DNA of 64,000 nucleotides from an uncultured archaeon (GTDB lineage Archaea; Halobacteriota; Archaeoglobi; Archaeoglobales; Archaeoglobaceae), in NCBI GenBank assembly GCA_964622075.1, contig CAZUMR010000062.1:6886-70885 (forward strand), written 5' to 3'. The position numbers and the translations under genes are program-made. A model generated the notes under the pieces. The model was not told the origin of the DNA. It did not search any database and worked only from the letters and a program-made list of their open reading frames with translations. Each line of letters opens with the position of its first letter. Positions within the stretch are counted from its first letter, which is position 1. Below, in pieces: positions 1 to 64,000 of the stretch.

Positions 1-27
1 AAATGCTCCTTAATGGCCGGTAAATGT

Positions 28-921
28 CTATTTACCAAACCACACCTTTTCAACGAACTTTCTGCACCCTCTGTATCCAAGAGACCTTGCCAGTCTTGCA
101 GCTCTAACCTCATCTATCAGATGAGGAAACCTCTCTTTTTCAGATGGAAGAATTTCCTCCTTGCTCACAACAGTTATGTAAACGAGGGCCTGAGATGCAA
201 GCAACTCACAGTCAACATCAGAGTTTTCAAGCCCGGCTATCTCCCTTATGAAGTATTCTGTTAACTCATTTCCCGGATTTTTGACGTACCTTATTCCGGC
301 CTCTTCAGCAGCCTTATGGACAAGGTTTACGGACTTTACATCAACTTCTCTCAGAGAATCTTTCAGGTATATCTCCATTAGAAAGTGTATCTGTCCAGCC
401 TCTATGGCCATGTTCGTTTCTTCTATTGACGCTATCTTTTCAGCTCTCATTCTGTCTCTCAGAACAAACCTTTCGGCATCAGCTCTTGCAAACTTAATCG
501 TTTTCTCAACAACAAGATCAAAATCTCTGGCCATAAATGCTTCCTGATATTCAAGCAGGGCTCCAGTTGCCTTTTTCTCAGCTTCCAGAACTTTTCTTAC
601 AGTTCTATTTTTTATATACTCATCATAAGTGTTCTCTTCCACTGCTCTGTGAACACCCTCTATTATCTGCAGGTAAGGTTCCACTGCAAGAATTTCAACC
701 TCATCTTTAATTTTTAAGAGTGTTTCAGCTAACTTTTCGGTGTATTTTGGGAATGGTGTATCCATCCACAGTGTGTATTCTCCCGCACTCATCTCCCCGC
801 TGAGCAGTTTTTTTAGCTCCTCAGTTTCCGGCTCCTCAAGCACGAAAAACTTATGTCCTTTAACGGCATTTGCCAGCAAGGGAAGCAGTTCAACTCTGTG
901 AGATGTATATATTATAAGCAT
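28..921 (-). CDS. hypothetical protein, 297 aa, no family recognised
   Basis: Uninterrupted ORF with ATG start and normal local composition. It is divergent from the cytochrome gene. No motif I can name. Confidence 0.5.
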   Translation of the reverse strand: MLIIYTSHRVELLPLLANAVKGHKFFVLEEPETEELKKLLSGEMSAGEYTLWMDTPFPKYTEKLAETLLKIKDEVEILAVEPYLQIIEGVHRAVEENTYDEYIKNRTVRKVLEAEKKATGALLEYQEAFMARDFDLVVEKTIKFARADAERFVLRDRMRAEKIASIEETNMAIEAGQIHFLMEIYLKDSLREVDVKSVNLVHKAAEEAGIRYVKNPGNELTEYFIREIAGLENSDVDCELLASQALVYITVVSKEEILPSEKERFPHLIDEVRAARLARSLGYRGCRKFVEKVWFGK

Positions 922-1090
922 GCATGTGGTCTTGCATAACAGTTAATTACTTTTTAGGTGCTGATGGTGGTGATAATACATATCATGCATCATCGTTTTT
1001 AGGAAATCTTAAATAACCAGTTATTACAAACTCGAAACTGAAAACAACTGAATCGTAAGTAGATAGTTGAAATCTGAAGTGGTGAGGGAA

Positions 1091-1903
1091 ATGAATAGTG
1101 GGAAACTTGTTTTACTGGCAATAGCACTCGTAGCTGTCGGTACTGCTGTAATGCCGCAGACGGTCTCGCTCTTCGCCGGACAGCACTGGTGGTACAACAT
1201 AAGCGGTACCGGTAACCAGGTCCCCTGCCAGAAGTGCCACGCCGACGTGTTCGAGGAGCTCGCCCTGAGCAACTTCCACACCCACTGGAGCGCGAGTGGT
1301 TGGAACGCGTCAGTTCCCGGACAGGCGGACCAGTACGACTGCGCTGCATGTCACAGGAGCAACCTCTCGATACAGTACGCGCTCGTCAACGGGAGCGTGA
1401 CTAACTACCAGCCCGGTAAGCAGGCCCACGCCGCGAGCGTCGTGGCGTGCATGCTCTGCCACCAGATCAACGCCTCCTCCGCGACCTGGGCTCCCGGTTA
1501 CTACGCTGGAGGTTTCAACATAACGTCGTTCGTCAAGGCGGGTATAATTTCACCTTCGCCTTACAACTACTCCAACGCCACTAACAACGGCCTTCAGGCG
1601 GCGCACAACGCCTTCATAGCGATGGCCATAAAGAACAAGACGTTCCCCGACTCGACCGAGGCCTGCGTGGCCTGCCACACCCACGTGGCCGTTAAGATAG
1701 TTTGGCACCACAAGAGGAGCTTGGAGTTCGACGTCAACATAACCAACCCGGTCACGCTCTCTAACGGAGTGCACAACTGGACGATATCCGACTGGTCCGT
1801 TAACGGAACGGCTACTGCCATAAGCTGGGGTAACACGACTGGTACCGGTAACACGAGCTACTGGAGCGGATGGCCGGGCAACGTTAGCAACATATACTCC
1901 TAA
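1091..1903 (+). CDS. secreted tetraheme c-type cytochrome, heavily sequon-decorated (candidate extracellular cytochrome filament subunit)
   Basis: Four CXXCH motifs (CQKCH, CAACH, CMLCH, CVACH). N-terminal hydrophobic segment KLVLLAIALVAVGTAV. 15 N-X-S/T sequons. GGTGAGG Shine-Dalgarno 5 nt before the ATG at 1091 (the ORF track starts at 1067). Confidence 0.85.
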   Translation: MNSGKLVLLAIALVAVGTAVMPQTVSLFAGQHWWYNISGTGNQVPCQKCHADVFEELALSNFHTHWSASGWNASVPGQADQYDCAACHRSNLSIQYALVNGSVTNYQPGKQAHAASVVACMLCHQINASSATWAPGYYAGGFNITSFVKAGIISPSPYNYSNATNNGLQAAHNAFIAMAIKNKTFPDSTEACVACHTHVAVKIVWHHKRSLEFDVNITNPVTLSNGVHNWTISDWSVNGTATAISWGNTTGTGNTSYWSGWPGNVSNIYS

Positions 1904-2003
1904 AAATTTAATTTTATTTTTTGTTTTTTAATTATTCGTTATCCATTCTCCGATCACACAACATCGCGCTAAGTTTATCATCCATCTGCCCACTTTTTGG
2001 GTT

Positions 2004-3044
2004 ATGCAGGTTTACAGGATTGTTAAAGGGGAAATGCCAGAGATTGAAAGTGTTGTAAAAAGACTGAAAGAAAAACCAGTCTTCATGTTCTGTATTGGCA
2101 ACACGCTGACTGCAAACATACCGGATATAACTGTGGCAGGAGCAAATCCCGATCTCGTAAAGTACACACCTCCTGCTGATGTGGAACTTCTGCATTACGG
2201 AAAGTGCAGAATAATACCATTCCCGCCAGCAACTCCAGATGGCAAACCCACTCCGGCCCTTATAACTTACACGTCTCTCAGGCTGACTGGTATCCCGTTT
2301 TTTGCAGTGGATTGTGGTTTAATTGAGAAACCCGATGTACCTCTAATTGACATTCATGCTGTTACGGGTGAGAACATAGCTGAAAAGGATGCAATGGACA
2401 TCGAAGTGGCAAGAAAAGCATTTGAAAAATCCGTAGAGCTTGGAAGGCATATGTCTAAAATTTCTGATGTTCTGGTTATTGGGGAAAGTATTCCTGCTGG
2501 AACAACCACTGCTGGGGCTGTTTTGAAGGCTCTGGGGCTTGAATGCAGGGTTTCATCAAGTATGCCTGAAAATCCCGTGGAGCTGAAGAGAAAGGTGATA
2601 GATAAAGCCATTAGCAGGTTGAAGGGAGATGAGACACCTCTGGAGATAGTGGCAAAGGTTGGAGATCCGGTCATTCTTGCTGTGGCTGGAATAGCGTGTG
2701 GCAGTGAAACTCCCATAATTCTTGCCGGGGGAACTCAGATGGTAGCCGTTGCAAATGTCATCTCAAAACTCGGGTTTGATGGAGACTGTATAATAGTCAC
2801 AACGAAGTACGTTGCAGAAGATCCAAGTGCGGATTTAACACAGTCACCATTTCCGGTTATTGCCGTGGATCCCGTGCTTGAAAAATCAGGTAAAGCGGGT
2901 TTGAGGGCGTATGCTGATGGTTTCGTTAAGGAAGGTGTTGGAGCGGGTGCGGCAACGTTAATAGCTTACGTCAGAGGTTTTGAGCCAGAGAATTTCCTTG
3001 CAGAGCTGGAGAAAGATTACGAGAAGATTGTGGAGCAGGGGTGA
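2004..3044 (+). CDS. UPF0284 / archaeal CobT-like phosphoribosyltransferase family protein
   Basis: 346 aa. Motifs GESIPAGTTTA and ILAGGTQM are typical of the archaeal CobT-like (TIGR00303-type) family as I recall it. Confidence 0.65.
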   Translation: MQVYRIVKGEMPEIESVVKRLKEKPVFMFCIGNTLTANIPDITVAGANPDLVKYTPPADVELLHYGKCRIIPFPPATPDGKPTPALITYTSLRLTGIPFFAVDCGLIEKPDVPLIDIHAVTGENIAEKDAMDIEVARKAFEKSVELGRHMSKISDVLVIGESIPAGTTTAGAVLKALGLECRVSSSMPENPVELKRKVIDKAISRLKGDETPLEIVAKVGDPVILAVAGIACGSETPIILAGGTQMVAVANVISKLGFDGDCIIVTTKYVAEDPSADLTQSPFPVIAVDPVLEKSGKAGLRAYADGFVKEGVGAGAATLIAYVRGFEPENFLAELEKDYEKIVEQG

Positions 3045-3766
3045 AGGTGTTGTTCAGGGTAATTCCTGCTGTTGACCTGAAGGATGGTAAATGTGTACAA
3101 CTACAGCAGGGAGAAGCAAGCAGAGTTCTTGTGGAGCTTGACAACCCTGTAACAGTCGCTCTTAGGTGGGTGAAGGAAGGGGCAAGAGTTTTGCATGTGG
3201 TGGATCTGAGCGGTGCATTTGGAGGAAAACTTTTCCACGAGAGAATTATACTGGACATAAAAGAGAAAACGGGAGCAGAATTGCAGGTGGGTGGAGGTAT
3301 AAGAAGTACAGATGTTGCGGAGAGGTTAATAGAAAAGGGTATTGACAGGGTTATACTGGGAACTCTCGCATTCAAAGACATCGGGGCTGTGAAGTCTCTT
3401 GCAAAAAAGTATCCTGAGAGGGTAATGATTGCCGTGGATTCGAGGGGTGGGAGAGTAGTCGTTAACGGCTGGAGGGTGAAGACGGAGTTGTCTCCTGTAG
3501 AGCTTGCCAAACTTTACAAGGACTGTGATGTCTCTGTTCTTTACACGAACGTTGATGTAGAGGGTCTTATGAGAGGTATCAACGTCCGGGCTGTTGAAGA
3601 AATCGTGAAATCAGTTGATCTGCCAGTTTACGTTGCTGGAGGAATATCAAGCTTGGATGATGTGAGGGCAATCAGGGAAGCGGGAGCTGCTGGTGTTGTT
3701 GTGGGCTCAGCAATATATACTGGTAGATTGAACCTCAAAGACGCTCTTGCTCTCGAGAGTTACTGA
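3041..3766 (+). CDS. hisA: ProFAR isomerase (histidine biosynthesis HisA)
   Basis: N-terminal VIPAVDLKDGKCVQLQQG. (beta/alpha)8-type GGGIRS and VGSAIY motifs. GTGA start/stop overlap with the upstream gene. Confidence 0.85.
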   Translation: MKVLFRVIPAVDLKDGKCVQLQQGEASRVLVELDNPVTVALRWVKEGARVLHVVDLSGAFGGKLFHERIILDIKEKTGAELQVGGGIRSTDVAERLIEKGIDRVILGTLAFKDIGAVKSLAKKYPERVMIAVDSRGGRVVVNGWRVKTELSPVELAKLYKDCDVSVLYTNVDVEGLMRGINVRAVEEIVKSVDLPVYVAGGISSLDDVRAIREAGAAGVVVGSAIYTGRLNLKDALALESY

Positions 3767-3805
3767 GAACCATGTGTTTATTTAAATATTCATTAAAGTT
3801 TGTTC

Positions 3806-4378
3806 TTAAAGTTTTATTCTTATACCCATCATCTCAAGTTTCCTCTTACAAACATCACAGTACATCCAGTCCTTTAAATCTGTGTCCATTACTGAATTTG
3901 AAAAGTGCATAACGCATCTTGGATTTCTGCAGTGTTCAAGACCAAAAACGTGACCGAGTTCGTGCATAACCTCTTTTAAAGTCCTGATTTTCAGCATTCT
4001 ATCCGCATCTGCCCGATTATAAATTCCGTAAAATTTCGTTCCATACGGTCTCAGCCTTGCTATCGATACTATGGCCCTTTTACCTCCAAGCTCAGCTTCT
4101 CCAAATACAAAATTCAGACCATTTGCGTATAGATCAGCATCTGTGATGCCAATAGTGACGTCACATCTGGCTGGTAATCTTTTGAGAATCTCTGTGGAAT
4201 TGAACTGATTTCTGGCGGGATTGTATGCGGAAACAGGGATTTCCATTGCTTTTTCGACCCTTACAATTGCGTAAAATACCTCCGACAGAACATCTTTTAT
4301 GAAGAAAATCAGATCTCTTAAATCCTCTCCAGCCTCTCCAACCGGAACTATACAGATCTCCATTTTCTGGTATTCCAT
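3806..4378 (-). CDS. amzA: archaemetzincin (zinc metalloprotease)
   Basis: HELGHVFGLEHC zinc motif followed by a Cys cluster (CVMHF...CDVC). Alternative start at Met6 (4363). Confidence 0.85.
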   Translation of the reverse strand: MEYQKMEICIVPVGEAGEDLRDLIFFIKDVLSEVFYAIVRVEKAMEIPVSAYNPARNQFNSTEILKRLPARCDVTIGITDADLYANGLNFVFGEAELGGKRAIVSIARLRPYGTKFYGIYNRADADRMLKIRTLKEVMHELGHVFGLEHCRNPRCVMHFSNSVMDTDLKDWMYCDVCKRKLEMMGIRIKL

Positions 4379-4499
4379 ACTTTCTGCATTTTTGCTTTGC
4401 TGATACGTTGCTCAAAAGGTAAACATGATCAGCACAAAAAACTGATGCTGGGAAACATTAAAATAGTATGGAAAAATGGGGGTAAAAAGGAAATCTTAG

Positions 4500-4865
4500 G
4501 TGTCGAAAATGGTATCGGAAGATGTTAAGGAAAAAGCACTTGCTCTTGCAAGTGCAATACTGGAATCTGAAGAATATAAGGACTTTCTGGAAAAGGAGAA
4601 CGTTTTGAAGCAGGACGAGGAAGCGCAGAAACTTCTTGCAGTATTTCAGGAGAAGCAGAGAGAGTTTATGGCCATGCAGCTGAGTGGGGAAATGAACGAG
4701 GCTCTTGTAAACGAATTGAGCGAAATTCAAAAGAAGCTTAACAGTATGGAGAGTGTTGTCAGTTTCATAGACTCTTATCAGAAGTTCGTGAACATGCTGG
4801 GTGAAGTTGGCGACATAATCAGTCAGGAAATTCAGTTCGACTTTGGTGAGGCTTACAGAGGTTAA
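4500..4865 (+). CDS. YlbF/YmcA-like (Com_YlbF family) helical protein
   Basis: 121 aa helical protein. The pattern SEEY...DEEAQ...F...Q resembles YlbF-family proteins. GTG start, alternative ATG at 4509. Confidence 0.45.
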   Translation: MSKMVSEDVKEKALALASAILESEEYKDFLEKENVLKQDEEAQKLLAVFQEKQREFMAMQLSGEMNEALVNELSEIQKKLNSMESVVSFIDSYQKFVNMLGEVGDIISQEIQFDFGEAYRG

Positions 4866-5007
4866 AGTAATACAGAGGTCTGGAATTTTTGGATTTTAAG
4901 GCTGGATTTTAGGCCAATTATTTTTTGCTGACAATTTTTTTGTCCTGCTTTGCACTTTCATTTCTGCACATTCATTCAAGCAACTGTTCTCGCATGGAGC
5001 GCAACGG

Positions 5008-5014
5008 TTATATA
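5008..5014 (+). promoter_or_regulatory. TATA box for tRNA-Gly
   Basis: TTATATA sits about 25-31 nt upstream of the mature tRNA 5' end. Confidence 0.5.
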
Positions 5015-5038
5015 GCGTCTTAAGTGATAATCCTAAGA

Positions 5039-5112
5039 GCGCCGGTGGTGTAGTCTGGCTAACACAGGGGCCTGCCACGCCCCCGCCCCGGGTTCAAATC
5101 CCGGCCGGCGCA
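5039..5112 (+). tRNA. tRNA-Gly (anticodon GCC)
   Basis: Manual cloverleaf: acceptor gcgccgg/ccggcgc, anticodon stem ggggc/gcccc, loop ctGCCac, T arm ccggg-ttcaaat-cccgg. No encoded CCA. Confidence 0.9.
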
Positions 5113-5263
5113 TTTCAATTTTCAAATTTTCAGACCGGCAGTTATTTATACTACGCTCCGGTTAACTGTGCAGCCGCGAAATGTCTGGATGTCTGATGGG
5201 TAAGTAGTGTGGGGAGAGTAGGAAAAGAAAGGATTAAGTGTTAAAGGTGAAGGAGGTCAGAAA

Positions 5264-5413
5264 ATGGCAAGATTTCCGGAAGCTGAAGCAAGACTGTTTA
5301 GGGTCAAGATATGCATGAGGTGTAATGCGAGAAACCCCATGAAGGCAAAAACCTGCAGGAAGTGTGGTTACAAAGGTCTCAGGCCAAAGTCCAAGGAGAG
5401 GAGAGGCAAGTAA
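5264..5413 (+). CDS. rpl40e: 50S ribosomal protein L40e
   Basis: 49-aa ORF missed by the ORF track: [49 protein letters not shown]. Zinc-ribbon CxxC...CxxC. GGAGG Shine-Dalgarno upstream. Confidence 0.9.
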
Positions 5414-5597
5414 TTTTTAATATTTTGCTTTTATTATTGCTATTTTTCGACTTTCGAATCCGAATTTTGGTTTTTTATTTAAACTGCTTAATATTTACCT
5501 GTATATTTCTGAACATAGTAGTGATCATAATTCGATAAAATCCAAATCGTTAAATACCCTTGGAAATTAACCTTTGACTGGTTCTGGAGATGATATA

Positions 5598-7106
5598 ATG
5601 AAGTCGAAAATGAATAAGAGGGCCGTATCTCCAGTAGTGGGGATGGTTCTCGTTCTTGCAATTATAGCGGGAGTTATGAGTATCATTCAAACCCAGTACA
5701 TTCCGAGGTGGGATTATCAAAAAGAGGCTCAAAGTTACAATACATTACTTTCTGAAATGAAAGAAATACCTGCCATGCTCACGACTTCCCAGTCTTCAAC
5801 TGCCGTTAAAATAGATGCCGGAACGAGCTATCCGCAGTATCCCTTCCTCGTCAACCTGAAATCGAGTTATGGAGTAATCAAAATAGTGCCTGAGAACGTG
5901 AGCGTTAGCTATACGGTCTTTGGTAAAAAGGTTAAGGAAAATTACACATCTTCTGCCATAATTGTGAGACCATACTACCTGTATCTACCTCAGGTCAATG
6001 TAACTTACGAGCACGGTGCTGTGATTGTTTACGGAAAGAACTATGCTAAACCTGTTGTGCTGAGTCAGGTAGCTTTTTCAAAGGATTCCATATCTCTTCC
6101 GGTTGTGGAATCAAACAACTTCTCTGCTGCTGCAAGAACTTTCGTACTGCACTTTTACCTGATCAGCAGGGGTGAGGGCAATCAGGTTTCCAACCTCACT
6201 ATAACATTTCAGACAAAGTATCCAAAGCTGTGGAGCGACATTCTGTCGAGGATATATGGTAGTGGTGTGAGTGTATCTGGGGATACTGTTACTCTCCACA
6301 TATCTGGGCCAGTAACTCTTTCGATATCGGCATGGAACACTTACGCTCAGCCTGTTGGAACAGCTGTTAGCAGGAGGTACGTTTCAGCTGTGATAGCTGT
6401 TCCGGAGAAAGTATTCCTGAACCCCGGACAGAGAAGTGAAGTAAACGTTCAGCTGCTTGACAGATACGGAAATCCAATAACAAACGCAAGTGTGGAAGTG
6501 ACTGTTGACAATGCCAGCGTCTGCAAGTTATTCGTCAACAACAGCCTGTCTGATAGGGGCAGGTTTACAACTTCTATCGATGGTGTGGCAAACATATTCG
6601 TTGAGGCCTTAAACGCTGGAAAAACCCAGATTAAGATAACAACGCCGGTGCCTGCCATCAACGGTGGCAGGAATACAACAGTGATTACTGTAAATGTAAC
6701 AAAGTTACAGACATCTCCTGAGTCCTACACAATTGACATAGTCCATGCAAATGCCTCTCTGAGCGGGTACTACTATGTTGGACGTTGTTGCTGTTGGAGA
6801 AGTTACTACGATGTCTATACGTACGACATCCTAGTCAAATTGATGCTCAATGGAAAGGAACAGAGCAACACTCCGGTAAACTTCTACTTTGTGGACTCGA
6901 ACGGCAACTACCTGTTCATGGACACATCATTCACGAACTCTACAGGTTATGCGAGGTTGATAACGACTGTCGGCGTTTCTACAGAACAGCCCTCTAATAC
7001 CGCCTACTATATAACCCCTCAGAGACTCCTCAGCGAAAAGCCGTACAAGGTAATAGTTACTGCCGGAGCGGCAACGAACAGTACATTGATAAATTACATA
7101 TCCTAA
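5598..7106 (+). CDS. large archaeal type IV pilin-like surface protein with Ig-like domains
   Basis: Class III signal-peptide-like N-terminus (NKRAVSPVVGMVLVLAIIAGVM). Ig-like repeat (VNVQLLDRYGNPITNASVEVTV). Many sequons. ATG at 5598 preferred over the TTG at 5574. Confidence 0.65.
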   Translation: MKSKMNKRAVSPVVGMVLVLAIIAGVMSIIQTQYIPRWDYQKEAQSYNTLLSEMKEIPAMLTTSQSSTAVKIDAGTSYPQYPFLVNLKSSYGVIKIVPENVSVSYTVFGKKVKENYTSSAIIVRPYYLYLPQVNVTYEHGAVIVYGKNYAKPVVLSQVAFSKDSISLPVVESNNFSAAARTFVLHFYLISRGEGNQVSNLTITFQTKYPKLWSDILSRIYGSGVSVSGDTVTLHISGPVTLSISAWNTYAQPVGTAVSRRYVSAVIAVPEKVFLNPGQRSEVNVQLLDRYGNPITNASVEVTVDNASVCKLFVNNSLSDRGRFTTSIDGVANIFVEALNAGKTQIKITTPVPAINGGRNTTVITVNVTKLQTSPESYTIDIVHANASLSGYYYVGRCCCWRSYYDVYTYDILVKLMLNGKEQSNTPVNFYFVDSNGNYLFMDTSFTNSTGYARLITTVGVSTEQPSNTAYYITPQRLLSEKPYKVIVTAGAATNSTLINYIS

Positions 7107-7152
7107 CTTTTAACTTTTTATTGAAAAATTAAAATTAAAAAATGAATTAATT

Positions 7153-8013
7153 TTAAAAAACGGATCCTCCTGAGTTCTTGCCCTTGTTTGGCACAGGTAC
7201 AAACTCAACTCCCTGTCTCTGCATCATTGGCTGAGGGTACAGATCCATAAGCCTGTAAACTTCTTCAGGTACATCTGTCGAAACGGGCAATCCCAACTCC
7301 TTAGCTATCTCCACAGTTATCGGGTAATCGTGAGTCCATCTGCCCTCTGTCATGATTTCTGCTACCTCTCTTGCCTTTTTCTCTCCCATTCTATCCTTCA
7401 AGAGCTCGAATACAAAATCTCTTACCTGTTTTATTGCCTTTTCAGCGACATCAGCGAGAATCAGCGTTTCATCGTCAACCTTGTTCGGATCCTTTGATTT
7501 TACAGCCTTTACTATGGATGGGGCTGGATAGTTCATCAGTTGTGGATCTACCGGGCCGAGCACGGCATTTGGATCCATAACTATTTCGTCAGCAGCAAGA
7601 GCAATCAGGGTTCCACCGCTCATGGCGTAGTGGGGAACTATAACTGTTGTTTTGGCCTTGTGAGATTTTATTGCCTTGGCTATCTGGCTCGCTGCTAAAA
7701 CAAGCCCTCCCGGTGTGTGCAGAATCAGGTCTATTGGTTTGTCCGGAGGTGTGCTCCTTATAGCTCTAAGGACTTGCTCCGAATCCTCGACATTTATAAA
7801 TCGGTAAAACGGTATTCCAAACAGACCTATGTTCTCCTGTCTGTGTATCATTGTAATTACGTTGCTGCCCCTCTTTTTGCCAAGTCTCATCATCACGTTC
7901 CTTCTTGCAGCCTCAAGTTGCTTGTACCTTATCTGTGGCATGAGAAATATCCATAGCAGGAGTATCCACCACAGGGAGTTGAATAGCCCGGACACGTCCT
8001 GTGTGTAGCTCAT
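7153..8013 (-). CDS. ClpP-fold serine protease, SDH/DUF114 family, membrane anchored
   Basis: Motifs LILHTPGG and HYAMSGGTLIALAADE. The ATG at 8013 has a TATA-like GATAAATAC about 30 nt upstream, so the longer track ORF (to 8115) is unlikely. Confidence 0.7.
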   Translation of the reverse strand: MSYTQDVSGLFNSLWWILLLWIFLMPQIRYKQLEAARRNVMMRLGKKRGSNVITMIHRQENIGLFGIPFYRFINVEDSEQVLRAIRSTPPDKPIDLILHTPGGLVLAASQIAKAIKSHKAKTTVIVPHYAMSGGTLIALAADEIVMDPNAVLGPVDPQLMNYPAPSIVKAVKSKDPNKVDDETLILADVAEKAIKQVRDFVFELLKDRMGEKKAREVAEIMTEGRWTHDYPITVEIAKELGLPVSTDVPEEVYRLMDLYPQPMMQRQGVEFVPVPNKGKNSGGSVF

Positions 8014-8184
8014 TCTACGGTTTCTGGGCAAAGTAGTATTTATCTCTGATGTGTACTGAAGATGAGTTCTGAAAGTTGAGTTCTGAAAATTGACTTCGAA
8101 AAATTTAAATACCAAATTATACTAACATTAGGTTAGGAAAATCAGGTTAAGTCGATTAACCTGACATTAGGGGAGGTGATAGCC

Positions 8185-8616
8185 ATGATACCGGACCCGT
8201 TTGAGGAGTTAAGGAGAATTCAGAGCAGAATTAACAGAATATTTGAAGAATTCGAGAAGTTTGGAGACGTCAGAGCTCTCAGAAATGTAATCCCGGAGTT
8301 ATCGACTCCAGCAGATGTAATCGATGAGGGAGACAGGGTGAGGGTTGTAATCGACCTTCCAGGATTCAACAAGGAGGACATTGAGATATACGCTGAGGGA
8401 AATGACCTCGTTGTAAGAGCGGTCAGAAAGGAAGAGGAGGAAGAGAAGAAGGGCAACTACCTGAGAAGAGAGAGAAGATACGGAGAAGTTTACAGGAGAA
8501 TTCCTCTCCCAGAAGGACTTGAAATCGACAAGGCAAAGGCGAACTACAACAATGGAGTGCTTGAAATTGTAATACCAAGAAGTGAAAAGGCAAGGAAGAA
8601 AATAGAGCTGAGTTAA
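8185..8616 (+). CDS. hsp20: small heat shock protein, Hsp20/alpha-crystallin family
   Basis: Alpha-crystallin domain (PADVIDEGDRVRVVIDLPGF...YNNGVLEIVIPR). GGGGAGGTGA Shine-Dalgarno before the ATG at 8185. Confidence 0.9.
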   Translation: MIPDPFEELRRIQSRINRIFEEFEKFGDVRALRNVIPELSTPADVIDEGDRVRVVIDLPGFNKEDIEIYAEGNDLVVRAVRKEEEEEKKGNYLRRERRYGEVYRRIPLPEGLEIDKAKANYNNGVLEIVIPRSEKARKKIELS

Positions 8617-8724
8617 ACGGCTAAAACAACTAAAACAGCTAAAAACTGCTGAAATAGCGGAATAAGTATTGTAAATAGATGGTGAAATAAAAAGGCTTTT
8701 CTATTTTTCCATCATCTGATTTTT

Positions 8725-9447
8725 ATGAGCTTTCCGGAGCTTGAGTTTGGTTGTCTCAGGAAGAAGCCCGATGTGAGGATGCTGGTGGATTTAAAGCCTG
8801 TCCTCTTAGAACCGGACAGGATTGGAGAAAACATTCCGGCTTACTTTATGTACAGAGATTTATATGAAAATGAAGATGATAGAAAGAAAATAATTGAAAG
8901 AGGTCTCAGGTATGATATAACAGTAATTCCTCCGGCCAAGGTGGGCAGGGAGTACATCAAAACTTTCGGGCATTACCATCCAGAGGCAAAAAACGATATG
9001 AGCTACACTGAAATTTACGAGGTTCTGGAAGGTGAGGCTGTATATCTTCTTCAGAAAAGAGGTGGAGAGGATAACGTAATTGAAGACGTTATTGCCGTTT
9101 ACGCGAAGGAAGGCGATAAGGTTGTAATTCCACCAAATTACGGGCACGTAACAATAAATCCATCTGAAAAAACTCTGAAAATGGCTAACTGGGTTTGCAG
9201 GAATTTTTCTTCAATATACGAACCTTACGAAAAGCTCAGGGGGGCGTGCTATTATCTGACAGACAGGGGATGGGTGAAAAATGAGAATTACAGATGCCCG
9301 GAACTGAAGAAAGTAAAAGCCAGAATTCCTGACTGGCTTGGATTGTCAAGAAAGGAAAACATGTACAGTCTTGTTGAAGATCTGGACAGGCTTGATTTTC
9401 TTAAAGATCCTGAACTCGTTGAATATGATGTGTTCGAGGACATTTAA
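8725..9447 (+). CDS. pgiA: cupin-type glucose-6-phosphate isomerase
   Basis: Cupin metal motif TFGHYHP...E and YGHVTIN, as in Pyrococcus/Archaeoglobus cPGI. Size about 240 aa. Confidence 0.75.
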   Translation: MSFPELEFGCLRKKPDVRMLVDLKPVLLEPDRIGENIPAYFMYRDLYENEDDRKKIIERGLRYDITVIPPAKVGREYIKTFGHYHPEAKNDMSYTEIYEVLEGEAVYLLQKRGGEDNVIEDVIAVYAKEGDKVVIPPNYGHVTINPSEKTLKMANWVCRNFSSIYEPYEKLRGACYYLTDRGWVKNENYRCPELKKVKARIPDWLGLSRKENMYSLVEDLDRLDFLKDPELVEYDVFEDI

Positions 9448-9587
9448 TTTTTATTTTATTTTAAAAATTTAATGCTTAAAATTTAAGCTACCATTATTTT
9501 AAAGTGCCAGATTAGCCTGCCAGAGTCTGCCAGATTAAAACCAGAAAAATCGGAAAGGGTAAAATCCATGAGCTCTGCTGTTCTGTT

Positions 9588-10991
9588 ATGTGCGGAATGT
9601 GTGGAGATCCCGTTCACCCAATAGACTACAGGTATGGCACGGATGAGATGAAGTCCATCTGGAGTGAGAGATCAAAAATTCTCAGAATGGTTGATGTGGA
9701 AGTTGCTCTCCTCAAAGCTCTCGCAAAGAGAGGTTATCTCAGTGAGGAGGAAGTAAAGAAAGCTGAAGAAGTAGCAAAAAACGTAACTCCTGAGAGGGTA
9801 AAGGAGATAGAGGCTGAAATCAGGCATGACGTAATGGCTCTCGTTAAGGCACTGTCCGAGCAGGTTGAAAAGGTGAGCAGAGAAGCTGCGAGGTGGATTC
9901 ACTTTGGGGCAACATCCAACGATATAATTGATACAGCAACTGCTACACAGCTGAGGGATTCTGTTGCCATAATTGAAAGAAAGCTCGTAGAGCTTGCAAA
10001 GATACTCGTTGATAAGGCTGAGAAGTACAGAAAAACTGTCTGTCTCGGCAGAACCCACGGTCAGGCAGCACTTCCAACGACCTACGGGTTCAGGTTTGCT
10101 CTGTGGGCAGCGGAGATTGCAAGGCACATTGAGAGGCTGGAAGAGCTGAAACCAAGGTTGCTTGTCGGACAGTTAAGCGGTGCAGTTGGAACTCAGGCAG
10201 CTTTTGGAGACGATGGTGTGGAAATCGAGAAGGACGTCATGGAAATTCTCGGCCTGAGACCGGCTATAATTTCGTCGCAGATAATCCCAAGGGATCACTA
10301 CTGCGAGTATTTATCCTATCTTGCGAACGTTTCGGCAACTCTTGAAAAGATAGCGACCAACATCAGAATCCTGCAGAGAGCAGAAGTGGCGGAACTGATG
10401 GAGGGCTTTGGAAAAAAGCAGGTAGGAAGTTCTACCATGCCGCATAAGAGAAATCCAATAGATTGCGAAAATGTCTGCGGTCTTGCAAGAGTAATCAGAG
10501 GATTTGACGAACCTCAGAGGCAGAGTTCCATACTCTGGGAGGAGAGAGATCTTACAAACTCCTCTGCTGAGAGGATAACTCTCGTTGAAAGCACCGTTTT
10601 ACTTGACCACATACTGACAAAGATGATAGGTGTGATGGAGAGACTTGAGGTTAACGAGGAGAACGCAAGGAAAAATCTTGAAAGGCTGGGTGGCATAAAT
10701 CTGAGTGAAGCTGTGATGATAGAACTGACCAGAAGAGGTCTGGGAAGGCAGGAAGCTCATGAACTCGTCAGAAACGCTGCTATGAGGTGTTACGAAACAG
10801 GCAAGTCTTTTGCTGAGTGTCTTATCGAGGATGATAAAATATCAAAAGTTTTATCTCATGATGATGTAACAAGATTGCTGAAGCCTGAGAACTACCTCGG
10901 TACTGTGGAAAAGAAAATTGAAAACGTCAGGAGTTACGTGATGGGTGTTGTGGAAAAAGCGTTGAACAGCTTGAACAATCAGAAAGTGTAA
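9588..10991 (+). CDS. purB: adenylosuccinate lyase
   Basis: HPIDYRYG N-terminus and fumarate-lyase signature GSSTMPHKRNP. The true start may be the ATG at 9597. Confidence 0.9.
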   Translation: MCGMCGDPVHPIDYRYGTDEMKSIWSERSKILRMVDVEVALLKALAKRGYLSEEEVKKAEEVAKNVTPERVKEIEAEIRHDVMALVKALSEQVEKVSREAARWIHFGATSNDIIDTATATQLRDSVAIIERKLVELAKILVDKAEKYRKTVCLGRTHGQAALPTTYGFRFALWAAEIARHIERLEELKPRLLVGQLSGAVGTQAAFGDDGVEIEKDVMEILGLRPAIISSQIIPRDHYCEYLSYLANVSATLEKIATNIRILQRAEVAELMEGFGKKQVGSSTMPHKRNPIDCENVCGLARVIRGFDEPQRQSSILWEERDLTNSSAERITLVESTVLLDHILTKMIGVMERLEVNEENARKNLERLGGINLSEAVMIELTRRGLGRQEAHELVRNAAMRCYETGKSFAECLIEDDKISKVLSHDDVTRLLKPENYLGTVEKKIENVRSYVMGVVEKALNSLNNQKV

Positions 10992-11078
10992 AAGTGTTTA
11001 ACGTTGAAATCTTTAACATCATTATTATGAGTAAAGTTTAAATACTCGTCGAATATAACTTAAAAGTGGTGATGCGAT

Positions 11079-11270
11079 ATGGTAAAGATAGTTCACGCAC
11101 AGACGGTCCTCCCTGAGCACGTGCTTGAGGAGCTGAAAAAGAAGACGGGAGAAAGTGCGACGAAGGACGCTATAGCAAAGGCTGTGGAACACTACCTCGT
11201 ATGCCCGTACACTCACGAAGAGCCTTTAGAAAAGAAGCTTGAAGAAGTAATCAAGAGGAAGAGGAGGTAG
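11079..11270 (+). CDS. small ribbon-helix-helix-like protein (candidate DNA-binding)
   Basis: 63 aa. The beta-strand plus two-helix pattern (IVHAQTVLPEHVLEELKKKTGESATKDAIAKAVEHYL) resembles CopG/Arc. GGTGAT Shine-Dalgarno and TATA upstream. Confidence 0.4.
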   Translation: MVKIVHAQTVLPEHVLEELKKKTGESATKDAIAKAVEHYLVCPYTHEEPLEKKLEEVIKRKRR

Positions 11271-11360
11271 CGGAGGTAACGAAAGTTTTTCTTTTTTAAC
11301 CTGATATTACTTACCGTAATATTTTAGCTTGGAAATATTTAAATACTGTTTTACACGCCC

Positions 11361-12857
11361 TTGGATGTGAAAGGCAAGTCTGGAGTTAAAAGCGTAGCTG
11401 AAATTAACGAAAAAATCAGAGAAGGTAACGTTTGTGTTGTTACGGCAGAAGAAATGAAAGAAATAGTTGAAGAGCTGGGAGCTGAAAGGGCTGCCAGAGA
11501 AGTTGACGTTGTTACGACCGGAACTTTTGGAGCGATGTGCTCTACCGGAGTTTTTCTGAATTTTGGTCATTCAGACCCGCCAATCAGGATGCAGAGAGTC
11601 TGGCTTAATGACGTTGAGGCTTACACCGGCATAGCTGCAGTTGACGCTTACCTCGGAGCAACCCAGCAGTCTGAGAAAAGTCAGGAGTACGGCGGAGCTC
11701 ACGTGATACAGGGGCTGGTCAGGGGAGAGGAAGTGGAGCTGAAGGCAACCTCAAGGGGAACTGACTGCTATCCGGAGAAGGAAGTTAATACTACCATCAC
11801 GATAGATGACTTGAATTTTGCAGAAATGGTAAATCCAAGAAATGCTTACCAGAGATATAACGCTGCGACAAACTCCTCTAACAGGGTTCTGAGAACTTAC
11901 ATGGGGACTTTGCTTCCAAACTTCGGAAACGTCAGCTTTGCTGGGTGTGGTGAAATTTCTCCCCTGATAAACGACCCTGAGTTCAGGACAATTGGAATCG
12001 GGACGAGAATATTCCTGTGCGGGGCTAAAGGGTACATTATAGGGCACGGAACACAGCACTGCCCGGGATACGCAACCCTGATGGTAAAGGCACCACTAAA
12101 GCAGATGAGTCCCGAATTTATGAGAGCGGCATACATGCCGGGTTATGGAGTCACAATGTTTGTGGGACTTGGAATTCCGATACCCGTTCTTGATGCAGAT
12201 ATGGCAGAAAAGCTGGCTGTGAGGGATGAGGAGATAAAAACGAAGATAATAGATTTTGGCGTTCAGAGGAGAGATAGACCGGTCGTCAGGGAAGTTACAT
12301 ATGCTGAACTGAAAAGCGGAAGGGTTGAGATAAACGGAGAGGAGGTCAGAGTTTCACCGCTATCAAGCGTTTATATGGCAAGAAAGATTATGGATGAACT
12401 GAAAGACAGAATACTGAAGGGAGAGTTCTTACTTTCAGAGCCTGTGGAGAGGCTGAAAGAAGGAGAGCCGATGAAACCTTTGAGAGTTGTTACAAGGCTC
12501 GTGAAGAGCGTTATGAACGAAGCCATTACCGTACATCCGGAAACGGACGTCAGGAGTGCGGCCAGGCTGATGATAGAAAAAGGTCTGAACCACCTGCCAG
12601 TTGTCGATGAAAGGGGAGTTCTTGTCGGAATAATCACCTCGTGGGATGTGGCAAAGGCTGTGGCCTCTGGTAAGACTGGAAAGGTCGGTGAAATCATGAC
12701 AAAGAGGGTTATTACTACGCATCCGAACGATGCAGTTGAGGTTGCTGCAAGAAAGATGGAGGCCCATGACATTTCGGCATTACCAGTTGTCGATGAGAAT
12801 GGCAGAGTTCTTGGCATAGTTACGAGCGAGGATCTCAGCAAACTCCTTGCGAGGTGA
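11361..12857 (+). CDS. COG1900-domain homocysteine biosynthesis protein with two C-terminal CBS domains
   Basis: The architecture matches the MA1821-type protein of anaerobic homocysteine synthesis. A CBS pair is visible (HPETDV...LPVVDERGVLVGIIT; ...LPVVDENGRVLGIVT). TTG or GTG start. Confidence 0.75.
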   Translation: MDVKGKSGVKSVAEINEKIREGNVCVVTAEEMKEIVEELGAERAAREVDVVTTGTFGAMCSTGVFLNFGHSDPPIRMQRVWLNDVEAYTGIAAVDAYLGATQQSEKSQEYGGAHVIQGLVRGEEVELKATSRGTDCYPEKEVNTTITIDDLNFAEMVNPRNAYQRYNAATNSSNRVLRTYMGTLLPNFGNVSFAGCGEISPLINDPEFRTIGIGTRIFLCGAKGYIIGHGTQHCPGYATLMVKAPLKQMSPEFMRAAYMPGYGVTMFVGLGIPIPVLDADMAEKLAVRDEEIKTKIIDFGVQRRDRPVVREVTYAELKSGRVEINGEEVRVSPLSSVYMARKIMDELKDRILKGEFLLSEPVERLKEGEPMKPLRVVTRLVKSVMNEAITVHPETDVRSAARLMIEKGLNHLPVVDERGVLVGIITSWDVAKAVASGKTGKVGEIMTKRVITTHPNDAVEVAARKMEAHDISALPVVDENGRVLGIVTSEDLSKLLAR

Positions 12858-12861
12858 TCGG

Positions 12862-13242
12862 ATGCTTTTCAAACTCAAGTTCGATTCGAAGGCTGTAAAG
12901 AAGCCTGTTATCTCCATGGTTACCCTGAAAACTTCCGCTCTCATCAACATAATACGGGCTGAGGTCGGGCCAAGGAGGGGAGAACTGATAGTCGAGGTTG
13001 AGGACAGTCTAGCTGATGAGGTGGAAAACTCTTTTAGAGAACTTGGAGTGGATGTCTGCAGACTGAAGAAGAAAGTTGAGAGAAGTGATGAGTGTGTTCA
13101 CTGCGGAGCTTGCCTGAGCATATGCCCGGTAGAGGCGATAGTCATTGGCGAGAGAGGGGAAATAGTGTTCCTCGATAACTGCGTGCTTTGCGGCAATTGC
13201 GTTGGCGTATGCCCGGTCAAAGCTCTTAGTCTGCCCGTTTAG
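12862..13242 (+). CDS. NIL domain / 2x[4Fe-4S] ferredoxin fusion (MA1822-type)
   Basis: CVHCGACLSICP and CVLCGNCVGVCP clusters after a NIL-like N-terminal domain. GAGGTGAT Shine-Dalgarno before the ATG at 12862. Confidence 0.75.
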   Translation: MLFKLKFDSKAVKKPVISMVTLKTSALINIIRAEVGPRRGELIVEVEDSLADEVENSFRELGVDVCRLKKKVERSDECVHCGACLSICPVEAIVIGERGEIVFLDNCVLCGNCVGVCPVKALSLPV

Positions 13243-13333
13243 TGACAGATACTTTCAGTTCAGTGATCGGTTCAGTGAAGTGATAGAGAAGCGAGAGGGA
13301 AGTGATGGGAAAGTGATAGGCTAAATAGGCTAA
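13241..13333. repeat. array of six AGTGA(T/A/C) motifs ending in a perfect 9-bp tandem duplication (ATAGGCTAA x2)
   Basis: AGTGAC at 13241, AGTGAT at 13262, AGTGAA at 13274, and AGTGAT at 13279, 13301 and 13312. ATAGGCTAA at 13316-13324 and 13325-13333. Confidence 0.8.
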
Positions 13334-13335
13334 AC

Positions 13336-14052
13336 ATGCCCTTCAGGAGATTTCGTTTCAGGCACATGCAGACTTCCGTAACGGTTCTGGCTGAGAGTGA
13401 GCAATCTTACAATCTCGTCGTAAAGAACATCCTTGAAGCAAGGAATCAGGTGGAAAGGGCAATAGCAGAGGAGCCCCTTTTTTACTCAAGTCTCGAACCT
13501 CTCCCGGAGGACATGTGGCCAGAGCTTGAAGTGCCGAGGAGAATGTGCGAAGCATCAGAACTTGCTGGAGTCGGGCCTATGGCTGCTGTAGCAGGTGGAA
13601 TAGCTCAGTATGCTGTTGAAAGGGTAAAAGAGCTGGTGGTAATAGATAACGGAGGAGACATCGTTATGAGAAACGACAGACTGATTGCGGGCATATTTCC
13701 TTCAAACTTTGGAGTCAAACTTGAGTTTCAGAGGCCGGAAATTTACTCCGTATGCACGTCGAGTGGTAGATACGGTCATTCCATCAGCTTCGGTGACTGC
13801 GACGCATCGGTGGTTCTTGCCAAGGATGGATTTGTGGCAGATGCTTTTGCTACAGCTCTTGGAAACGAAATAAAGCCCGGATTTGGAAGAGAGGAAATAG
13901 AGAATGCTCTTAAAGACTTCTGGAAAAGGGCGAAAAAGTACGTTGATGGAATTGTGGTCATTAAAGACGGTTACGTTGGAGTAGCAGGGAGAGTTGAGCT
14001 TGTTAAAGCAAACTTTGACGAGAGGCTGATCACGAAGTGGTCGCTGTTCTAG
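13336..14052 (+). CDS. UPF0280 / COG2122 ApbE-like protein
   Basis: GPMAAVAGGIAQ motif and about 240 aa size, typical of UPF0280. The genomic linkage with COG1900/NIL-ferredoxin is the known arrangement. Confidence 0.6.
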   Translation: MPFRRFRFRHMQTSVTVLAESEQSYNLVVKNILEARNQVERAIAEEPLFYSSLEPLPEDMWPELEVPRRMCEASELAGVGPMAAVAGGIAQYAVERVKELVVIDNGGDIVMRNDRLIAGIFPSNFGVKLEFQRPEIYSVCTSSGRYGHSISFGDCDASVVLAKDGFVADAFATALGNEIKPGFGREEIENALKDFWKRAKKYVDGIVVIKDGYVGVAGRVELVKANFDERLITKWSLF

Positions 14053-14903
14053 ACTTCTGGCTGTTCGGAATAGCAGCACTCTTTAGCATGCATCAGGTTT
14101 CGGTGAGAATAGGTACAATCAGAGCTGACACTCTTTCAGGCACTCTGATCAGCATAGCCACAACGGCCATTCTGTTTTCAGCACTTGCAGCACTGTTTTC
14201 CGGCATGCACTTTAATTCTGAATTTCTGATGCTTATGATAACTGCAGGCCTCATTCACTTCTTTCTTGCGAGAACAGTCTTTTACCAGTGTATAAGCAGG
14301 CTTGGAGCTAACGTGGCTGCAACCCTCGCTACTACGAGGATATTTTTTGCAGCCGTGCTTGGATACTTTTTACTTGGTGAGAGTGTTGGATACAAACTTG
14401 CCATTGCTGCCATTCTTGTTTTTGCGGGAGTTTTTGTCCTCACATTTCACGTCGTTTCTGATGGCTACGGTATAGCACTTGGTCTGCTTACCGGATTCCT
14501 CACAGCACTTGCTTCAGTTTTTGCAAGGAAAGGTATGGAGCTTTTTCCGGGAATTGGCAGTGCAATCGCCGGAACAGCTCTTGGTTATCTCTCTTCATTG
14601 CTTCTGTTTTTCGTTTTTTATTCGCTGATAATGCACAGGAAATTGGAATTTTCCCGGTCTTTTCTCCCGTTTGTTGCTGGAGGAATCTTCGTCGGTTTTG
14701 GACACCTGCTGAGATACATAGCACTGGCATACTACCCTGTCTGCTTCGTTGAAACTTTTGTCAGCATGTACCCTCTGTTCACATACTCTCTATCAGGCGT
14801 GCTGATAAAAAATGTGGAAGTTTTTAACATGAGGTTCTTTGTTTCAGCCTTTCTTATCCTTCTTGGAGCGGCAATTCTACTCTCTATGCCCGTAAAGCTT
14901 TGA
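14037..14903 (+). CDS. EamA/DMT-family transporter
   Basis: About 10 predicted TM helices in two halves. GTG start overlapping the upstream gene end. Confidence 0.65.
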   Translation: MVAVLDFWLFGIAALFSMHQVSVRIGTIRADTLSGTLISIATTAILFSALAALFSGMHFNSEFLMLMITAGLIHFFLARTVFYQCISRLGANVAATLATTRIFFAAVLGYFLLGESVGYKLAIAAILVFAGVFVLTFHVVSDGYGIALGLLTGFLTALASVFARKGMELFPGIGSAIAGTALGYLSSLLLFFVFYSLIMHRKLEFSRSFLPFVAGGIFVGFGHLLRYIALAYYPVCFVETFVSMYPLFTYSLSGVLIKNVEVFNMRFFVSAFLILLGAAILLSMPVKL

Positions 14904-15971
14904 GTAATTCTCTATAACCTCAACAATTTCCGTGACCCTCATTATGTCACTCCTTGTGACTATCCCGATAACTCTGCCACTTTCATCAACAACAGGTATT
15001 CTTCCTATACCTTTTTCCGTCATTATCTTCAAAATTTTATCAGCACTTGCATCAGGAGTTGTAACGACAACGTTTCTTGTCATGACATCCTCTACCCTCT
15101 CTCCCGGCTTCTCTATCAGGTCTTTCAGAGTTACTATTCCAAGAATCCTCCCGTACTCATCAACAACAGGATAACCAAGGTGCTTGTACTTCAGCATGAG
15201 CTCAAGCACCTCATCCTTTGGCGTATCGGGAGTAACGCAGATGGGATTTGGAGTCATGATGTCTGCAATTTTGAACCTGCTGAGCATGCCCTCAAGCGTT
15301 ACGTGCCTCTCCTCCTCTCCAGCTCCCAGGTAAACGAACAGTGCGATCAGTATCAGCCAGACGTTTCCTCCAATCAATCCGAAAACAGCCATGGCAATCG
15401 CCATGAACCTTCCAACCTCTGCAGCCGCTCTTGTTGCCTTTACGTACCCCATTTTCTGTGCGAGAAAACTTCTGAGAACTCTGCCTCCATCCATAGGGAA
15501 GGCGGGTATGAGGTTGAATGCACCGAGTATCGCATTGAAGTACCACATTATAAAGAAGAATCTCTGCAGAGGATCTGCTGATACTGCCATCAGCAGATAG
15601 CTCAAAAACGCAAGGAAAAAGCTACCAGCTGGCCCGGCTATTGCCATTATGAACTCTTTTCTTGGCTCTTTCGGTATCTCGTCTATTAACGAAACTCCTC
15701 CAAAAATAAACAGGACTATTCCCCTTACTTTTGAACCGAACTTTATTGCGAAGTAGGAGTGACATAGCTCGTGGAAGAGTATGCATGCGAAGAAGACGAT
15801 CGTCGTAATAACAGCCATTACAAGCCTCAAATCTGGAGGAAAATCGGCGTAGCCGTATGGAGGAGGCATTACATAGAAGGCGTATATCAGGAATGCAAGT
15901 ATGAATATCAGGCTGAAGTGCACCTTCACGTCTATTCCGGCAATTCTGCAGATCCTGAAAGACTGGCTCAT
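14877..15971 (-). CDS. site-2 protease (M50) family metalloprotease with two CBS domains
   Basis: HELCHS zinc motif, NLIPAFPMDGGR motif, and a C-terminal CBS pair. Its 3' end overlaps the convergent EamA gene by 27 nt. Confidence 0.85.
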   Translation of the reverse strand: MSQSFRICRIAGIDVKVHFSLIFILAFLIYAFYVMPPPYGYADFPPDLRLVMAVITTIVFFACILFHELCHSYFAIKFGSKVRGIVLFIFGGVSLIDEIPKEPRKEFIMAIAGPAGSFFLAFLSYLLMAVSADPLQRFFFIMWYFNAILGAFNLIPAFPMDGGRVLRSFLAQKMGYVKATRAAAEVGRFMAIAMAVFGLIGGNVWLILIALFVYLGAGEEERHVTLEGMLSRFKIADIMTPNPICVTPDTPKDEVLELMLKYKHLGYPVVDEYGRILGIVTLKDLIEKPGERVEDVMTRNVVVTTPDASADKILKIMTEKGIGRIPVVDESGRVIGIVTRSDIMRVTEIVEVIENYSKLYGHRE

Positions 15972-16043
15972 AAGCTGGATACAAAAGCCAAAGATTTAAA
16001 GTTTATCTGGGTTAGTTATCCCGTGCACGTCTTTCCAGAAGAC

Positions 16044-16598
16044 ATGTGGCATTTGCTCGAAAGTGAGGAAAGAAAGAAGAGGGAGCCGGCTGAAAGACTG
16101 GCAGAAATCATTAAAGAGAGAATCAGAAGAAGAAAAGTTGCCTTTGATATTGGGGCTGGGACAGGTTACTTTACAGTCCAGCTATCAAAACTATTCGAAA
16201 AAGTTTACGCTGTTGAGAGGAGTGAAAAGCTTGCGAGGATACTTGCCTCAAAGGCATCGAAGACTTCGGAAGCCTCAAAGACCTCGAAGGGTTTGAAAAA
16301 CATCGGAATAATAGTCTCCGAGAAACCACCGGAGATAGATTTTGATGTTGATCTCGTTCTTTTTGCCGACTCCCTGCATGAGATATCATGCAAAAAGGAG
16401 TATGTAGAGTGGTGCTGCAGCAGAAGCAAGTACGTTCTGATTGTGGACTGGAAAAAGGGAGTCTGCCAGAATGCCGGACCACCAGACTCTCACAGAATTG
16501 GAGAGGATGATGTAGCAGAGCTTTTCAGCTGCTACAAATTTGAGAAATTTGACATCTATCCCTGCCACTACGTTTTACTTGGTGTAAGGCAGAAATGA
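16044..16598 (+). CDS. class I SAM-dependent methyltransferase
   Basis: Motif I VAFDIGAGTGYF. The start is ATG 16044 or GTG 16023. The longer track ORF overlaps the M50 gene on the other strand. Contains a low-complexity ASKASKTSEASKTSKG insert. Confidence 0.65.
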   Translation: MWHLLESEERKKREPAERLAEIIKERIRRRKVAFDIGAGTGYFTVQLSKLFEKVYAVERSEKLARILASKASKTSEASKTSKGLKNIGIIVSEKPPEIDFDVDLVLFADSLHEISCKKEYVEWCCSRSKYVLIVDWKKGVCQNAGPPDSHRIGEDDVAELFSCYKFEKFDIYPCHYVLLGVRQK

Positions 16599-16661
16599 TG
16601 TGACACTGAATAACAAAAAACTGCGGAAAAAACTAAAAAGTTTGAGGGTTCGACATCCGCT

Positions 16662-17957
16662 GTGTCGAAAGTATCAAACAAACTGCTCTTCAACTCAATC
16701 CTGATAGTACTGGCACTAACTCTTGCAGTTACGCCTGTTTTTGCCAAGGTAGTTGTGGGTGTTAGCGCAGACTATACAATACTGTCATCCAGCACTATCA
16801 GGGATACTTTCACTCTGACGTTCAAAAATACGGGTAAAAATACAACACCCCTGAATCTGGAAATACCTATATCTCTGTTTTTGCAGAACTTTACTGTTAG
16901 AGACATTCCAAGAGGTTACGTCAGCTATACAGTAAAGAAGGTTGGAAACGAAAAAGTCCTCCTCCTAAAAATATCCAAGACACTATCCCCATTCGAAAAA
17001 TACAGGGTGATAATCGAGGGAAACGTACACGGCTTTATAGACTACATTGGCAACGGCGTTTACAGGTTTACTGCCGTTGAATATCCAAATTACTTTAACA
17101 GCATCGGAATTCCAGTGGATTCCATAAAGATCTCAGTTTCATTTCCTCAGGAATTTCTGTTTGCATACAGGGTAACTTCGGTCAGCTCAAACTCCCAGAT
17201 ATACTACAACGGTTTTAACAGTGTGGAAAAGGTCGAATGGAACTTCATTAACCCGACTTCTCAGGTTGTCGCTTTTGTCCAGTTTCAGAGAATTCCAAAC
17301 CTGATGGCAATAGACATAACGGCCGCAATCATAATATTTGCTGCTTTTCTTGCCCTGTTTTACCTGAACTATCGCTCTGAAAAGAAGTTCAGCAGGATGA
17401 AAGTTCTGTTCAGCACACCGTGGGGAGGAAACATTGTATCGACGATAAGGGAGATGTTTGGAAGGGCTGAGAGGGAGATTCTGATCACATCACCCCACAT
17501 ATACTACACTGACTGGCTCACTGCCGAGCTCAAACCGGCTATCGATAGGGGTGTTAAAGTAAGGATAATTACATGGCCGAGCTATGAGAGGAGAGCTTTC
17601 AGGAGTGTTGAAGAGGTGCGAGAGGATAGAAAACAGTACTTCACTCTCAAGCGTTTTCTCGAGATGTTTCCTCCGGGGACCGTCAGGCTGAACGATAACA
17701 TACATGCAAAAATGGTCGTGGTTGATGAAAAGAAAGTTATGATAACGACAGCAAACCTTACCCAGACTGGATTGTGGGAAAATTACGAAGTTGGCTTCAA
17801 GGCTGAAAGCGGAGAACTTGCCAAGCAAGCCAAAAACTTTTTTGAGATGGTGTGGAACTCTGAGGACACAATCGAGTTAAACGAGGAAACTCTCGATGCC
17901 AGAAAAGCGTGGGAGATTATAATGGAAAGGAAGAGAAGGAGAAGCGAGGAGAGGTGA
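16662..17957 (+). CDS. membrane-anchored protein with extracellular N-domain and a single cytoplasmic PLD/HKD domain
   Basis: Signal or TM segment at the N-terminus, a second TM (ITAAIIIFAAFLALFYL), and the HKD motif HAKMVVVDEKKVMITTANLT. Confidence 0.7.
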   Translation: MSKVSNKLLFNSILIVLALTLAVTPVFAKVVVGVSADYTILSSSTIRDTFTLTFKNTGKNTTPLNLEIPISLFLQNFTVRDIPRGYVSYTVKKVGNEKVLLLKISKTLSPFEKYRVIIEGNVHGFIDYIGNGVYRFTAVEYPNYFNSIGIPVDSIKISVSFPQEFLFAYRVTSVSSNSQIYYNGFNSVEKVEWNFINPTSQVVAFVQFQRIPNLMAIDITAAIIIFAAFLALFYLNYRSEKKFSRMKVLFSTPWGGNIVSTIREMFGRAEREILITSPHIYYTDWLTAELKPAIDRGVKVRIITWPSYERRAFRSVEEVREDRKQYFTLKRFLEMFPPGTVRLNDNIHAKMVVVDEKKVMITTANLTQTGLWENYEVGFKAESGELAKQAKNFFEMVWNSEDTIELNEETLDARKAWEIIMERKRRRSEER

Positions 17958-17962
17958 CAGAA

Positions 17963-18922
17963 ATGGTTGTGTTCGACGACATAGGAAGTTTCCCTTTGCC
18001 AGAGGGTGTTGACAGAAAGTGGGTGGAGAACAACTACAGAACTCCGGAGTATTCTGAAATGGTGAGAAAGACGTTTTTAATGAAAGCCTCGGTAGTCGAA
18101 TGCCCGAACTATCCCCAGTTCAGGGATATGGTGAGGCAGTTCATGGACATAATAAAAAATCCAGAATTTCAGGATGACGCTTACCTTGTTTCTGAAAAGT
18201 ATGCAGTGATAGAAGAGGTGAAGGCTATAGCAGACATGAACTATCCCGACCCAGTGAGAGTTTGCGTCACAGGTCCTTTTGAGCTGTATTACAGGGAGTT
18301 CGGGCCCGTAATATATGAGGATGTTCTCTCCAACATAGCAAGGAGTGTGGCAAGGTTTGCGGAAAATGCTATTGAGATGCTTGATGATGTCTGCTCTGTA
18401 AGCTTTGACGAGCCAAGTCTCGGACTGAATCCTGAGCTACAACCAACTGAAGAGCAGATAGAGCTTGCCTACGAACCGATGAAGTTCAGTGTTGACGTTC
18501 AGATTCACCTGCATTCTCCCCTTTACTATCAGAAACTGCTGAATGCGAAAAACGTGGACGTTTTTGGAATTGAAGCGGCAAAAGATGAGAAAGCTGCAGA
18601 TATAGTGGATGTGGAGGAGGTTGAATCGGCTGGAAAGAGGTTGAGAATAGGTATAGCGAGAACAGACATCGACTCTATAATAGCCGAATTCAATCAGAGG
18701 CATGGGGTAAATGCATGGAAGGATGAGGAGCTGGCAGTAAAAGCAATAGACGAGATAGAGAGCGTTGAAGTTATAAAGCGCAGGTACGAAAGAGCAGTGG
18801 AGAAGTTTGGGGATTTGCTTGCCTACACTGGCCCGGATTGCGGTCTGTTCAGCTTTCCGGGTCAGAAGTGTGCAATGAAGCTGCTGGAAAATGTGGCGAG
18901 GGCGATAGGAAAGTACGAATAG
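17963..18922 (+). CDS. MetE-like (cobalamin-independent methionine synthase II-like) protein
   Basis: IGSFPLP near the N-terminus and TGPDCGL near the C-terminus resemble short archaeal MetE. GGAGAGGTGA Shine-Dalgarno before the ATG at 17963. Confidence 0.45.
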   Translation: MVVFDDIGSFPLPEGVDRKWVENNYRTPEYSEMVRKTFLMKASVVECPNYPQFRDMVRQFMDIIKNPEFQDDAYLVSEKYAVIEEVKAIADMNYPDPVRVCVTGPFELYYREFGPVIYEDVLSNIARSVARFAENAIEMLDDVCSVSFDEPSLGLNPELQPTEEQIELAYEPMKFSVDVQIHLHSPLYYQKLLNAKNVDVFGIEAAKDEKAADIVDVEEVESAGKRLRIGIARTDIDSIIAEFNQRHGVNAWKDEELAVKAIDEIESVEVIKRRYERAVEKFGDLLAYTGPDCGLFSFPGQKCAMKLLENVARAIGKYE

Positions 18923-19000
18923 AGATGCCGGTAAAGCTGGTAAAGCTAAAAAGATGGAAAGTTGGAAAAGCGGGAAAGCTGGGGAGGTGAACGAATAGCC

Positions 19001-19663
19001 GTGAGCTCGGATGTCAGTTACTTCTTTACTTGTCTTGCAACTCTGTTCGCGATAATCGACCCGATAGGCAACATACCCTTCTTCATCGCCCTGACTGAGG
19101 ATCTCACGGATGAGCTCAGAGAGAGGGTTTCAAAGAGAGCCACGATAATAGCGGCAGCTCTGCTTGTAATCATAGCACTTACGGGTGGAGCCATTCTGAA
19201 GTTCTTTGGTGTCTCGGTTGACGGACTGAGGATAGCTGGTGGAGTTCTGCTTTTCATGGTCGCAATAGACATGCTGAAGGGCAGTCCTGCAAGCGAGAAG
19301 TACTTTGAAAAGGGAATGCAGCACAAGGACGTTGACAGTCTGGCTGTTTTTCCAATAGCCCTTCCAATTTACTCCGGGCCGGGAGCGATAACAGCTGCGA
19401 TAGTGCTTGCATCTGAGGCAAAAGATCCTGTTAAGATGGGGCTTTTAATTCTGAGCATAATCCTGATTTACATAATCGTCAGGCTGACCCACATATTCAG
19501 CGAGGAGATAACAAGAATTCTTGGCAGAAGTGGAGCGGACATATTTGCAAGGGTAATGGCAATTTTCCTTGCAGGAATAGCTGCCGAGTACATAATTCAG
19601 GGAATATTTGGAAAGCTACACTCTTTCCTCGCTTCAATGAAAGCTCAAGGATTGCTGAAGTGA
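19001..19663 (+). CDS. MarC/UPF0056 family membrane protein
   Basis: IDPIGNIPFF motif and 6 TM helices. GTG at 19001 is preceded by GGGGAGGTGA. Confidence 0.75.
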   Translation: MSSDVSYFFTCLATLFAIIDPIGNIPFFIALTEDLTDELRERVSKRATIIAAALLVIIALTGGAILKFFGVSVDGLRIAGGVLLFMVAIDMLKGSPASEKYFEKGMQHKDVDSLAVFPIALPIYSGPGAITAAIVLASEAKDPVKMGLLILSIILIYIIVRLTHIFSEEITRILGRSGADIFARVMAIFLAGIAAEYIIQGIFGKLHSFLASMKAQGLLK

Positions 19664-19667
19664 GAGA

Positions 19668-20156
19668 TTGCTGAAGTCACTGATGTGGTGGTGTGAATTG
19701 AAAAGAGTGAAAAGCGAACTTTGCGTTGGCGGAGTTGCTGTGGAAGACGGGAAAGTACTTCTGGTCAGGAGAGCTCACAGACCGGCTGCAGGTTACTGGT
19801 CCATTCCCGGCGGGAGAGTTGAAAACGGAGAAACTCTGGAAGAGGCTGTTAAAAGAGAGATGCTCGAGGAGTGCGGTGTTGAGGTTGAGGTTGGAGATGT
19901 AGTTTGCGTTGCAGAAGTAATCAGGGATGAAAAGCACTACGTGATCGTTGACTTTTACGTCAAACTGTCTGGAAACGTTGAGGCAGGTGGAGACGCTGTT
20001 GAAGCGAGATGGTTTGATATGGAAGAGGCAAGCAGAAGGGAGGATGTCGTTGATAGTGCGAGGGAACTGCTCAGAATCATGCTGGAATGCAGGGATGGCA
20101 AATGTAGAGATGGTGGAGGTAAAAAGTGCCCATACATAAAGGAGTTCTATGAGTAA
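19668..20156 (+). CDS. NUDIX hydrolase
   Basis: Nudix box GGRVENGETLEEAVKREMLEECGVEV. The start is uncertain (TTG 19668 or ATG 19683). Confidence 0.8.
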   Translation: MLKSLMWWCELKRVKSELCVGGVAVEDGKVLLVRRAHRPAAGYWSIPGGRVENGETLEEAVKREMLEECGVEVEVGDVVCVAEVIRDEKHYVIVDFYVKLSGNVEAGGDAVEARWFDMEEASRREDVVDSARELLRIMLECRDGKCRDGGGKKCPYIKEFYE

Positions 20157-20187
20157 ATAAAGTTATAAAATAAAATTTAAAAATCTC

Positions 20188-21507
20188 TCAGGATATCTCT
20201 TCAACTTTTTCTATCAGCATTTTCAGAATCTCCTCATCACTCAGCACACCATCTGGAGGATCAACGATTTTTCTCAGTTTCAGCGGTACTGCATCCATTC
20301 TGTAAGCAGAACCACCCGCTTCCACTCCGGCAACAGCTGACGGGATCAGTATGTTGGCGATGCTTGCAGTCAGACTCCAGAACGGATCGACAACTATGAG
20401 AGGTATCTTTTTCATGTAATCGACGGTTGCCTTTGGAAAGTGAGCAGCCGGATCTCCCCCAAGCACGAACATTGCATCGGCATCTCTCCTTGAAAGTATG
20501 CTGTTGGCATCAGTTTCTCCCGGATTGTACCATGGATACCCCTTTGTAAAATCTACAGCAAAAGGATACCCCGTCTCCCATGTGCACACTTCGTTGAAAC
20601 CCGTAACGTTGTAGTGCCCTCTCATGGGCATTATTCCAAACTTTGTGAACCTGTACAGGTCTTTTACAAGGCTTATTGCCTCGCTTATATTCCAGTAATT
20701 TCCGGCTGAGTGAGTGAGACCCATTCCAAAGAAAATTACTCCAAACTTACAGTTTTTCATCATTTCAGCAAGTTCCTTTAATTTCTCAACCTTCACTCCT
20801 CCAATTTCTCCGTTCTCGCTCCTGCATTCCCCTGTATTCACTATACTCCTGAGAGCGTTGAATATCTCGTAATCGCTACCCGGCTTTATCTGGATGAACA
20901 GATCTGCAAGTTTCGAACTCTCCGTGGGTCTGACATCGACAACCACTACTTTCCTGCCTATTCTGCTCTGTGCGAACCTTCCCCTCGTAAAGACTGAATA
21001 CCTTGACATGTGCCTTGGATGTGCATGCATGGGATTGCAGCCCCAGAATATCACGAGATCTGCCCTATTTTTTACCTCTCCAAGCGTGAATGACGGCACA
21101 CCCACCTCGTGAACGGCAAGTATTGTTGGTCCGTGACAGACGGATGATGTGCAATCTATCACTCCACCAACGATTTCAGCCAGCTCCACAGCCAGCTCCT
21201 GTGCCTCACATGTGGTTGAGGAAAATCCATAAAACAGGGGCTTTTTCGCCTTAACGAGTATTTCCGCTGATTTCTCTATTGCTTTTTCCAGATCAACTTC
21301 TTTTCCATCTATTTGTGGTTTTAAAACTCTTCTGTGGTACCTTGCAAGAATCTTGGAAGTGCCAAGAACGCAGGCGTTCTCAACTCTTATCTCTTTTCCA
21401 TCAGTTTCCACCACAAGATCGTCGCACAGTGCACCGCAGAAAGGACAGACAAAGCCTGAAATTCTCCTGAACTCCTTCTCTATTTCAATCATCGACGCCA
21501 TCTTCAA
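20188..21507 (-). CDS. fwdB: formylmethanofuran dehydrogenase subunit B-like molybdopterin/tungstopterin oxidoreductase
   Basis: N-terminal Fe-S motif CPFCGALCDD...C. About 440 aa MopB-family body with SSVCHGP (Cys, not Sec). Confidence 0.7.
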   Translation of the reverse strand: MKMASMIEIEKEFRRISGFVCPFCGALCDDLVVETDGKEIRVENACVLGTSKILARYHRRVLKPQIDGKEVDLEKAIEKSAEILVKAKKPLFYGFSSTTCEAQELAVELAEIVGGVIDCTSSVCHGPTILAVHEVGVPSFTLGEVKNRADLVIFWGCNPMHAHPRHMSRYSVFTRGRFAQSRIGRKVVVVDVRPTESSKLADLFIQIKPGSDYEIFNALRSIVNTGECRSENGEIGGVKVEKLKELAEMMKNCKFGVIFFGMGLTHSAGNYWNISEAISLVKDLYRFTKFGIMPMRGHYNVTGFNEVCTWETGYPFAVDFTKGYPWYNPGETDANSILSRRDADAMFVLGGDPAAHFPKATVDYMKKIPLIVVDPFWSLTASIANILIPSAVAGVEAGGSAYRMDAVPLKLRKIVDPPDGVLSDEEILKMLIEKVEEIS

Positions 21508-21576
21508 CCCCCGGAATCAATTCTGTAAGGATTTATCGTGATTAAAATCTTTCGATCATTCTGGATTTTAAACCTG

Positions 21577-22299
21577 TCAGACGTGTGCTCTTATGGTTAC
21601 TGTCCCCTCAAGCGCCCTTATCAGCTCTTCGAGCATTTTTTCGTGCAGTGAGTCTCCTTTCTCGAAAACTATTGCCTTTCTGCTGCAGAACTCAGCACAC
21701 ATCCCACATCCGACACACAGCTCCGGCTTGACTATGATCTTTCCCCTGACAACGTTTATTGCAAGACCCTTGGACATTGTCCTGCAAACAGCAACGCAAT
21801 CCCCACAGCCAGAGCAAAGTCTCTCATCTATTCCCATTGCTATTGCAGACAGACTGTAGTCTGCATTTGGCTGGTAGAACTCATCAAGGCTGAGAGTCTT
21901 TACGTTCGAGAAGTGTCTCAGAGATGAAAGCACTCTTGACAGGTAGTACGGCTGAACACCCAGAAATACTGCGAGATCGCACCTCCTGAGAGGTCTCCAG
22001 TTACCGTCTTCTATGAACTGTATTATGTGATGCAGTGTAAAGCTTTTCGTCAGAGGATCAACCCCTTTTTCTATCAGGGGTTTTGAAGAAGCTCCCGTGG
22101 CTATGACTGGCATGAACTCGCTCAGCCTGACGGCATAATCGACAAGGTACTCCTTTTCAAGTAACAACCCACCCGTTACCAGGACAGCTCTTGATGACAG
22201 GATAATATCTGCTGCTTCTGCTGGAGTTACGCACACAGCCCTCTCGCACTGCAGCTCTGAAGGCTTGTAACTTCGGGGAATGAATATCCAGCGTCTCAC
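21577..22299 (-). CDS. CdhB-like (ACDS epsilon / DHS-like fold) domain fused to a 2x[4Fe-4S] ferredoxin domain
   Basis: The N-terminal 170 aa resemble the CO dehydrogenase epsilon subunit pattern (PVIATGAS...DLAVFLGVQPYY...YQPNADYS). C-terminal CSGCGDCVAVC and CVGCGMCAEFC. Confidence 0.4.
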   Translation of the reverse strand: MRRWIFIPRSYKPSELQCERAVCVTPAEAADIILSSRAVLVTGGLLLEKEYLVDYAVRLSEFMPVIATGASSKPLIEKGVDPLTKSFTLHHIIQFIEDGNWRPLRRCDLAVFLGVQPYYLSRVLSSLRHFSNVKTLSLDEFYQPNADYSLSAIAMGIDERLCSGCGDCVAVCRTMSKGLAINVVRGKIIVKPELCVGCGMCAEFCSRKAIVFEKGDSLHEKMLEELIRALEGTVTIRAHV

Positions 22300-22378
22300 T
22301 CTTTCACGAACATTAGTGACAGTTTTTAAGGATTTCTGTGTGGAATTCGAAGTAAAAAGGTAGATTTAAATGTAAAGT

Positions 22379-23053
22379 TCACAAAAATCTGGAGGCGAAA
22401 GTTTCTCCCTCGCTCTCGCAAACGTCTCTGTAAATGCAGCCCTCACATTTTTTTCCTTGCTCCTTTTTCTCTGGTAGAAAACCTCTCCTCAGCTTTTCCA
22501 CCCTTTCCATACACCTAAGAACAGTTCTTTTATCTTTTTGAGTAATCTCAACCTTTCTGAGCTTTCCCGATTTGCAGTAGTAAACGTATCCTCCTTTGAA
22601 AGACGTCAGTATGGAGAATGCAGCCAGTTTTATTCTGTCAGAGTACCATACACCTTCCTCTGGAGCTCTGGACGACAGAATTAGGGCTCTCCTTTCACCA
22701 TCGAACACTATCTCGTCAAGTCTTCCGGAGAGTTTCAGATCTTCCCTCCTTAAATCAACGTCAAGTTCCAGACTTCTGAGCTTTGAAAGCTCACCTGAAT
22801 ATGTAAACGAAGACAAGGCTGAATTAAAGACATCCTCGTTTTCCTCTCCGTAAAGCGTTAGAAACTTCGATTTTGCCCAGTTTTTCCAGTCTTTCTTTCC
22901 GCTCCTGACACTGAAGTACAGTTCTCTGAAGGCACTCATTTCCGTAACTCTTTCAGAACTGTCATGTTTACTTTCAAGCATATCAAAATAACAGTATCTC
23001 TGGCAAAATAATAGGGAGGAGATGTCGCTGACTCTGATGTACTCACTCCTCAA
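22379..23053 (-). CDS. Cas4/DUF83-like PD-(D/E)XK Fe-S nuclease (stand-alone)
   Basis: N-terminal Cys (FCQRYC) plus C-terminal [10 protein letters not shown], the Cas4-type 4-Cys arrangement. The TTG start overlaps the upstream gene end by 11 nt. Confidence 0.6.
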
Positions 23054-23384
23054 GCTCCTTTACCTCCAGAACTTCAAGAGGCACCTTCCTTAACCTTCTG
23101 CCAATCTCGTACTTCGCTATTCTTGCAGCGTGCTCTTCGCTCTCAGCGTTGAAGACTTTCATCTCAAATACAAGTCCAACAAGTGCAAGCCCGGCAACCA
23201 TAAACGCACTCTTGAGCGTTTCGCCGCACCTCGGGCATTCAACGTACCCCACATCTATTTCCACAAAATCGAGATCGGGATTCAGTCTTTTACCCGCTTC
23301 AGCAACAGCTATGTTCATGGCATCCTCAACACTTCTGGCATTCCTGACTATCCACGCTCCCTGAAGTACGACGAGGTAGTTCAT
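23043..23384 (-). CDS. UPF0212/DUF555 family protein
   Basis: 113 aa. The conserved archaeal pattern [16 protein letters not shown]...CPRCGE...FEMKVF..ES.EHA.RIAK. GGAGGTGA Shine-Dalgarno and TATA upstream. Confidence 0.55.
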
Positions 23385-23470
23385 ACGCTCACCTCCAGAA
23401 TAGACAACTATTTTTTAACTCTTTTTCAAATTCTCTATGATTTCCTCGAACGTCTAAAATGAATTCCAGT

Positions 23471-25168
23471 TTAAATTCCAAACATTTTCCTGAGCAAACT
23501 CTTCTTCGCGCCACTCCTATCCTCTCGTGTTTCAGGCACGTCAACTTCTTTTAAACTTTTTCTTTCAGATTCGATTTCCCTCTTTCCTGTTTCCATTTCA
23601 GACCTCACAACCTCGGATTCCTCTGCTCTCTCTTCCACCCTAATCGTTTTCCTTTTCTCTTTACCCTTCTTCTCGCTCCTTTCAGGAAGTGGGAAGATCT
23701 TTTTCTCCTTTCTAACTCTGTTTACGACACTGACAGCACTTCCACCGTGCTTGCTCCTTCTAACTCTTACCTCTACGATAATCGGTTTTTCAAGTTCCGG
23801 ACTTACTATCATTGCAGTTCCCGGAGGTAATCTCCTTATCTCATCAACCATTTCGGCTGTAAGGCCTTCCACGCCCTTCTTTACGGCGTTTATGTCGTTG
23901 GGGTTTGTTACCCTCAGTATTATCTGGGTGTTGCACTGGCTTATCACGTTTTTATCAACCCTTGCAGGCCTCTGGCTTATCACCATCAAACCAAGGCCAA
24001 ATTTCCTGCCCTCACTCGCTATCGTTCTGAGTACCTGAGTTGAAACGGCCTTTCCAAATCCCCTTTCCGGTATGAAGTTGTGGGCCTCCTCTATGACTAT
24101 CATCCCTGCCGGCACTTCTTCAAGCTTTCTCAGCTCGAAAAGTCTTGAGCAAATTCTTGAAACTATGAGATCCTGATGCTCGGGAGGTGTGCCCCTCATG
24201 TCAAGAACTACTGCCCTGTTTTTCTGCAGAAGAACCTGCATAGGTGTTGGATTCTCATCAAAAAGCCCGGCTTCAGCAATTTTTTCAAGACTTCCCAAAA
24301 CAGTCCACTTCGCATTGTGCTTTATCTTTTCGACTTCATCCATTATATCCTCTATCGTGTAATCTCCTCTCTTTTTCAGATTCTTTATTGCCTGATAGAG
24401 CAATGCCTGAGAGGAATTTCCGGTCAAACCTGTCAGCTCTATCAGCTCCTCCGCAGAAAGATTTCTTCCATCAAGTCTGAGAACGCCATCCGCAACGTCT
24501 GCGAATGGGGAGTTTGGAGGAACGTAAACTGTAACGTTTTCGTAACCTTTTGGCTTAACACCAAAGTACTTCATCCTCTCTTTATCGAATTCATCATCAT
24601 TTGGAAATTTCAGAGAAGAGTACTCCCCATGGGGGTCGATTATCAGAAGAGGAACTCCCCTTTCAAGCAACTCCTCTACAATAACACCCGCAGTATAGCT
24701 CTTACCGCTTCCGGTTTTTGCAAGTATGCAGCAGTGTTTCTGGACGAGTGAGTTTATGTCAAGCCTGACCTTTATCTTCGTGTCCTGCAAATAACCAACG
24801 TAAGCACCATCTCTCCTCAAACCAAGTACTTCCGAGATTAAATCCTCCTCCGCCTTAAACACGTTCTCTCCCGGAACAAAAGGTGTTTTGGGAACTCTAA
24901 GCAAACCGTCATCATCTCTCCTGCCAATAACAACTGCCTTGGCAACGTAAAGCTCTTTTCCAGCCTCCCTTCCCTCCAGAACGTCCTCTCCTCTGAGGTC
25001 TGCAGTCGCCTTTACCTCCGTTACCTGTGCCACAACCCATCCTTCGACGTCGTTCCAGACCTTGATGTAGTCCGTTCTCCTTACCTCTCTTGGATCGAAT
25101 ATCACAAAGCTGAACTCGGTCGATGTAGCTTCTCCGTATATCCTGCCCACCGCACCTTTCGTTTTCAT
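23471..25168 (-). CDS. HerA-like (DUF87) FtsK/HerA-superfamily ATPase with K/E-rich C-terminal tail
   Basis: Walker A AKTGSGKS, Walker B-like MIVIEEAH, HAS-barrel-like N-terminus, and an ~85-aa charged tail. Confidence 0.8.
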   Translation of the reverse strand: MKTKGAVGRIYGEATSTEFSFVIFDPREVRRTDYIKVWNDVEGWVVAQVTEVKATADLRGEDVLEGREAGKELYVAKAVVIGRRDDDGLLRVPKTPFVPGENVFKAEEDLISEVLGLRRDGAYVGYLQDTKIKVRLDINSLVQKHCCILAKTGSGKSYTAGVIVEELLERGVPLLIIDPHGEYSSLKFPNDDEFDKERMKYFGVKPKGYENVTVYVPPNSPFADVADGVLRLDGRNLSAEELIELTGLTGNSSQALLYQAIKNLKKRGDYTIEDIMDEVEKIKHNAKWTVLGSLEKIAEAGLFDENPTPMQVLLQKNRAVVLDMRGTPPEHQDLIVSRICSRLFELRKLEEVPAGMIVIEEAHNFIPERGFGKAVSTQVLRTIASEGRKFGLGLMVISQRPARVDKNVISQCNTQIILRVTNPNDINAVKKGVEGLTAEMVDEIRRLPPGTAMIVSPELEKPIIVEVRVRRSKHGGSAVSVVNRVRKEKKIFPLPERSEKKGKEKRKTIRVEERAEESEVVRSEMETGKREIESERKSLKEVDVPETREDRSGAKKSLLRKMFGI

Positions 25169-25390
25169 GTTACTTCCGGGAGTTGGATGAGCAAGTTAAT
25201 AAGTCTTCTCATCTATTTTCATATGATTTTCATGTTTTCCGGGATTGTAAGAACTGGCGAATATCACTTACTTGTGACGATAAGACAAAAAATAAGGCAA
25301 AAAAGACAAAAAAGTAAAATCCGAAAACAAAACACAGCAAAAATAACCTGAAGGCAAAAGTAAAAATGAAATCCTATAACGAGTTTTGCA

Positions 25391-25699
25391 TCAGGTTTTT
25401 ATCCTGTCCGGGTTAAAGCCCTTCTTCACAAGCAGCTCCTTAACTCTGTTGACGTGATTTCCCTGAAGTTCGATGGCACCGTTTTTCACAGTGCCACCGC
25501 AGGCAAGTTTCGACTTCAAAAACCGGGCAAGTTCTTCAAGGTTTATTTCCCCGCTATCGATCCCCTCTATAACCGTTACTTCCTTTCCGTACCTTCTCCT
25601 GTTAACCTTTATGACTATCTGCTGCTGCTCCTTTGCTACCTCCTCACAAACACAGAGGTCCTTTGGAAGTCCGCAAATCGGACATATGTCCAGACTCAT
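25391..25699 (-). CDS. translation initiation factor aIF1 / SUI1
   Basis: N-terminal zinc knuckle [14 protein letters not shown] plus the SUI1 fold sequence ([12 protein letters not shown]...KLACGGTVK). Confidence 0.9.
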
Positions 25700-25962
25700 C
25701 CTCTGGTATTACCCCCTTTTTTCGCTAATAAGCTTTCGGGAATTATTAAAGTTTCGGTGTTGTTATCTGTTGTACTCACTTCCTCTCCACCCACACACAA
25801 GCAACCTCTTTTCTGTTAGCTTCCAGTTTTTAGCCCGGTTATTTATATTTTAACTCTCTTCAGGCGTTTCTGATTTAAGCAAACTCTGAGAAAACCACAC
25901 TGGATGTATTAATTTAAACATAGTAAACGCAAACTTTTTAATTCAAATACTGAACTCGGGGC

Positions 25963-26727
25963 ATGACTGGAAACTCTGAGGTAAATGTTATGATGAGCAA
26001 AACCCCGGATGGGTTCTCACAAAATTCTGACAATAAGGAGCCTCTTATTAAGGTAACAGATCTCCGGAAGAAGTTTGGAAAATTTGAAGCTCTGAGAGGC
26101 CTTACATTTTCCGTTTACAATGAGATTTACGCTTTGCTCGGGAGAAACGGTGCTGGTAAGAGTACGACTCTGAAAATTCTCGTGGGTCTTTTGAGGGCGA
26201 GTGGTGGCAGGGCTGAAATTATGGGTGTGGATGTGAGTAACAGGGTGGAAACTCTGAAAAACGTGGGTTACGTTCCGGAAGATCCACTGCTGTTTCCAAA
26301 TCTGACTGCTGAGGAGGTGCTCAGATACTCTGCAAGTCTCAGAGGTCTGAAAGGTTACGAGGAGTGGATGTACTACCTTCTTGAGTCTTTTTCTCTGAAG
26401 GGAAGCAAGGTCGTTGGTGGAATGTCAAAGGGTATGATTCAGAAACTGTGTGTTTGCGTGGCTTTTCTTCACAGACCAAAGGTTCTGATAATGGATGAAC
26501 CAACAGCAAACATGGATCCAGAATCTCAGCACATCTTCAGGGAGCTCGTCAGGGAGACCGTTAAAGAGGGGGGCTGTGCCCTTATCTCCACCCACCAGCT
26601 TGAAGCTGTGGAGAAGTTCTGTAACAGGGCCGGAATAATATCTTCTGGAAGGATAGTGCTTGAAACAGAAGTCAGAGAGGGTCTGGAGGATGTATACCTC
26701 TCAGCCCTGAGAAAGGCTGAAGAATGA
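25963..26727 (+). CDS. ABC transporter ATP-binding protein
   Basis: Walker A GRNGAGKST, signature-like MSKGMIQKL, Walker B VLIMDEP. The start may be downstream (MMSKT). Confidence 0.85.
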   Translation: MTGNSEVNVMMSKTPDGFSQNSDNKEPLIKVTDLRKKFGKFEALRGLTFSVYNEIYALLGRNGAGKSTTLKILVGLLRASGGRAEIMGVDVSNRVETLKNVGYVPEDPLLFPNLTAEEVLRYSASLRGLKGYEEWMYYLLESFSLKGSKVVGGMSKGMIQKLCVCVAFLHRPKVLIMDEPTANMDPESQHIFRELVRETVKEGGCALISTHQLEAVEKFCNRAGIISSGRIVLETEVREGLEDVYLSALRKAEE

Positions 26728-26750
26728 TTGCGAATTGAAGGGGTGGTAAC

Positions 26751-28193
26751 GTGTCCCCTGAGATTATAACAGAAGTTGTTACAGCACTTAAAGCCTCAAA
26801 GATTTTAATTAAGAATTATTTTTGTACATATAGAACAAATAAGCTGAGGTTCGTATTTCAGATTCTGATGTATCTTAACTTTCTGGCTGTTTTTCCACTC
26901 ATGTTTATTCCAAAAAAGTTGCTTGTAGAGATGTACCAGGAAACTGTTCCGGTTCTGCTGAGGTACGCAGGTGTTTCCTCCTTACACTCTCTCGTTTACA
27001 AATTTTCTCCTATACTGGCTTTCTTTATGTTCTTGTACCTTGCCATGTCTTCAGACAGCATAAATCTCAGCGAAAGAGAGCTCTTTTTCGCAATACACCC
27101 TCTATCCCTATTCGAAATACTGTTTGCAAGGATTGTGTTTCAGGGTTTTATCCTGATGTCACTAATGATCATCTACTTCGCCGTATTTTACCTTGCAACC
27201 TACATAGCAGGATGCTTTCTCTCACCCATTTTGGCTTACATCGTTCTTATTACGTTAATGCTTACTCTAGGAATGCTAATCGAGGCTGGAAAGTTACTTC
27301 GCCTGAGATGGGTCTGGATAGCATTTTCAGCCCTTTCAGTACTGGATTACCTTTCAAAGAAACTGACTGTTTCTCTCCTTGTTTATTATCCTCTTGTCTC
27401 CATACTTAACTCATACACAAACCTGAACGTTTTTCCAGCATTCTTCGAGTTTCTCGCAGTATTCGCATTCTTTTACTTTGTAACCAATAGAGCAAAACCT
27501 GAATTTGAAATTGTCAGCGAAAAGACGAGGAAAACAAAAGACTCCAGAGAAGTTAGGAGTGTTGTAAGGATAACCCCATTCAGAAAAGTTCTGGTGGAAC
27601 TTGAGAGAATGATACTGAAGTACGCACTTATTGGAATAATCGTTTCCACCATAGTAGCTTTCAGGTTTGGATACATTATAAGGGCGTACCTGAACGTTTA
27701 CTGGAGCAAAATGATGTTTCTCTACCTTATAATGTTCTCTTCAAGTATAGTGGAAGCTGCTGCTGCACAGGAAGCATCTTTACTGTGGTTTTACAGGGTT
27801 GCGTGTAATGAGAGAGCTTACGCAGTAAGCTCGGTTCTCAGAGGTACTCTGATCGTTCTATGCATAGCAATACCATACGCAATTCTTGTTTCTCCAGTCA
27901 TAGGAATCAAATCCATAAGTCTCGTTGCAGTTTCGCTGATTATTCCATCCTACTACTCTCTTGTCACAACTTACCTGTCCTCAAGGACTAAGATGAAGGT
28001 CACAAGACTTCTCCACACGAAGAGGGAGCTTGAAGACATCAGATTCGCTCTTATAATGTTTGAAATACTCATTCTTGTGTTGCTTGCAGCTGTATTGTTC
28101 CTGCTACCAGAACTTTCAGTGATCTTCCTGATCTCAGTCGTTCTGTTTATTCCGGTAATAGAGAGGTGTGCAAGGAATGTGGAGGTGGTGTAA
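26751..28193 (+). CDS. polytopic membrane protein, putative permease partner of the ABC ATPase
   Basis: 480 aa with about 12 hydrophobic segments. GTG start 24 nt after the ATPase stop. No family recognised. Confidence 0.5.
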   Translation: MSPEIITEVVTALKASKILIKNYFCTYRTNKLRFVFQILMYLNFLAVFPLMFIPKKLLVEMYQETVPVLLRYAGVSSLHSLVYKFSPILAFFMFLYLAMSSDSINLSERELFFAIHPLSLFEILFARIVFQGFILMSLMIIYFAVFYLATYIAGCFLSPILAYIVLITLMLTLGMLIEAGKLLRLRWVWIAFSALSVLDYLSKKLTVSLLVYYPLVSILNSYTNLNVFPAFFEFLAVFAFFYFVTNRAKPEFEIVSEKTRKTKDSREVRSVVRITPFRKVLVELERMILKYALIGIIVSTIVAFRFGYIIRAYLNVYWSKMMFLYLIMFSSSIVEAAAAQEASLLWFYRVACNERAYAVSSVLRGTLIVLCIAIPYAILVSPVIGIKSISLVAVSLIIPSYYSLVTTYLSSRTKMKVTRLLHTKRELEDIRFALIMFEILILVLLAAVLFLLPELSVIFLISVVLFIPVIERCARNVEVV

Positions 28194-28331
28194 CTCAAAA
28201 TCTTGCCACTTTTTGGCTGCTTTTACAGCCTTTTATATATTCGCATAAAAATTTCTCAGATACATCCTGGAGAGAGAAAAGATTATATATTGATTCCCTA
28301 TTCCTGCTGAAAAAATGGGAAAGGTGATGCA

Positions 28332-29783
28332 ATGTCTGAAGAGATAAATGAGGCAATAAAAATTCTTAAGGAGAACAACGTAAAGCAGGTGCTCTGCACT
28401 TTCTGTGATGTGAGGGGGTACATGCAGCAGTTCTCCATTCCCGCAAGGGAGTTTACGGATGGCAGTGGTTTTGATGGAATCGGTTTTGATGGATCTTCCA
28501 TCAGGGGATTCAAGACGATAGACCAGAGCGACATGGTCTGGAAGGCAGACCCGACGACAATAAAGATAATACCCTGGATTGACGATCCCGTTCAGAAGAC
28601 TGCCATAATGTTCGGAGACTGCTGTGAGGCATGGGGAGAGGAAGTGGCTGACTGCGATCCAAGAGGATTCGTAGCAAAGAACCTCCAGAAGAAGCTTGCA
28701 GACGAAGGAATGTCCGCAATCTTTGGTCCTGAAATCGAGTTCTTCGTATTCGATTCTGCAGATCCGACAAAGCTTGCTTACGACCTCTGGGTCTCTCCAA
28801 ACGGTGGAGATGGAGACAGCTGGGGTCCGCCAAGGGTAATGCCTGACAGCCCGGAGCTGACACCGGGTGGATTCGTTATAAGGCCAAAGGAGGGTTACTT
28901 CAGAGCCCCACCGGAGGACACAACTGTGGAATACAGGAACGAGCTTGTTGACAACCTTGAGAAGCTTGGTGTGTACATCGAATACCACCACCATGAAGTT
29001 GCTACCGCTGGACAGGTGGAGCTGGACTTCAAGCCAAAGCAGCTTGTCGAGGTTGGAGATGCGTTCTACCTCTACAAGTTCGCTGCAAAGAACATAGCTG
29101 CAATGTACGGCATGATTGCCACATTCATGCCAAAGCCACTGTATCTGGATAACGCGAGCGGTATGCACACACACCAGTCCCTCTGGAAGGGCGAGCCGTT
29201 CAAGGGAGAGGCACTCTTCGCAGATCCAGATGACGAGTTCATGCTCAGCCAGACCGGAAGGTATTACATCGGTGGTTTGCTTGAGCACGCAAAGGCTCTG
29301 ACAGCTCTCTGTGCACCAACAGTAAACTCCTACAAGAGGCTCGTGCCGGGATTTGAAGCACCAATATACATCTGCTGGAGCCCGAGAAACAGATCTGCCC
29401 TTGTAAGAGTTCCAATGTACCTCAAGAAGCCAGAGGCCATAAGGTGTGAGTACAGAGGTGCTGACCCGAGCTGCAACCCGTACCTCGCATTCTCAGCAAT
29501 GCTTGCTGCTGGACTTGACGGCATAAAGAAGAAGATCGATCCCGGCGATCCGCTGATGAAAGACGTTTACGAGCTGAGCGAGAAGGAGAAGAGGGAGTTT
29601 GGAGTTGGTGAGCTGCCAACAACCCTCAGGGACGCAATAGAGTGCCTGCAGAGCGATGAGGTTATACAGAAGGTTCTCGGAAGCCACATATACGACGCTT
29701 TCGTTGACATAAAGATAAACGAGTGGAACCAGTACTGCCTCTACGTAACTCCGTGGGAGTTTATGAAGTACCTTGACATCTAA
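28332..29783 (+). CDS. glnA: glutamine synthetase type I
   Basis: Full-length GS-I with FDGSSIRGF, the NASGMHTHQS region and KPEAIRCEYRGADPSCNPYL. Confidence 0.95.
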   Translation: MSEEINEAIKILKENNVKQVLCTFCDVRGYMQQFSIPAREFTDGSGFDGIGFDGSSIRGFKTIDQSDMVWKADPTTIKIIPWIDDPVQKTAIMFGDCCEAWGEEVADCDPRGFVAKNLQKKLADEGMSAIFGPEIEFFVFDSADPTKLAYDLWVSPNGGDGDSWGPPRVMPDSPELTPGGFVIRPKEGYFRAPPEDTTVEYRNELVDNLEKLGVYIEYHHHEVATAGQVELDFKPKQLVEVGDAFYLYKFAAKNIAAMYGMIATFMPKPLYLDNASGMHTHQSLWKGEPFKGEALFADPDDEFMLSQTGRYYIGGLLEHAKALTALCAPTVNSYKRLVPGFEAPIYICWSPRNRSALVRVPMYLKKPEAIRCEYRGADPSCNPYLAFSAMLAAGLDGIKKKIDPGDPLMKDVYELSEKEKREFGVGELPTTLRDAIECLQSDEVIQKVLGSHIYDAFVDIKINEWNQYCLYVTPWEFMKYLDI

Positions 29784-29999
29784 TCTTTTCTCTTTTTGTT
29801 TTTATGGATTCTGATTAAGTTTTATACTTGCATGCAGTTTATTTGTGCATGACTGTTGGTAGAAGATTGTTGGTAGAGGAGAGAGCAAAACATCAGGTTC
29901 TGACAGAAAAGTTTAAAAGGTGGCAATCGTACTATCTTAAGCCTTAAGCCTTGTGGCTTTTCTAGGATAGCCAGTCACTCACACCTTTCAGCAATTCGT

Positions 30000-30680
30000 A
30001 TGGAAAGAGGTGAAACGATGTTTGGAATGGAGGGTATGAACCAGATGTACGGGGACATGGTGTTCAAGGGAACGACGACTGTAGGACTGATATGTAGGGA
30101 TGGTGTCGTGCTCGCAACGGAGAAGAGGGCAACAATGGGAAACTACATAGCAAGCAGGAGAGCCAAGAAAATCTACCAGATCGCCGACAGGGTTGCCATG
30201 ACCACGGCTGGGAGTGTAGGAGATGCTCAGTTCCTTGCAAGACTCATAAAGGTAGAAAACAACCTCTACGAGATCAGGAAAGAGGAGAAGCCAACTGTCA
30301 GGGCAATAGCAACGATGATATCCAACCTTCTGAACTCTTACAGGTACTTCCCGTATCTCGTCCAGCTGCTCATAGGAGGCGTTGATAAGAGGGGACCAAG
30401 CATATACTCCATAGACCCGATTGGTGGTGCCATTGAGGAGAAGGACATAGTTGCCACCGGCTCTGGAAGTCCCACAGCTTACGGAGTTCTTGAGGACAGG
30501 TACAGCAGAGACATGAGCGTTGATGAGGGTGTGGAGATAGCTGTTAGAGCCATAGCATCCGCCATGAAGAGAGACTCCGCCTCGGGTGATGGTATAGATG
30601 TTGTTAAGATTACGGAAAAGGAGTACGTTCAGCTTGAAGCTGAAGAGGTTGATGAGATAATCAGGAAGTTCAGAAAGTAA
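30000..30680 (+). CDS. psmB: proteasome subunit beta
   Basis: Propeptide followed by the GTTTVG active-site threonine. The start may be the ATG at 30018. Confidence 0.9.
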
Positions 30681-30745
30681 CTTTCTGTTCTGTTTTTGCT
30701 TTTTGAAATAATTCCAGTTCTTACTCTGGAGCAGAGGGTGATGCG

Positions 30746-32650
30746 ATGCCGAGTAGACTCGATGAGCTAAAGAAGAAAGTAAAGGCTCTGATTCCAAAAA
30801 ATGTCAAGGTGAAGAACGTTGACATAGAGGGGCCGGTTGTAGTCATTTACGTCGAAAATCCTCAGGAATTCGCTGAGAGTGGAGACATAATAAAGATGCT
30901 CGCAAAGGATCTGAGAAAGAGAATAACCGTGAGGCCAGATCCAAAGAGCTTGAAGCCACCGGAAGAGGCAAAGGAGATAATAAAGCAGATAGTTCCGGAA
31001 GATGCAAAGATAACGAACTTCTTCTTTGATGAGGAAAATGGAGAGGTCATAATAGAAGCAGAGAAACCGGGAGTCGTAATTGGAAAGCAGGGTTCAACTC
31101 TCAGGGAAATAATGAAGGCAGTTGGCTGGAGTCCAAAGCCAGTAAGAACTCCTCCGATAAAGTCCAAGACTATAGAGGACATAAGAAACTATCTGCTCAG
31201 TGTAAAAGAGGAGAGAAGGAAAATTCTGAGAAAAATTGGTGAAAGAATACACAGGGGATGCCTGTATGATGACAAGTGGGTCAGAGTTACGTTTCTTGGA
31301 GGGGCGAGAGAAGTTGGAAGAAGCTGTTACCTCCTTAACACGCCTGAGAGCAGGATAATGATTGACTGTGGTGTAAATGTCAGCAACATTCAGATGTCCC
31401 CGTACTTCTACGTGCCGGAAGTTCAGCCTTTGAGTGACATAGATGCCATAGTTATAACCCACGCTCACCTTGACCACTGCGGGCTTGTGCCCCTGCTTTA
31501 CAGGTACGGTTACAAGGGGCCAATATACCTTACAGCCCCAACGAGAGATCTGATGGTTCTGCTTCAGAAGGACTTCATAGAGGTGTCCGAGAGGGAAGGT
31601 ATAAAGCCACCTTATGGGAGCAGAGACATAAGAGAGGCTTTGAAGCACACGATAACCCTCGATTACGGAGTGGTTACGGACATAAGTCCTGATGTTAGGC
31701 TGACATTTTACAACGCCGGACACATTCTCGGTTCTGCAATTGCGCACTTCCACGTTGGTGAGGGGCTGTATAACATAGCGTTCACGGGTGACTTCAAGTT
31801 CGAGAGAACGAGGCTGTTTGATAAGGCTTCCACAAACTTTCCTCGCCTGGAAGCGCTGGTTATGGAGGCTACATACGGTGGAAGTCAGGACGTTCAGCCT
31901 TCAAGAAAGGAGGCTGAGGAGAGGCTCATAGCAGTGATAAACGAGACCATAAAAAGAGGAGGAAAGGTTCTCATACCGACTTTCGCCGTCGGTAGAAGTC
32001 AGGAAGTCATGATAGTTCTGGAAGAGGCCATAAGGGAAAAGAAGCTTGAAAGAGAGGTAACTGTTTATCTTGACGGAATGATTCACGAGGCCACTGCAAT
32101 CCACACCGCATATCCAGAATACCTGAACTCGCACCTCAGAGATCTGATATTCCATCAGGGCCTGAATCCGTTCATAAGTGACAGCTTCGTAAACGTAGAC
32201 TCTCAGAGCAAGAGAGAGGAAGTAATAAACGATCCATCTCCCTCAGTCATACTTGCCACATCGGGAATGCTGAACGGCGGGCCAGTAATGGAATACTTCA
32301 GATTTCTTGCTGAAGATGAGAGAAACACGATAATATTCGTTGGTTATCAGGCTGAGGGTACGCTTGGCAGGAGGATACAGAAAGGATGGAAGGAAGTTCC
32401 CTTTAACGTCGATGGGAGGAGGGAAGTTGTTAAGGTGAACATGCAGGTGGAGACTGTTGATGGATTCTCAGGCCATTCTGACAGGAGACAGCTTATGGGA
32501 TACGTTAAAGCTCTGAGCTCAAAGCCGGAGAAGGTCGTTACCATACATGGTGAGGAGAGCAAGTGCGTTGACCTCGCTTCAAGCATATACAAGGCCTACA
32601 GAATAGAAACGAGAGCACCACACAACCTTGAAACTATTAGGTTTATCTGA
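30746..32650 (+). CDS. fttA: aCPSF1 / FttA beta-CASP ribonuclease with N-terminal KH domains
   Basis: Two KH-like segments, the metallo-beta-lactamase motif HAHLDHCG, and a beta-CASP C-terminal region. 634 aa. Confidence 0.9.
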   Translation: MPSRLDELKKKVKALIPKNVKVKNVDIEGPVVVIYVENPQEFAESGDIIKMLAKDLRKRITVRPDPKSLKPPEEAKEIIKQIVPEDAKITNFFFDEENGEVIIEAEKPGVVIGKQGSTLREIMKAVGWSPKPVRTPPIKSKTIEDIRNYLLSVKEERRKILRKIGERIHRGCLYDDKWVRVTFLGGAREVGRSCYLLNTPESRIMIDCGVNVSNIQMSPYFYVPEVQPLSDIDAIVITHAHLDHCGLVPLLYRYGYKGPIYLTAPTRDLMVLLQKDFIEVSEREGIKPPYGSRDIREALKHTITLDYGVVTDISPDVRLTFYNAGHILGSAIAHFHVGEGLYNIAFTGDFKFERTRLFDKASTNFPRLEALVMEATYGGSQDVQPSRKEAEERLIAVINETIKRGGKVLIPTFAVGRSQEVMIVLEEAIREKKLEREVTVYLDGMIHEATAIHTAYPEYLNSHLRDLIFHQGLNPFISDSFVNVDSQSKREEVINDPSPSVILATSGMLNGGPVMEYFRFLAEDERNTIIFVGYQAEGTLGRRIQKGWKEVPFNVDGRREVVKVNMQVETVDGFSGHSDRRQLMGYVKALSSKPEKVVTIHGEESKCVDLASSIYKAYRIETRAPHNLETIRFI

Positions 32651-32739
32651 TTTTTAGTTTTACAGCTGACAGCTGAATGTGGAGAGTGCAGAGGGTAAAT
32701 GCTGAGGGTAATGATGGGGTAATGATGCAGAGTGGTGGG

Positions 32740-33198
32740 ATGGTTAGAGTTCTGGCAGTATCGGGTAACTCAAACACAGGAAAGACGACTCTGCTGGAAG
32801 CCTTAGTCAGGGAGATGAAGAAAAGAGGACTTAAAGTGTTCGTTGTCAAGCATGGCAGGCACTTCAGCTGGTCTGGAGGCAATGGGAGCAAGGATACGGA
32901 GAGACTCTGGAATTCAGGGGCGGAAGTAGCCTTTCTTTCTGAGGGTTTCACGTACATCGCTCTGAGGAGAGAATTTGAGCTGGAGGAGTTCGTAGAATTG
33001 ATAAGCGAGATATGCGGCGTGGATGTTATTTTGCTGGAGGGTTTCAGAAAAAAGAAGGTGAGAAAAATAGTAATTCTCGATGAAAAATCGAGGGTTGAAG
33101 ATTTTGAAGGGGAAATTCTGATGGTTCTGAGGAAGGAGGACGTTCTCTCGGGGAGGGTTGATGCGGGCAAAATCGTAGATAGGATTCTTCGAGGGTAA
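32740..33198 (+). CDS. mobB: molybdopterin-guanine dinucleotide biosynthesis adaptor MobB
   Basis: P-loop SGNSNTGKTTL and VKH motif. I prefer the ATG at 32740 (MVRVLAVSG) over the track start at 32677. Confidence 0.75.
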   Translation: MVRVLAVSGNSNTGKTTLLEALVREMKKRGLKVFVVKHGRHFSWSGGNGSKDTERLWNSGAEVAFLSEGFTYIALRREFELEEFVELISEICGVDVILLEGFRKKKVRKIVILDEKSRVEDFEGEILMVLRKEDVLSGRVDAGKIVDRILRG

Positions 33199-33233
33199 AT
33201 TTAATATTGCTCGTGTTTGAGTTGGCTTAGAGT

Positions 33234-33306
33234 GCCGCCGTGGCTTAGCTGGCAGAGCGGGTGATTCGTAATCACCAGGTCCCGGGTTCAAATCCCGGCG
33301 GCGGCT
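33234..33306 (+). tRNA. tRNA-Thr (anticodon CGU)
   Basis: Manual cloverleaf: acceptor gccgccg/cggcggc, anticodon stem ggtga/tcacc, loop ttCGTaa, T arm ccggg-ttcaaat-cccgg. Confidence 0.9.
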
Positions 33307-33371
33307 TGGTTTTTGATTTTTGTCAACAAAATTTTGTTAATAAATTGATTTCATCAAAATAAAATACTTGT

Positions 33372-33875
33372 TTACCGACCTTTCTTATTTGATGGAAGCC
33401 CCATAATTCCTGTAGTTTTATCGAGCCATCTGACAGCCCATACAAAGTCCCTCATCTTTGCACAGAATTTCGCTTTGAGAACATCGAGGTCTACCTCCCT
33501 ATCAGCAGGATGCTTTTTCTGTGACATCAGGCATTCTTCAATCCTGTGAGCCAGCCTGTGTATTTCTTCGTCAAGACTTCTTACATTACTCAGAATATTT
33601 TCGGGTAGAACAGGTTTTGGCTGAGGCGTTGCAATCTCCACACCCCTTTCCTCCAGCGTTTTGAGAATTTCCTCACCCTCTCTGTCTGAAAATTTGTACT
33701 TCTCAATCAAATAAAGAATTGCTTGACTTGCGTTGGTTAGCTTGAATATCCTGTTCCAGCTAACCCTCACCTGCCACCTGAACATCCCATTCCAGGCGTT
33801 GGGCTCTATAAGCCCGGCATCTGTTTCTGCTGTAAATGGGCCGTAAAGAATATCGAGACCGGTGTTATGGCTCAA
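33372..33875 (-). CDS. hypothetical protein, 167 aa
   Basis: ORF with a TTG start (first ATG at 33785). No recognisable family. Lies in the tRNA-flanked islet. Confidence 0.4.
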   Translation of the reverse strand: MSHNTGLDILYGPFTAETDAGLIEPNAWNGMFRWQVRVSWNRIFKLTNASQAILYLIEKYKFSDREGEEILKTLEERGVEIATPQPKPVLPENILSNVRSLDEEIHRLAHRIEECLMSQKKHPADREVDLDVLKAKFCAKMRDFVWAVRWLDKTTGIMGLPSNKKGR

Positions 33876-34020
33876 TTCACACCATGCTATCTGTTCGGTG
33901 ATGAACTTCAGTTTAAGAAGGGGGATTACCCTGAAAGGTTGCTTGCAGTCTATTTCTACTCGGCAAAGTTTTAAATTTTCTTAATATGGATAGAGAAGCT
34001 AAAAGTAATAAAAAGGAGAG

Positions 34021-34257
34021 TTGAAAAGACTGAACAGCAGGATAGAGCTTATAGAAGCGGTGTTAATTCAGGAGGAAGAGGTTAGCGAAGAAGAAATTGA
34101 AGAACTCGACAGACTTGCTAATGAGATGAGAAAAGATGGTTCCATGGAAAAACTTAAAGCTGAGCTTGATTTATCTGAGTTCTTGACCATACAAGGGTTG
34201 CAAAAGCGATTAAGGATTTGCCAAAAGCCCACAGGGTCAGACTGTCTGAATTTATAG
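34021..34257 (+). CDS. small acidic ORF, possible antitoxin partner of the decayed RelE-like gene
   Basis: TTG start and an acidic helical sequence. It runs into the toxin remnant in another frame. The call is positional only. Confidence 0.3.
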   Translation: MKRLNSRIELIEAVLIQEEEVSEEEIEELDRLANEMRKDGSMEKLKAELDLSEFLTIQGLQKRLRICQKPTGSDCLNL

Positions 34258-34502
34258 ATGCTTATAGATGCTCTTAAGAATAATCTCATTTCCTTCAAAA
34301 AAATTTGATATAAAAAAAGCTTAAAGGGCAGAAAGATAGATTTAGGGTTCGCCTGGGTGATTTCAGGTTGATTTACGAAGTTGACAATAAAGAGAGGCTC
34401 GTTATGCTTTTGAAGGATAGAGAAGGAAGCAAGAAAAGTGAAGGAGTGTACAAAAAAATGCACGAGAAATTAATGAAAATTCTGACGAGGTATGACGGAT
34501 GA
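34179..34502 (+). pseudogene. RelE/ParE-family toxin gene disrupted by three frameshifting lesions
   Basis: Conceptual repair gives ...AIKDLPKAHRVRLSEFIDALKNNLISFKKFDIKKLKGQKDRFRVRLGDFRLIYEVDNKERLVMLLKDREG...VY. The lesions are a 10-bp tandem duplication (34253-34272) and two A7 runs (34297-34303, 34312-34318). Confidence 0.7.
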
Positions 34503-35200
34503 ACACTATTGAGCTTGATAATGTTGAAATCCCCTACATCGTTGACTACCGCAATGTAAAATACATGAGGCTTGAAATAAGGCCAGATGGCAGTCTGCTT
34601 GTTGTAATGCCCAGAAAATCTACGATTAAGCCAATTGATTTCATAATGAACAAGAAAGACTGGATTTTAAGGAAATTCAGAGAGATTGATAATTATAAGA
34701 AATTTTCCGACAGTAACAAACTCTTGCTTTATGGTAAATTCTACGATTTTGAAGCTAAGAATGGAAGATACGGCGTAAACCTCACAGATGATAGAATAAT
34801 GGTCTCAATTCCGCGCGGGATAGATCCATACGTTTATCTCAGAAACTGGATCAAAGAAGATCTCAGAAAGAAGCTTGAAGAATATATCAGTAAATATTCC
34901 TCTCAAATGAACGTTAGCTTCAACAGATTCTTTATCAAGACACAAAGAAGCAGATGGGGCAGCTGTTCTGCAAGGAAAAACCTGAACTTCAACATCAAGC
35001 TTGCTGCTCTGCCTGATGGGTTGATTGAATATGTGGTTGTGCATGAGCTGGCCCATTTAATTGAAAGAGGACACAGTAAACATTTCTGGAAAATTGTTTC
35101 CAGATTCTGCCCGGAGTACAAGGAGAGAGAAAAGGCACTTGCCAGATACTGGTATATAATTCATAACAACAGGATCTGGTGCAGATTGATTGAAATCTGA
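34499..35200 (+). CDS. DUF45/YgjP-like (M48-type) metal-dependent hydrolase
   Basis: HELAHLIERGHSKHFW zinc motif near the C-terminus. The ATGA overlaps the toxin-remnant stop. Visibly AT-rich. Confidence 0.7.
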   Translation: MNTIELDNVEIPYIVDYRNVKYMRLEIRPDGSLLVVMPRKSTIKPIDFIMNKKDWILRKFREIDNYKKFSDSNKLLLYGKFYDFEAKNGRYGVNLTDDRIMVSIPRGIDPYVYLRNWIKEDLRKKLEEYISKYSSQMNVSFNRFFIKTQRSRWGSCSARKNLNFNIKLAALPDGLIEYVVVHELAHLIERGHSKHFWKIVSRFCPEYKEREKALARYWYIIHNNRIWCRLIEI

Positions 35201-35236
35201 GTTGTTTATGAAATCATTTTAAAGAGAAGTTAACAG

Positions 35237-35317
35237 CGCCGGGGGTGGGATTCGAACCCACGCGGGCAGAGCCCACACGCTCTCCAGGCGTGCGCCTTAC
35301 CACTCGGCAACCCCGGC
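35237..35317 (-). tRNA. tRNA-Ser (anticodon GGA)
   Basis: Manual cloverleaf on the minus strand: acceptor gccgggg/ccccggc, loop ctGGAga, long variable arm tgggctctgcccgc, T arm gtggg-ttcgaat-cccac. Confidence 0.85.
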
Positions 35318-35421
35318 CTGCAACTAACTCGAATTTTGCTTTATTTAACTTTAGCCCTCACCCTTGGCCCTCACTTACTCAAAATATTTAAAAAATTTTT
35401 ATTTGAATAACTTCCTTCAAA

Positions 35422-36498
35422 TTACCTTATGCGCCTCAGGACAGCTACGGCTATAATACCAGCTATGCCTGCAATTAACCCGAATCCGGGAGTTTTCGTA
35501 CCCCTGACTGTCTCTGTTAGATTTCCGGTCATGTTCGTTTTCTTACCTGTTTTTTCAGTTTTTTCACCAGCCCTGTTCTCGCTGGCATTGCTCTTTACCT
35601 TGCTCTCCTTGCCTATCTTCCCCTTGATTTTTCCTGTCGTGTTATTGCTACTGTTTATCATCTCACTCACATTTTTCTTGCTGCTCATTGTTGAATTCAT
35701 GCTTGCATTTCCCGCTTTACTCGATTCTGATGTGGTGTTTATGCTGACTTTAACGGGAACAACGTTAAAGCTCAGCGTTCCTGTAACTCCCATGGCCCTT
35801 ACCTTAACCTCACACCTGCCGATTCCTATTTTCTCAGTTGGTATGTTCAGCATCCATGTATTGCCATTTGCTCCACCAAGCACTCTGGAGTAGTGCAGTG
35901 TATGCTGTCCGAGCACATCCACGCTAACGTTTGTTGTTCCATAAAGTCCGACCACCTGTATTTTCAGCCTTGCACAGTCTCCAATGGTTATATTCCTGCT
36001 TGGATTCATCAGAGCAACGATGAGTTTTGGATTGCCCGTTATCTTTATGACGTGAGCTCCCGCGTTAGTCGGTGCAGCAGCGTTGCTTATATCCCACGTG
36101 GGTAGCCCATCTGTCCCAACTATGACTATTTTCCAGTAACCCGGATAAAGGTTCGAAATCGTAAACTCCTTTGTTACTTCTCCGGTATTCAGACTTCCGA
36201 TTACCCTCTCCGTACCATCGTAAACGTTCACGAGCTTTACGATTACACCGCCTTTGGAGCTCTCGTAGTTCGTTACCTGCACTTTAAAACTCGTCCCCGC
36301 TCCGTAAATTATGACGTTAGGATTTCCGGTCTGATATGCAAGTGGGACTGTGAGGAACTGAACCTCATAAATGGGTTTCTTTGTTGTGCGGTTATAGTAG
36401 ATTAAATCTATATTTCCGGCATTCAGTGCTGCCGTTAGCGTAACTGCCAGCAGCAGTATTAAAGCTGATATGGCAACGATTCTGTACCTCATACCCAC
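35422..36498 (-). CDS. secreted surface protein with PGF-CTERM archaeosortase sorting signal
   Basis: N-terminal signal peptide, a beta-rich body, an S/T/N/K-rich linker with sequons, and a C-terminal PGFGLIAGIAGIIAVAVLRRIR. Confidence 0.7.
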   Translation of the reverse strand: MGMRYRIVAISALILLLAVTLTAALNAGNIDLIYYNRTTKKPIYEVQFLTVPLAYQTGNPNVIIYGAGTSFKVQVTNYESSKGGVIVKLVNVYDGTERVIGSLNTGEVTKEFTISNLYPGYWKIVIVGTDGLPTWDISNAAAPTNAGAHVIKITGNPKLIVALMNPSRNITIGDCARLKIQVVGLYGTTNVSVDVLGQHTLHYSRVLGGANGNTWMLNIPTEKIGIGRCEVKVRAMGVTGTLSFNVVPVKVSINTTSESSKAGNASMNSTMSSKKNVSEMINSSNNTTGKIKGKIGKESKVKSNASENRAGEKTEKTGKKTNMTGNLTETVRGTKTPGFGLIAGIAGIIAVAVLRRIR

Positions 36499-36631
36499 AG
36501 GTACGTAATAGGATTAAATAAGCTTTTCGAAAGATTTAATATTTTTATATTATTTCGACAATGTGGCAATTCGGGCTACATCAGGTTGTGTTAGGGCACA
36601 TCTTTATATGTTCTGAACTCTACGCTAAACC

Positions 36632-37849
36632 ATGTCTGAGCATTACAATCATCCAGAGTACGTTCTGAGGTGCATAGAGTGTGGCAGGATTTATGAAAGG
36701 GAAGATATTTACACGTGTGAGTGTGGCGGGTTGCTTGAGGTAAAAATAGAGAACGCAGAGATAGACTTCAAACTTGACGGAAATCTTAAGGGTGTGTGGA
36801 AGTACTCTTCTCTTCTCCCTGTGAAAATCAGGCCAGTAACTCTTAGAGAAGGGTCAACCCCCCTCTACAGGTGTAGAAGAATAGAGGAAATGCTTGAGGA
36901 GAGGGGAGTCAGGGCTGAAGTTTACGTGAAGCATGAGGGAGCAAATCCCTCCGGCTCTTTTAAGGACAGGGGAATGACTGTTGGTGTCACCAAGGCTCTT
37001 GAACTTGAAAGAAAGGCTGTGGCATGTGCATCAACGGGAAATACTTCAGCATCAATGGCAATGTACGCTGCAAGGGCGGGGATAAAAGCATACGTTCTTC
37101 TACCGGCAGGAAAGGTTGCTCTGGGAAAGGTTGCTCAGGCTCTCATGCATGGGGCGAGGGTTATAGGGATAAGGGGCAATTTCGATCAGGCTCTGGCGAT
37201 AGTCAGGGAAGTTTGTAAAATAGAGGGTTTCTATCTGCTCAATTCTGTAAATCCGTTCAGGCTTGAGGGTCAGAAAACAATAGCTTTCGAAATTGCCGAT
37301 GAAATTGGTGTACCTGACAGAATCGTTCTGCCTGTTGGAAATGCCGGCAATATATCTGCGATATACAAGGGGTTCAGGGAGCTAAGGGAGTTTGGACTGA
37401 CGGATTCAGTACCCAGAATGACTGGCATTCAGGCCAAGGGTGCAAACCCCGTATTTAAAGCCGTGAGTTCTGGAAAGGATGATATAGAGCCGGTTTTAAA
37501 TCCGGAGACTGTTGCTACAGCAATTAGGATAGGACAGCCCGTTAATGCGAGAAAGGCCATAAGAGCGATATACGAATCTGGCGGGACTGCTGAGGAAGTG
37601 AGTGACGAGGAAATACTTGATGCTCAGAAACTGCTTGCATCCAGAGAGGGAATAGGTGTGGAACCTGCGAGTGCGGCAAGTGTAGCTGGACTGATAAAGC
37701 TGGCAGAAAAGGGAGTTATTGATGATGGTGAGAGGGTTGTCTGCATAACGACAGGACATTTGCTCAAAGATCCGGAAACGGTCATAAAAGTCTGTGGAGA
37801 ACCGGTGGAAGTTGAGGCAAGTGTGGAGGCTGTTAGAGCTGTACTATGA
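36632..37849 (+). CDS. thrC: threonine synthase
   Basis: N-terminal zinc-ribbon-like CIECG...CECGG. PLP lysine motif SFKDRG. Confidence 0.9.
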
Positions 37850-38967
37850 GAGGTGAAAACGTGCCGGGCAGCTCTTTTGGAGAGCTGTTTAGGGTTACGA
37901 CGTGGGGAGAGAGCCACGGAAGAGCTGTGGGTTGCGTTGTGGACTCACCCCCAGCAGGGCTCGATCTCTGTGAGGAAGACATTCAGAAAGAGCTTGACAG
38001 GAGAAAACCGGGAGGAAGGCTATCCTCTAAAAGGAAGGAGTCCGATAGAGTGGAAATACTCTCAGGAGTGTTTGAAGGAATTACCATGGGCACTCCAGTG
38101 TCAATGCTTGTCTGGAACAGAGATGCAAGACCGGAAGCTTACGAACCAATAAAGGATCTTATAAGGCCCGGACACGCTGATTACACTTATCTTGCAAAGT
38201 TTGGAGTCAGGGACTGGAGGGGAGGTGGCAGAGCTTCAGCAAGAGAGACAGTTGCGAGAGTAGCAGCCGGGGCGGTGGCCAAGAAGCTCCTTGGATATTT
38301 TGATGTGGAAATAGTCGGCTTTACGAGGGAAATTGGTGGAATAAAGTGCGATGTAAACGTGAGGGACGAAGAACTGGGAGATCTGTTTGAAAGAGCTGAA
38401 AAAAGTCCGGTCAGATGTCCGGACAGTGAAGTTTCTGAACTCATGGTGGAGAAAGTTGAAGAAGCGATGAAGCAGGGAAACAGCGTTGGAGGTGTTGTTG
38501 AGGTTGTTGCAAGAAACGTCCCTCCGGGACTTGGTGAGCCTGTGTTTGACAAGCTTGATGCGAGACTTGCCTACGCTGTAATGAGCATACCGGCAGTTAA
38601 GGGGGTTGAGATAGGCTCCGGATTTTCTGCAGCTTCCATGCTTGGGAGTGAGCACAACGATCCAGTAATTCTGAGGGAGAGGTGTATAGCCTTCGAAACG
38701 AACAACGCTGGCGGAATTCTTGGAGGAATATCTAACGGCGATGATATAATCGTGAGAGCAGCTGTAAAGCCGACACCATCGATATCCATTCCTCAGAAAA
38801 CTGTAAACGTCAGAACAATGGAGGAAACGGAAATAGTCGTAAAGGGAAGACACGATCCATGTATTGTGCCGAGGGCTGTGCCTGTTGTTGAGGCGATGGT
38901 GGCTCTCTGCATAGCAGACTTCATGATGATTCAGGGAATAATTCCGAGAACTTTACTTGATTTATAA
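37846..38967 (+). CDS. aroC: chorismate synthase
   Basis: [20 protein letters not shown] and GRHDPC motifs. ATGA overlap with thrC. Confidence 0.9.
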
Positions 38968-39236
38968 TCATTTTTTGTAATTGATTTTTAGATTTCTTCA
39001 CATCGGCATTTTTCAGTGCCAGCCATTATCAAAACGAAGCAAACGAAAAATATCCGGAAAATAACGGTTAACTCAAGAACTGGAAAAAAACGGTAAGTTT
39101 TGGCCAATTTGAAACGAATTTGAAGCTTTCACTTTTTTCCGTTTCGTGTAAAAACCCTTATTTTTCTTTCGTTATGCGAAAACTTTAAAAGCAATTCATG
39201 CAAAGTCTGTTGCACTCATTGAGAACCGGTTTCAGA

Positions 39237-39319
39237 CCGGTCTTCAGCCTCCAAAATCTGAAAATCAAGTGTAAACTCGGTTAAATCTGTTCAGGAGGTG
39301 GAAGACCGGCGGATTTTGG
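39237..39319 (+). promoter_or_regulatory. extended hairpin with pseudoknot-capable tail in the speH leader
   Basis: 39237-39245 pairs with 39301-39309 (9 bp) and 39248-39252 with 39294-39298 (5 bp, CCUCC/GGAGG). The loop segment CCAAAAUC (39251-39258) is complementary to GAUUUUGG (39312-39319). Confidence 0.35.
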
Positions 39320-39356
39320 GAAAGTACGATCCTGGGGTGAGAAAAAATGAAGGCGG

Positions 39357-39704
39357 GTGATGACCATGATAGTCGGGAAGCACATAATTGCGGAGTTGTA
39401 TGGAGTTCCAAAGGAGCTAATTTCATATGAGAAAACCGTAAGGGAGATAGTGGAGGAGGTAGTGGAAAAATCCGGGCTTACAAAAGTTGGAAGTGTTTAC
39501 AAACAGTTTGAGCCCCATGGTGTAACCGGAATCGTTCTCGTTGCGGAATCTCACGTAAGCCTTCATACATGGCCTGAATACGAGCTTGTAAATCTTGACA
39601 TTTTCACGTGCGGAGATGCTAAAGCCGCTGAAAAAGCTTTTGAACTGTTTTTGGAGAAGTTCAAACCCCGTTCTTACAGGCACTACGTTCTTGACAGGGG
39701 TTGA
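39357..39704 (+). CDS. speH: S-adenosylmethionine decarboxylase proenzyme (SpeH type)
   Basis: The VAESHVSLHTWPEY self-processing region. The probable start is the ATG at 39366 (MIVGKHIIAELYG), preceded by GGGTGAT. Confidence 0.85.
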   Translation: MMTMIVGKHIIAELYGVPKELISYEKTVREIVEEVVEKSGLTKVGSVYKQFEPHGVTGIVLVAESHVSLHTWPEYELVNLDIFTCGDAKAAEKAFELFLEKFKPRSYRHYVLDRG

Positions 39705-39765
39705 TTTCCAGCCCCAACATTTTTGACCCTAACATTTTTAGCTCCTTTTTTAGACGCCGTAGCTG

Positions 39766-40836
39766 GTGAGGGCCATGTCCTGTGATGCGCTTGGTGCACT
39801 TGATAAGTATCCGGGGGAATTGAGGAGGATCGTTCTTCAGATTCTCCAGTTCGTGGATGGAGAGACATCAGTTTACAGGCTGATAGACTCTCAGGACGCA
39901 AGTCTGCCAGAGTTCTTCTCACTGCTACAAAGGCTGAAAGAGGACGGACTGATAGAGTTAGAAAGGGGAAAAGTGAGGCTGAGTGAGAGAGGAAAGAAAA
40001 TCAGGGACGAAATTGGGCTTTTCTCCTCTAACGTGAGATGTGACTGCTGTGATGGCACGGGTTACATAATAGCTGAAGAATTTAAAGACGCCTTTGAAGA
40101 GTACAGAAAGATAGCCAAAAACAGGCCGGAGGCAATAGAAGTTTACGATCAGGGATTTATAAGCGTTGAAGGCGTGATGAGGAGAGTGGAATTCCTTTAC
40201 GAGAGGGGAGACCTCGCATCAAAAATTTTCATAGTTGGAGATGATGACCTCTTCAGCATCGCCTCCTCTTTAACAGGATTGCCGGAGAAAGTGACTGTTG
40301 TGGAGATAGATGAGAGGCTTGTAAACTTCATAAACTCCGTTGCTGAGGAGTATTCTCTACCAGTAGAGGCGAGGGTTTACGACGTTCAGCAGGCTTTTCC
40401 AGATGAACTGAGAAAGAAGTACGACGTTTTTGTAACCGATCCTGTTGAAACGATCCCGGGCCTTAAGCTGTTCCTTTCAAGGGGAGTTTCTACACTTAAG
40501 GGAGCGGGCTGTTCTGGGTACTTCGGACTCACAACTCTTGAAGCGTCAAGGAAAAAGTGGTACGAAATCCAGCAGATGATACACGACATGGGTTTCGTGA
40601 TAACGGATATGGTGAGGAAGTTCAGCGTTTATCCTGAGGAGGAAAAGAACTTCTTCCGCTTTCAGGAGAAACTGCCGGTGGTCGAAAAGCTTAACGCTGA
40701 AATAGACTGGAACTGGTACAAGTCAACCCTTTACAGAATAGAGGCTGTTAAAGATCCGAAACCACTTGTTGAGGGAGAAATGATAATTGACGAGAAAGTT
40801 TACAAGGACGAGGAAAGCTGGGCCACGCCCTACTGA
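39766..40836 (+). CDS. bpsA: DUF43-family aminopropyltransferase, N4-bis(aminopropyl)spermidine synthase-like
   Basis: An N-terminal wHTH-like segment, VGDDDLFSIA and VFVTDPVET motifs as in Thermococcus BpsA. Located next to speH. Confidence 0.7.
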   Translation: MRAMSCDALGALDKYPGELRRIVLQILQFVDGETSVYRLIDSQDASLPEFFSLLQRLKEDGLIELERGKVRLSERGKKIRDEIGLFSSNVRCDCCDGTGYIIAEEFKDAFEEYRKIAKNRPEAIEVYDQGFISVEGVMRRVEFLYERGDLASKIFIVGDDDLFSIASSLTGLPEKVTVVEIDERLVNFINSVAEEYSLPVEARVYDVQQAFPDELRKKYDVFVTDPVETIPGLKLFLSRGVSTLKGAGCSGYFGLTTLEASRKKWYEIQQMIHDMGFVITDMVRKFSVYPEEEKNFFRFQEKLPVVEKLNAEIDWNWYKSTLYRIEAVKDPKPLVEGEMIIDEKVYKDEESWATPY

Positions 40837-40853
40837 TCTGTTTTTTGTTGTGA

Positions 40854-40912
40854 GTGGAATGATAGGTGGAGTGGAATGAAATGCAATCTGAATGAAAGGT
40901 CTGAATGAAAGG
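40854..40912. repeat. four GAATGA(A/T) motifs including a perfect 13-bp tandem duplication
   Basis: GTGGAATGA at 40854 and 40871. TCTGAATGAAAGG at 40887-40899 and 40900-40912. The array lies just upstream of the mrp-like gene. Confidence 0.85.
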
Positions 40913-40957
40913 TAATCTGCAAGATAAGAAAGCGGGAAAGCCAGTAAGGGTGATACC

Positions 40958-41731
40958 ATGCAGCAGAAGATAGTTACGGGTAAGGATATAGCGGAAAAAT
41001 TGAAGGATGTTGAGCACAAGATAGTGGTTACGAGCGGTAAGGGTGGAGTTGGTAAGTCAACTGTTGCAGCCCTGCTTGCCGTTCACTATGCAAGACAGGG
41101 AAAGAGCGTTGGAATATTTGATGCAGACTTCCTTGGGCCATCCATACCGAGGCTGTTTGGAATAGAGGACAAATCTCAGGAACTCACAATTGGAACGAAA
41201 GGAATCAACCCCGTTTACACGGATAAGTACGGAATAAAGGTTCTCTCAGTGCAGTTCATGCTACCGAGAAGAGAATCTCCTGTAATATGGAGAGGCCTCG
41301 CCATAAACACGGCTATAAGGAGTTTTCTTGGCAGTGTGGACTGGGGCAAGCTGGACTACCTGATTTTTGACATGCCTCCCGGGACAGGAGATGCCATTCT
41401 GACTGTAATTGACTTCGTGGAGCTTGATGGATTGATAATGGTCACAATACCTCAGGATCTGTCTGCTCTGATAGTGGAGAAGGCAATAAACATGGCGAGG
41501 AAGATGGACACAGAAGTTCTTGGCATAGTCGAGAACATGAGTTACTTTGAATGTCCAAAGTGTGGAGAGAGGATATACCTGTTCGGAAAGGATAAGGCGA
41601 TAGAGCTCTGCAGAAAGTACGATGTCGATTTGATAACCCAGATACCTTTCGACAAAGAACTGCTCGACTACTGCGAGAGAGGCAGGATAGAGGACTTTCC
41701 GTACGATTACTTCGAGTACTTCTACTACTGA
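40958..41731 (+). CDS. Mrp/NBP35/ApbC-family Fe-S cluster carrier ATPase
   Basis: Deviant Walker A SGKGGVGKST, and CPKCG in the C-terminal half. Confidence 0.85.
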   Translation: MQQKIVTGKDIAEKLKDVEHKIVVTSGKGGVGKSTVAALLAVHYARQGKSVGIFDADFLGPSIPRLFGIEDKSQELTIGTKGINPVYTDKYGIKVLSVQFMLPRRESPVIWRGLAINTAIRSFLGSVDWGKLDYLIFDMPPGTGDAILTVIDFVELDGLIMVTIPQDLSALIVEKAINMARKMDTEVLGIVENMSYFECPKCGERIYLFGKDKAIELCRKYDVDLITQIPFDKELLDYCERGRIEDFPYDYFEYFYY

Positions 41732-41820
41732 TTACTACTGATTTAACTACTGATTTATTTGTTTTTTGTTTTTACTTTTTACTTTTATGTTTCTTGCCTT
41801 TCTTACTTTTACGTTCACCT

Positions 41821-44166
41821 TTATAAAGTAAAGTTCTCTTCATACCACTTCCAGACCTTTTTGATTGCCGATAACAGTGTTTTGTACGGTCTCATTCCGC
41901 TCTCTCCTATACACTCCCCGGCAAACTTCCAGTCTCTGAGCTGGAGACATTTTGCTATAAGGACTTTCTCCTCCTTTTCCTCCATTTCAGCCCTGTTAGC
42001 GCGTGAATACATGAACCTCACAAGCGGTCTTGCCACATCAGATGCATACTCGTAAAGACTGACACCCTGAAAGTACTTTTTGAGTCTTTTTCTGTTTACC
42101 TGATCCATCTCCGGCATAGGATAGCTGAAATCTCTTGAAAGGGAGTGCAGCAGCTGTACCGTTGTATCAACTTCAAGATCTGACAGCTCATCGCCGAGCC
42201 ACTCAAGCAACCTCTTGACGAAGTTCGCGTTCAGCCTCTCCACGACCTCCTCCACATGCATCTTGAGAGCTCTCAGAACGACTACCGTGTGTTCTCCGGA
42301 AACTTCATTCCTCTGCGGAGTCATATGTACAGGCAGAAATCCGTTCTTCAACCAGAACCTCAGCAGCTCTGGAGAAACACCAAATCCTGAACCTATCCAG
42401 TCAAACTCGTTCCCGCAGCTCCAGTCCACAAGCTTTCTGAGAGCAAAACTGCCGATTCCCATGTCCATAACAGATGGATGAGTTGCAATTCTGACAATTC
42501 TGACTCCAAGCATTTTTGGAAATTCGTAGTCCCAGTAATGCTTCAGTATCAGATCCGGGATAATCTGTCCTTTGGGCTTGTAGCCATCGCTCATTTCCTC
42601 AATTGTTCTGTCATCCATTCCTCCCTCTATTGCCACATGCAGAGAACAGACTGTTTTTCCATTGACCTTAACTCTAAAAGCAAGGTGGTTTGGCATATCA
42701 AGCAGTATTACCACGTCTGACGGCCTATTCCTGTAATGAGCAAGCACGTATATTCCAAAGAACTCTCTCAGCAACTCCTCATCTTTCACGAGTTCATCCT
42801 TGTCTATCATTTCGAACTCAAGTTTGCCTTCTTTTATTGCCTCTATATCTTCCTCACTCAGCTCAGCTGGCTGTGCATCCAGTAAAAGCACGTCGTATAT
42901 CCACTTTTCAATCGGATCGCCTTTTCCGTACCTTACCGGCTCTTCAAGGTGTATCTTTTCTATCTCCGTTTCCTCATCCTGCTCCAGCCTCTTAAGGAAC
43001 CTTATGCTGAATCCCCTTCCAGCCCCCTCGTAGCCGTGAATTGTGGAGGAAAACACGATGTATCTTACCCTTTTAGCAATTTCCCAGAGAACTGGTACAT
43101 CTATTCCAGCAGCCTCGTCCACTATAACTATGTCAGCATAATCGCTCTCAAGCATGGCCCTTCTTGGAACAACGTACTCAACTCTTGCATATTTGCTGTT
43201 CAGGACCGTAATCATTCCGTTGCTCTCCTTAACCCTGAAGTCCTTCATCCCCTGCCTGATCATGGCCTTTTTCAGAAACCTGAAGTACGTCTGAACGGCC
43301 TGAGGTGTTGGAGCAACAACCATGATTCTGACAGCTCTCTTCAGCACCCTCTGCATTCTGGATATGAGGTATGGAGTAACTATTCCGAGGACGGCAGTCT
43401 TACCTCTCCCTCTATCTGCAGTTATAACAACGGCTTTTCTCTCCTTTTTCCTGTCAAAGAATCGCTCGAAGAGCTGAAGAACTCTCACCTGATCCTGAGT
43501 GGCACAGAGCTTGTACAGTTTCCTCTTTATTTCTCTGTTTTCAGGGATTACGATTTCTTCCCTGCTCTCTCCTTCCTCTACACCCTCGTAGTGTTTCAGT
43601 ATTTTTCTCTTGTCGGCGTTGAAAATTATCATTCCCCTTGCAAGCATCGTTCTTTCTATGAATCTCCTGTAGAATCTTGGAGTTACATCATCCACCGTGT
43701 ATGGCTCGCTTACAAGCTCTTCGTGCCATTTTCCAACGAGTTCTCTCCATTTTGACGGCTTTGGTGAGACTGCTATTATTATCCCGCCCTCTTCTATTGT
43801 CTCGACTATTATACCGAGGTCGTTCGGATGAAAGCCTTCTGTCAGATCTATAACGAGGGACTGATGCGTTTCACCAAGGACACTTGGAGAGTCCTTGTAG
43901 TGAATGATTTTGACTTTCTTGCCATCTTTTTTGCCTTTTTTACCCTTAAAGTACTCTTCTGCCATTTCTATGAACTTGCTCCTTCCTGCAACGAGCAGCT
44001 CTCTTTCACCAACGACCTCCTGATACGACCTCAAAATTTTTCTGATGAGCTTGAATATCCTCGGCTCAAGAGATGACGTGCAGACAAATACGGCAAAACG
44101 ATGTCTCCTCTCCTTGGCCTGAGAAGCAGCCTTCTGGACTTCTGACAGCAATTCTTTGACGGTCAT
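41821..44166 (-). CDS. tmcA: tRNA(Met) cytidine acetyltransferase TmcA (Nat10-like)
   Basis: 781 aa with the helicase-type P-loop ADRGRGKTA, a GNAT-like domain and a tRNA-binding C-terminal region. Confidence 0.8.
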   Translation of the reverse strand: MTVKELLSEVQKAASQAKERRHRFAVFVCTSSLEPRIFKLIRKILRSYQEVVGERELLVAGRSKFIEMAEEYFKGKKGKKDGKKVKIIHYKDSPSVLGETHQSLVIDLTEGFHPNDLGIIVETIEEGGIIIAVSPKPSKWRELVGKWHEELVSEPYTVDDVTPRFYRRFIERTMLARGMIIFNADKRKILKHYEGVEEGESREEIVIPENREIKRKLYKLCATQDQVRVLQLFERFFDRKKERKAVVITADRGRGKTAVLGIVTPYLISRMQRVLKRAVRIMVVAPTPQAVQTYFRFLKKAMIRQGMKDFRVKESNGMITVLNSKYARVEYVVPRRAMLESDYADIVIVDEAAGIDVPVLWEIAKRVRYIVFSSTIHGYEGAGRGFSIRFLKRLEQDEETEIEKIHLEEPVRYGKGDPIEKWIYDVLLLDAQPAELSEEDIEAIKEGKLEFEMIDKDELVKDEELLREFFGIYVLAHYRNRPSDVVILLDMPNHLAFRVKVNGKTVCSLHVAIEGGMDDRTIEEMSDGYKPKGQIIPDLILKHYWDYEFPKMLGVRIVRIATHPSVMDMGIGSFALRKLVDWSCGNEFDWIGSGFGVSPELLRFWLKNGFLPVHMTPQRNEVSGEHTVVVLRALKMHVEEVVERLNANFVKRLLEWLGDELSDLEVDTTVQLLHSLSRDFSYPMPEMDQVNRKRLKKYFQGVSLYEYASDVARPLVRFMYSRANRAEMEEKEEKVLIAKCLQLRDWKFAGECIGESGMRPYKTLLSAIKKVWKWYEENFTL

Positions 44167-44243
44167 CAGCCCGGTATTGTAAGGTTTTGTAAAAAAGGTT
44201 ACTGTGGTAAAAGATATTAAGCTGACCGGATTAGCTGAAACGG

Positions 44244-45260
44244 GTGACGATAATGGTCGAACTTGAAAAACTCAGGTTTGGAACTGAACTCATAAAGAGA
44301 GGATTTGCAAAAATGCAGAAGGGCGGAGTGATAATGGACGTAACGAACGCTGAGCAGGCTGGAATTGCGGAGGACGCTGGAGCTGTGGCGGTGATGGCAC
44401 TGCACAAGGTTCCTGCAGATATAAGGGCTTCTGGTGGTGTAGCGAGGATGGCAGATCCAAAGAAGATTCAGGAGATAATGGATGCCGTAACCATTCCAGT
44501 GATGGCGAAGGTCAGAATAGGGCATGTCGCTGAGGCGAGAGCTCTTGAAGCTTTGGGAGTTGACATGATAGATGAGAGTGAAGTTCTTACTCCAGCTGAC
44601 GTGTTCTTCCACATAGACAAGAGGAAGTTTGTCGTTCCATTTGTGTGCGGTGCGAGAAGTCTTGGAGAGGCTGTGAGAAGAATATGGGAAGGAGCTGCAA
44701 TGATAAGGACGAAGGGAGAGGCAGGGACGGGAAACGTTGTTGAGGCAGTAAGGCACATGAGACTGATAAACAGGGCAATAGAAGAGCTGAAGCTGATGCA
44801 GAAGGAAGCAATTTACAGCGTTGCGGAGAAGTTTGCTGAGGCTTACTGCAGATTAGCAAGTGGTGTGAGGGAAGAAATGGGGCTAAATAGCGTTACCCCG
44901 GATACGGTCGTTTACGAGGAATATACTTTTGCCAGCGTGGTTGAAGGTCTGTATAAGGTACTTCTGGAGATAAAGGAGCTTGGAAGGCTGCCTGTCGTGA
45001 ACTTCTCGGCTGGAGGAATAGCGACTCCCGCTGATGCTGCTTTCATGATGCAGCTTGGTGCTGATGGCGTGTTTGTAGGTTCCGGCATTTTCAAGAGCTC
45101 CAACCCTCCGGAGTATGCAAGGGCCATAGTCGAGGCTGTCAGACACTATGATGATCCAGAAGTCATCGCCGAGGTGAGCAAGGGCCTTGGAGATGCCATG
45201 AAGGGTTTGGACGTCTTCAGTCTGAAAGAGGAGGAAAGACTGCAGGAGAGAGGAGTTTAA
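44244..45260 (+). CDS. pdxS: pyridoxal 5'-phosphate synthase lyase subunit PdxS
   Basis: [17 protein letters not shown] and [15 protein letters not shown] motifs, with an archaeal-type insertion. The probable start is the ATG at 44253. Confidence 0.9.
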
Positions 45261-45359
45261 CTTGCAATCTGTATAACTTTTTTAAAATTAAATTTTGTAC
45301 AGATATTAAAAGAATTTAAAAAATTAAATAAAAGAAAAATTTAAATATAAAATTAAAAG

Positions 45360-45992
45360 GTGAACGCCGTGAGGGTGGCAGTGGTTGGAGTTCAGGGCGA
45401 CGTTGAGGAGCATGTGTTTGCCACAAAGCTTGCGATGAAAAACCTTGGAATTGAAGGTGAGGTTGTTGCGACAAGAAAACCGGGAGTTGTTGGCAGGAGT
45501 GATGCCGTAATAATCCCCGGAGGGGAAAGTACAACGATAAGCAAGCTGATATTCAGGGAAGTTGATGGAACCAGCATAGCTGATGAGATTTTTTCTGTTG
45601 CGGAAGAGGGAAAACCCGTAATGGGTACATGTGCCGGATTAATTCTACTTTCAAAGTATGGAGATGAGCAGGTGGAAAAAACGGGCACAAAACTCCTAAA
45701 ATTACTTGACGTGAGAGTTAAGAGAAACGCTTTTGGAAGGCAGAGGGAAAGCTTTCAAACCCAGCTTGAATTCAAGGGTATAGGGTTGGTTGAAGCTATA
45801 TTCATCAGGGCACCCGCCATAGTCGAGGTTGGGAAGGGTGTGGAAGTTCTTGCGAGGTTTGAGGAATACGTTGTTGCGGCAAAGGAGAGAAACGTTCTCG
45901 GTCTGGCATTCCATCCAGAATTAAATGCCGAATTCGGTGATACGAGGGTTCACGAGTACTTTTTGAAGATGATTTCAGATCTGTCTGGTTGA
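45360..45992 (+). CDS. pdxT: pyridoxal 5'-phosphate synthase glutaminase subunit PdxT
   Basis: GGESTT, GTCAG and FHPE motifs. GTG start. Confidence 0.85.
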   Translation: MNAVRVAVVGVQGDVEEHVFATKLAMKNLGIEGEVVATRKPGVVGRSDAVIIPGGESTTISKLIFREVDGTSIADEIFSVAEEGKPVMGTCAGLILLSKYGDEQVEKTGTKLLKLLDVRVKRNAFGRQRESFQTQLEFKGIGLVEAIFIRAPAIVEVGKGVEVLARFEEYVVAAKERNVLGLAFHPELNAEFGDTRVHEYFLKMISDLSG

Positions 45993-46088
45993 ATCTAACT
46001 TCGATTGGGCTGACTTGCATTGGATTGACAGAAATTTAAGAAATTTAATTTAAAATTTAATAAATTGTAGTTACAAAAATAAATTTCT

Positions 46089-48320
46089 CTACTTCTTTTT
46101 CTTTATGACTTCTGTAAAGCTGACCCACCTTCTCGTCATTACCACAGTCTTTGAAGTTCTTTTGACGACCTTCTCCGGGAACAGTCCGAGCAGGAAGTTC
46201 TTTAAGAACGGTCTGTTTGAAGCTCCCAGCATTACCAGATCGTGATTGCTTGCCTCTCTTGCTATTGCATTCACCGGGTTGGAGGACACAACAAACTTCT
46301 CAAGGACGTTTAATCCTTCAAGTGGCTGCCTCGTCTCTTTAAACACTTTTTCAGCAAGACTCCTGTCTTCTTCACTCCTTCCGACGTACATTAGCGTTAT
46401 AACTCCATTTCTGGCAAAATCTCTTGCAAGTTCAGCGGCAAGCACTGCGTGAGGACCTCCAGCAGTCGGTATCAGCACCTTGCATCTGTCACTCCACTCA
46501 TGAGTCTCCCCGACCTCAAACCTGACAACAGCCACATCGCATCTGGCTCTCACAAGAACGGGATCTATCGTGCTTCCAAGAACAAAGTCCTTTCTGAAAG
46601 TTCTGCCTCTCCATCCCATTATCAGCAGATCTGGCTTTATTTCTTCCACGGCGTTAAGTATTGCTTCAGCATTTCTGTGGCCTATCTTTATCACACCACC
46701 GCTTGGAACCCTGAGCTCCTCCATGACCTGTTTCAGGAACTCCTTTGCAGCTTTCACGTACTTGGTTCCGGCAGATAGCGGTGTCTGCTCCGGAACTGTT
46801 ACAACGTTCAGCAGTATTACCTCTCCCCCTCTTGATCTCGCTATTGTTTCTGCGAATCTGGCGAGTTTGCTTGCCATTACCGGATTGGCAACGGGCACGA
46901 GAACCTTGAACCTCTCTTCCACCGGCCTTTCCTCGTAAATTGTGCGCACTTCCTCCTCCATCCTCTTTCCAATTTCCCTCTTGGAGTACGTGGCGTATAT
47001 CATGTAGCCAAAGAGCATCCAGAATGCAGTTCCTCCAAGAACGAGATCTCCATGCTTGATCTCCGTTACAAGGAAGTAGCCTATTATGAGCTGAAGGATT
47101 ATTGCTGCTAACGGAGGCCATGGCATTGCCGGTACCTTGAAAGGTCTCCTTATGTCAGGTCTTCTGTATCTCAGAATTATCAGCACAACGTTTACGAGGA
47201 TGAAGAGGATAAGGAACATTATGTCCGCAGCCGTTGCCACAACCTCTATCGGCAGAACTGCCATGGTTGCTATTATTGAATAGCTGAATAGTGTTGCAAG
47301 GTGGGGTGTTCTGTTCTTATCGTGAATCTTCGCAAGAAAAGAGGGTAGATAGCTATCTCTTCCCATGGCAAAAGCAACTCTTGAGGAAGAGTATATCGTT
47401 GCATTCATTGCACTTATTGTCGAAATCAGACCGCCAAGGATAATCAAAAATCCGCCGAACGGCATTATCTGGTCTGCTACCTTTATCAGTCCGAACTCCT
47501 TAAGCTTGCCAAGATACATCCAGCTTGGAATGTTCGTTTTTACAGCTCCAATTGCGGCAAATGCTACGAGGATGTAAATCGAAACTGAAACCCAGAGAGC
47601 AAGCACGACAGCTCTTGGGATGTTTTTCTCGGGCTCTTTTACTTCCTCACCGCTCTGAACGATAATGTCGTAGCCTTCAAAGGCGATGTACGTCAGACCC
47701 ATGGCAGCCAGAACTCCAACGAATCCGTGAGGGAAGAATGAGGGCGTTGTGAATGCTTTAATCCAGTCAGGTCTTTTGAAAGTTGCGTAAAGGCCGAAAA
47801 TTATGAAGATGACGAGAATCACAAGTTTTGCTACAGTAACGAACCCTCCTACTCTTCCACTCTCCTTTACTCCTCTATAGTTGATGTATGCAAGTAATGT
47901 GACTATTGCTACCGAGTAGATCTTGGCGAGTAAAGCCTGTGGGAATGGCAGGCCTTTAGTAAGCTCTGACAGGAAAGCTCCAAAAGTTACTGCGTAAAGT
48001 GAGCAGGCTATACACTGTGCAGTCCAGCAGCACCAGCCCGAAAGAAAGCCAAAGAATCCGCCCATTGCCTCCTTTACCCATGGATACGCTCCCCCAGCCT
48101 CTGGCATGGCAGAACCGAGTTCAGCGTAAGCGAGGCTCGTCAGTGTTGCCACGACACCGTTCAGAAAGAAGGCGATTAGCAGGGCAGGCCCGGCAATCCC
48201 TGCTGCTATGCCGGTGAGGGCGAAAATACCCGCACCGATCATAGCGGCTATACCGAGCATCGTTATGTCGAACAGTCCGAGTTCTCTGCTCAGACTAACT
48301 TCTATGTTACCAGACGACAC
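46089..48320 (-). CDS. APC-family amino acid permease fused to two universal stress protein (UspA) domains
   Basis: About 12 TM helices in the N-terminal 450 aa, then two Usp-like repeats (VLVPVAN...LLIMGWRG; VLIPTAGG...LVMLGAS). GTG start. Confidence 0.8.
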   Translation of the reverse strand: MSSGNIEVSLSRELGLFDITMLGIAAMIGAGIFALTGIAAGIAGPALLIAFFLNGVVATLTSLAYAELGSAMPEAGGAYPWVKEAMGGFFGFLSGWCCWTAQCIACSLYAVTFGAFLSELTKGLPFPQALLAKIYSVAIVTLLAYINYRGVKESGRVGGFVTVAKLVILVIFIIFGLYATFKRPDWIKAFTTPSFFPHGFVGVLAAMGLTYIAFEGYDIIVQSGEEVKEPEKNIPRAVVLALWVSVSIYILVAFAAIGAVKTNIPSWMYLGKLKEFGLIKVADQIMPFGGFLIILGGLISTISAMNATIYSSSRVAFAMGRDSYLPSFLAKIHDKNRTPHLATLFSYSIIATMAVLPIEVVATAADIMFLILFILVNVVLIILRYRRPDIRRPFKVPAMPWPPLAAIILQLIIGYFLVTEIKHGDLVLGGTAFWMLFGYMIYATYSKREIGKRMEEEVRTIYEERPVEERFKVLVPVANPVMASKLARFAETIARSRGGEVILLNVVTVPEQTPLSAGTKYVKAAKEFLKQVMEELRVPSGGVIKIGHRNAEAILNAVEEIKPDLLIMGWRGRTFRKDFVLGSTIDPVLVRARCDVAVVRFEVGETHEWSDRCKVLIPTAGGPHAVLAAELARDFARNGVITLMYVGRSEEDRSLAEKVFKETRQPLEGLNVLEKFVVSSNPVNAIAREASNHDLVMLGASNRPFLKNFLLGLFPEKVVKRTSKTVVMTRRWVSFTEVIKKKK

Positions 48321-48423
48321 TTTGGGGCTTGATGCCTCTCGTTTTAAAAACCTGTATGGTTCTGTGAGATGTGTAAGGACGATATGCCGTTACGATAAAA
48401 ACGGAATTTAAAAAAATAGGAAT

Positions 48424-48492
48424 CCCCCATTCCAGCGGGGAAAAGCCAGCGGTTCCGGGAGGTGCTGGTAATGCCGAAGCCGGAATGGAGGG
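48424..48492. other. GC-rich stem-internal loop-stem element in an AT-rich spacer (candidate structured RNA, strand unresolved)
   Basis: 48424-48436 pairs with 48479-48492 (12 bp, one bulge and one mismatch). 48445-48450 pairs with 48464-48469. T-runs flank the element on both strands. Confidence 0.3.
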
Positions 48493-48602
48493 ATGACTCC
48501 TGAGCTTCTCGCGTGAGTCTCAGTTTAAATTTTTTGCTGCTAACCTGTTAAGAGTTTCAAAACATTCCCTCAGGATTTCGATTCTTTAAAACTGGCATAA
48601 AA

Positions 48603-49640
48603 TTAAACACCGTACAGCTTGTAACAGCCTGAACATTCTTCTGGTGGTGGATTCTCTTCAAGAACTCTGTCAAACTCTTTCAGCATTTTAATGGCTGAAA
48701 AAGGACTTGAGCACATCAGTTTTTCGAAGGTGGCGTTGTATGAGACAATTCTTTTTCTGAAATGTTCTCTGAAATTTTCGAGCTCTATCCAAGCTTTTTT
48801 ACTTGAAAAATTTCCAAATTTCCGGGTTTTAACGCTTATTGTTCTTCCCTCAAAAAGCCTCGTGATTCTTTCAAAAGGCAGGGCAAGGTATATGCACGGA
48901 TAAACGTTGCCCTCGCAGGATATGGCCACATTCATGTGGGGATTGGCCTCGCAAACTGCCTGTTCTTCAGGTTTTAGAGGATATGCCTTTACTCTGATGT
49001 TCAGCTTTCTTGCCAGCTTTTTCGCTTTATCAAGCTCTTTTTCTACCAATTCTGATTCCTTTTTTCCAAATACTCTCAGTTTATCTGTTGTTTCGTCAAA
49101 TACATAATCAAGATTTGTGAATGCTATGTATTCAACACCTGCATTGCCTGATAGCCTTACGAATTCCGTGCACTCTCTCCAGCTCTCTTCAGTCAGCATG
49201 TAGCTCACACCAATCCTGACCTTCCCTCCCTCACTTCTCTTAACTTCTGAAACAGCTTCAACACCCTCCATGGCAACATCAAAGCTAACTCCTCTCAATC
49301 CTGAATTGACTCCGGAAAAAGATACAAGCAGATAATCCGTATGCCTGGTAATGAGTTCTGCAAATTTTTTTAGCTTTCTTCCGTTCGTGGTAAATCCTGT
49401 TTTTCCTGTTTTTGCCTTTTTCTCCGCAATTAACAGCATTTCTTCAAAATCCGGATGAAGGAGTGGTTCTCCCCATCCCTGAAGGTAAACGACATCGTAA
49501 TTTGGAAACAGATCTGAAAGCTTCTTAAAAACGTCCAGACTCATTTTTCCGCCCATCTTCCACTTTCTGTGCGGACACATTATGCATTTTTCCATGCAGT
49601 CTCTTGTTATCTCCACCTGAATGTATCTCATCGCCCTCAA
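48603..49640 (-). CDS. radical SAM enzyme with C-terminal SPASM/twitch-like Cys-rich domain
   Basis: CMEKCIMC (CX3CX2C) near the N-terminus. CEANPHMNVAISCEGNVYPC and CSGC in the C-terminal part. Confidence 0.75.
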   Translation of the reverse strand: MRAMRYIQVEITRDCMEKCIMCPHRKWKMGGKMSLDVFKKLSDLFPNYDVVYLQGWGEPLLHPDFEEMLLIAEKKAKTGKTGFTTNGRKLKKFAELITRHTDYLLVSFSGVNSGLRGVSFDVAMEGVEAVSEVKRSEGGKVRIGVSYMLTEESWRECTEFVRLSGNAGVEYIAFTNLDYVFDETTDKLRVFGKKESELVEKELDKAKKLARKLNIRVKAYPLKPEEQAVCEANPHMNVAISCEGNVYPCIYLALPFERITRLFEGRTISVKTRKFGNFSSKKAWIELENFREHFRKRIVSYNATFEKLMCSSPFSAIKMLKEFDRVLEENPPPEECSGCYKLYGV

Positions 49641-49702
49641 ACTGCAACTTCAATCGAAAACGTAAAAATCTACTCCTTCTAACTTTTCCTGAGGTGATAA
49701 CT

Positions 49703-49957
49703 GTGGGAGAGAAAGTCAGGGATAGGGAACATCACGAGAGACTTTTTAAAGCAGCTCTAAATCCTTTAAGAAGGAAAATCGTTGCCTGTATTGGCGTTCA
49801 GGGAAAGACGAGGGAGGAGGTAAAAAAGGAGCTTGGACTGACGGACTTCCAGCTGAAGTTTAACGTCGATTACCTGATACAGCAGGGATTTGTCGTTGAG
49901 GAGGACGGTAAGCTGAAGCTGACTGATGACGGTATTGAGCTGCTTGAAGCAGGTTAA
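49703..49957 (+). CDS. small winged-helix (ArsR-like) transcriptional regulator
   Basis: LNPLRRKIVACIG...TREEVKKELGLTDFQLKFNVDYLIQQGFV. GTG at 49703 after GAGGTGAT. The track ORF start at 49604 overlaps the rSAM gene and is unlikely. Confidence 0.5.
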   Translation: MGEKVRDREHHERLFKAALNPLRRKIVACIGVQGKTREEVKKELGLTDFQLKFNVDYLIQQGFVVEEDGKLKLTDDGIELLEAG

Positions 49958-49985
49958 TTGCTAGTTAAATTATTGCTGCTAAAAA

Positions 49986-51197
49986 TTATGGAATTCCAAG
50001 GATGTAGGCGGTTAAAGAAACGGCGACTATCGCAATTACTGGCGGTATCAGATATCTGTAAACCTTTGATGCATCTGCGTGGAAGTACTCGCATGTTAGG
50101 GCGAAGCACAGGTGCATAGGTGAAAGCATTACACCACAGAACCCTCCGGCTATAACGAGCATGAGCCTTGAGGGTATTAACGAGCTGCCCATTCCGGTGA
50201 ATGCTGTGAGCAGTGGCAGTGCTACAGATGAATAGCTCAGCTCTATTCCGGTTGCAAATCCGACGAGAAAGGCAACGGCGAAAGAAGCTGCAAATGCGGG
50301 AATTCCAAACTCCTTTAGGTGAGTGAAGAATATTTTTGCTGAATTTGTGTACTCTATAAGGGCCTTGTATCCCATGACTGCGAATATGAGCACGATTATC
50401 TTTGGATCGAGTGTCTTCTTCAGTATTGCGTAAACATCTCTTGGTTTTGCCCTTCTGTGCAGGTAAACTATTGCTATGGCAACAATCAGCGTGTACAGCA
50501 TGCTCGTCTTCAAAAATAGCACGAATATTGCCACGAAAGCTATTGGATAGAACGATTTGAGCATTTCAAGTATAGACTTAAAATCGAAGGAAAAGAAGCC
50601 CTTTCTGAGCACCCCAAGCTTTATTGCACTCAGAATTGCAGTTAAAAACGCAGCAGCTCCAACTATCCAGCAGGACTCGGCAATTCTGGCTGGACTGACT
50701 TCCACTACTGCTGTTGCTATTATTATGCTCGGGTACAGTGGCCAGACAGTTACCCAGACGTGCCTGAACCAGTAATTGATAAAAGTAGACTCTTCGGGAG
50801 TCAGGGAATACTTTTTAACGAGATTTCTTATCATAACGGCAGAAACGAGAGCTCCTCCCGGCATTGGTAATAATCCGACAAGTAACGGAAGTAAAGCCAC
50901 GCTGAATTTGTGCGTTATTCTTTCAGCAGCCTTTTGCAATTCCTCGAAAAGCCCGAGGTACTCCATCGAGTATCCGAGTGTGAATGCGGCTATAACGAGG
51001 CAGACAATTCTTAAAGTCTCCGGTGAAACTGCTGAGAGTGTCAGAACTTCTATTGACCTGACACCAACACTGAGAATGCCAAGGGTAAAAGCTCCTGCAA
51101 GTATTGACAGGCATATAGTTACACCCTTCCTTATCAGCAGCAGTATAACCGCTATGGATATTATTAATGCGAGGGAAGGATCGAGTATGAATTTCAT
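49986..51197 (-). CDS. polytopic membrane transporter-like protein (possibly DUF401 / ion-transporter superfamily)
   Basis: About 11-12 TM helices. I prefer the ATG at 51197 (MKFILDPS). Confidence 0.5.
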   Translation of the reverse strand: MKFILDPSLALIISIAVILLLIRKGVTICLSILAGAFTLGILSVGVRSIEVLTLSAVSPETLRIVCLVIAAFTLGYSMEYLGLFEELQKAAERITHKFSVALLPLLVGLLPMPGGALVSAVMIRNLVKKYSLTPEESTFINYWFRHVWVTVWPLYPSIIIATAVVEVSPARIAESCWIVGAAAFLTAILSAIKLGVLRKGFFSFDFKSILEMLKSFYPIAFVAIFVLFLKTSMLYTLIVAIAIVYLHRRAKPRDVYAILKKTLDPKIIVLIFAVMGYKALIEYTNSAKIFFTHLKEFGIPAFAASFAVAFLVGFATGIELSYSSVALPLLTAFTGMGSSLIPSRLMLVIAGGFCGVMLSPMHLCFALTCEYFHADASKVYRYLIPPVIAIVAVSLTAYILGIP

Positions 51198-51255
51198 GTG
51201 TCTGCAGAAAACGACGATTGCATAAACTTTTTTACCATGCTGACATTCGAATTTC

Positions 51256-52056
51256 ATGGACACAGAGGATATAAGGGTGGCAGTGCTGAGAATAGAGGGC
51301 ACCAACTGCGAGGACGAAACTGTCAGAGCTTTTAGGGAGTGTGGCGTTTTTGCAGAAGCAGTTCACCTGAAGCAATTTTACAGCGACACGATAAGGGATG
51401 AGGAGCAGAGGACTTTTAGTGATTACACGTGCATCGTTTTTCCCGGTGGTTTTTCTGCAGGGGATTACGTTAGAGCGGGAGCAATCTTTTCTGCAAGACT
51501 TAAAAGCGTTCTAAGAAGAGATCTTGAAGAATTTATAAAGAGCGGGTATCCAGTTCTCGGAATCTGCAATGGCTTTCAGGTTCTGGCTGAACTTGGAGCG
51601 CTTCCGGGTTTTGATGAAGATAAACCCATTGCTGATAAACCTGAAATGGCTCTTGCAATAAACGACTCCTGCAGGTTTGAGTGCAGGAACTCCTATCTCA
51701 GACACGAAAACAGGGGGAAGTGCGTTTTTACGTGGAAAATAGGCAGGGGTGAGGTTGTAACGTATCCAGTAGCTCACGCTGAGGGTAAGGTAACTTTTCC
51801 TACTGACAGGGAGCAGGAGTACATTGATCTGCTGAAAGCGAACGATCAGATAGTTTTCAGATACGTTGATGGCAGCGGAAATTACTCTGGCTATCCGTGG
51901 AATCCCAACGGCAGTGTTTACAACATAGCAGGGATATGCAATGTTAGCGGAAACGTTCTTGGAATGATGCCGCATCCGGAGAGAGCTTACTGGTATCCAA
52001 ACACCCAGGGCAGAGCTCTGTTTGAGAGCGTGGTTGAGTACATGAAGAAGCTTTAG
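51256..52056 (+). CDS. purQ: phosphoribosylformylglycinamidine synthase subunit PurQ (glutaminase)
   Basis: VAVLRIEGTNCEDE, GICNGFQ (catalytic Cys) and MMPHPER motifs. Confidence 0.85.
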   Translation: MDTEDIRVAVLRIEGTNCEDETVRAFRECGVFAEAVHLKQFYSDTIRDEEQRTFSDYTCIVFPGGFSAGDYVRAGAIFSARLKSVLRRDLEEFIKSGYPVLGICNGFQVLAELGALPGFDEDKPIADKPEMALAINDSCRFECRNSYLRHENRGKCVFTWKIGRGEVVTYPVAHAEGKVTFPTDREQEYIDLLKANDQIVFRYVDGSGNYSGYPWNPNGSVYNIAGICNVSGNVLGMMPHPERAYWYPNTQGRALFESVVEYMKKL

Positions 52057-52091
52057 CTGCAGATGTATCCGGACATCAGAATAGCGGGTAT

Positions 52092-52895
52092 ATGGTGAGT
52101 CAGAACTTCGTTATTTATGGGAAAGTAACGCTGGTAGATCTGCTTACGTTTCTTGCAACGGTAGCCGTGGCCATCCTTATAGCCACGTTCGTCAGAATAA
52201 GACTCAGGCTCTACCTTGGAGACAGGTTGCCCAAGGACATCCTTGATCTGCTGCTGAAGGTCGTTTACTATTCGATAATCATTATAGCTGTCCTTTCAGT
52301 CCTGCCCCGGATTGGTATAAGCCTCTCAGGTCTGTTTGTTGCAGGAGGTATAGCCGGGCTTGTAATAGGTTTTGCCAGTCAGAGTGTTGTCTCCAACCTT
52401 GTTTCTGGGTTGTTTATCATGTTCGAGAGACCTGTGAAAATAGGTGATCAGGTAGAAGTTGATGGTGTTTCCGGATTTGTTGAGGATATACACGTGATGT
52501 CAACTGTTATAAGGACGTACGATGGTATATTCGTGAGAATACCAAACGATAAGGTGTTCACGACTAAAATCGTTAATTACGTTGCAAATCCTGTGAGGAG
52601 GTTTGAGTACACTGTTGGAATCAGCTATTCCGATGATGCTGAAAAGGCGATAGAGGTTATAAGAAGGGTAATAGATGAGGAGCCGTTTGCTCTAAAGTAT
52701 CCGGAACCCCAGATTTTCGTGAAGGAACTGGGAGATAGCAGCGTTAACCTGACAGTCAGGATATGGGCACCCGTACAGGTGTGGTACGGTGTCAGAATGA
52801 AGCTGCTCTGGAAAATAAAGGTGGAACTTGAGAAAGCAGGCATAGAAATTCCGTTCCCGCAGAGAGTTATCTGGTTTGGAGATGATGAGAAGTAA
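52092..52895 (+). CDS. mscS: small-conductance mechanosensitive channel MscS family
   Basis: Three TM helices followed by the MscS beta-domain sequence (FERPVKIGDQVEVDGVSGFVEDI). Confidence 0.85.
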   Translation: MVSQNFVIYGKVTLVDLLTFLATVAVAILIATFVRIRLRLYLGDRLPKDILDLLLKVVYYSIIIIAVLSVLPRIGISLSGLFVAGGIAGLVIGFASQSVVSNLVSGLFIMFERPVKIGDQVEVDGVSGFVEDIHVMSTVIRTYDGIFVRIPNDKVFTTKIVNYVANPVRRFEYTVGISYSDDAEKAIEVIRRVIDEEPFALKYPEPQIFVKELGDSSVNLTVRIWAPVQVWYGVRMKLLWKIKVELEKAGIEIPFPQRVIWFGDDEK

Positions 52896-53019
52896 ATAAT
52901 GAGTAGTTAAAATCGCTTGATTAAATCTGTAATCCTTTAGATTTGCTTGAGTGAGCGTAACAGTGTTTGATGGAATAAAGTGTAAAACCAAAAAACAAAA
53001 ATAAACAGGACTGAGTGTA

Positions 53020-53526
53020 ATGTCAGGTGATAGCCTGAACGACGTCGAAAAGCTCTTCCTCCACAGGAAAACTGTAGATGTCCTGCTGAACATACTTGAG
53101 GCGGAAGAGAAGGGAGAAGCTGTGTATCCCCTTTCCATCTCAAAGAGCGTCGGCTCTCCTTACAGCTACGTTTCAAAGGTGCTGAGTGAACTTGAAAACA
53201 ATGCGATAGTTGAGAGTGAGTACTCCGGCAGGACGAGAATAGTCAGGCTGACCAAGGATGGCAGAGAGCTTGCAGAGAAGTTCAGGGAGCTCAGGTCTGA
53301 GCTGTCAAAAGATTTTATATCGAGAAAGAAGCTTTCAATAATTAAAAGTTTTATAGAAAAGTATGAAGAAATGGAGCTGGAGGGAGAGGAACAATTCTTT
53401 GCCTACATGCCCATAAAATTCGAGCTTGAATCTCTGCTTGATTATCTTGAGGAAAGAGATCCTGAGGCCTTTAAATTTGCTTCCGAGCTTTTGGAGTTTG
53501 TCTCCAAAAAACTTGAGACCGGATAA
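53020..53526 (+). CDS. winged-helix transcriptional regulator with acidic C-terminal helical extension
   Basis: A wHTH-like segment (YPLSISKSVGSPYSYVSKVLSELENNAIVE...RIVRLTKDG). Confidence 0.5.
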   Translation: MSGDSLNDVEKLFLHRKTVDVLLNILEAEEKGEAVYPLSISKSVGSPYSYVSKVLSELENNAIVESEYSGRTRIVRLTKDGRELAEKFRELRSELSKDFISRKKLSIIKSFIEKYEEMELEGEEQFFAYMPIKFELESLLDYLEERDPEAFKFASELLEFVSKKLETG

Positions 53527-53635
53527 TTCTGCCAATCTGAAGTTTTGTGATCGAACATTCGAGACATAACTGCAAATTATTCTCCAAATCCTTTAAATCT
53601 TGAAAAACTTTAACACAATCGTGGGAGTGAAGGGA

Positions 53636-54847
53636 ATGAATGAGGATATGAAAGAAGTGTGTGAACTTGTTGAGAGATACAGAAATGAGATGGTGGAAAC
53701 TCTCTGTGATTTGATCAGGATAAAAGCCATCGGTCCTGATAACGGTGGAGAAGGTGAGTATGATAGAGCCGTTTACATTCAGAAAAAACTTGAAAGCTGG
53801 GGTTTCGAAGTTGAGAGATACGATGCCGTTGATGAAAGGGCAAAGGGTGGGATTAGACCGAACATCACGGTCAAACTTGGGGAGGGGAAGAGGAGAATCT
53901 GGATCGTAACGCACATGGACGTCGTTCCTGAGGGTGACGTATCTCTCTGGAGGACTCCACCTTTTGAACCGGTCGTTAAGGATGGGAGAGTTTACGGTAG
54001 AGGTAGCGAGGATAACACTCAGCCTCTCGTTTCTTCCATGTTCGCTTTGAGAGCACTTAAAGAGCTGGGACTGGAATATCCTGTTTGCCTTGCTTTTGTC
54101 AGTGATGAGGAGACGGGTAGCAAGTACGGTATAAGGTATCTGCTGAACTGCGGGATTTTCAGGGAAGGTGATCTGTTTATAGTTCCGGATGCTGGGAACT
54201 CAAGAGGTGATTGCATAGAGGTTGCTGAAAAAAGCATACTCTGGCTTAAATTTGTGGTTGAGGGTATCCAAGCTCACGCAAGCATGACCCATCTTGCTGT
54301 AAACGCATCAAGAGAGGCCATGAAATTCCTGCTGAAGCTTGATTCGGTTTTACATTCCGAGTTTTCCAGAAAAAACGACTTGTTTATTCCGCCTGAGTCA
54401 ACTTTTGAACCGACAAAAAGGGAGAAGAACGTTGACAACGTTAATACAATCCCGGGTGTGGACGTTAGCTACTTTGACTGCCGAGTACTTCCGGAGTACT
54501 CTGTGGATTCAGTTCTGAAAGTTGTGGACAGGACTGTTTCAGAGTTCTTAAGTGAGAGCAAGGCAAAGGTGAGTTACGAAGTTGTGCAGAGAGAGGAATC
54601 GCCTCCAACCCCTCCTGGTAGTGAGGTTGTTGAAATCCTTAAAAAAGCGATAAAGGCAGTTTCAAATGTCGATGCAAAACCAGTTGGATTTGGCGGGAAT
54701 ACGTGTGCCTCCTTTTTCAGAAAGGCAGGTTATGAAGCAGCTGTCTGGAGCACTGTGGATGGTACAGCTCATCAGCCAAATGAATACGCTGTCATAGATT
54801 ACATGGTAAAGGATGCAAAGGTGTTTGCGTGTTTACCTTTCGTCTAA
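53636..54847 (+). CDS. M20-family metallopeptidase (ArgE/DapE-like deacylase)
   Basis: THMDVVP, GRGSEDN and SDEETG metal-ligand motifs. The ATG at 53636 lies about 45 nt after a TATA-like CTTTAAAT. Confidence 0.8.
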   Translation: MNEDMKEVCELVERYRNEMVETLCDLIRIKAIGPDNGGEGEYDRAVYIQKKLESWGFEVERYDAVDERAKGGIRPNITVKLGEGKRRIWIVTHMDVVPEGDVSLWRTPPFEPVVKDGRVYGRGSEDNTQPLVSSMFALRALKELGLEYPVCLAFVSDEETGSKYGIRYLLNCGIFREGDLFIVPDAGNSRGDCIEVAEKSILWLKFVVEGIQAHASMTHLAVNASREAMKFLLKLDSVLHSEFSRKNDLFIPPESTFEPTKREKNVDNVNTIPGVDVSYFDCRVLPEYSVDSVLKVVDRTVSEFLSESKAKVSYEVVQREESPPTPPGSEVVEILKKAIKAVSNVDAKPVGFGGNTCASFFRKAGYEAAVWSTVDGTAHQPNEYAVIDYMVKDAKVFACLPFV

Positions 54848-54913
54848 TTATCTAATTTGGCTGTAATATTTAATCTCTATAATACAATTTTATTTTTATA
54901 TAATTTATCTTAA

Positions 54914-54998
54914 CATTGCATCCATTGCATCTTTAGCCTTTTGTCATTTCTACATCACATTCTGGTTGTATGCATATGCACCTGCATATGTACCTGCA
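54914..54998. repeat. tandem repeats upstream of the archaellin promoter
   Basis: CATTGCATC x2 (54914-54931). GCATATG(C/T)ACCT x2 plus a partial third copy (54972-55000). TACAT-like hexamers at 54951, 54975 (rc), 54987 (rc) and 55007. Confidence 0.8.
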
Positions 54999-55040
54999 TT
55001 TATTTCTACACTTTTTTTTACCATGTCAAGAACAAATAAC

Positions 55041-55050
55041 GTTTAAATAT
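55041..55050 (+). promoter_or_regulatory. TATA box of the archaellum operon
   Basis: GTTTAAATAT lies about 45-50 nt upstream of the arlB GTG, which is preceded by GGAGGTGAGG. Confidence 0.5.
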
Positions 55051-55093
55051 GGTAATAATAATAAGCATAATTGAAGAACGGAGGTGAGGTCGG

Positions 55094-55744
55094 GTGGTAG
55101 GTAGAAAGTTTAGGAAAGACAGAAAGGGTGCCATCGGTATAGAGACACTGATAGTCTTCATAGCGATGGTGCTGGTAGCAGCAGTGAGTGCAGCAGTTCT
55201 CATACAGACTGTCGGTTACCTCCAGCAGAAGGCAATGGCAACAGGTAGGGAGACTACAAAGGAAGTTTCAAGCGGTATTAAAGTTGACCAGGTTCTCGGT
55301 TATTATGATTCTACTCAGGGTGGTATATCCAAGATTGCTGTAGTCTGTGAACCCAACACTGGAGGTCAGCCAATTGACCTCAGCAAGGTTACTGTTACGA
55401 TAAGCAACGGTGAAACAGCTGCAGTCCTGCACTACAGCAGCACGTACTTTGCCACACTTACCAACGGTGGAGACATATTTACATCTGCTGCATTCCCGAC
55501 TACAAGCACGAACTTCGGTATAATTGTGCTGGAGGACTCTGATAAGTCTATCACTGCTACAACACCAACCATGAACTCTGGAGACAGGGTAGCTCTTGCT
55601 ATAAACACAACCACAGTGTTTGGCGCTGCAATACCTGTTAACACCCACGTATATGGACAGGTCAAGCCTGAATTCGGCGCTCCAGGTATAATTGACTTCA
55701 CAACCCCGCCAACGTACACAGTGAATGTTGTGACACTGCAGTAA
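55094..55744 (+). CDS. arlB: archaellin
   Basis: Class III signal peptide and conserved N-terminus KGAIGIETLIVFIAMVLVAAVSAAVLI. Confidence 0.9.
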   Translation: MVGRKFRKDRKGAIGIETLIVFIAMVLVAAVSAAVLIQTVGYLQQKAMATGRETTKEVSSGIKVDQVLGYYDSTQGGISKIAVVCEPNTGGQPIDLSKVTVTISNGETAAVLHYSSTYFATLTNGGDIFTSAAFPTTSTNFGIIVLEDSDKSITATTPTMNSGDRVALAINTTTVFGAAIPVNTHVYGQVKPEFGAPGIIDFTTPPTYTVNVVTLQ

Positions 55745-55756
55745 AGCAAATAACTC

Positions 55757-55780
55757 TTTTCAAATTTTTTGAGTTTTTTT
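55757..55780 (+). terminator. oligo-T tracts after arlB (likely partial terminator)
   Basis: T4, T6 (55765-55770) and T7 (55774-55780) directly after the arlB stop. An AT-rich TATA-like sequence follows. Confidence 0.45.
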
Positions 55781-55819
55781 AAACTTTATTTATTTAAATT
55801 TTTGCAGGGGGTGACAGAG

Positions 55820-56335
55820 ATGGGACTCAAGTTGTTCAGGAAGAAGAACGTGGACGACGAGGAAGAAATCGAGGAGGAAGAGCTTGAAGAGGAAGAGGAA
55901 GAATTTGAAGAAGATGAGGAGGAAGAACAGGAAACACCCTCAGGCAGCTCTGGAGGATCAGGAGACAGTGAAACAATTGAGAAAATCATGGAGAGACTTA
56001 ATGAAATAGACAACAGGCTACCAAGGATCGATATATCAATAAGTAATTTAAAGAAAGAAATAGACTCGCTAAAACAGGATCTGCAGAAAATGGACGACTC
56101 CCTCAAGGACATGATGGCATTGTATGAGGTTGTATCTTCTCAGATAAACCCGTTCGTTGGCTCATCCAAGGTTACCGCCCTTAGCCTTCAGAGGCTTGAC
56201 AACATGGAGAAAGAGCTCAGGGAACTTGAACAGCTTGTAAACGATGTCGTGGATGATCTGAGGATGCTGTTCAGAAAGACTGTGAATGTGAAGGATATAG
56301 TTAACCAGGTCCTCTACGAGGAGGTGGTACTGTGA
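55820..56335 (+). CDS. arlC: archaellum accessory protein ArlC (FlaC)
   Basis: An acidic tract followed by the FlaC-type coiled coil (...MALYEVVSSQINPFV). GGGGGTGA Shine-Dalgarno before the ATG at 55820. Confidence 0.75.
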   Translation: MGLKLFRKKNVDDEEEIEEEELEEEEEEFEEDEEEEQETPSGSSGGSGDSETIEKIMERLNEIDNRLPRIDISISNLKKEIDSLKQDLQKMDDSLKDMMALYEVVSSQINPFVGSSKVTALSLQRLDNMEKELRELEQLVNDVVDDLRMLFRKTVNVKDIVNQVLYEEVVL

Positions 56336-57492
56336 TCTCTGACAAGGCTGATAACAGGAACATAATATCTCTGGAAGATCTGAAGGAAGAGACGGACACT
56401 GCTGGAGAAGAGAAGGTTACAAAGGACGTTACAAAGAAGTCAGAGGAAGAAAAGAAATCTCCGTATCTTTCGGATGAGGAAATCAAGGAGTACCTTGAGA
56501 GATACAGAGGTAGAATACCTTCTGTAATACTGAGGGACATATACGAGATGCTGAAGGGCAGGAGGATAACTGAGAGACACATAGACAGGATAGTTGAAAA
56601 GGTAGAGGCCATGCTGAATGCTGATAACCAGCTTAGAAAAATTGATGATATATATAAAAAGCTTGAAAGCCTTGAGAAACTGCTCAGGAGTGATGTTTCC
56701 AAGGTTGTGAATGTTGAGGCTGTTAAGACTGAAACTCCTGAGCAGATGTCAGATGAAAAATCAGGGATGGCTGAAGAGAGCGTTGGAGTTGCAGGAGAGG
56801 GTGGTGTTGAGAGTGCTGAGAGAGAAAGCGTTGGGAGAGAAGTGGAGGTTGGAGAAAGTGCAAGGGGCGTTAGGGCTGAAATCGAGAGACCTGAGGAGAA
56901 ATTTGCAGGTGTTGAAGAACCTCAAAAAATACCCGGAGGTGAGGTTATGCAGGGTGATGTTATGCATTCAGGTTTAGGTCGAGCTCAGACTCACGCTCAT
57001 CCTGTTAGAGAAGCACAGGATGTGTATCGTGAACATCGCTATCACGAGCACAATTACCGTTACCCGGCGAGGAGAGATAGATGGGTGGAGAGTGCTTATG
57101 CTTATTACCACGAGGCATGCATTGAGGAACCAAGGCTGTCAAGAATACCTACCGATGCCAAGGGAATAATGCTGCTGCTCAAGTGGATAGAGTTTCTGAT
57201 GGAGAGAGTTGGCTACGATGGGCTTGAGGATGTCCTGAACTACTATGTTGACATAAACTGGATCAGCGAGGACGTTCTTATGACTGTGCTCAGGTATGCC
57301 AGGGGAATCAAACTCTACCACGACAACTCTGACTGGAGGCCTGTAGGCTACATGAATGTTCAGGATCACCTGATGAGCCTTCTGTACATAGAGGCCCTCA
57401 GGACCGGCAGGTTTGACAGGAATCTGATTATGGAGGTGGAAAAAGACCTTTACAGGATGAAGAAGGAGGTAGCGGAGCTCCATGGGGTTTAG
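56332..57492 (+). CDS. arlD: archaellum accessory protein ArlD/E (FlaD/E)
   Basis: C-terminal FlaD/E domain (LLKWIEFLMERVGYDGLEDVLNYYVDINWISEDV). GTGA overlap with arlC. Confidence 0.75.
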   Translation: MISDKADNRNIISLEDLKEETDTAGEEKVTKDVTKKSEEEKKSPYLSDEEIKEYLERYRGRIPSVILRDIYEMLKGRRITERHIDRIVEKVEAMLNADNQLRKIDDIYKKLESLEKLLRSDVSKVVNVEAVKTETPEQMSDEKSGMAEESVGVAGEGGVESAERESVGREVEVGESARGVRAEIERPEEKFAGVEEPQKIPGGEVMQGDVMHSGLGRAQTHAHPVREAQDVYREHRYHEHNYRYPARRDRWVESAYAYYHEACIEEPRLSRIPTDAKGIMLLLKWIEFLMERVGYDGLEDVLNYYVDINWISEDVLMTVLRYARGIKLYHDNSDWRPVGYMNVQDHLMSLLYIEALRTGRFDRNLIMEVEKDLYRMKKEVAELHGV

Positions 57493-57919
57493 CGTAACTG
57501 CTGCATTTGCCCTGCTGATGATTGCATGTCTTGTAGCATTTGGAGCAGTGATGGCTGTGCTTGACACGAACCTCAAAGCGATAAATGCTGCAGAAAAACA
57601 GCAGACGAGACTGAAGCTTGAAAAGGCAAATACAGATTTTCAAATAGTATCTATAAATGCAACAAATACAACGATATCAACTTACGATTTGCAGGTGGTA
57701 ATTTACAACGATGGCTCAACAACCCTGAAAACAGGGGATTTCTCTGTACTTGTTGACGGTGTGCTGGAGAACTTCACGTGCAATGTAAGCTACCTGTTCC
57801 CTCTAAAGAGTGCACTGATCTCCGTCACAAACTTGCCGGGGACTGTTGGATCTACTCACAGACTGGAGATAGTTTCGGGCAATGGGGTGGCAAAGTTTGC
57901 AGAGTACACCGTGAGCTAA
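57482..57919 (+). CDS. arlF: archaellum stator protein ArlF (FlaF)
   Basis: N-terminal TM helix plus a beta-sandwich-sized body. The position between arlD/E and arlG fits. Confidence 0.7.
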   Translation: MGFSVTAAFALLMIACLVAFGAVMAVLDTNLKAINAAEKQQTRLKLEKANTDFQIVSINATNTTISTYDLQVVIYNDGSTTLKTGDFSVLVDGVLENFTCNVSYLFPLKSALISVTNLPGTVGSTHRLEIVSGNGVAKFAEYTVS

Positions 57920-57992
57920 ATTTCAGCCAGTTCTCGGGCTAATGCACTCGTATTAGCGGAAGCTATCTTCACTGCCTCTGGAGGTGATGTGT

Positions 57993-58445
57993 ATGGGCTT
58001 TGGAGAATGTGCGGCTCACATAATCCTGTTCATAGCAGTGGTCATAGTAGCTTCCTCTCTCTCAGTGATGATGGCAACTACAGTTCAGAAGATATCCATG
58101 GGTATCGAGCAGCAGGGGAACAGGGTTCAAAAGCTGCTCACGACAGACTTCGAAATAATAAACGATCCTGCCAATATTCCGACAAAAACGATCGGTACAA
58201 GCACAGCTTACGTGTTTTATGTAAAGAATACCGGGACTGATTCGTTTCCCCTGACGAATCACACTATAACTGTAATGATCGATGGCAGCCTGATTTCCCC
58301 CTCGAACGTCACGACAACTCCTGCTCTACTCAAACCCGGACAGACGGGGGAGGTTGATGTTATAACGACTCTATCTGCGGGAGATCATACCATAAGGATT
58401 GTCCTCTACAACGGCGTCTCTGCAAGTCTTGAGTTTACCGTGTAA
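57993..58445 (+). CDS. arlG: archaellum stator protein ArlG (FlaG)
   Basis: N-terminal TM helix (AAHIILFIAVVIVASSL), with a size and position typical of FlaG. GGAGGTGA Shine-Dalgarno. Confidence 0.7.
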   Translation: MGFGECAAHIILFIAVVIVASSLSVMMATTVQKISMGIEQQGNRVQKLLTTDFEIINDPANIPTKTIGTSTAYVFYVKNTGTDSFPLTNHTITVMIDGSLISPSNVTTTPALLKPGQTGEVDVITTLSAGDHTIRIVLYNGVSASLEFTV

Positions 58446-58472
58446 CTAAATGACTGCTGAGAGGTGGTGACA

Positions 58473-59165
58473 ATGAGAGTGTTCTCTGTACAGATTCAGA
58501 ACGATGAGTTTCACAAGAAGCTTGGTGGTGGATTGCCACCGGGGACAATTGCCCTGATAAAGGGAGACCACGGTAGCGGCAAGTCTGTGATATGTCAGAG
58601 GATGGTTTACGGGATGCTGAACAACGGAGTTGAAATCAGCTACGTTTCAACCCAGCTCACAACGACAGATTTCGTCAAGCAGATGCTATCTCTTGGCTAT
58701 AACGTTGTTCACCACATAATAAAGAACAGGCTCGTATTCTTTCCCGTTTATCCGCTGATAAATGAGATAAAGGAAAGGAGCGATTACTCAAGGAGGCTGA
58801 TCTCTGCAAAGGCAATTTTTGAAAAGGATGTAATATTTATAGATAGTTTCAGCTCACTTGTAAAGTTTGATATAGATGAGAGAGCTGCTGTTGATCTGAT
58901 GGGTTTTTTCAAGAGAGTTGTTGCCACAGGCAAGGCCATAGTTCTTACCGCAGTTGAGGATGAACTTCCAAGACGTGTTCTGGAAGAAGTTGAATCCTGC
59001 TCATCTCTGTTAATAGAAACTGCTACGAAGAAAGTTGGTACCGATTTAAAGAATATCATGATGATTAAGAAGTATAATTTTGCAGTAAGTCAGTATTCCA
59101 AGCAGACAGCATTCAGAGTTGAGCCGAACATAGGGCTCGTTGTGGAGATTGCAGCTGTTGCGTGA
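58473..59165 (+). CDS. arlH: archaellum KaiC/RecA-like ATP-binding protein ArlH (FlaH)
   Basis: LGGGLPPGTIALIKGDHGSGKS Walker A. Confidence 0.85.
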   Translation: MRVFSVQIQNDEFHKKLGGGLPPGTIALIKGDHGSGKSVICQRMVYGMLNNGVEISYVSTQLTTTDFVKQMLSLGYNVVHHIIKNRLVFFPVYPLINEIKERSDYSRRLISAKAIFEKDVIFIDSFSSLVKFDIDERAAVDLMGFFKRVVATGKAIVLTAVEDELPRRVLEEVESCSSLLIETATKKVGTDLKNIMMIKKYNFAVSQYSKQTAFRVEPNIGLVVEIAAVA

Positions 59166-59208
59166 TAGCTGTTGCGATGCATGTGAAAAAGCAGGGAGGG
59201 GATGAAGT

Positions 59209-60858
59209 ATGCAGGTCGTGAAGTCTGATAGACTTGAGGATGCGTTAAAGAGAAATCCTCATCTGAAGGAGTACCTCAGCAGGTTCAAGAAGAAAGAGGG
59301 CACTATCCCCAACTTCGTCCCCTCCCTGTCAAGAGATATGAAATCTCTGCCGAGACCAAATCTAATCTATCCTGTTGGAGATCCCATTTTCATCCACATA
59401 TGGACGGACAGGGATGGTGACAAGCACTACATAGCGATAGAACCAAGGCTGGAGGAGAAGGACGAGGAAAAGTTCAACCTGATAATGGACAGAATGCTCG
59501 AATTCGCTCCCTACGAGAAGGTACCAAGCAATGATGAGGAAATGGAGAAGCTGATAGACAAGCTGTTTGACAAGGTAACAACGATAACAAAGAAGCCTCA
59601 GCCAGTGGTGAAGAAAAAAAAGTTCTCCTTTGGAACGAGCGTGGATAAGATACCGATAACGAGGGCCGAGGCAATAAAATTCAGGTACATGATAAAGAGA
59701 GAGGTCGTTGGAGTTGGGCCGTTAGAACCTCTTGTCAGAGATCCGTACATAGAGGATATTCACGTTATAGGGCCTCACAACACGCACATAGTTCACAAGA
59801 TCTTCGAGATGATGCCAACGAACATCGACTTCAAGGACGATTTGTACATGGCAGAATACCTCAAGAACCTTGGAGAAAGGATGGGCAGGCCTGTTAGCGA
59901 GAGAACACCTATCGTTGACGGTTCTCTACCGGATGGAAGCAGAATTAACATAATTTACAGCACCGACGTCTCTCTTAAGGGCCCGTCTTTCACGATCCGT
60001 AAGTTCACAGCTGTTCCGATAAGCATAACCCAGTTAATAAACTGGGGAACTCTCTCAGCTGAAGTAGCCGCTTACCTCTGGCTCTGCTTGGAATACGGAA
60101 TGAGCATATGGGTGAGCGGAGAGACTGCAAGCGGTAAGACAACAACTCTTAACGCAATGATTCCGTTCATAAAACCTCACTCCAAAATATATACGGCAGA
60201 GGACACTCCGGAAGTTCAGGTACCTCACCCTGTCTGGCAGCAGCTCAACACAAGAGAGAGGGGTGAAGTTGGCAAGGTCGATCTGTTCGATCTGCTAAAG
60301 GCAGCTCTGAGAAGCAGACCGGACTACATCATAGTCGGTGAGATTAGAGGTAAGGAAGGTTCAGTCGCTTTCCAGGCTATGCAAACAGGACACCCGGTTC
60401 TTGCTACCTTTCACGCCGGTAGCGTTAAGAAGCTAATTCAGAGACTTACCGGAGATCCTATTAACGTTCCGATAACTTTCGTTGACAACCTGAATGTCGC
60501 ACTGATACAGCAGGCTGTTTACAGAAAGGGACAGTTCCTCAGGAGATGTCTCGTTGTTGAGGAGATAGAAGGATACTACGAGGATATTGGTGGTGTGGTT
60601 ACAAGAACGGTTTTTGAGTGGGATTCTGTCACTGACAAGCACATTTTCAGAGGCCTCTACAACTCGTACATACTTGAAAACAAGATAGCCCAGACTGCTG
60701 GTTATGAGGATCCAAGGCAGATTTATGAAGAGATGATGCTCAGAGCGAGAATCCTTGAAAGAATGATCGAACTCAAGATTTTCGACTATTACGAGGTCGT
60801 GAAGGTGATCTGGAACTTCTACAAGAAGGGTATAGAGGGTTTACCGTTCAGGCTGTGA
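59209..60858 (+). CDS. arlI: archaellum motor ATPase ArlI (FlaI)
   Basis: Type II/IV secretion ATPase with Walker A SGETASGKTT, an Asp box and a His box. 549 aa. Confidence 0.95.
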   Translation: MQVVKSDRLEDALKRNPHLKEYLSRFKKKEGTIPNFVPSLSRDMKSLPRPNLIYPVGDPIFIHIWTDRDGDKHYIAIEPRLEEKDEEKFNLIMDRMLEFAPYEKVPSNDEEMEKLIDKLFDKVTTITKKPQPVVKKKKFSFGTSVDKIPITRAEAIKFRYMIKREVVGVGPLEPLVRDPYIEDIHVIGPHNTHIVHKIFEMMPTNIDFKDDLYMAEYLKNLGERMGRPVSERTPIVDGSLPDGSRINIIYSTDVSLKGPSFTIRKFTAVPISITQLINWGTLSAEVAAYLWLCLEYGMSIWVSGETASGKTTTLNAMIPFIKPHSKIYTAEDTPEVQVPHPVWQQLNTRERGEVGKVDLFDLLKAALRSRPDYIIVGEIRGKEGSVAFQAMQTGHPVLATFHAGSVKKLIQRLTGDPINVPITFVDNLNVALIQQAVYRKGQFLRRCLVVEEIEGYYEDIGGVVTRTVFEWDSVTDKHIFRGLYNSYILENKIAQTAGYEDPRQIYEEMMLRARILERMIELKIFDYYEVVKVIWNFYKKGIEGLPFRL

Positions 60859-60886
60859 GTTTGGATTTGGGGTTGAGGTGATCTAA

Positions 60887-62563
60887 ATGTTCGAGAGTTT
60901 GAGGCACTGCGGTGTTAAACCTGAAAACTATTTCAAGTTCATATTTGCTCCCCTTACAGGGGCAGCTCTTATCATTCTCTTACTCGTCATGCTCCTCTCA
61001 GCTCAGCTCTTCAAGTTACTTGGCCTTTTTGCCATACTGCTCTACTTTGTCCCTGTAATGCTCCTTCTGATCACAGTCCTCTATCCAAAGATAGTCGTTG
61101 GCAGAATGAGAAATCAGATAGACAACAACATTCACTTCTACATAACCCACATGGGAGCACTGTCAACCTCAGATATAGATAGAAAGGAAATGATGAAGAT
61201 AATTGCCAACAGAAAGGAGTACAAGGCTCTTGCTGAGGAAACGAGAAAGATATACCTGCTTATGGAGAAGTGGAACAGAAACCTTTCACAGGCCTGCAGG
61301 TTCGTTGCAAGGAGAACACCGAGTAAGATATTCTCTGAGTTCCTTGACAGAATGGCTCACGAACTTGACAGCGGTGAGGACTTCAAGGAGTTCATAAAGA
61401 GGGAGCAGAAAACAGTTATGAACGCATTTGCTACAAACTATCAGGGCAAGCTTTACAGCATAGACATATTCAAGGAAGTTTACACTTCAATAATTATCTC
61501 CCTGTCTTTCTTTGCTGCTTTTGCAATAATAATGCCATTCCTGACTGGAATCAGTGTGACCTTCATGTTTGATATAATACTGGTAATTTTCATAATAGTC
61601 GAACTTGGAGTTCTCGTTTACCTCAAATCGGTTGCACCTGATGACCCGGTATGGCAGACTTCTGGAGAACTTACGGCAGTTGACTGGAAACTCTACAAGT
61701 ACTTCTATGTGGCAATGGTTGCCTGTCTTGTGATATTTGCAGTCCTGCTGTTTGCAAACTACGTTTACAGGATAGTAAACATACCTGTGCCATTCATAGT
61801 TGCCCTGACAGTTACGCCTTTGCTAATTCCCGGATACATGTCCAGAAAGGAGGAAGCTGTGATCAGGAATAAGGACAAGAATGCTCCCTCCTTCATAATG
61901 AGCCTTGGCGCCTCAGCGTCTGCAAGAGGTGGAGACATTCTTGAATCTCTCAAGTTCCTAACCGCACACGACTTCGGATCACTTACAAAAGATGTCAGAA
62001 ACCTGTACAAGAGACTGAAAACGAGAATAAACAAAAAGAGGGCATGGGAAAAGTTCAGCATAGAAACGGGGAGCAATCTGATTTACAGATTTACCGACAT
62101 GTTCGTTGAGGCCATAGGGCTTGGTAGCGATCCCAAGGATGTCGCTGAAATAATAGCCGACAACTTTACAGTGATAAATACTCTGAGAGCAAGGAGGTCT
62201 CAAACAGCAAGCTCATTCATCGGTATAGCTTACGGAGTTATAATCGGTATAGCGTTCTCTCTCTACATATCGTTTGGAGTTGTCCAGTCAATGAATACCC
62301 TTTATTCCAAGCTCCACATCTCGAATTCCTTTGTTGGCGGAATACTGCATACTGTCCCAGCTTCAAATCTTGCAGTGCTTAATGCTGTTGTATTCTTTAT
62401 ACTGCTGATACACGCCATAATCTCTTCAATGGCGATAAAGGTGATGGACGGTGGGAGATTCATGAGTTCTCTCGTTCATCTTGTTGGTATGGTCTGGGTT
62501 GCGGCGATTGCCGGGTATGTATCGCACACAGTTATGTTGAACATGCTTGGCATTCACTTTTAA
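60887..62563 (+). CDS. arlJ: archaellum platform membrane protein ArlJ (FlaJ)
   Basis: 558-aa polytopic protein with two cytoplasmic T2SF-like domains, directly after arlI. Confidence 0.9.
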   Translation: MFESLRHCGVKPENYFKFIFAPLTGAALIILLLVMLLSAQLFKLLGLFAILLYFVPVMLLLITVLYPKIVVGRMRNQIDNNIHFYITHMGALSTSDIDRKEMMKIIANRKEYKALAEETRKIYLLMEKWNRNLSQACRFVARRTPSKIFSEFLDRMAHELDSGEDFKEFIKREQKTVMNAFATNYQGKLYSIDIFKEVYTSIIISLSFFAAFAIIMPFLTGISVTFMFDIILVIFIIVELGVLVYLKSVAPDDPVWQTSGELTAVDWKLYKYFYVAMVACLVIFAVLLFANYVYRIVNIPVPFIVALTVTPLLIPGYMSRKEEAVIRNKDKNAPSFIMSLGASASARGGDILESLKFLTAHDFGSLTKDVRNLYKRLKTRINKKRAWEKFSIETGSNLIYRFTDMFVEAIGLGSDPKDVAEIIADNFTVINTLRARRSQTASSFIGIAYGVIIGIAFSLYISFGVVQSMNTLYSKLHISNSFVGGILHTVPASNLAVLNAVVFFILLIHAIISSMAIKVMDGGRFMSSLVHLVGMVWVAAIAGYVSHTVMLNMLGIHF

Positions 62564-62696
62564 TCTTTTCTAATTTTTTAAATTATTTATTCAGTTTAAT
62601 CTTTGATTTCGGTTTTTGGTGTTGTTTTATTATTTTTCCATCTGGTAGGGAAACACTTTTATTTCATTCTCATCACAATAACTATGGTGATAAGAC

Positions 62697-63020
62697 ATGA
62701 ACGTTCAGAGCCTTTTAACGATCGACCCTCACATACTGAGATCTCTGAATAAAAGTGTGCTCAGGAAAAAAGTCCTGATACATCTCGATAACGTTTATCC
62801 CAATGCCGATTACCTTGCAAACATAGCAAGGGCGATAGGTAGCGATCCTTCGAACGTTCTCGGCTGCCTGAGGGGTATGGGTAACAGGTATAACGGTAAC
62901 AGCTCTCTGATAGAACTGGGACTTGTTGAAGTTGTTGAGAAGGACGGTTACAAGTATTACAGGATAACGGACCTTGGCAAAAAAGTAGTGAAGTACATGA
63001 AGGAGGTGTATGGCCTGTGA
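62697..63020 (+). CDS. small winged-helix DNA-binding protein
   Basis: 107 aa, wHTH-like (ADYLANIARAIGSDPSNVLGCLRGM...LVEVVEKDGYKYYRITDLGKK). It has its own TATA and a GGTGAT Shine-Dalgarno. Confidence 0.55.
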   Translation: MNVQSLLTIDPHILRSLNKSVLRKKVLIHLDNVYPNADYLANIARAIGSDPSNVLGCLRGMGNRYNGNSSLIELGLVEVVEKDGYKYYRITDLGKKVVKYMKEVYGL

Positions 63021-63919
63021 TTCTTCTGAAATCTGAAAGGAGGCTTGAAGAGGCTCTGGACTTCATGTACGGTTACCTTGCTCTTAGAGCTTACTTTTTC
63101 ACACTCAGAACACGTTTGAATGATGGTGCAGAATTTCCAAACAGCAGCTATGCTGAGGAGTGGAGGAAAACTTTCGAGGCAGTTGACAGGGAAGAACTGC
63201 TGAGAAATGCTTTCGAATTCATAAGCAGGGAGTGTGATGCATCGTGCATAGATTTATGCGACACGTTCGATAGATCCTCTTACTTTGCCCTGATACATCC
63301 GAACCACCCGAACATAACACTCGGTTTTGTTAAGGATGCAGATCTGTGGAATATATGGCTTGGAGAATCACCGTTCAGTATTGCGAGAGAAGTTATAGCT
63401 GAAGTTTTATGCTTGGGTCAGGATAGTCTGAAAGTCGTTGATTTTGGGTGTGGAAGCGTTTCTCCCGCCTATTACGGGAGTGTTATGGGTTCAAGAGGCG
63501 TGTATTCGGGAATAGACATCTCTCACTCTATGGTCAGGATAGCCGAGTCCAAGGTTAAGGCTGAAAGGCTTGACTGGGTTAGTGTCAGGAGGGAAAACGT
63601 AGAAACGAGGCTTATGGCCAGAAGGAAGTACGATGCTGTGATATGTTCATCTCTCCTGCAGTACACATCACTTCAACCTGTCCTCAGGAACGCTGGTGAG
63701 CTTGTAGATTACGATGGTTTGCTTGTAATTTTTTCAGAGCTGTTCAGGGATGTGGAGCCCGAGAAAGAGGGGATTATGAACCTGTATTACTCTTTGATTC
63801 CGGGTTTTAAGAGATTTCCAGCAGTTTCTGAAATTCTTGACATTCTGGATTCCATGGGCGTTAGTTACCGGTACAAGGCTGGCAGAAACGTTCTGCTCAT
63901 CGAGTTTAATGGGAGATAA
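63017..63919 (+). CDS. class I SAM-dependent methyltransferase with N-terminal helical domain
   Basis: Motif I VVDFGCGSV. The GTGA start/stop overlaps the wHTH gene. Confidence 0.65.
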   Translation: MILLKSERRLEEALDFMYGYLALRAYFFTLRTRLNDGAEFPNSSYAEEWRKTFEAVDREELLRNAFEFISRECDASCIDLCDTFDRSSYFALIHPNHPNITLGFVKDADLWNIWLGESPFSIAREVIAEVLCLGQDSLKVVDFGCGSVSPAYYGSVMGSRGVYSGIDISHSMVRIAESKVKAERLDWVSVRRENVETRLMARRKYDAVICSSLLQYTSLQPVLRNAGELVDYDGLLVIFSELFRDVEPEKEGIMNLYYSLIPGFKRFPAVSEILDILDSMGVSYRYKAGRNVLLIEFNGR

Positions 63920-64000
63920 CGCTGTTCCAGTTTATTACCTCTTTTACATTTGCCTTGACGTTGCGGAACTGATGACACTTAAATTCTAGAAATTCTAATT

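What the first reader, a model, noticed from the sequence alone, without database searches (positions are those of the whole stretch)
1067..1903. Orphan sequon-rich tetraheme cytochrome with foreign-looking composition: candidate extracellular cytochrome-nanowire subunit
Seen in sequence: the ORF 1091-1903 has a hydrophobic signal-like N-terminus and exactly four CXXCH motifs (CQKCH, CAACH, CMLCH, CVACH). It also has at least nine further His residues that could serve as distal ligands, and 15 N-X-S/T sequons in about 270 aa, clustered toward the C-terminus. The DNA is visibly richer in GC and CpG (many NCG, NNC and NNG codons) than both flanks. It also differs from other presumably highly expressed genes in this window (glnA, arlB, hsp20). 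The shift begins and ends at the ORF borders.

Established knowledge: small glycosylated tetraheme cytochromes polymerise into extracellular conductive filaments in Pyrobaculum calidifontis and Archaeoglobus veneficus (cryo-EM work of Baquero et al. 2023).

Inference: this ORF belongs to that class, possibly the Archaeoglobus-type subunit itself. Its composition suggests lateral acquisition or an extreme expression bias. No cytochrome-maturation, secretion or oligosaccharyltransferase gene is adjacent.
Basis: partly seen in the sequence, partly recalled or inferred. Interest (0 to 1): 0.7.

Follow-up and report, generated by a model that had tools for sequence, protein, structure and literature searches.

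The report
Archaeal cytochrome nanowire subunit gene
This gene encodes a four-heme protein clearly related to the subunit of the electrically conductive surface filament solved in Archaeoglobus veneficus; it was inherited in place rather than imported, and its odd GC-rich DNA is most likely extreme codon tuning of a very abundantly made protein.

Summary
ORF 1091-1903 (270 aa) has four CXXCH motifs, 13 His and 15 N-X-S/T sequons (4.2 expected). Its GC3 is 0.76, against 0.48±0.04 for 58 other window ORFs.

The protein is a full-length homologue of AvECN, the A. veneficus extracellular cytochrome nanowire subunit (PDB 8E5G). The sequence E-value is 1e-63, and 8E5G is the only significant fold match. 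All heme motifs and all family-conserved non-motif histidines are retained. It is not AvECN itself (44-47% identity). It comes from an uncultured Archaeoglobaceae lineage.

Lateral acquisition is not supported:
- The gene sits in one conserved slot (297-aa ORF | cytochrome | DBI_PRT | HisA-like) in at least eight related contigs.
- Its promoter, 5'UTR and terminator are orthologous to theirs.
- Its synonymous sites have diverged as far as those of the flanking genes.
- The protein is far more conserved (80-93%) than its housekeeping neighbours (57-76%).

Part of the codon bias is shared by all orthologues: NNC, GGT and ATA. ATA and GGT are AT-ending choices that go against the GC trend. That points to selection for very high expression.

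An extra C/G and CpG enrichment at four-fold sites is unique to this lineage and only partly explained.

Verdict: a new member of a known family, of moderate interest.

The parts
1001..1017 (+). Archaeal promoter core: BRE-like AGGAAA followed by a TATA box, TTAAATAA at 1009-1016
   Evidence: GGAAAnnTTAAATA is conserved in all 8 syntenic loci aligned, while most of the surrounding intergenic sequence is not. It lies about 75-80 nt upstream of the ATG, which implies a 5'UTR of roughly 50 nt. Promoter function is inferred, not shown.
1065..1088 (+). Conserved 5'UTR segment ending in the Shine-Dalgarno sequence GGTGAGGG (1081-1088)
   Evidence: AGTTGAAATCTnAAGTGGTGAGG is shared by the window, L086, L008, L090 and L092, and is followed by the invariant ATGAAT (coordinates). 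This supports ATG 1091 as the start rather than TTG 1067.
1091..1903 (+). Coding sequence (270 codons plus stop) of an AvECN-family tetraheme c-type cytochrome
   Evidence: The PDB sequence match to 8e5g_A has E = 1.2e-63. The fold match to 8E5G has E = 1.3e-14. GC3 is 0.756 and Nc is 35.5.
1091..1177 (+). N-terminal export signal or hydrophobic helix (residues 1-29: MNSGK + LVLLAIALVAVGTAV + MPQTVSLFA). GC3 here is at the genome level (0.47).
   Evidence: The model predicts a helix at residues 3-28. P22, F28, G30, H32, W34 and Y35 are invariant in 111 homologues. The solved AvECN chain has only 220 of 262 residues modelled, which is consistent with removal or disorder of this part. The cleavage site itself was not determined.
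1226..1240 (+). Heme-binding motif 1, CQKCH (residues 46-50)
   Evidence: C46, K48, C49 and H50 are invariant. It aligns to AvECN C46-H50.
1340..1354 (+). Heme-binding motif 2, CAACH (residues 84-88)
   Evidence: The motif is invariant. It aligns to AvECN residues 81-85.
1448..1462 (+). Heme-binding motif 3, CMLCH (residues 120-124)
   Evidence: The motif is invariant. It aligns to AvECN residues 115-119.
1664..1678 (+). Heme-binding motif 4, CVACH (residues 192-196)
   Evidence: The motif is invariant or nearly so. It aligns to AvECN residues 185-189.
1691..1831 (+). C-terminal beta-sheet domain (residues 201-247) carrying the best-conserved sequons (N229, N238, with N248 just after)
   Evidence: The model has strands at 201-207, 210-222, 228-238 and 241-247, with pLDDT above 90. 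The N238 sequon is in the same column in 85% of homologues and N248 in 78%, and both are present in AvECN. The pentaheme paralogue P0024 has a nearly identical domain.
1907..1929 (+). Oligo-T transcription terminator, TTTAATTTTATTTTTTGTTTTTT
   Evidence: It lies directly after the stop codon. T-tracts are conserved at the same place in the syntenic loci (coordinates). Archaeal RNA polymerase terminates at oligo-T tracts (established knowledge). This makes the gene a monocistronic unit.

Best explanation
The gene encodes the precursor of an AvECN-type extracellular cytochrome nanowire subunit in an uncultured hydrothermal Archaeoglobaceae lineage.

Proposed mechanism, with shown and inferred steps marked:
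1. The gene is transcribed as a single unit from its own conserved BRE/TATA promoter to an oligo-T terminator. The sequence elements are shown; their function is inferred.
2. The protein is exported through its N-terminal hydrophobic signal (inferred).
3. Four c-type hemes are attached at the four CXXCH motifs by a maturation system encoded elsewhere (inferred).
4. It is probably N-glycosylated at many of its 15 sequons (inferred).
5. Subunits polymerise head to tail so that conserved non-motif histidines complete heme coordination, partly across subunit boundaries as in AvECN. This produces a continuous insulated heme chain that carries respiratory electrons to or from extracellular minerals or partner cells (inferred from homology).

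The gene was inherited vertically in a conserved chromosomal slot (shown). Its GC- and CpG-rich composition is a synonymous-site effect confined to the part encoding the mature protein (shown). The most likely cause is strong selection on codon usage in one of the most highly expressed genes of the cell, intensified in this lineage while the rest of the genome drifted toward AT (inferred).
For: Family membership.
- phmmer against the PDB finds only 8e5g_A, at E = 1.2e-63, covering residues 1-263.
- An AlphaFold2 model built from a 111-sequence alignment has pLDDT 85.2 and pTM 0.74. Its only significant Foldseek hit is 8E5G, at E = 1.3e-14 with TM 0.60/0.72.
- In that 111-sequence tetraheme alignment (110 homologues plus the window protein), His 32, 50, 88, 113, 124, 172 and 196 are 100% conserved, His 63 is 96% and His 207 is 95%. 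Each aligns to a His of AvECN.
- Published analyses of 8E5G describe bis-His hemes with axial His ligands supplied by adjacent protomers. Retention of every conserved His therefore argues for the same polymer.
- Sequon enrichment is family-wide: 10.9 observed against 3.1 expected.

Vertical inheritance.
- The order 297-aa ORF(-) | cytochrome | DBI_PRT | HisA-like is fully conserved in L004, L006 and L086. It is seen in part in L003, L005, L008, L090 and L092, which lack the upstream ORF and/or HisA-like, mostly at contig ends.
- Promoter, 5'UTR and terminator align with those loci.
- Identity at four-fold sites between the window and its relatives is 0.27-0.43 in the cytochrome and 0.21-0.51 in the flanks. 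It tracks the flanks among the relatives too.
- Synonymous identity shows no breakpoint along the gene.
- No flanking repeats and no adjacent tRNA were found.

Selection.
- The protein is 80-93% identical to its orthologues, while the housekeeping neighbours are 57-76% identical.
- Nc is the lowest in the window.
- C-ending codons are used in 68 of 70 two-fold pyrimidine-ending positions and G-ending codons in 22 of 23 two-fold purine-ending positions. Ile is ATA in 12 of 14 cases and Gly is GGT in 11 of 21, with GGC only twice.
- Nearly all orthologues show the same NNC, GGT and ATA shift relative to their own flanks, in genomes whose GC3 ranges from 0.24 to 0.54. The exceptions are NNC in L008 and ATA in L006.
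- Compared with the sister locus L086, flanking genes here have lower GC3 (0.39-0.50 against 0.50-0.66), but the cytochrome has higher GC3 (0.76 against 0.64). Of the synonymous third-position differences, 44 are AT in L086 and GC here, and 16 are the reverse.
- Codons 1-30 stay at genome-level GC3, as expected if the 5' end is kept weakly structured for translation initiation.
- In a principal-component analysis of window codon usage built without this gene, it projects beyond glnA at the same extreme.
- MmcX, a homologue in a Methanocellales archaeon, was one of the two most highly expressed genes in situ (PMC11176372).
- A paralogue pair from the same metagenome has ordinary GC3 of 0.48-0.50.
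Against: - No filament, heme or glycan has been observed for this protein. Polymerisation rests on 44-47% identity to one solved filament.
- The expression explanation is incomplete. At four-fold sites only the window gene is shifted (A .06, C .41, G .32, T .20, against host values of .24.19.23.33). Its orthologues are not shifted there.
- The other presumably well-expressed window genes (glnA, hsp20, archaellin) prefer A or T at four-fold sites and avoid NCG codons. The per-codon correlation between their bias and the cytochrome's bias is weak: r = 0.18, p = 0.17.
- AvECN, the one proven filament subunit, has no raised GC3 or NNC in A. veneficus (0.44 against 0.53). It shows only the ATA and GGT shifts.
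- No ribosomal-protein or other gold-standard highly expressed gene set of this genome was available.
- Near-identical orthologues also occur in a second context (BioY | cytochrome | second tetraheme gene). A mosaic pentaheme version occupies the same slot in another genome. The locus is therefore not immune to recombination.
Confidence: 0.62

Rival explanations
1. Orthologous replacement. The coding region, or the whole small cassette, was recently replaced by an allele from an unsampled, more GC-rich Archaeoglobi relative. The composition would then be a donor signature that has not yet been ameliorated.
For: - ΔGC3 of +0.28 relative to the flanks (+0.28 to +0.32 by the alternative flank sets) is far outside anything seen in the 131 other homologue genes examined. 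The mean difference over all 134 genes scored is +0.013.
- The four-fold C/G and CpG enrichment is not shared by the orthologues or by glnA, hsp20 and the archaellin.
- The family does recombine. A mosaic pentaheme gene sits in the same slot in L116. In A. veneficus the C-terminus of the tandem paralogue has been converted to match AvECN.
- Close orthologues are found in two different contexts.
- A relative with gene GC3 0.71 in GC3 0.62 flanks exists (L089).
Against: - Promoter, 5'UTR and terminator are collinear with and homologous to those of syntenic relatives, right up to the ATG and the stop codon.
- Synonymous identity shows no discontinuity along the gene.
- The nearest proteins (93%) are the syntenic ones (L003, L086), not the GC-richer L089 (83-84%).
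- Gly is GGT (52%) rather than GGC (10%) and Ile is ATA (86%) rather than ATC. That is not what a GC3 0.75 donor would be expected to give.
- The sister locus L086 already shows the same positional GC3 profile in weaker form.
- No donor-like sequence turned up in two collection scans.
Confidence: 0.12
2. The protein is an AvECN homologue that does not polymerise. It would act as a monomeric or oligomeric cell-surface or pseudoperiplasmic tetraheme electron carrier, possibly kept on the membrane by an uncleaved N-terminal helix.
For: - The family has many paralogues per genome with 3 to 6 or more hemes, and they cannot all be filament subunits.
- The N-terminal hydrophobic segment and the following PxTVSLFAGQHxWY motif are unusually conserved for a disposable signal peptide.
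- The window has no partner cytochrome next to the gene, unlike A. veneficus.
Against: - Homology to the solved filament subunit is full length, with all conserved His retained.
- AvECN hemes take axial His ligands from adjacent protomers. A monomer of the same design would leave hemes under-coordinated.
- The very strong purifying selection and codon bias fit an abundant structural polymer better than a minor carrier.
Confidence: 0.2
3. GC-biased gene conversion. Frequent recombination between this gene and its paralogues raised GC at silent sites, independently of expression.
For: - Concerted evolution of the C-terminal domain between tetra- and pentaheme paralogues is evident.
- The excess is in both C and G and includes CpG.
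Against: - The paralogues found in the same metagenome and in relatives have ordinary GC3.
- The enrichment is not concentrated in the converted C-terminal part. GC3 is 0.67-0.90 throughout codons 31-270.
- Conversion bias does not explain the preference for ATA and GGT.
Confidence: 0.05

Closest known systems
AvECN (F2KMU8 / AEA46122), the extracellular cytochrome nanowire subunit of Archaeoglobus veneficus, PDB 8E5G (Baquero et al. 2023, Cell 186:2853)
   Same: - The two proteins are homologous over their full length (E = 1.2e-63) and share the predicted fold (TM 0.60/0.72).
- Both have four CXXCH motifs in the same order and with nearly the same spacing.
- His 32/63/113/172/207 here align to AvECN His 32/64/108/165/200.
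- Both have the N-terminal hydrophobic segment followed by the SLFxGQHxWYNISGTGN motif.
- Sequons at N36, N238 and N248 are shared, and both have the C-terminal beta domain.
   Different: - Identity is only 44-47%.
- This protein has 15 sequons against 9.
- The gene here is solitary in a different chromosomal context. AvECN is followed by a tandem pentaheme paralogue and a 196-aa five-CXXCH cytochrome.
- AvECN has ordinary or low GC3 (0.44 against 0.53 for its neighbours), while this gene has 0.76 against 0.48.
- Filament formation is demonstrated only for AvECN.
MmcX, a tetraheme cytochrome of 'Ca. Serpentinarchaeum' Met12 (Methanocellales), with the wider clade in ANME-1, ANME-2, Methanoperedenaceae, Syntrophoarchaeales and Archaeoglobales (PMC11176372)
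   Same: It belongs to the same protein clade as AvECN according to that paper. It has four hemes and a signal peptide, and its in-situ expression is exceptionally high. Homologues from ANME-1, Syntrophoarchaeum and Methanoxibalbensis were also recovered here.
   Different: It is a distant member from a mesophilic, hyperalkaline setting. Its proposed role there is electron uptake. No codon-usage anomaly was reported for it, and I did not compare it directly with the window protein.
Other cytochrome nanowires: PcECN (Pyrobaculum calidifontis, 8E5F) and OmcS, OmcE and OmcZ (Geobacter)
   Same: The expected working principle is the same: a polymer of small multiheme c-type cytochromes with a continuous chain of bis-His hemes.
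   Different: No sequence or fold similarity was detected. None of them appears in the PDB sequence search at E ≤ 10 or in the shown top 50 Foldseek PDB matches, where 8E5G is the only hit with E ≤ 0.001. The resemblance is analogy, not family membership.
Pfam multiheme models: MtrC/MtrF domains II/IV (PF22113), cytochrome c7 (PF14522) and c3 (PF14537)
   Same: There are weak matches over the first three heme motifs.
   Different: The scores sit at or below the curated cut-offs: 30.2 against 30, 24.3 against 24.8 and 16.8 against 25. These reflect generic CXXCH spacing, not family membership. Among the Pfam-A models scanned, none gave more than a threshold-level match.

Membership tests
AvECN-type archaeal extracellular cytochrome nanowire subunits | Full-length sequence homology to the solved subunit (8E5G chain A) | tested here: met
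   phmmer gives E = 1.2e-63 and 218 bits, with query residues 1-263 aligned to chain residues 1-256. It is the only PDB hit at E ≤ 10.
AvECN-type archaeal extracellular cytochrome nanowire subunits | Four c-type heme-binding CXXCH motifs in conserved order and spacing | tested here: met
   The motifs start at residues 46, 84, 120 and 192, against 46, 81, 115 and 185 in AvECN. They are invariant in the 111-sequence alignment.
AvECN-type archaeal extracellular cytochrome nanowire subunits | Conserved non-motif histidines that can act as distal (bis-His) ligands, including those donated across protomer interfaces | tested here: met
   H32, H113 and H172 are 100% conserved, H63 is 96% and H207 is 95%. 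All are present here and in AvECN. Which of them ligate which heme could not be read without the 8E5G coordinates.
AvECN-type archaeal extracellular cytochrome nanowire subunits | Same three-dimensional fold | tested here: met
   The AF2 model has pLDDT 85.2. Foldseek gives 8E5G at E = 1.3e-14, probability 1.00 and TM 0.60/0.72, and the next hit has E > 1. An earlier 32-sequence model was too poor to use, at pLDDT 53.5.
AvECN-type archaeal extracellular cytochrome nanowire subunits | N-terminal export signal | tested here: inconclusive
   A hydrophobic helix is predicted at residues 3-28, preceded by a Lys. No signal-peptide predictor was available. The cleavage site is undetermined and the segment is unusually conserved.
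AvECN-type archaeal extracellular cytochrome nanowire subunits | Polymerisation into an extracellular filament with a continuous heme chain | not testable with these tools
   No multimer or heme-aware modelling was available, and there is no experiment. The claim is inferred from homology only.
AvECN-type archaeal extracellular cytochrome nanowire subunits | Covalent heme attachment and N-glycosylation of the mature protein | not testable with these tools
   Sequon enrichment is real: 15 against 4.2 here, and 10.9 against 3.1 across the family. Occupancy cannot be known from sequence. I could not verify from the held papers that AvECN itself is glycosylated.
PcECN-type (Pyrobaculum) nanowire subunits; OmcS, OmcE and OmcZ | Sequence or fold similarity to 8E5F, 6EF8, 7TFS or 7LQ5 | tested here: not met
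   None appears in the PDB sequence search at E ≤ 10 or in the shown top 50 Foldseek matches, where only 8E5G reaches E ≤ 0.001.
Horizontally acquired genomic island | Insertion that breaks synteny, with foreign flanks, att-like repeats or an adjacent tRNA or integrase, and donor-like codon usage | tested here: not met
   Synteny is conserved wholly or in part in 8 related loci. Promoter and terminator are orthologous. There are no flanking repeats, and the nearest tRNA is 3.1 kb away beyond four genes, three of which (DBI_PRT, HisA-like, YlbF) were matched in related loci. The ATA, GGT and AGG choices are host-like.

The most novel reading that the evidence does not exclude
The GC and CpG recoding of the mature-protein part of the gene may not be ordinary translational selection. 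It runs against the direction of genome drift, and neither the orthologues nor the other well-expressed window genes share it. Two readings remain open:
1. A cryptic orthologous replacement from an unsampled GC-rich Archaeoglobi lineage.
2. A distinct selective regime on the mRNA of a super-abundant secreted heme protein in a hyperthermophile. Candidates are transcript stability at high temperature, avoidance of internal oligo-T termination or TATA-like sites, and pacing of translation for export and heme attachment.

The gene has 1.2 T4 runs per kb, against 5.6 in other window genes.
Probability: 0.2. Interest if true: 0.5.

Novelty: new member of a known kind. Interest (0 to 1): 0.36.

Why it matters
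- It extends the AvECN nanowire family to a clade of uncultured vent Archaeoglobaceae. In that clade the gene is solitary, syntenic and more strongly conserved than neighbouring housekeeping enzymes, and it is the most codon-biased gene in 64 kb.
- Together these features predict that cytochrome filaments are a major, constitutive surface structure of these organisms. Extracellular electron transfer would then be central to their lifestyle.
- The prediction can be tested directly with existing metatranscriptomes, with proteomics, or with cryo-EM of enrichments.
- The locus is also a clean natural example of a strong compositional anomaly arising in place. It is a caution against reading GC3 outliers as horizontal transfer.
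- The mosaic pentaheme gene in the same slot of a related genome illustrates modular recombination among multiheme cytochromes.

Tried and rejected
- **First structure prediction.** The model from a 32-sequence alignment was unusable (pLDDT 53.5). I replaced it with a 111-sequence alignment.
- **The primary paper.** Baquero et al. 2023 (PMC10330847) is not held. Its details come from citing papers and from my own recollection of the abstract. I could not confirm that AvECN is glycosylated.
- **Pfam.** It gave only threshold-level generic multiheme hits.
- **Family-wide GC3 elevation.** I tested and rejected this as a family trait. The mean ΔGC3 over 134 genes is +0.013, and AvECN itself is not elevated.
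- **Recent transfer from the closest relatives.** Rejected, because four-fold sites are saturated and track the flanks.
- **A recombination breakpoint at codon 30.** Rejected, because synonymous identity shows no step there and the sister locus L086 has the same profile.
- **Simple exaggeration of the bias seen in glnA, archaellin and hsp20.** Only partly upheld. Two-fold codons, GGT and CTC agree with it, while four-fold codons do not (r = 0.18, not significant).
- **A GC-rich donor.** Two collection scans found none.
- **Antisense ORFs inside 999-1854.** These are by-products of high GC3 and not genes.
- **Assembly chimera.** Judged unlikely, because the same gene and flanks occur in two assemblies. 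Those assemblies may derive from the same sample.
- **The A. veneficus locus.** It was not returned by the genome scan, so I reached it by a second protein search and a contig look-up.
Full report
**1. The observation**

The ORF runs from ATG 1091 to the stop at 1903 and encodes 270 aa.
- It has exactly four CXXCH motifs, at residues 46, 84, 120 and 192. These use all eight cysteines.
- It has 13 histidines.
- It has 15 N-X-S/T sequons. Shuffles of the same composition give 4.2 ± 1.8, and none of 5000 reach 15.

The TTG at 1067 is not the start. A GGTGAGGG Shine-Dalgarno sequence lies at 1081-1088, and ATGAAT is invariant in orthologous loci.

The compositional anomaly is real and large.
- GC3 is 0.756, against 0.477 ± 0.041 for 58 other window ORFs. 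The maximum among those is glnA at 0.595, so z = 6.8.
- CpG observed/expected is 1.10, against 0.71 for the window.
- The effective number of codons is 35.5, against 47.1 ± 2.9. The next lowest is glnA at 40.8.
- The intergenic flanks are AT-rich, with GC 0.34 upstream and 0.31 downstream.
- One refinement: codons 1-30 have genome-level GC3 (0.47), and the shift applies to codons 31-270 (0.80).

**2. What the protein is**

A sequence search of all PDB chains returns one hit, 8e5g_A. This is the A. veneficus cytochrome filament subunit. The match has E = 1.2e-63 and spans the full length.

Pfam gives only threshold-level generic multiheme matches.

A first AlphaFold2 model from 32 sequences was too poor to use (pLDDT 53.5). 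A second, from a 111-sequence tetraheme alignment, reached pLDDT 85.2 and pTM 0.74. Its only significant Foldseek match in the PDB is 8E5G, at E = 1.3e-14 with TM 0.60/0.72. Every other hit has E > 1. Neither the Pyrobaculum filament nor OmcS, OmcE or OmcZ appears.

In the 111-sequence alignment, seven histidines are invariant: 32, 50, 88, 113, 124, 172 and 196. His 63 is 96% conserved and His 207 is 95%. All of them align to histidines of AvECN.

Published computational work on 8E5G describes bis-His hemes. It says fragments of neighbouring subunits are needed to supply axial His ligands. It uses F2KMU8 as the example of a filament held by more than one inter-protomer coordination bond. Retention of every conserved non-motif His is therefore the best sequence-level indicator available that this protein polymerises in the same way. 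I could not assign ligands to hemes without coordinates.

The protein is 44-47% identical to AvECN. It is a family member, not the same protein.

**3. Family and source**

The exact protein occurs on two metagenome contigs.

Homologues number in the hundreds. They come from Archaeoglobaceae MAGs, ANME-1/Methanophagales, Syntrophoarchaeum, Methanoxibalbensis and others, and there are often several per genome.

Of 195 full-length members collected here, 128 have four CXXCH motifs, 49 have five and 18 have six. Sequon enrichment is family-wide, at 10.9 against 3.1 expected.

This distribution is already in the literature.
- Reviews state that AvECN homologues are widespread.
- My recollection of the Baquero et al. 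abstract is that it names Methanoperedenaceae, Syntrophoarchaeales and Borgs. That paper is not held.
- A Methanocellales homologue, MmcX, was placed in a clade spanning ANME-1, ANME-2, ANME-2d, Syntrophoarchaeales and Archaeoglobales. It was one of the two most highly expressed genes in situ.

**4. Imported or inherited?**

The gene occupies a conserved slot. The order is a 297-aa ORF on the minus strand, then the cytochrome, a DBI_PRT gene and a HisA-like gene.
- That order recurs wholly or in part in L003, L004, L005, L006, L008, L086, L090 and L092.
- In L086 collinearity extends over eight genes.
- The upstream intergenic region aligns across these loci. It contains a fully conserved GGAAAnnTTAAATA element, which looks like a BRE plus TATA box, and a conserved 5'UTR.
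- The downstream T-tract terminator is also conserved.

Four-fold synonymous sites are essentially saturated between the window and its relatives.
- Identity there is 0.27-0.43 in the cytochrome and 0.21-0.51 in the flanks.
- Among the relatives, synonymous identity of the cytochrome tracks that of DBI_PRT.
- There is no step in synonymous identity along the gene.
- No flanking repeats were found. The nearest tRNA is 3.1 kb away, beyond four further genes, three of which were matched in related loci.

At the protein level the cytochrome is 80-93% identical to these orthologues. The neighbouring enzymes are 57-76% identical.

The picture is vertical inheritance with very strong purifying selection. 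It is not a recent insertion.

**5. What the composition means**

The bias is not a plain GC shift.
- C-ending codons are used in 68 of 70 two-fold pyrimidine-ending positions.
- G-ending codons are used in 22 of 23 two-fold purine-ending positions.
- Ile is ATA in 12 of 14 cases.
- Gly is GGT in 11 of 21 cases, with GGC only twice.
- Arg is AGG.

Nearly all orthologues show the same NNC, GGT and ATA shifts relative to their own flanks. The exceptions are NNC in L008 and ATA in L006. This holds in genomes whose flank GC3 ranges from 0.24 to 0.54.

Against the sister locus L086, flanking genes in the window have lower GC3 (0.39-0.50 against 0.50-0.66). The cytochrome has higher GC3 (0.76 against 0.64). 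Of the synonymous third-position differences, 44 are AT in L086 and GC here, and 16 are the reverse.

L086 shows the same positional GC3 profile in weaker form. That includes the low-GC first 30 codons.

In a principal-component analysis of codon usage built without the cytochrome, the gene projects to the extreme of the first axis, just beyond glnA.

A probable paralogue pair from the same metagenome has ordinary GC3 of 0.48-0.50.

These results favour selection on synonymous sites of a very highly expressed gene. That fits the MmcX expression data.

The explanation is incomplete in four respects.
- The C/G and CpG enrichment at four-fold sites is found only in the window gene.
- glnA, hsp20 and the archaellin prefer A or T at those sites. 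The per-codon correlation with their bias is weak (r = 0.18).
- AvECN shows only the ATA and GGT component.
- Across 134 family genes the mean ΔGC3 is only +0.013.

An orthologous replacement from an unsampled GC-rich relative cannot be excluded. Neither can a different kind of selection on the mRNA. I give each a low probability.

**6. 'Orphan' status**

The window contains no other ORF with two or more CXXCH motifs. No Ccm or AglB-like gene was found among the 42 window genes with Pfam annotation, either scanned here or taken from precomputed contig hits.

In A. veneficus the AvECN gene lies in a different context. It is followed by a pentaheme paralogue and a 196-aa cytochrome with five CXXCH motifs.

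In other Archaeoglobaceae, 84%-identical orthologues lie between BioY and a second, different tetraheme gene.

The solitary arrangement is therefore a feature of this sub-clade and not of the family.

**7. Verdict**

Lateral acquisition is disfavoured.

The most likely function is an exported, heme-loaded and probably glycosylated subunit that polymerises into a conductive surface filament. That rests on homology.

The gene is a new member of a known kind. The in-place synonymous recoding and the exceptional conservation are the only unusual aspects. They make a testable prediction of very high expression.

Noticed in passing
L116:7001-7918 (GCA_054023235.1, protein P0024), compared with window 1091-1903: In a related genome a 305-aa pentaheme gene sits directly upstream of DBI_PRT. 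Its 5' part is 79% and its 3' part 83% nucleotide-identical to the window gene, and the last ~80 aa are almost identical. The middle carries a pentaheme-type insertion. It looks like a recombinant between tetra- and pentaheme paralogues at the orthologous locus. The upstream neighbour there is an ATPase rather than the 297-aa ORF, and the glnA-HerA-Cas4 block is adjacent, which indicates a rearrangement.
   Followed up: partly
L079:10001-12451 (A. veneficus CP002588): AvECN is followed by a pentaheme paralogue (P0123). Its C-terminal ~75 residues are nearly identical to AvECN, although overall identity is 52%. This indicates gene conversion between tandem paralogues. Next comes a 196-aa protein with a signal peptide and five CXXCH motifs, which is a candidate electron donor to the filament.
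   Followed up: partly
window 5574-7106 (+): A 510-aa DUF7289 protein has an N-terminus (…KRAVSPVVGMVLVLAIIAG…) that looks like an archaeal class III (type IV pilin-like) signal peptide. It is syntenic in L086 at 75-77% identity and lies 3.7 kb downstream of the cytochrome. In the Met12 study the two most highly expressed genes were the cytochrome homologue and an archaeal pilin. No link was tested here.
   Followed up: no
L099:492-2476 (Ga0256914_1010183, same metagenome as the window's JGI contig): This contig carries a triheme family member (54% identical, with an N-terminal MPQTVSLFAGQHWWYN motif as in the window protein). It is immediately followed by a 434-aa cytochrome with nine CXXCH motifs. 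Both have ordinary GC3 (0.50 and 0.48). They are probably paralogues in the same organism.
   Followed up: partly
window 1196-1216 and 1832-1852: There is an internal 21-nt direct repeat with 81% identity. It encodes two copies of a sequon motif, NISGTGN (residues 36-42) and NTTGTGN (residues 248-254). Both sequons are among the better-conserved ones in the family and both are present in AvECN.
   Followed up: partly
L081:6977-7858 and L082:6967-7878: In genomes where the 84%-identical orthologue lies next to BioY, the next gene encodes a 293-303-aa protein. It has a non-heme N-terminal domain and four C-terminal CXXCH motifs, ending in NEACIGCHTN, which is related to the family motif. No Pfam match is on record for it.
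   Followed up: no
window 55094-62563: An archaellum operon is present: archaellin (55094-55744), Arch_fla_DE (56332-57492), ArlI-like T2SSE ATPase (59209-60858) and ArlJ-like T2SSF (60887-62563). The archaellin has ordinary GC3 (0.447) but raised NNC and NNG use in two-fold codons.
   Followed up: partly
window 28-921 (-): A 297-aa ORF is transcribed divergently from the cytochrome. It is conserved in synteny at 60-74% identity in six of the related loci (L004, L006, L008, L086, L090, L092), yet it has no Pfam match. Its function is unknown and there is no evidence that it is linked to the cytochrome.
   Followed up: partly
window 5039-5112 (+): A tRNA-Gly(GCC) gene is present. This tRNA reads GGC and, by wobble, GGU. 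GGU is the Gly codon strongly preferred by the cytochrome gene and its orthologues.
   Followed up: no
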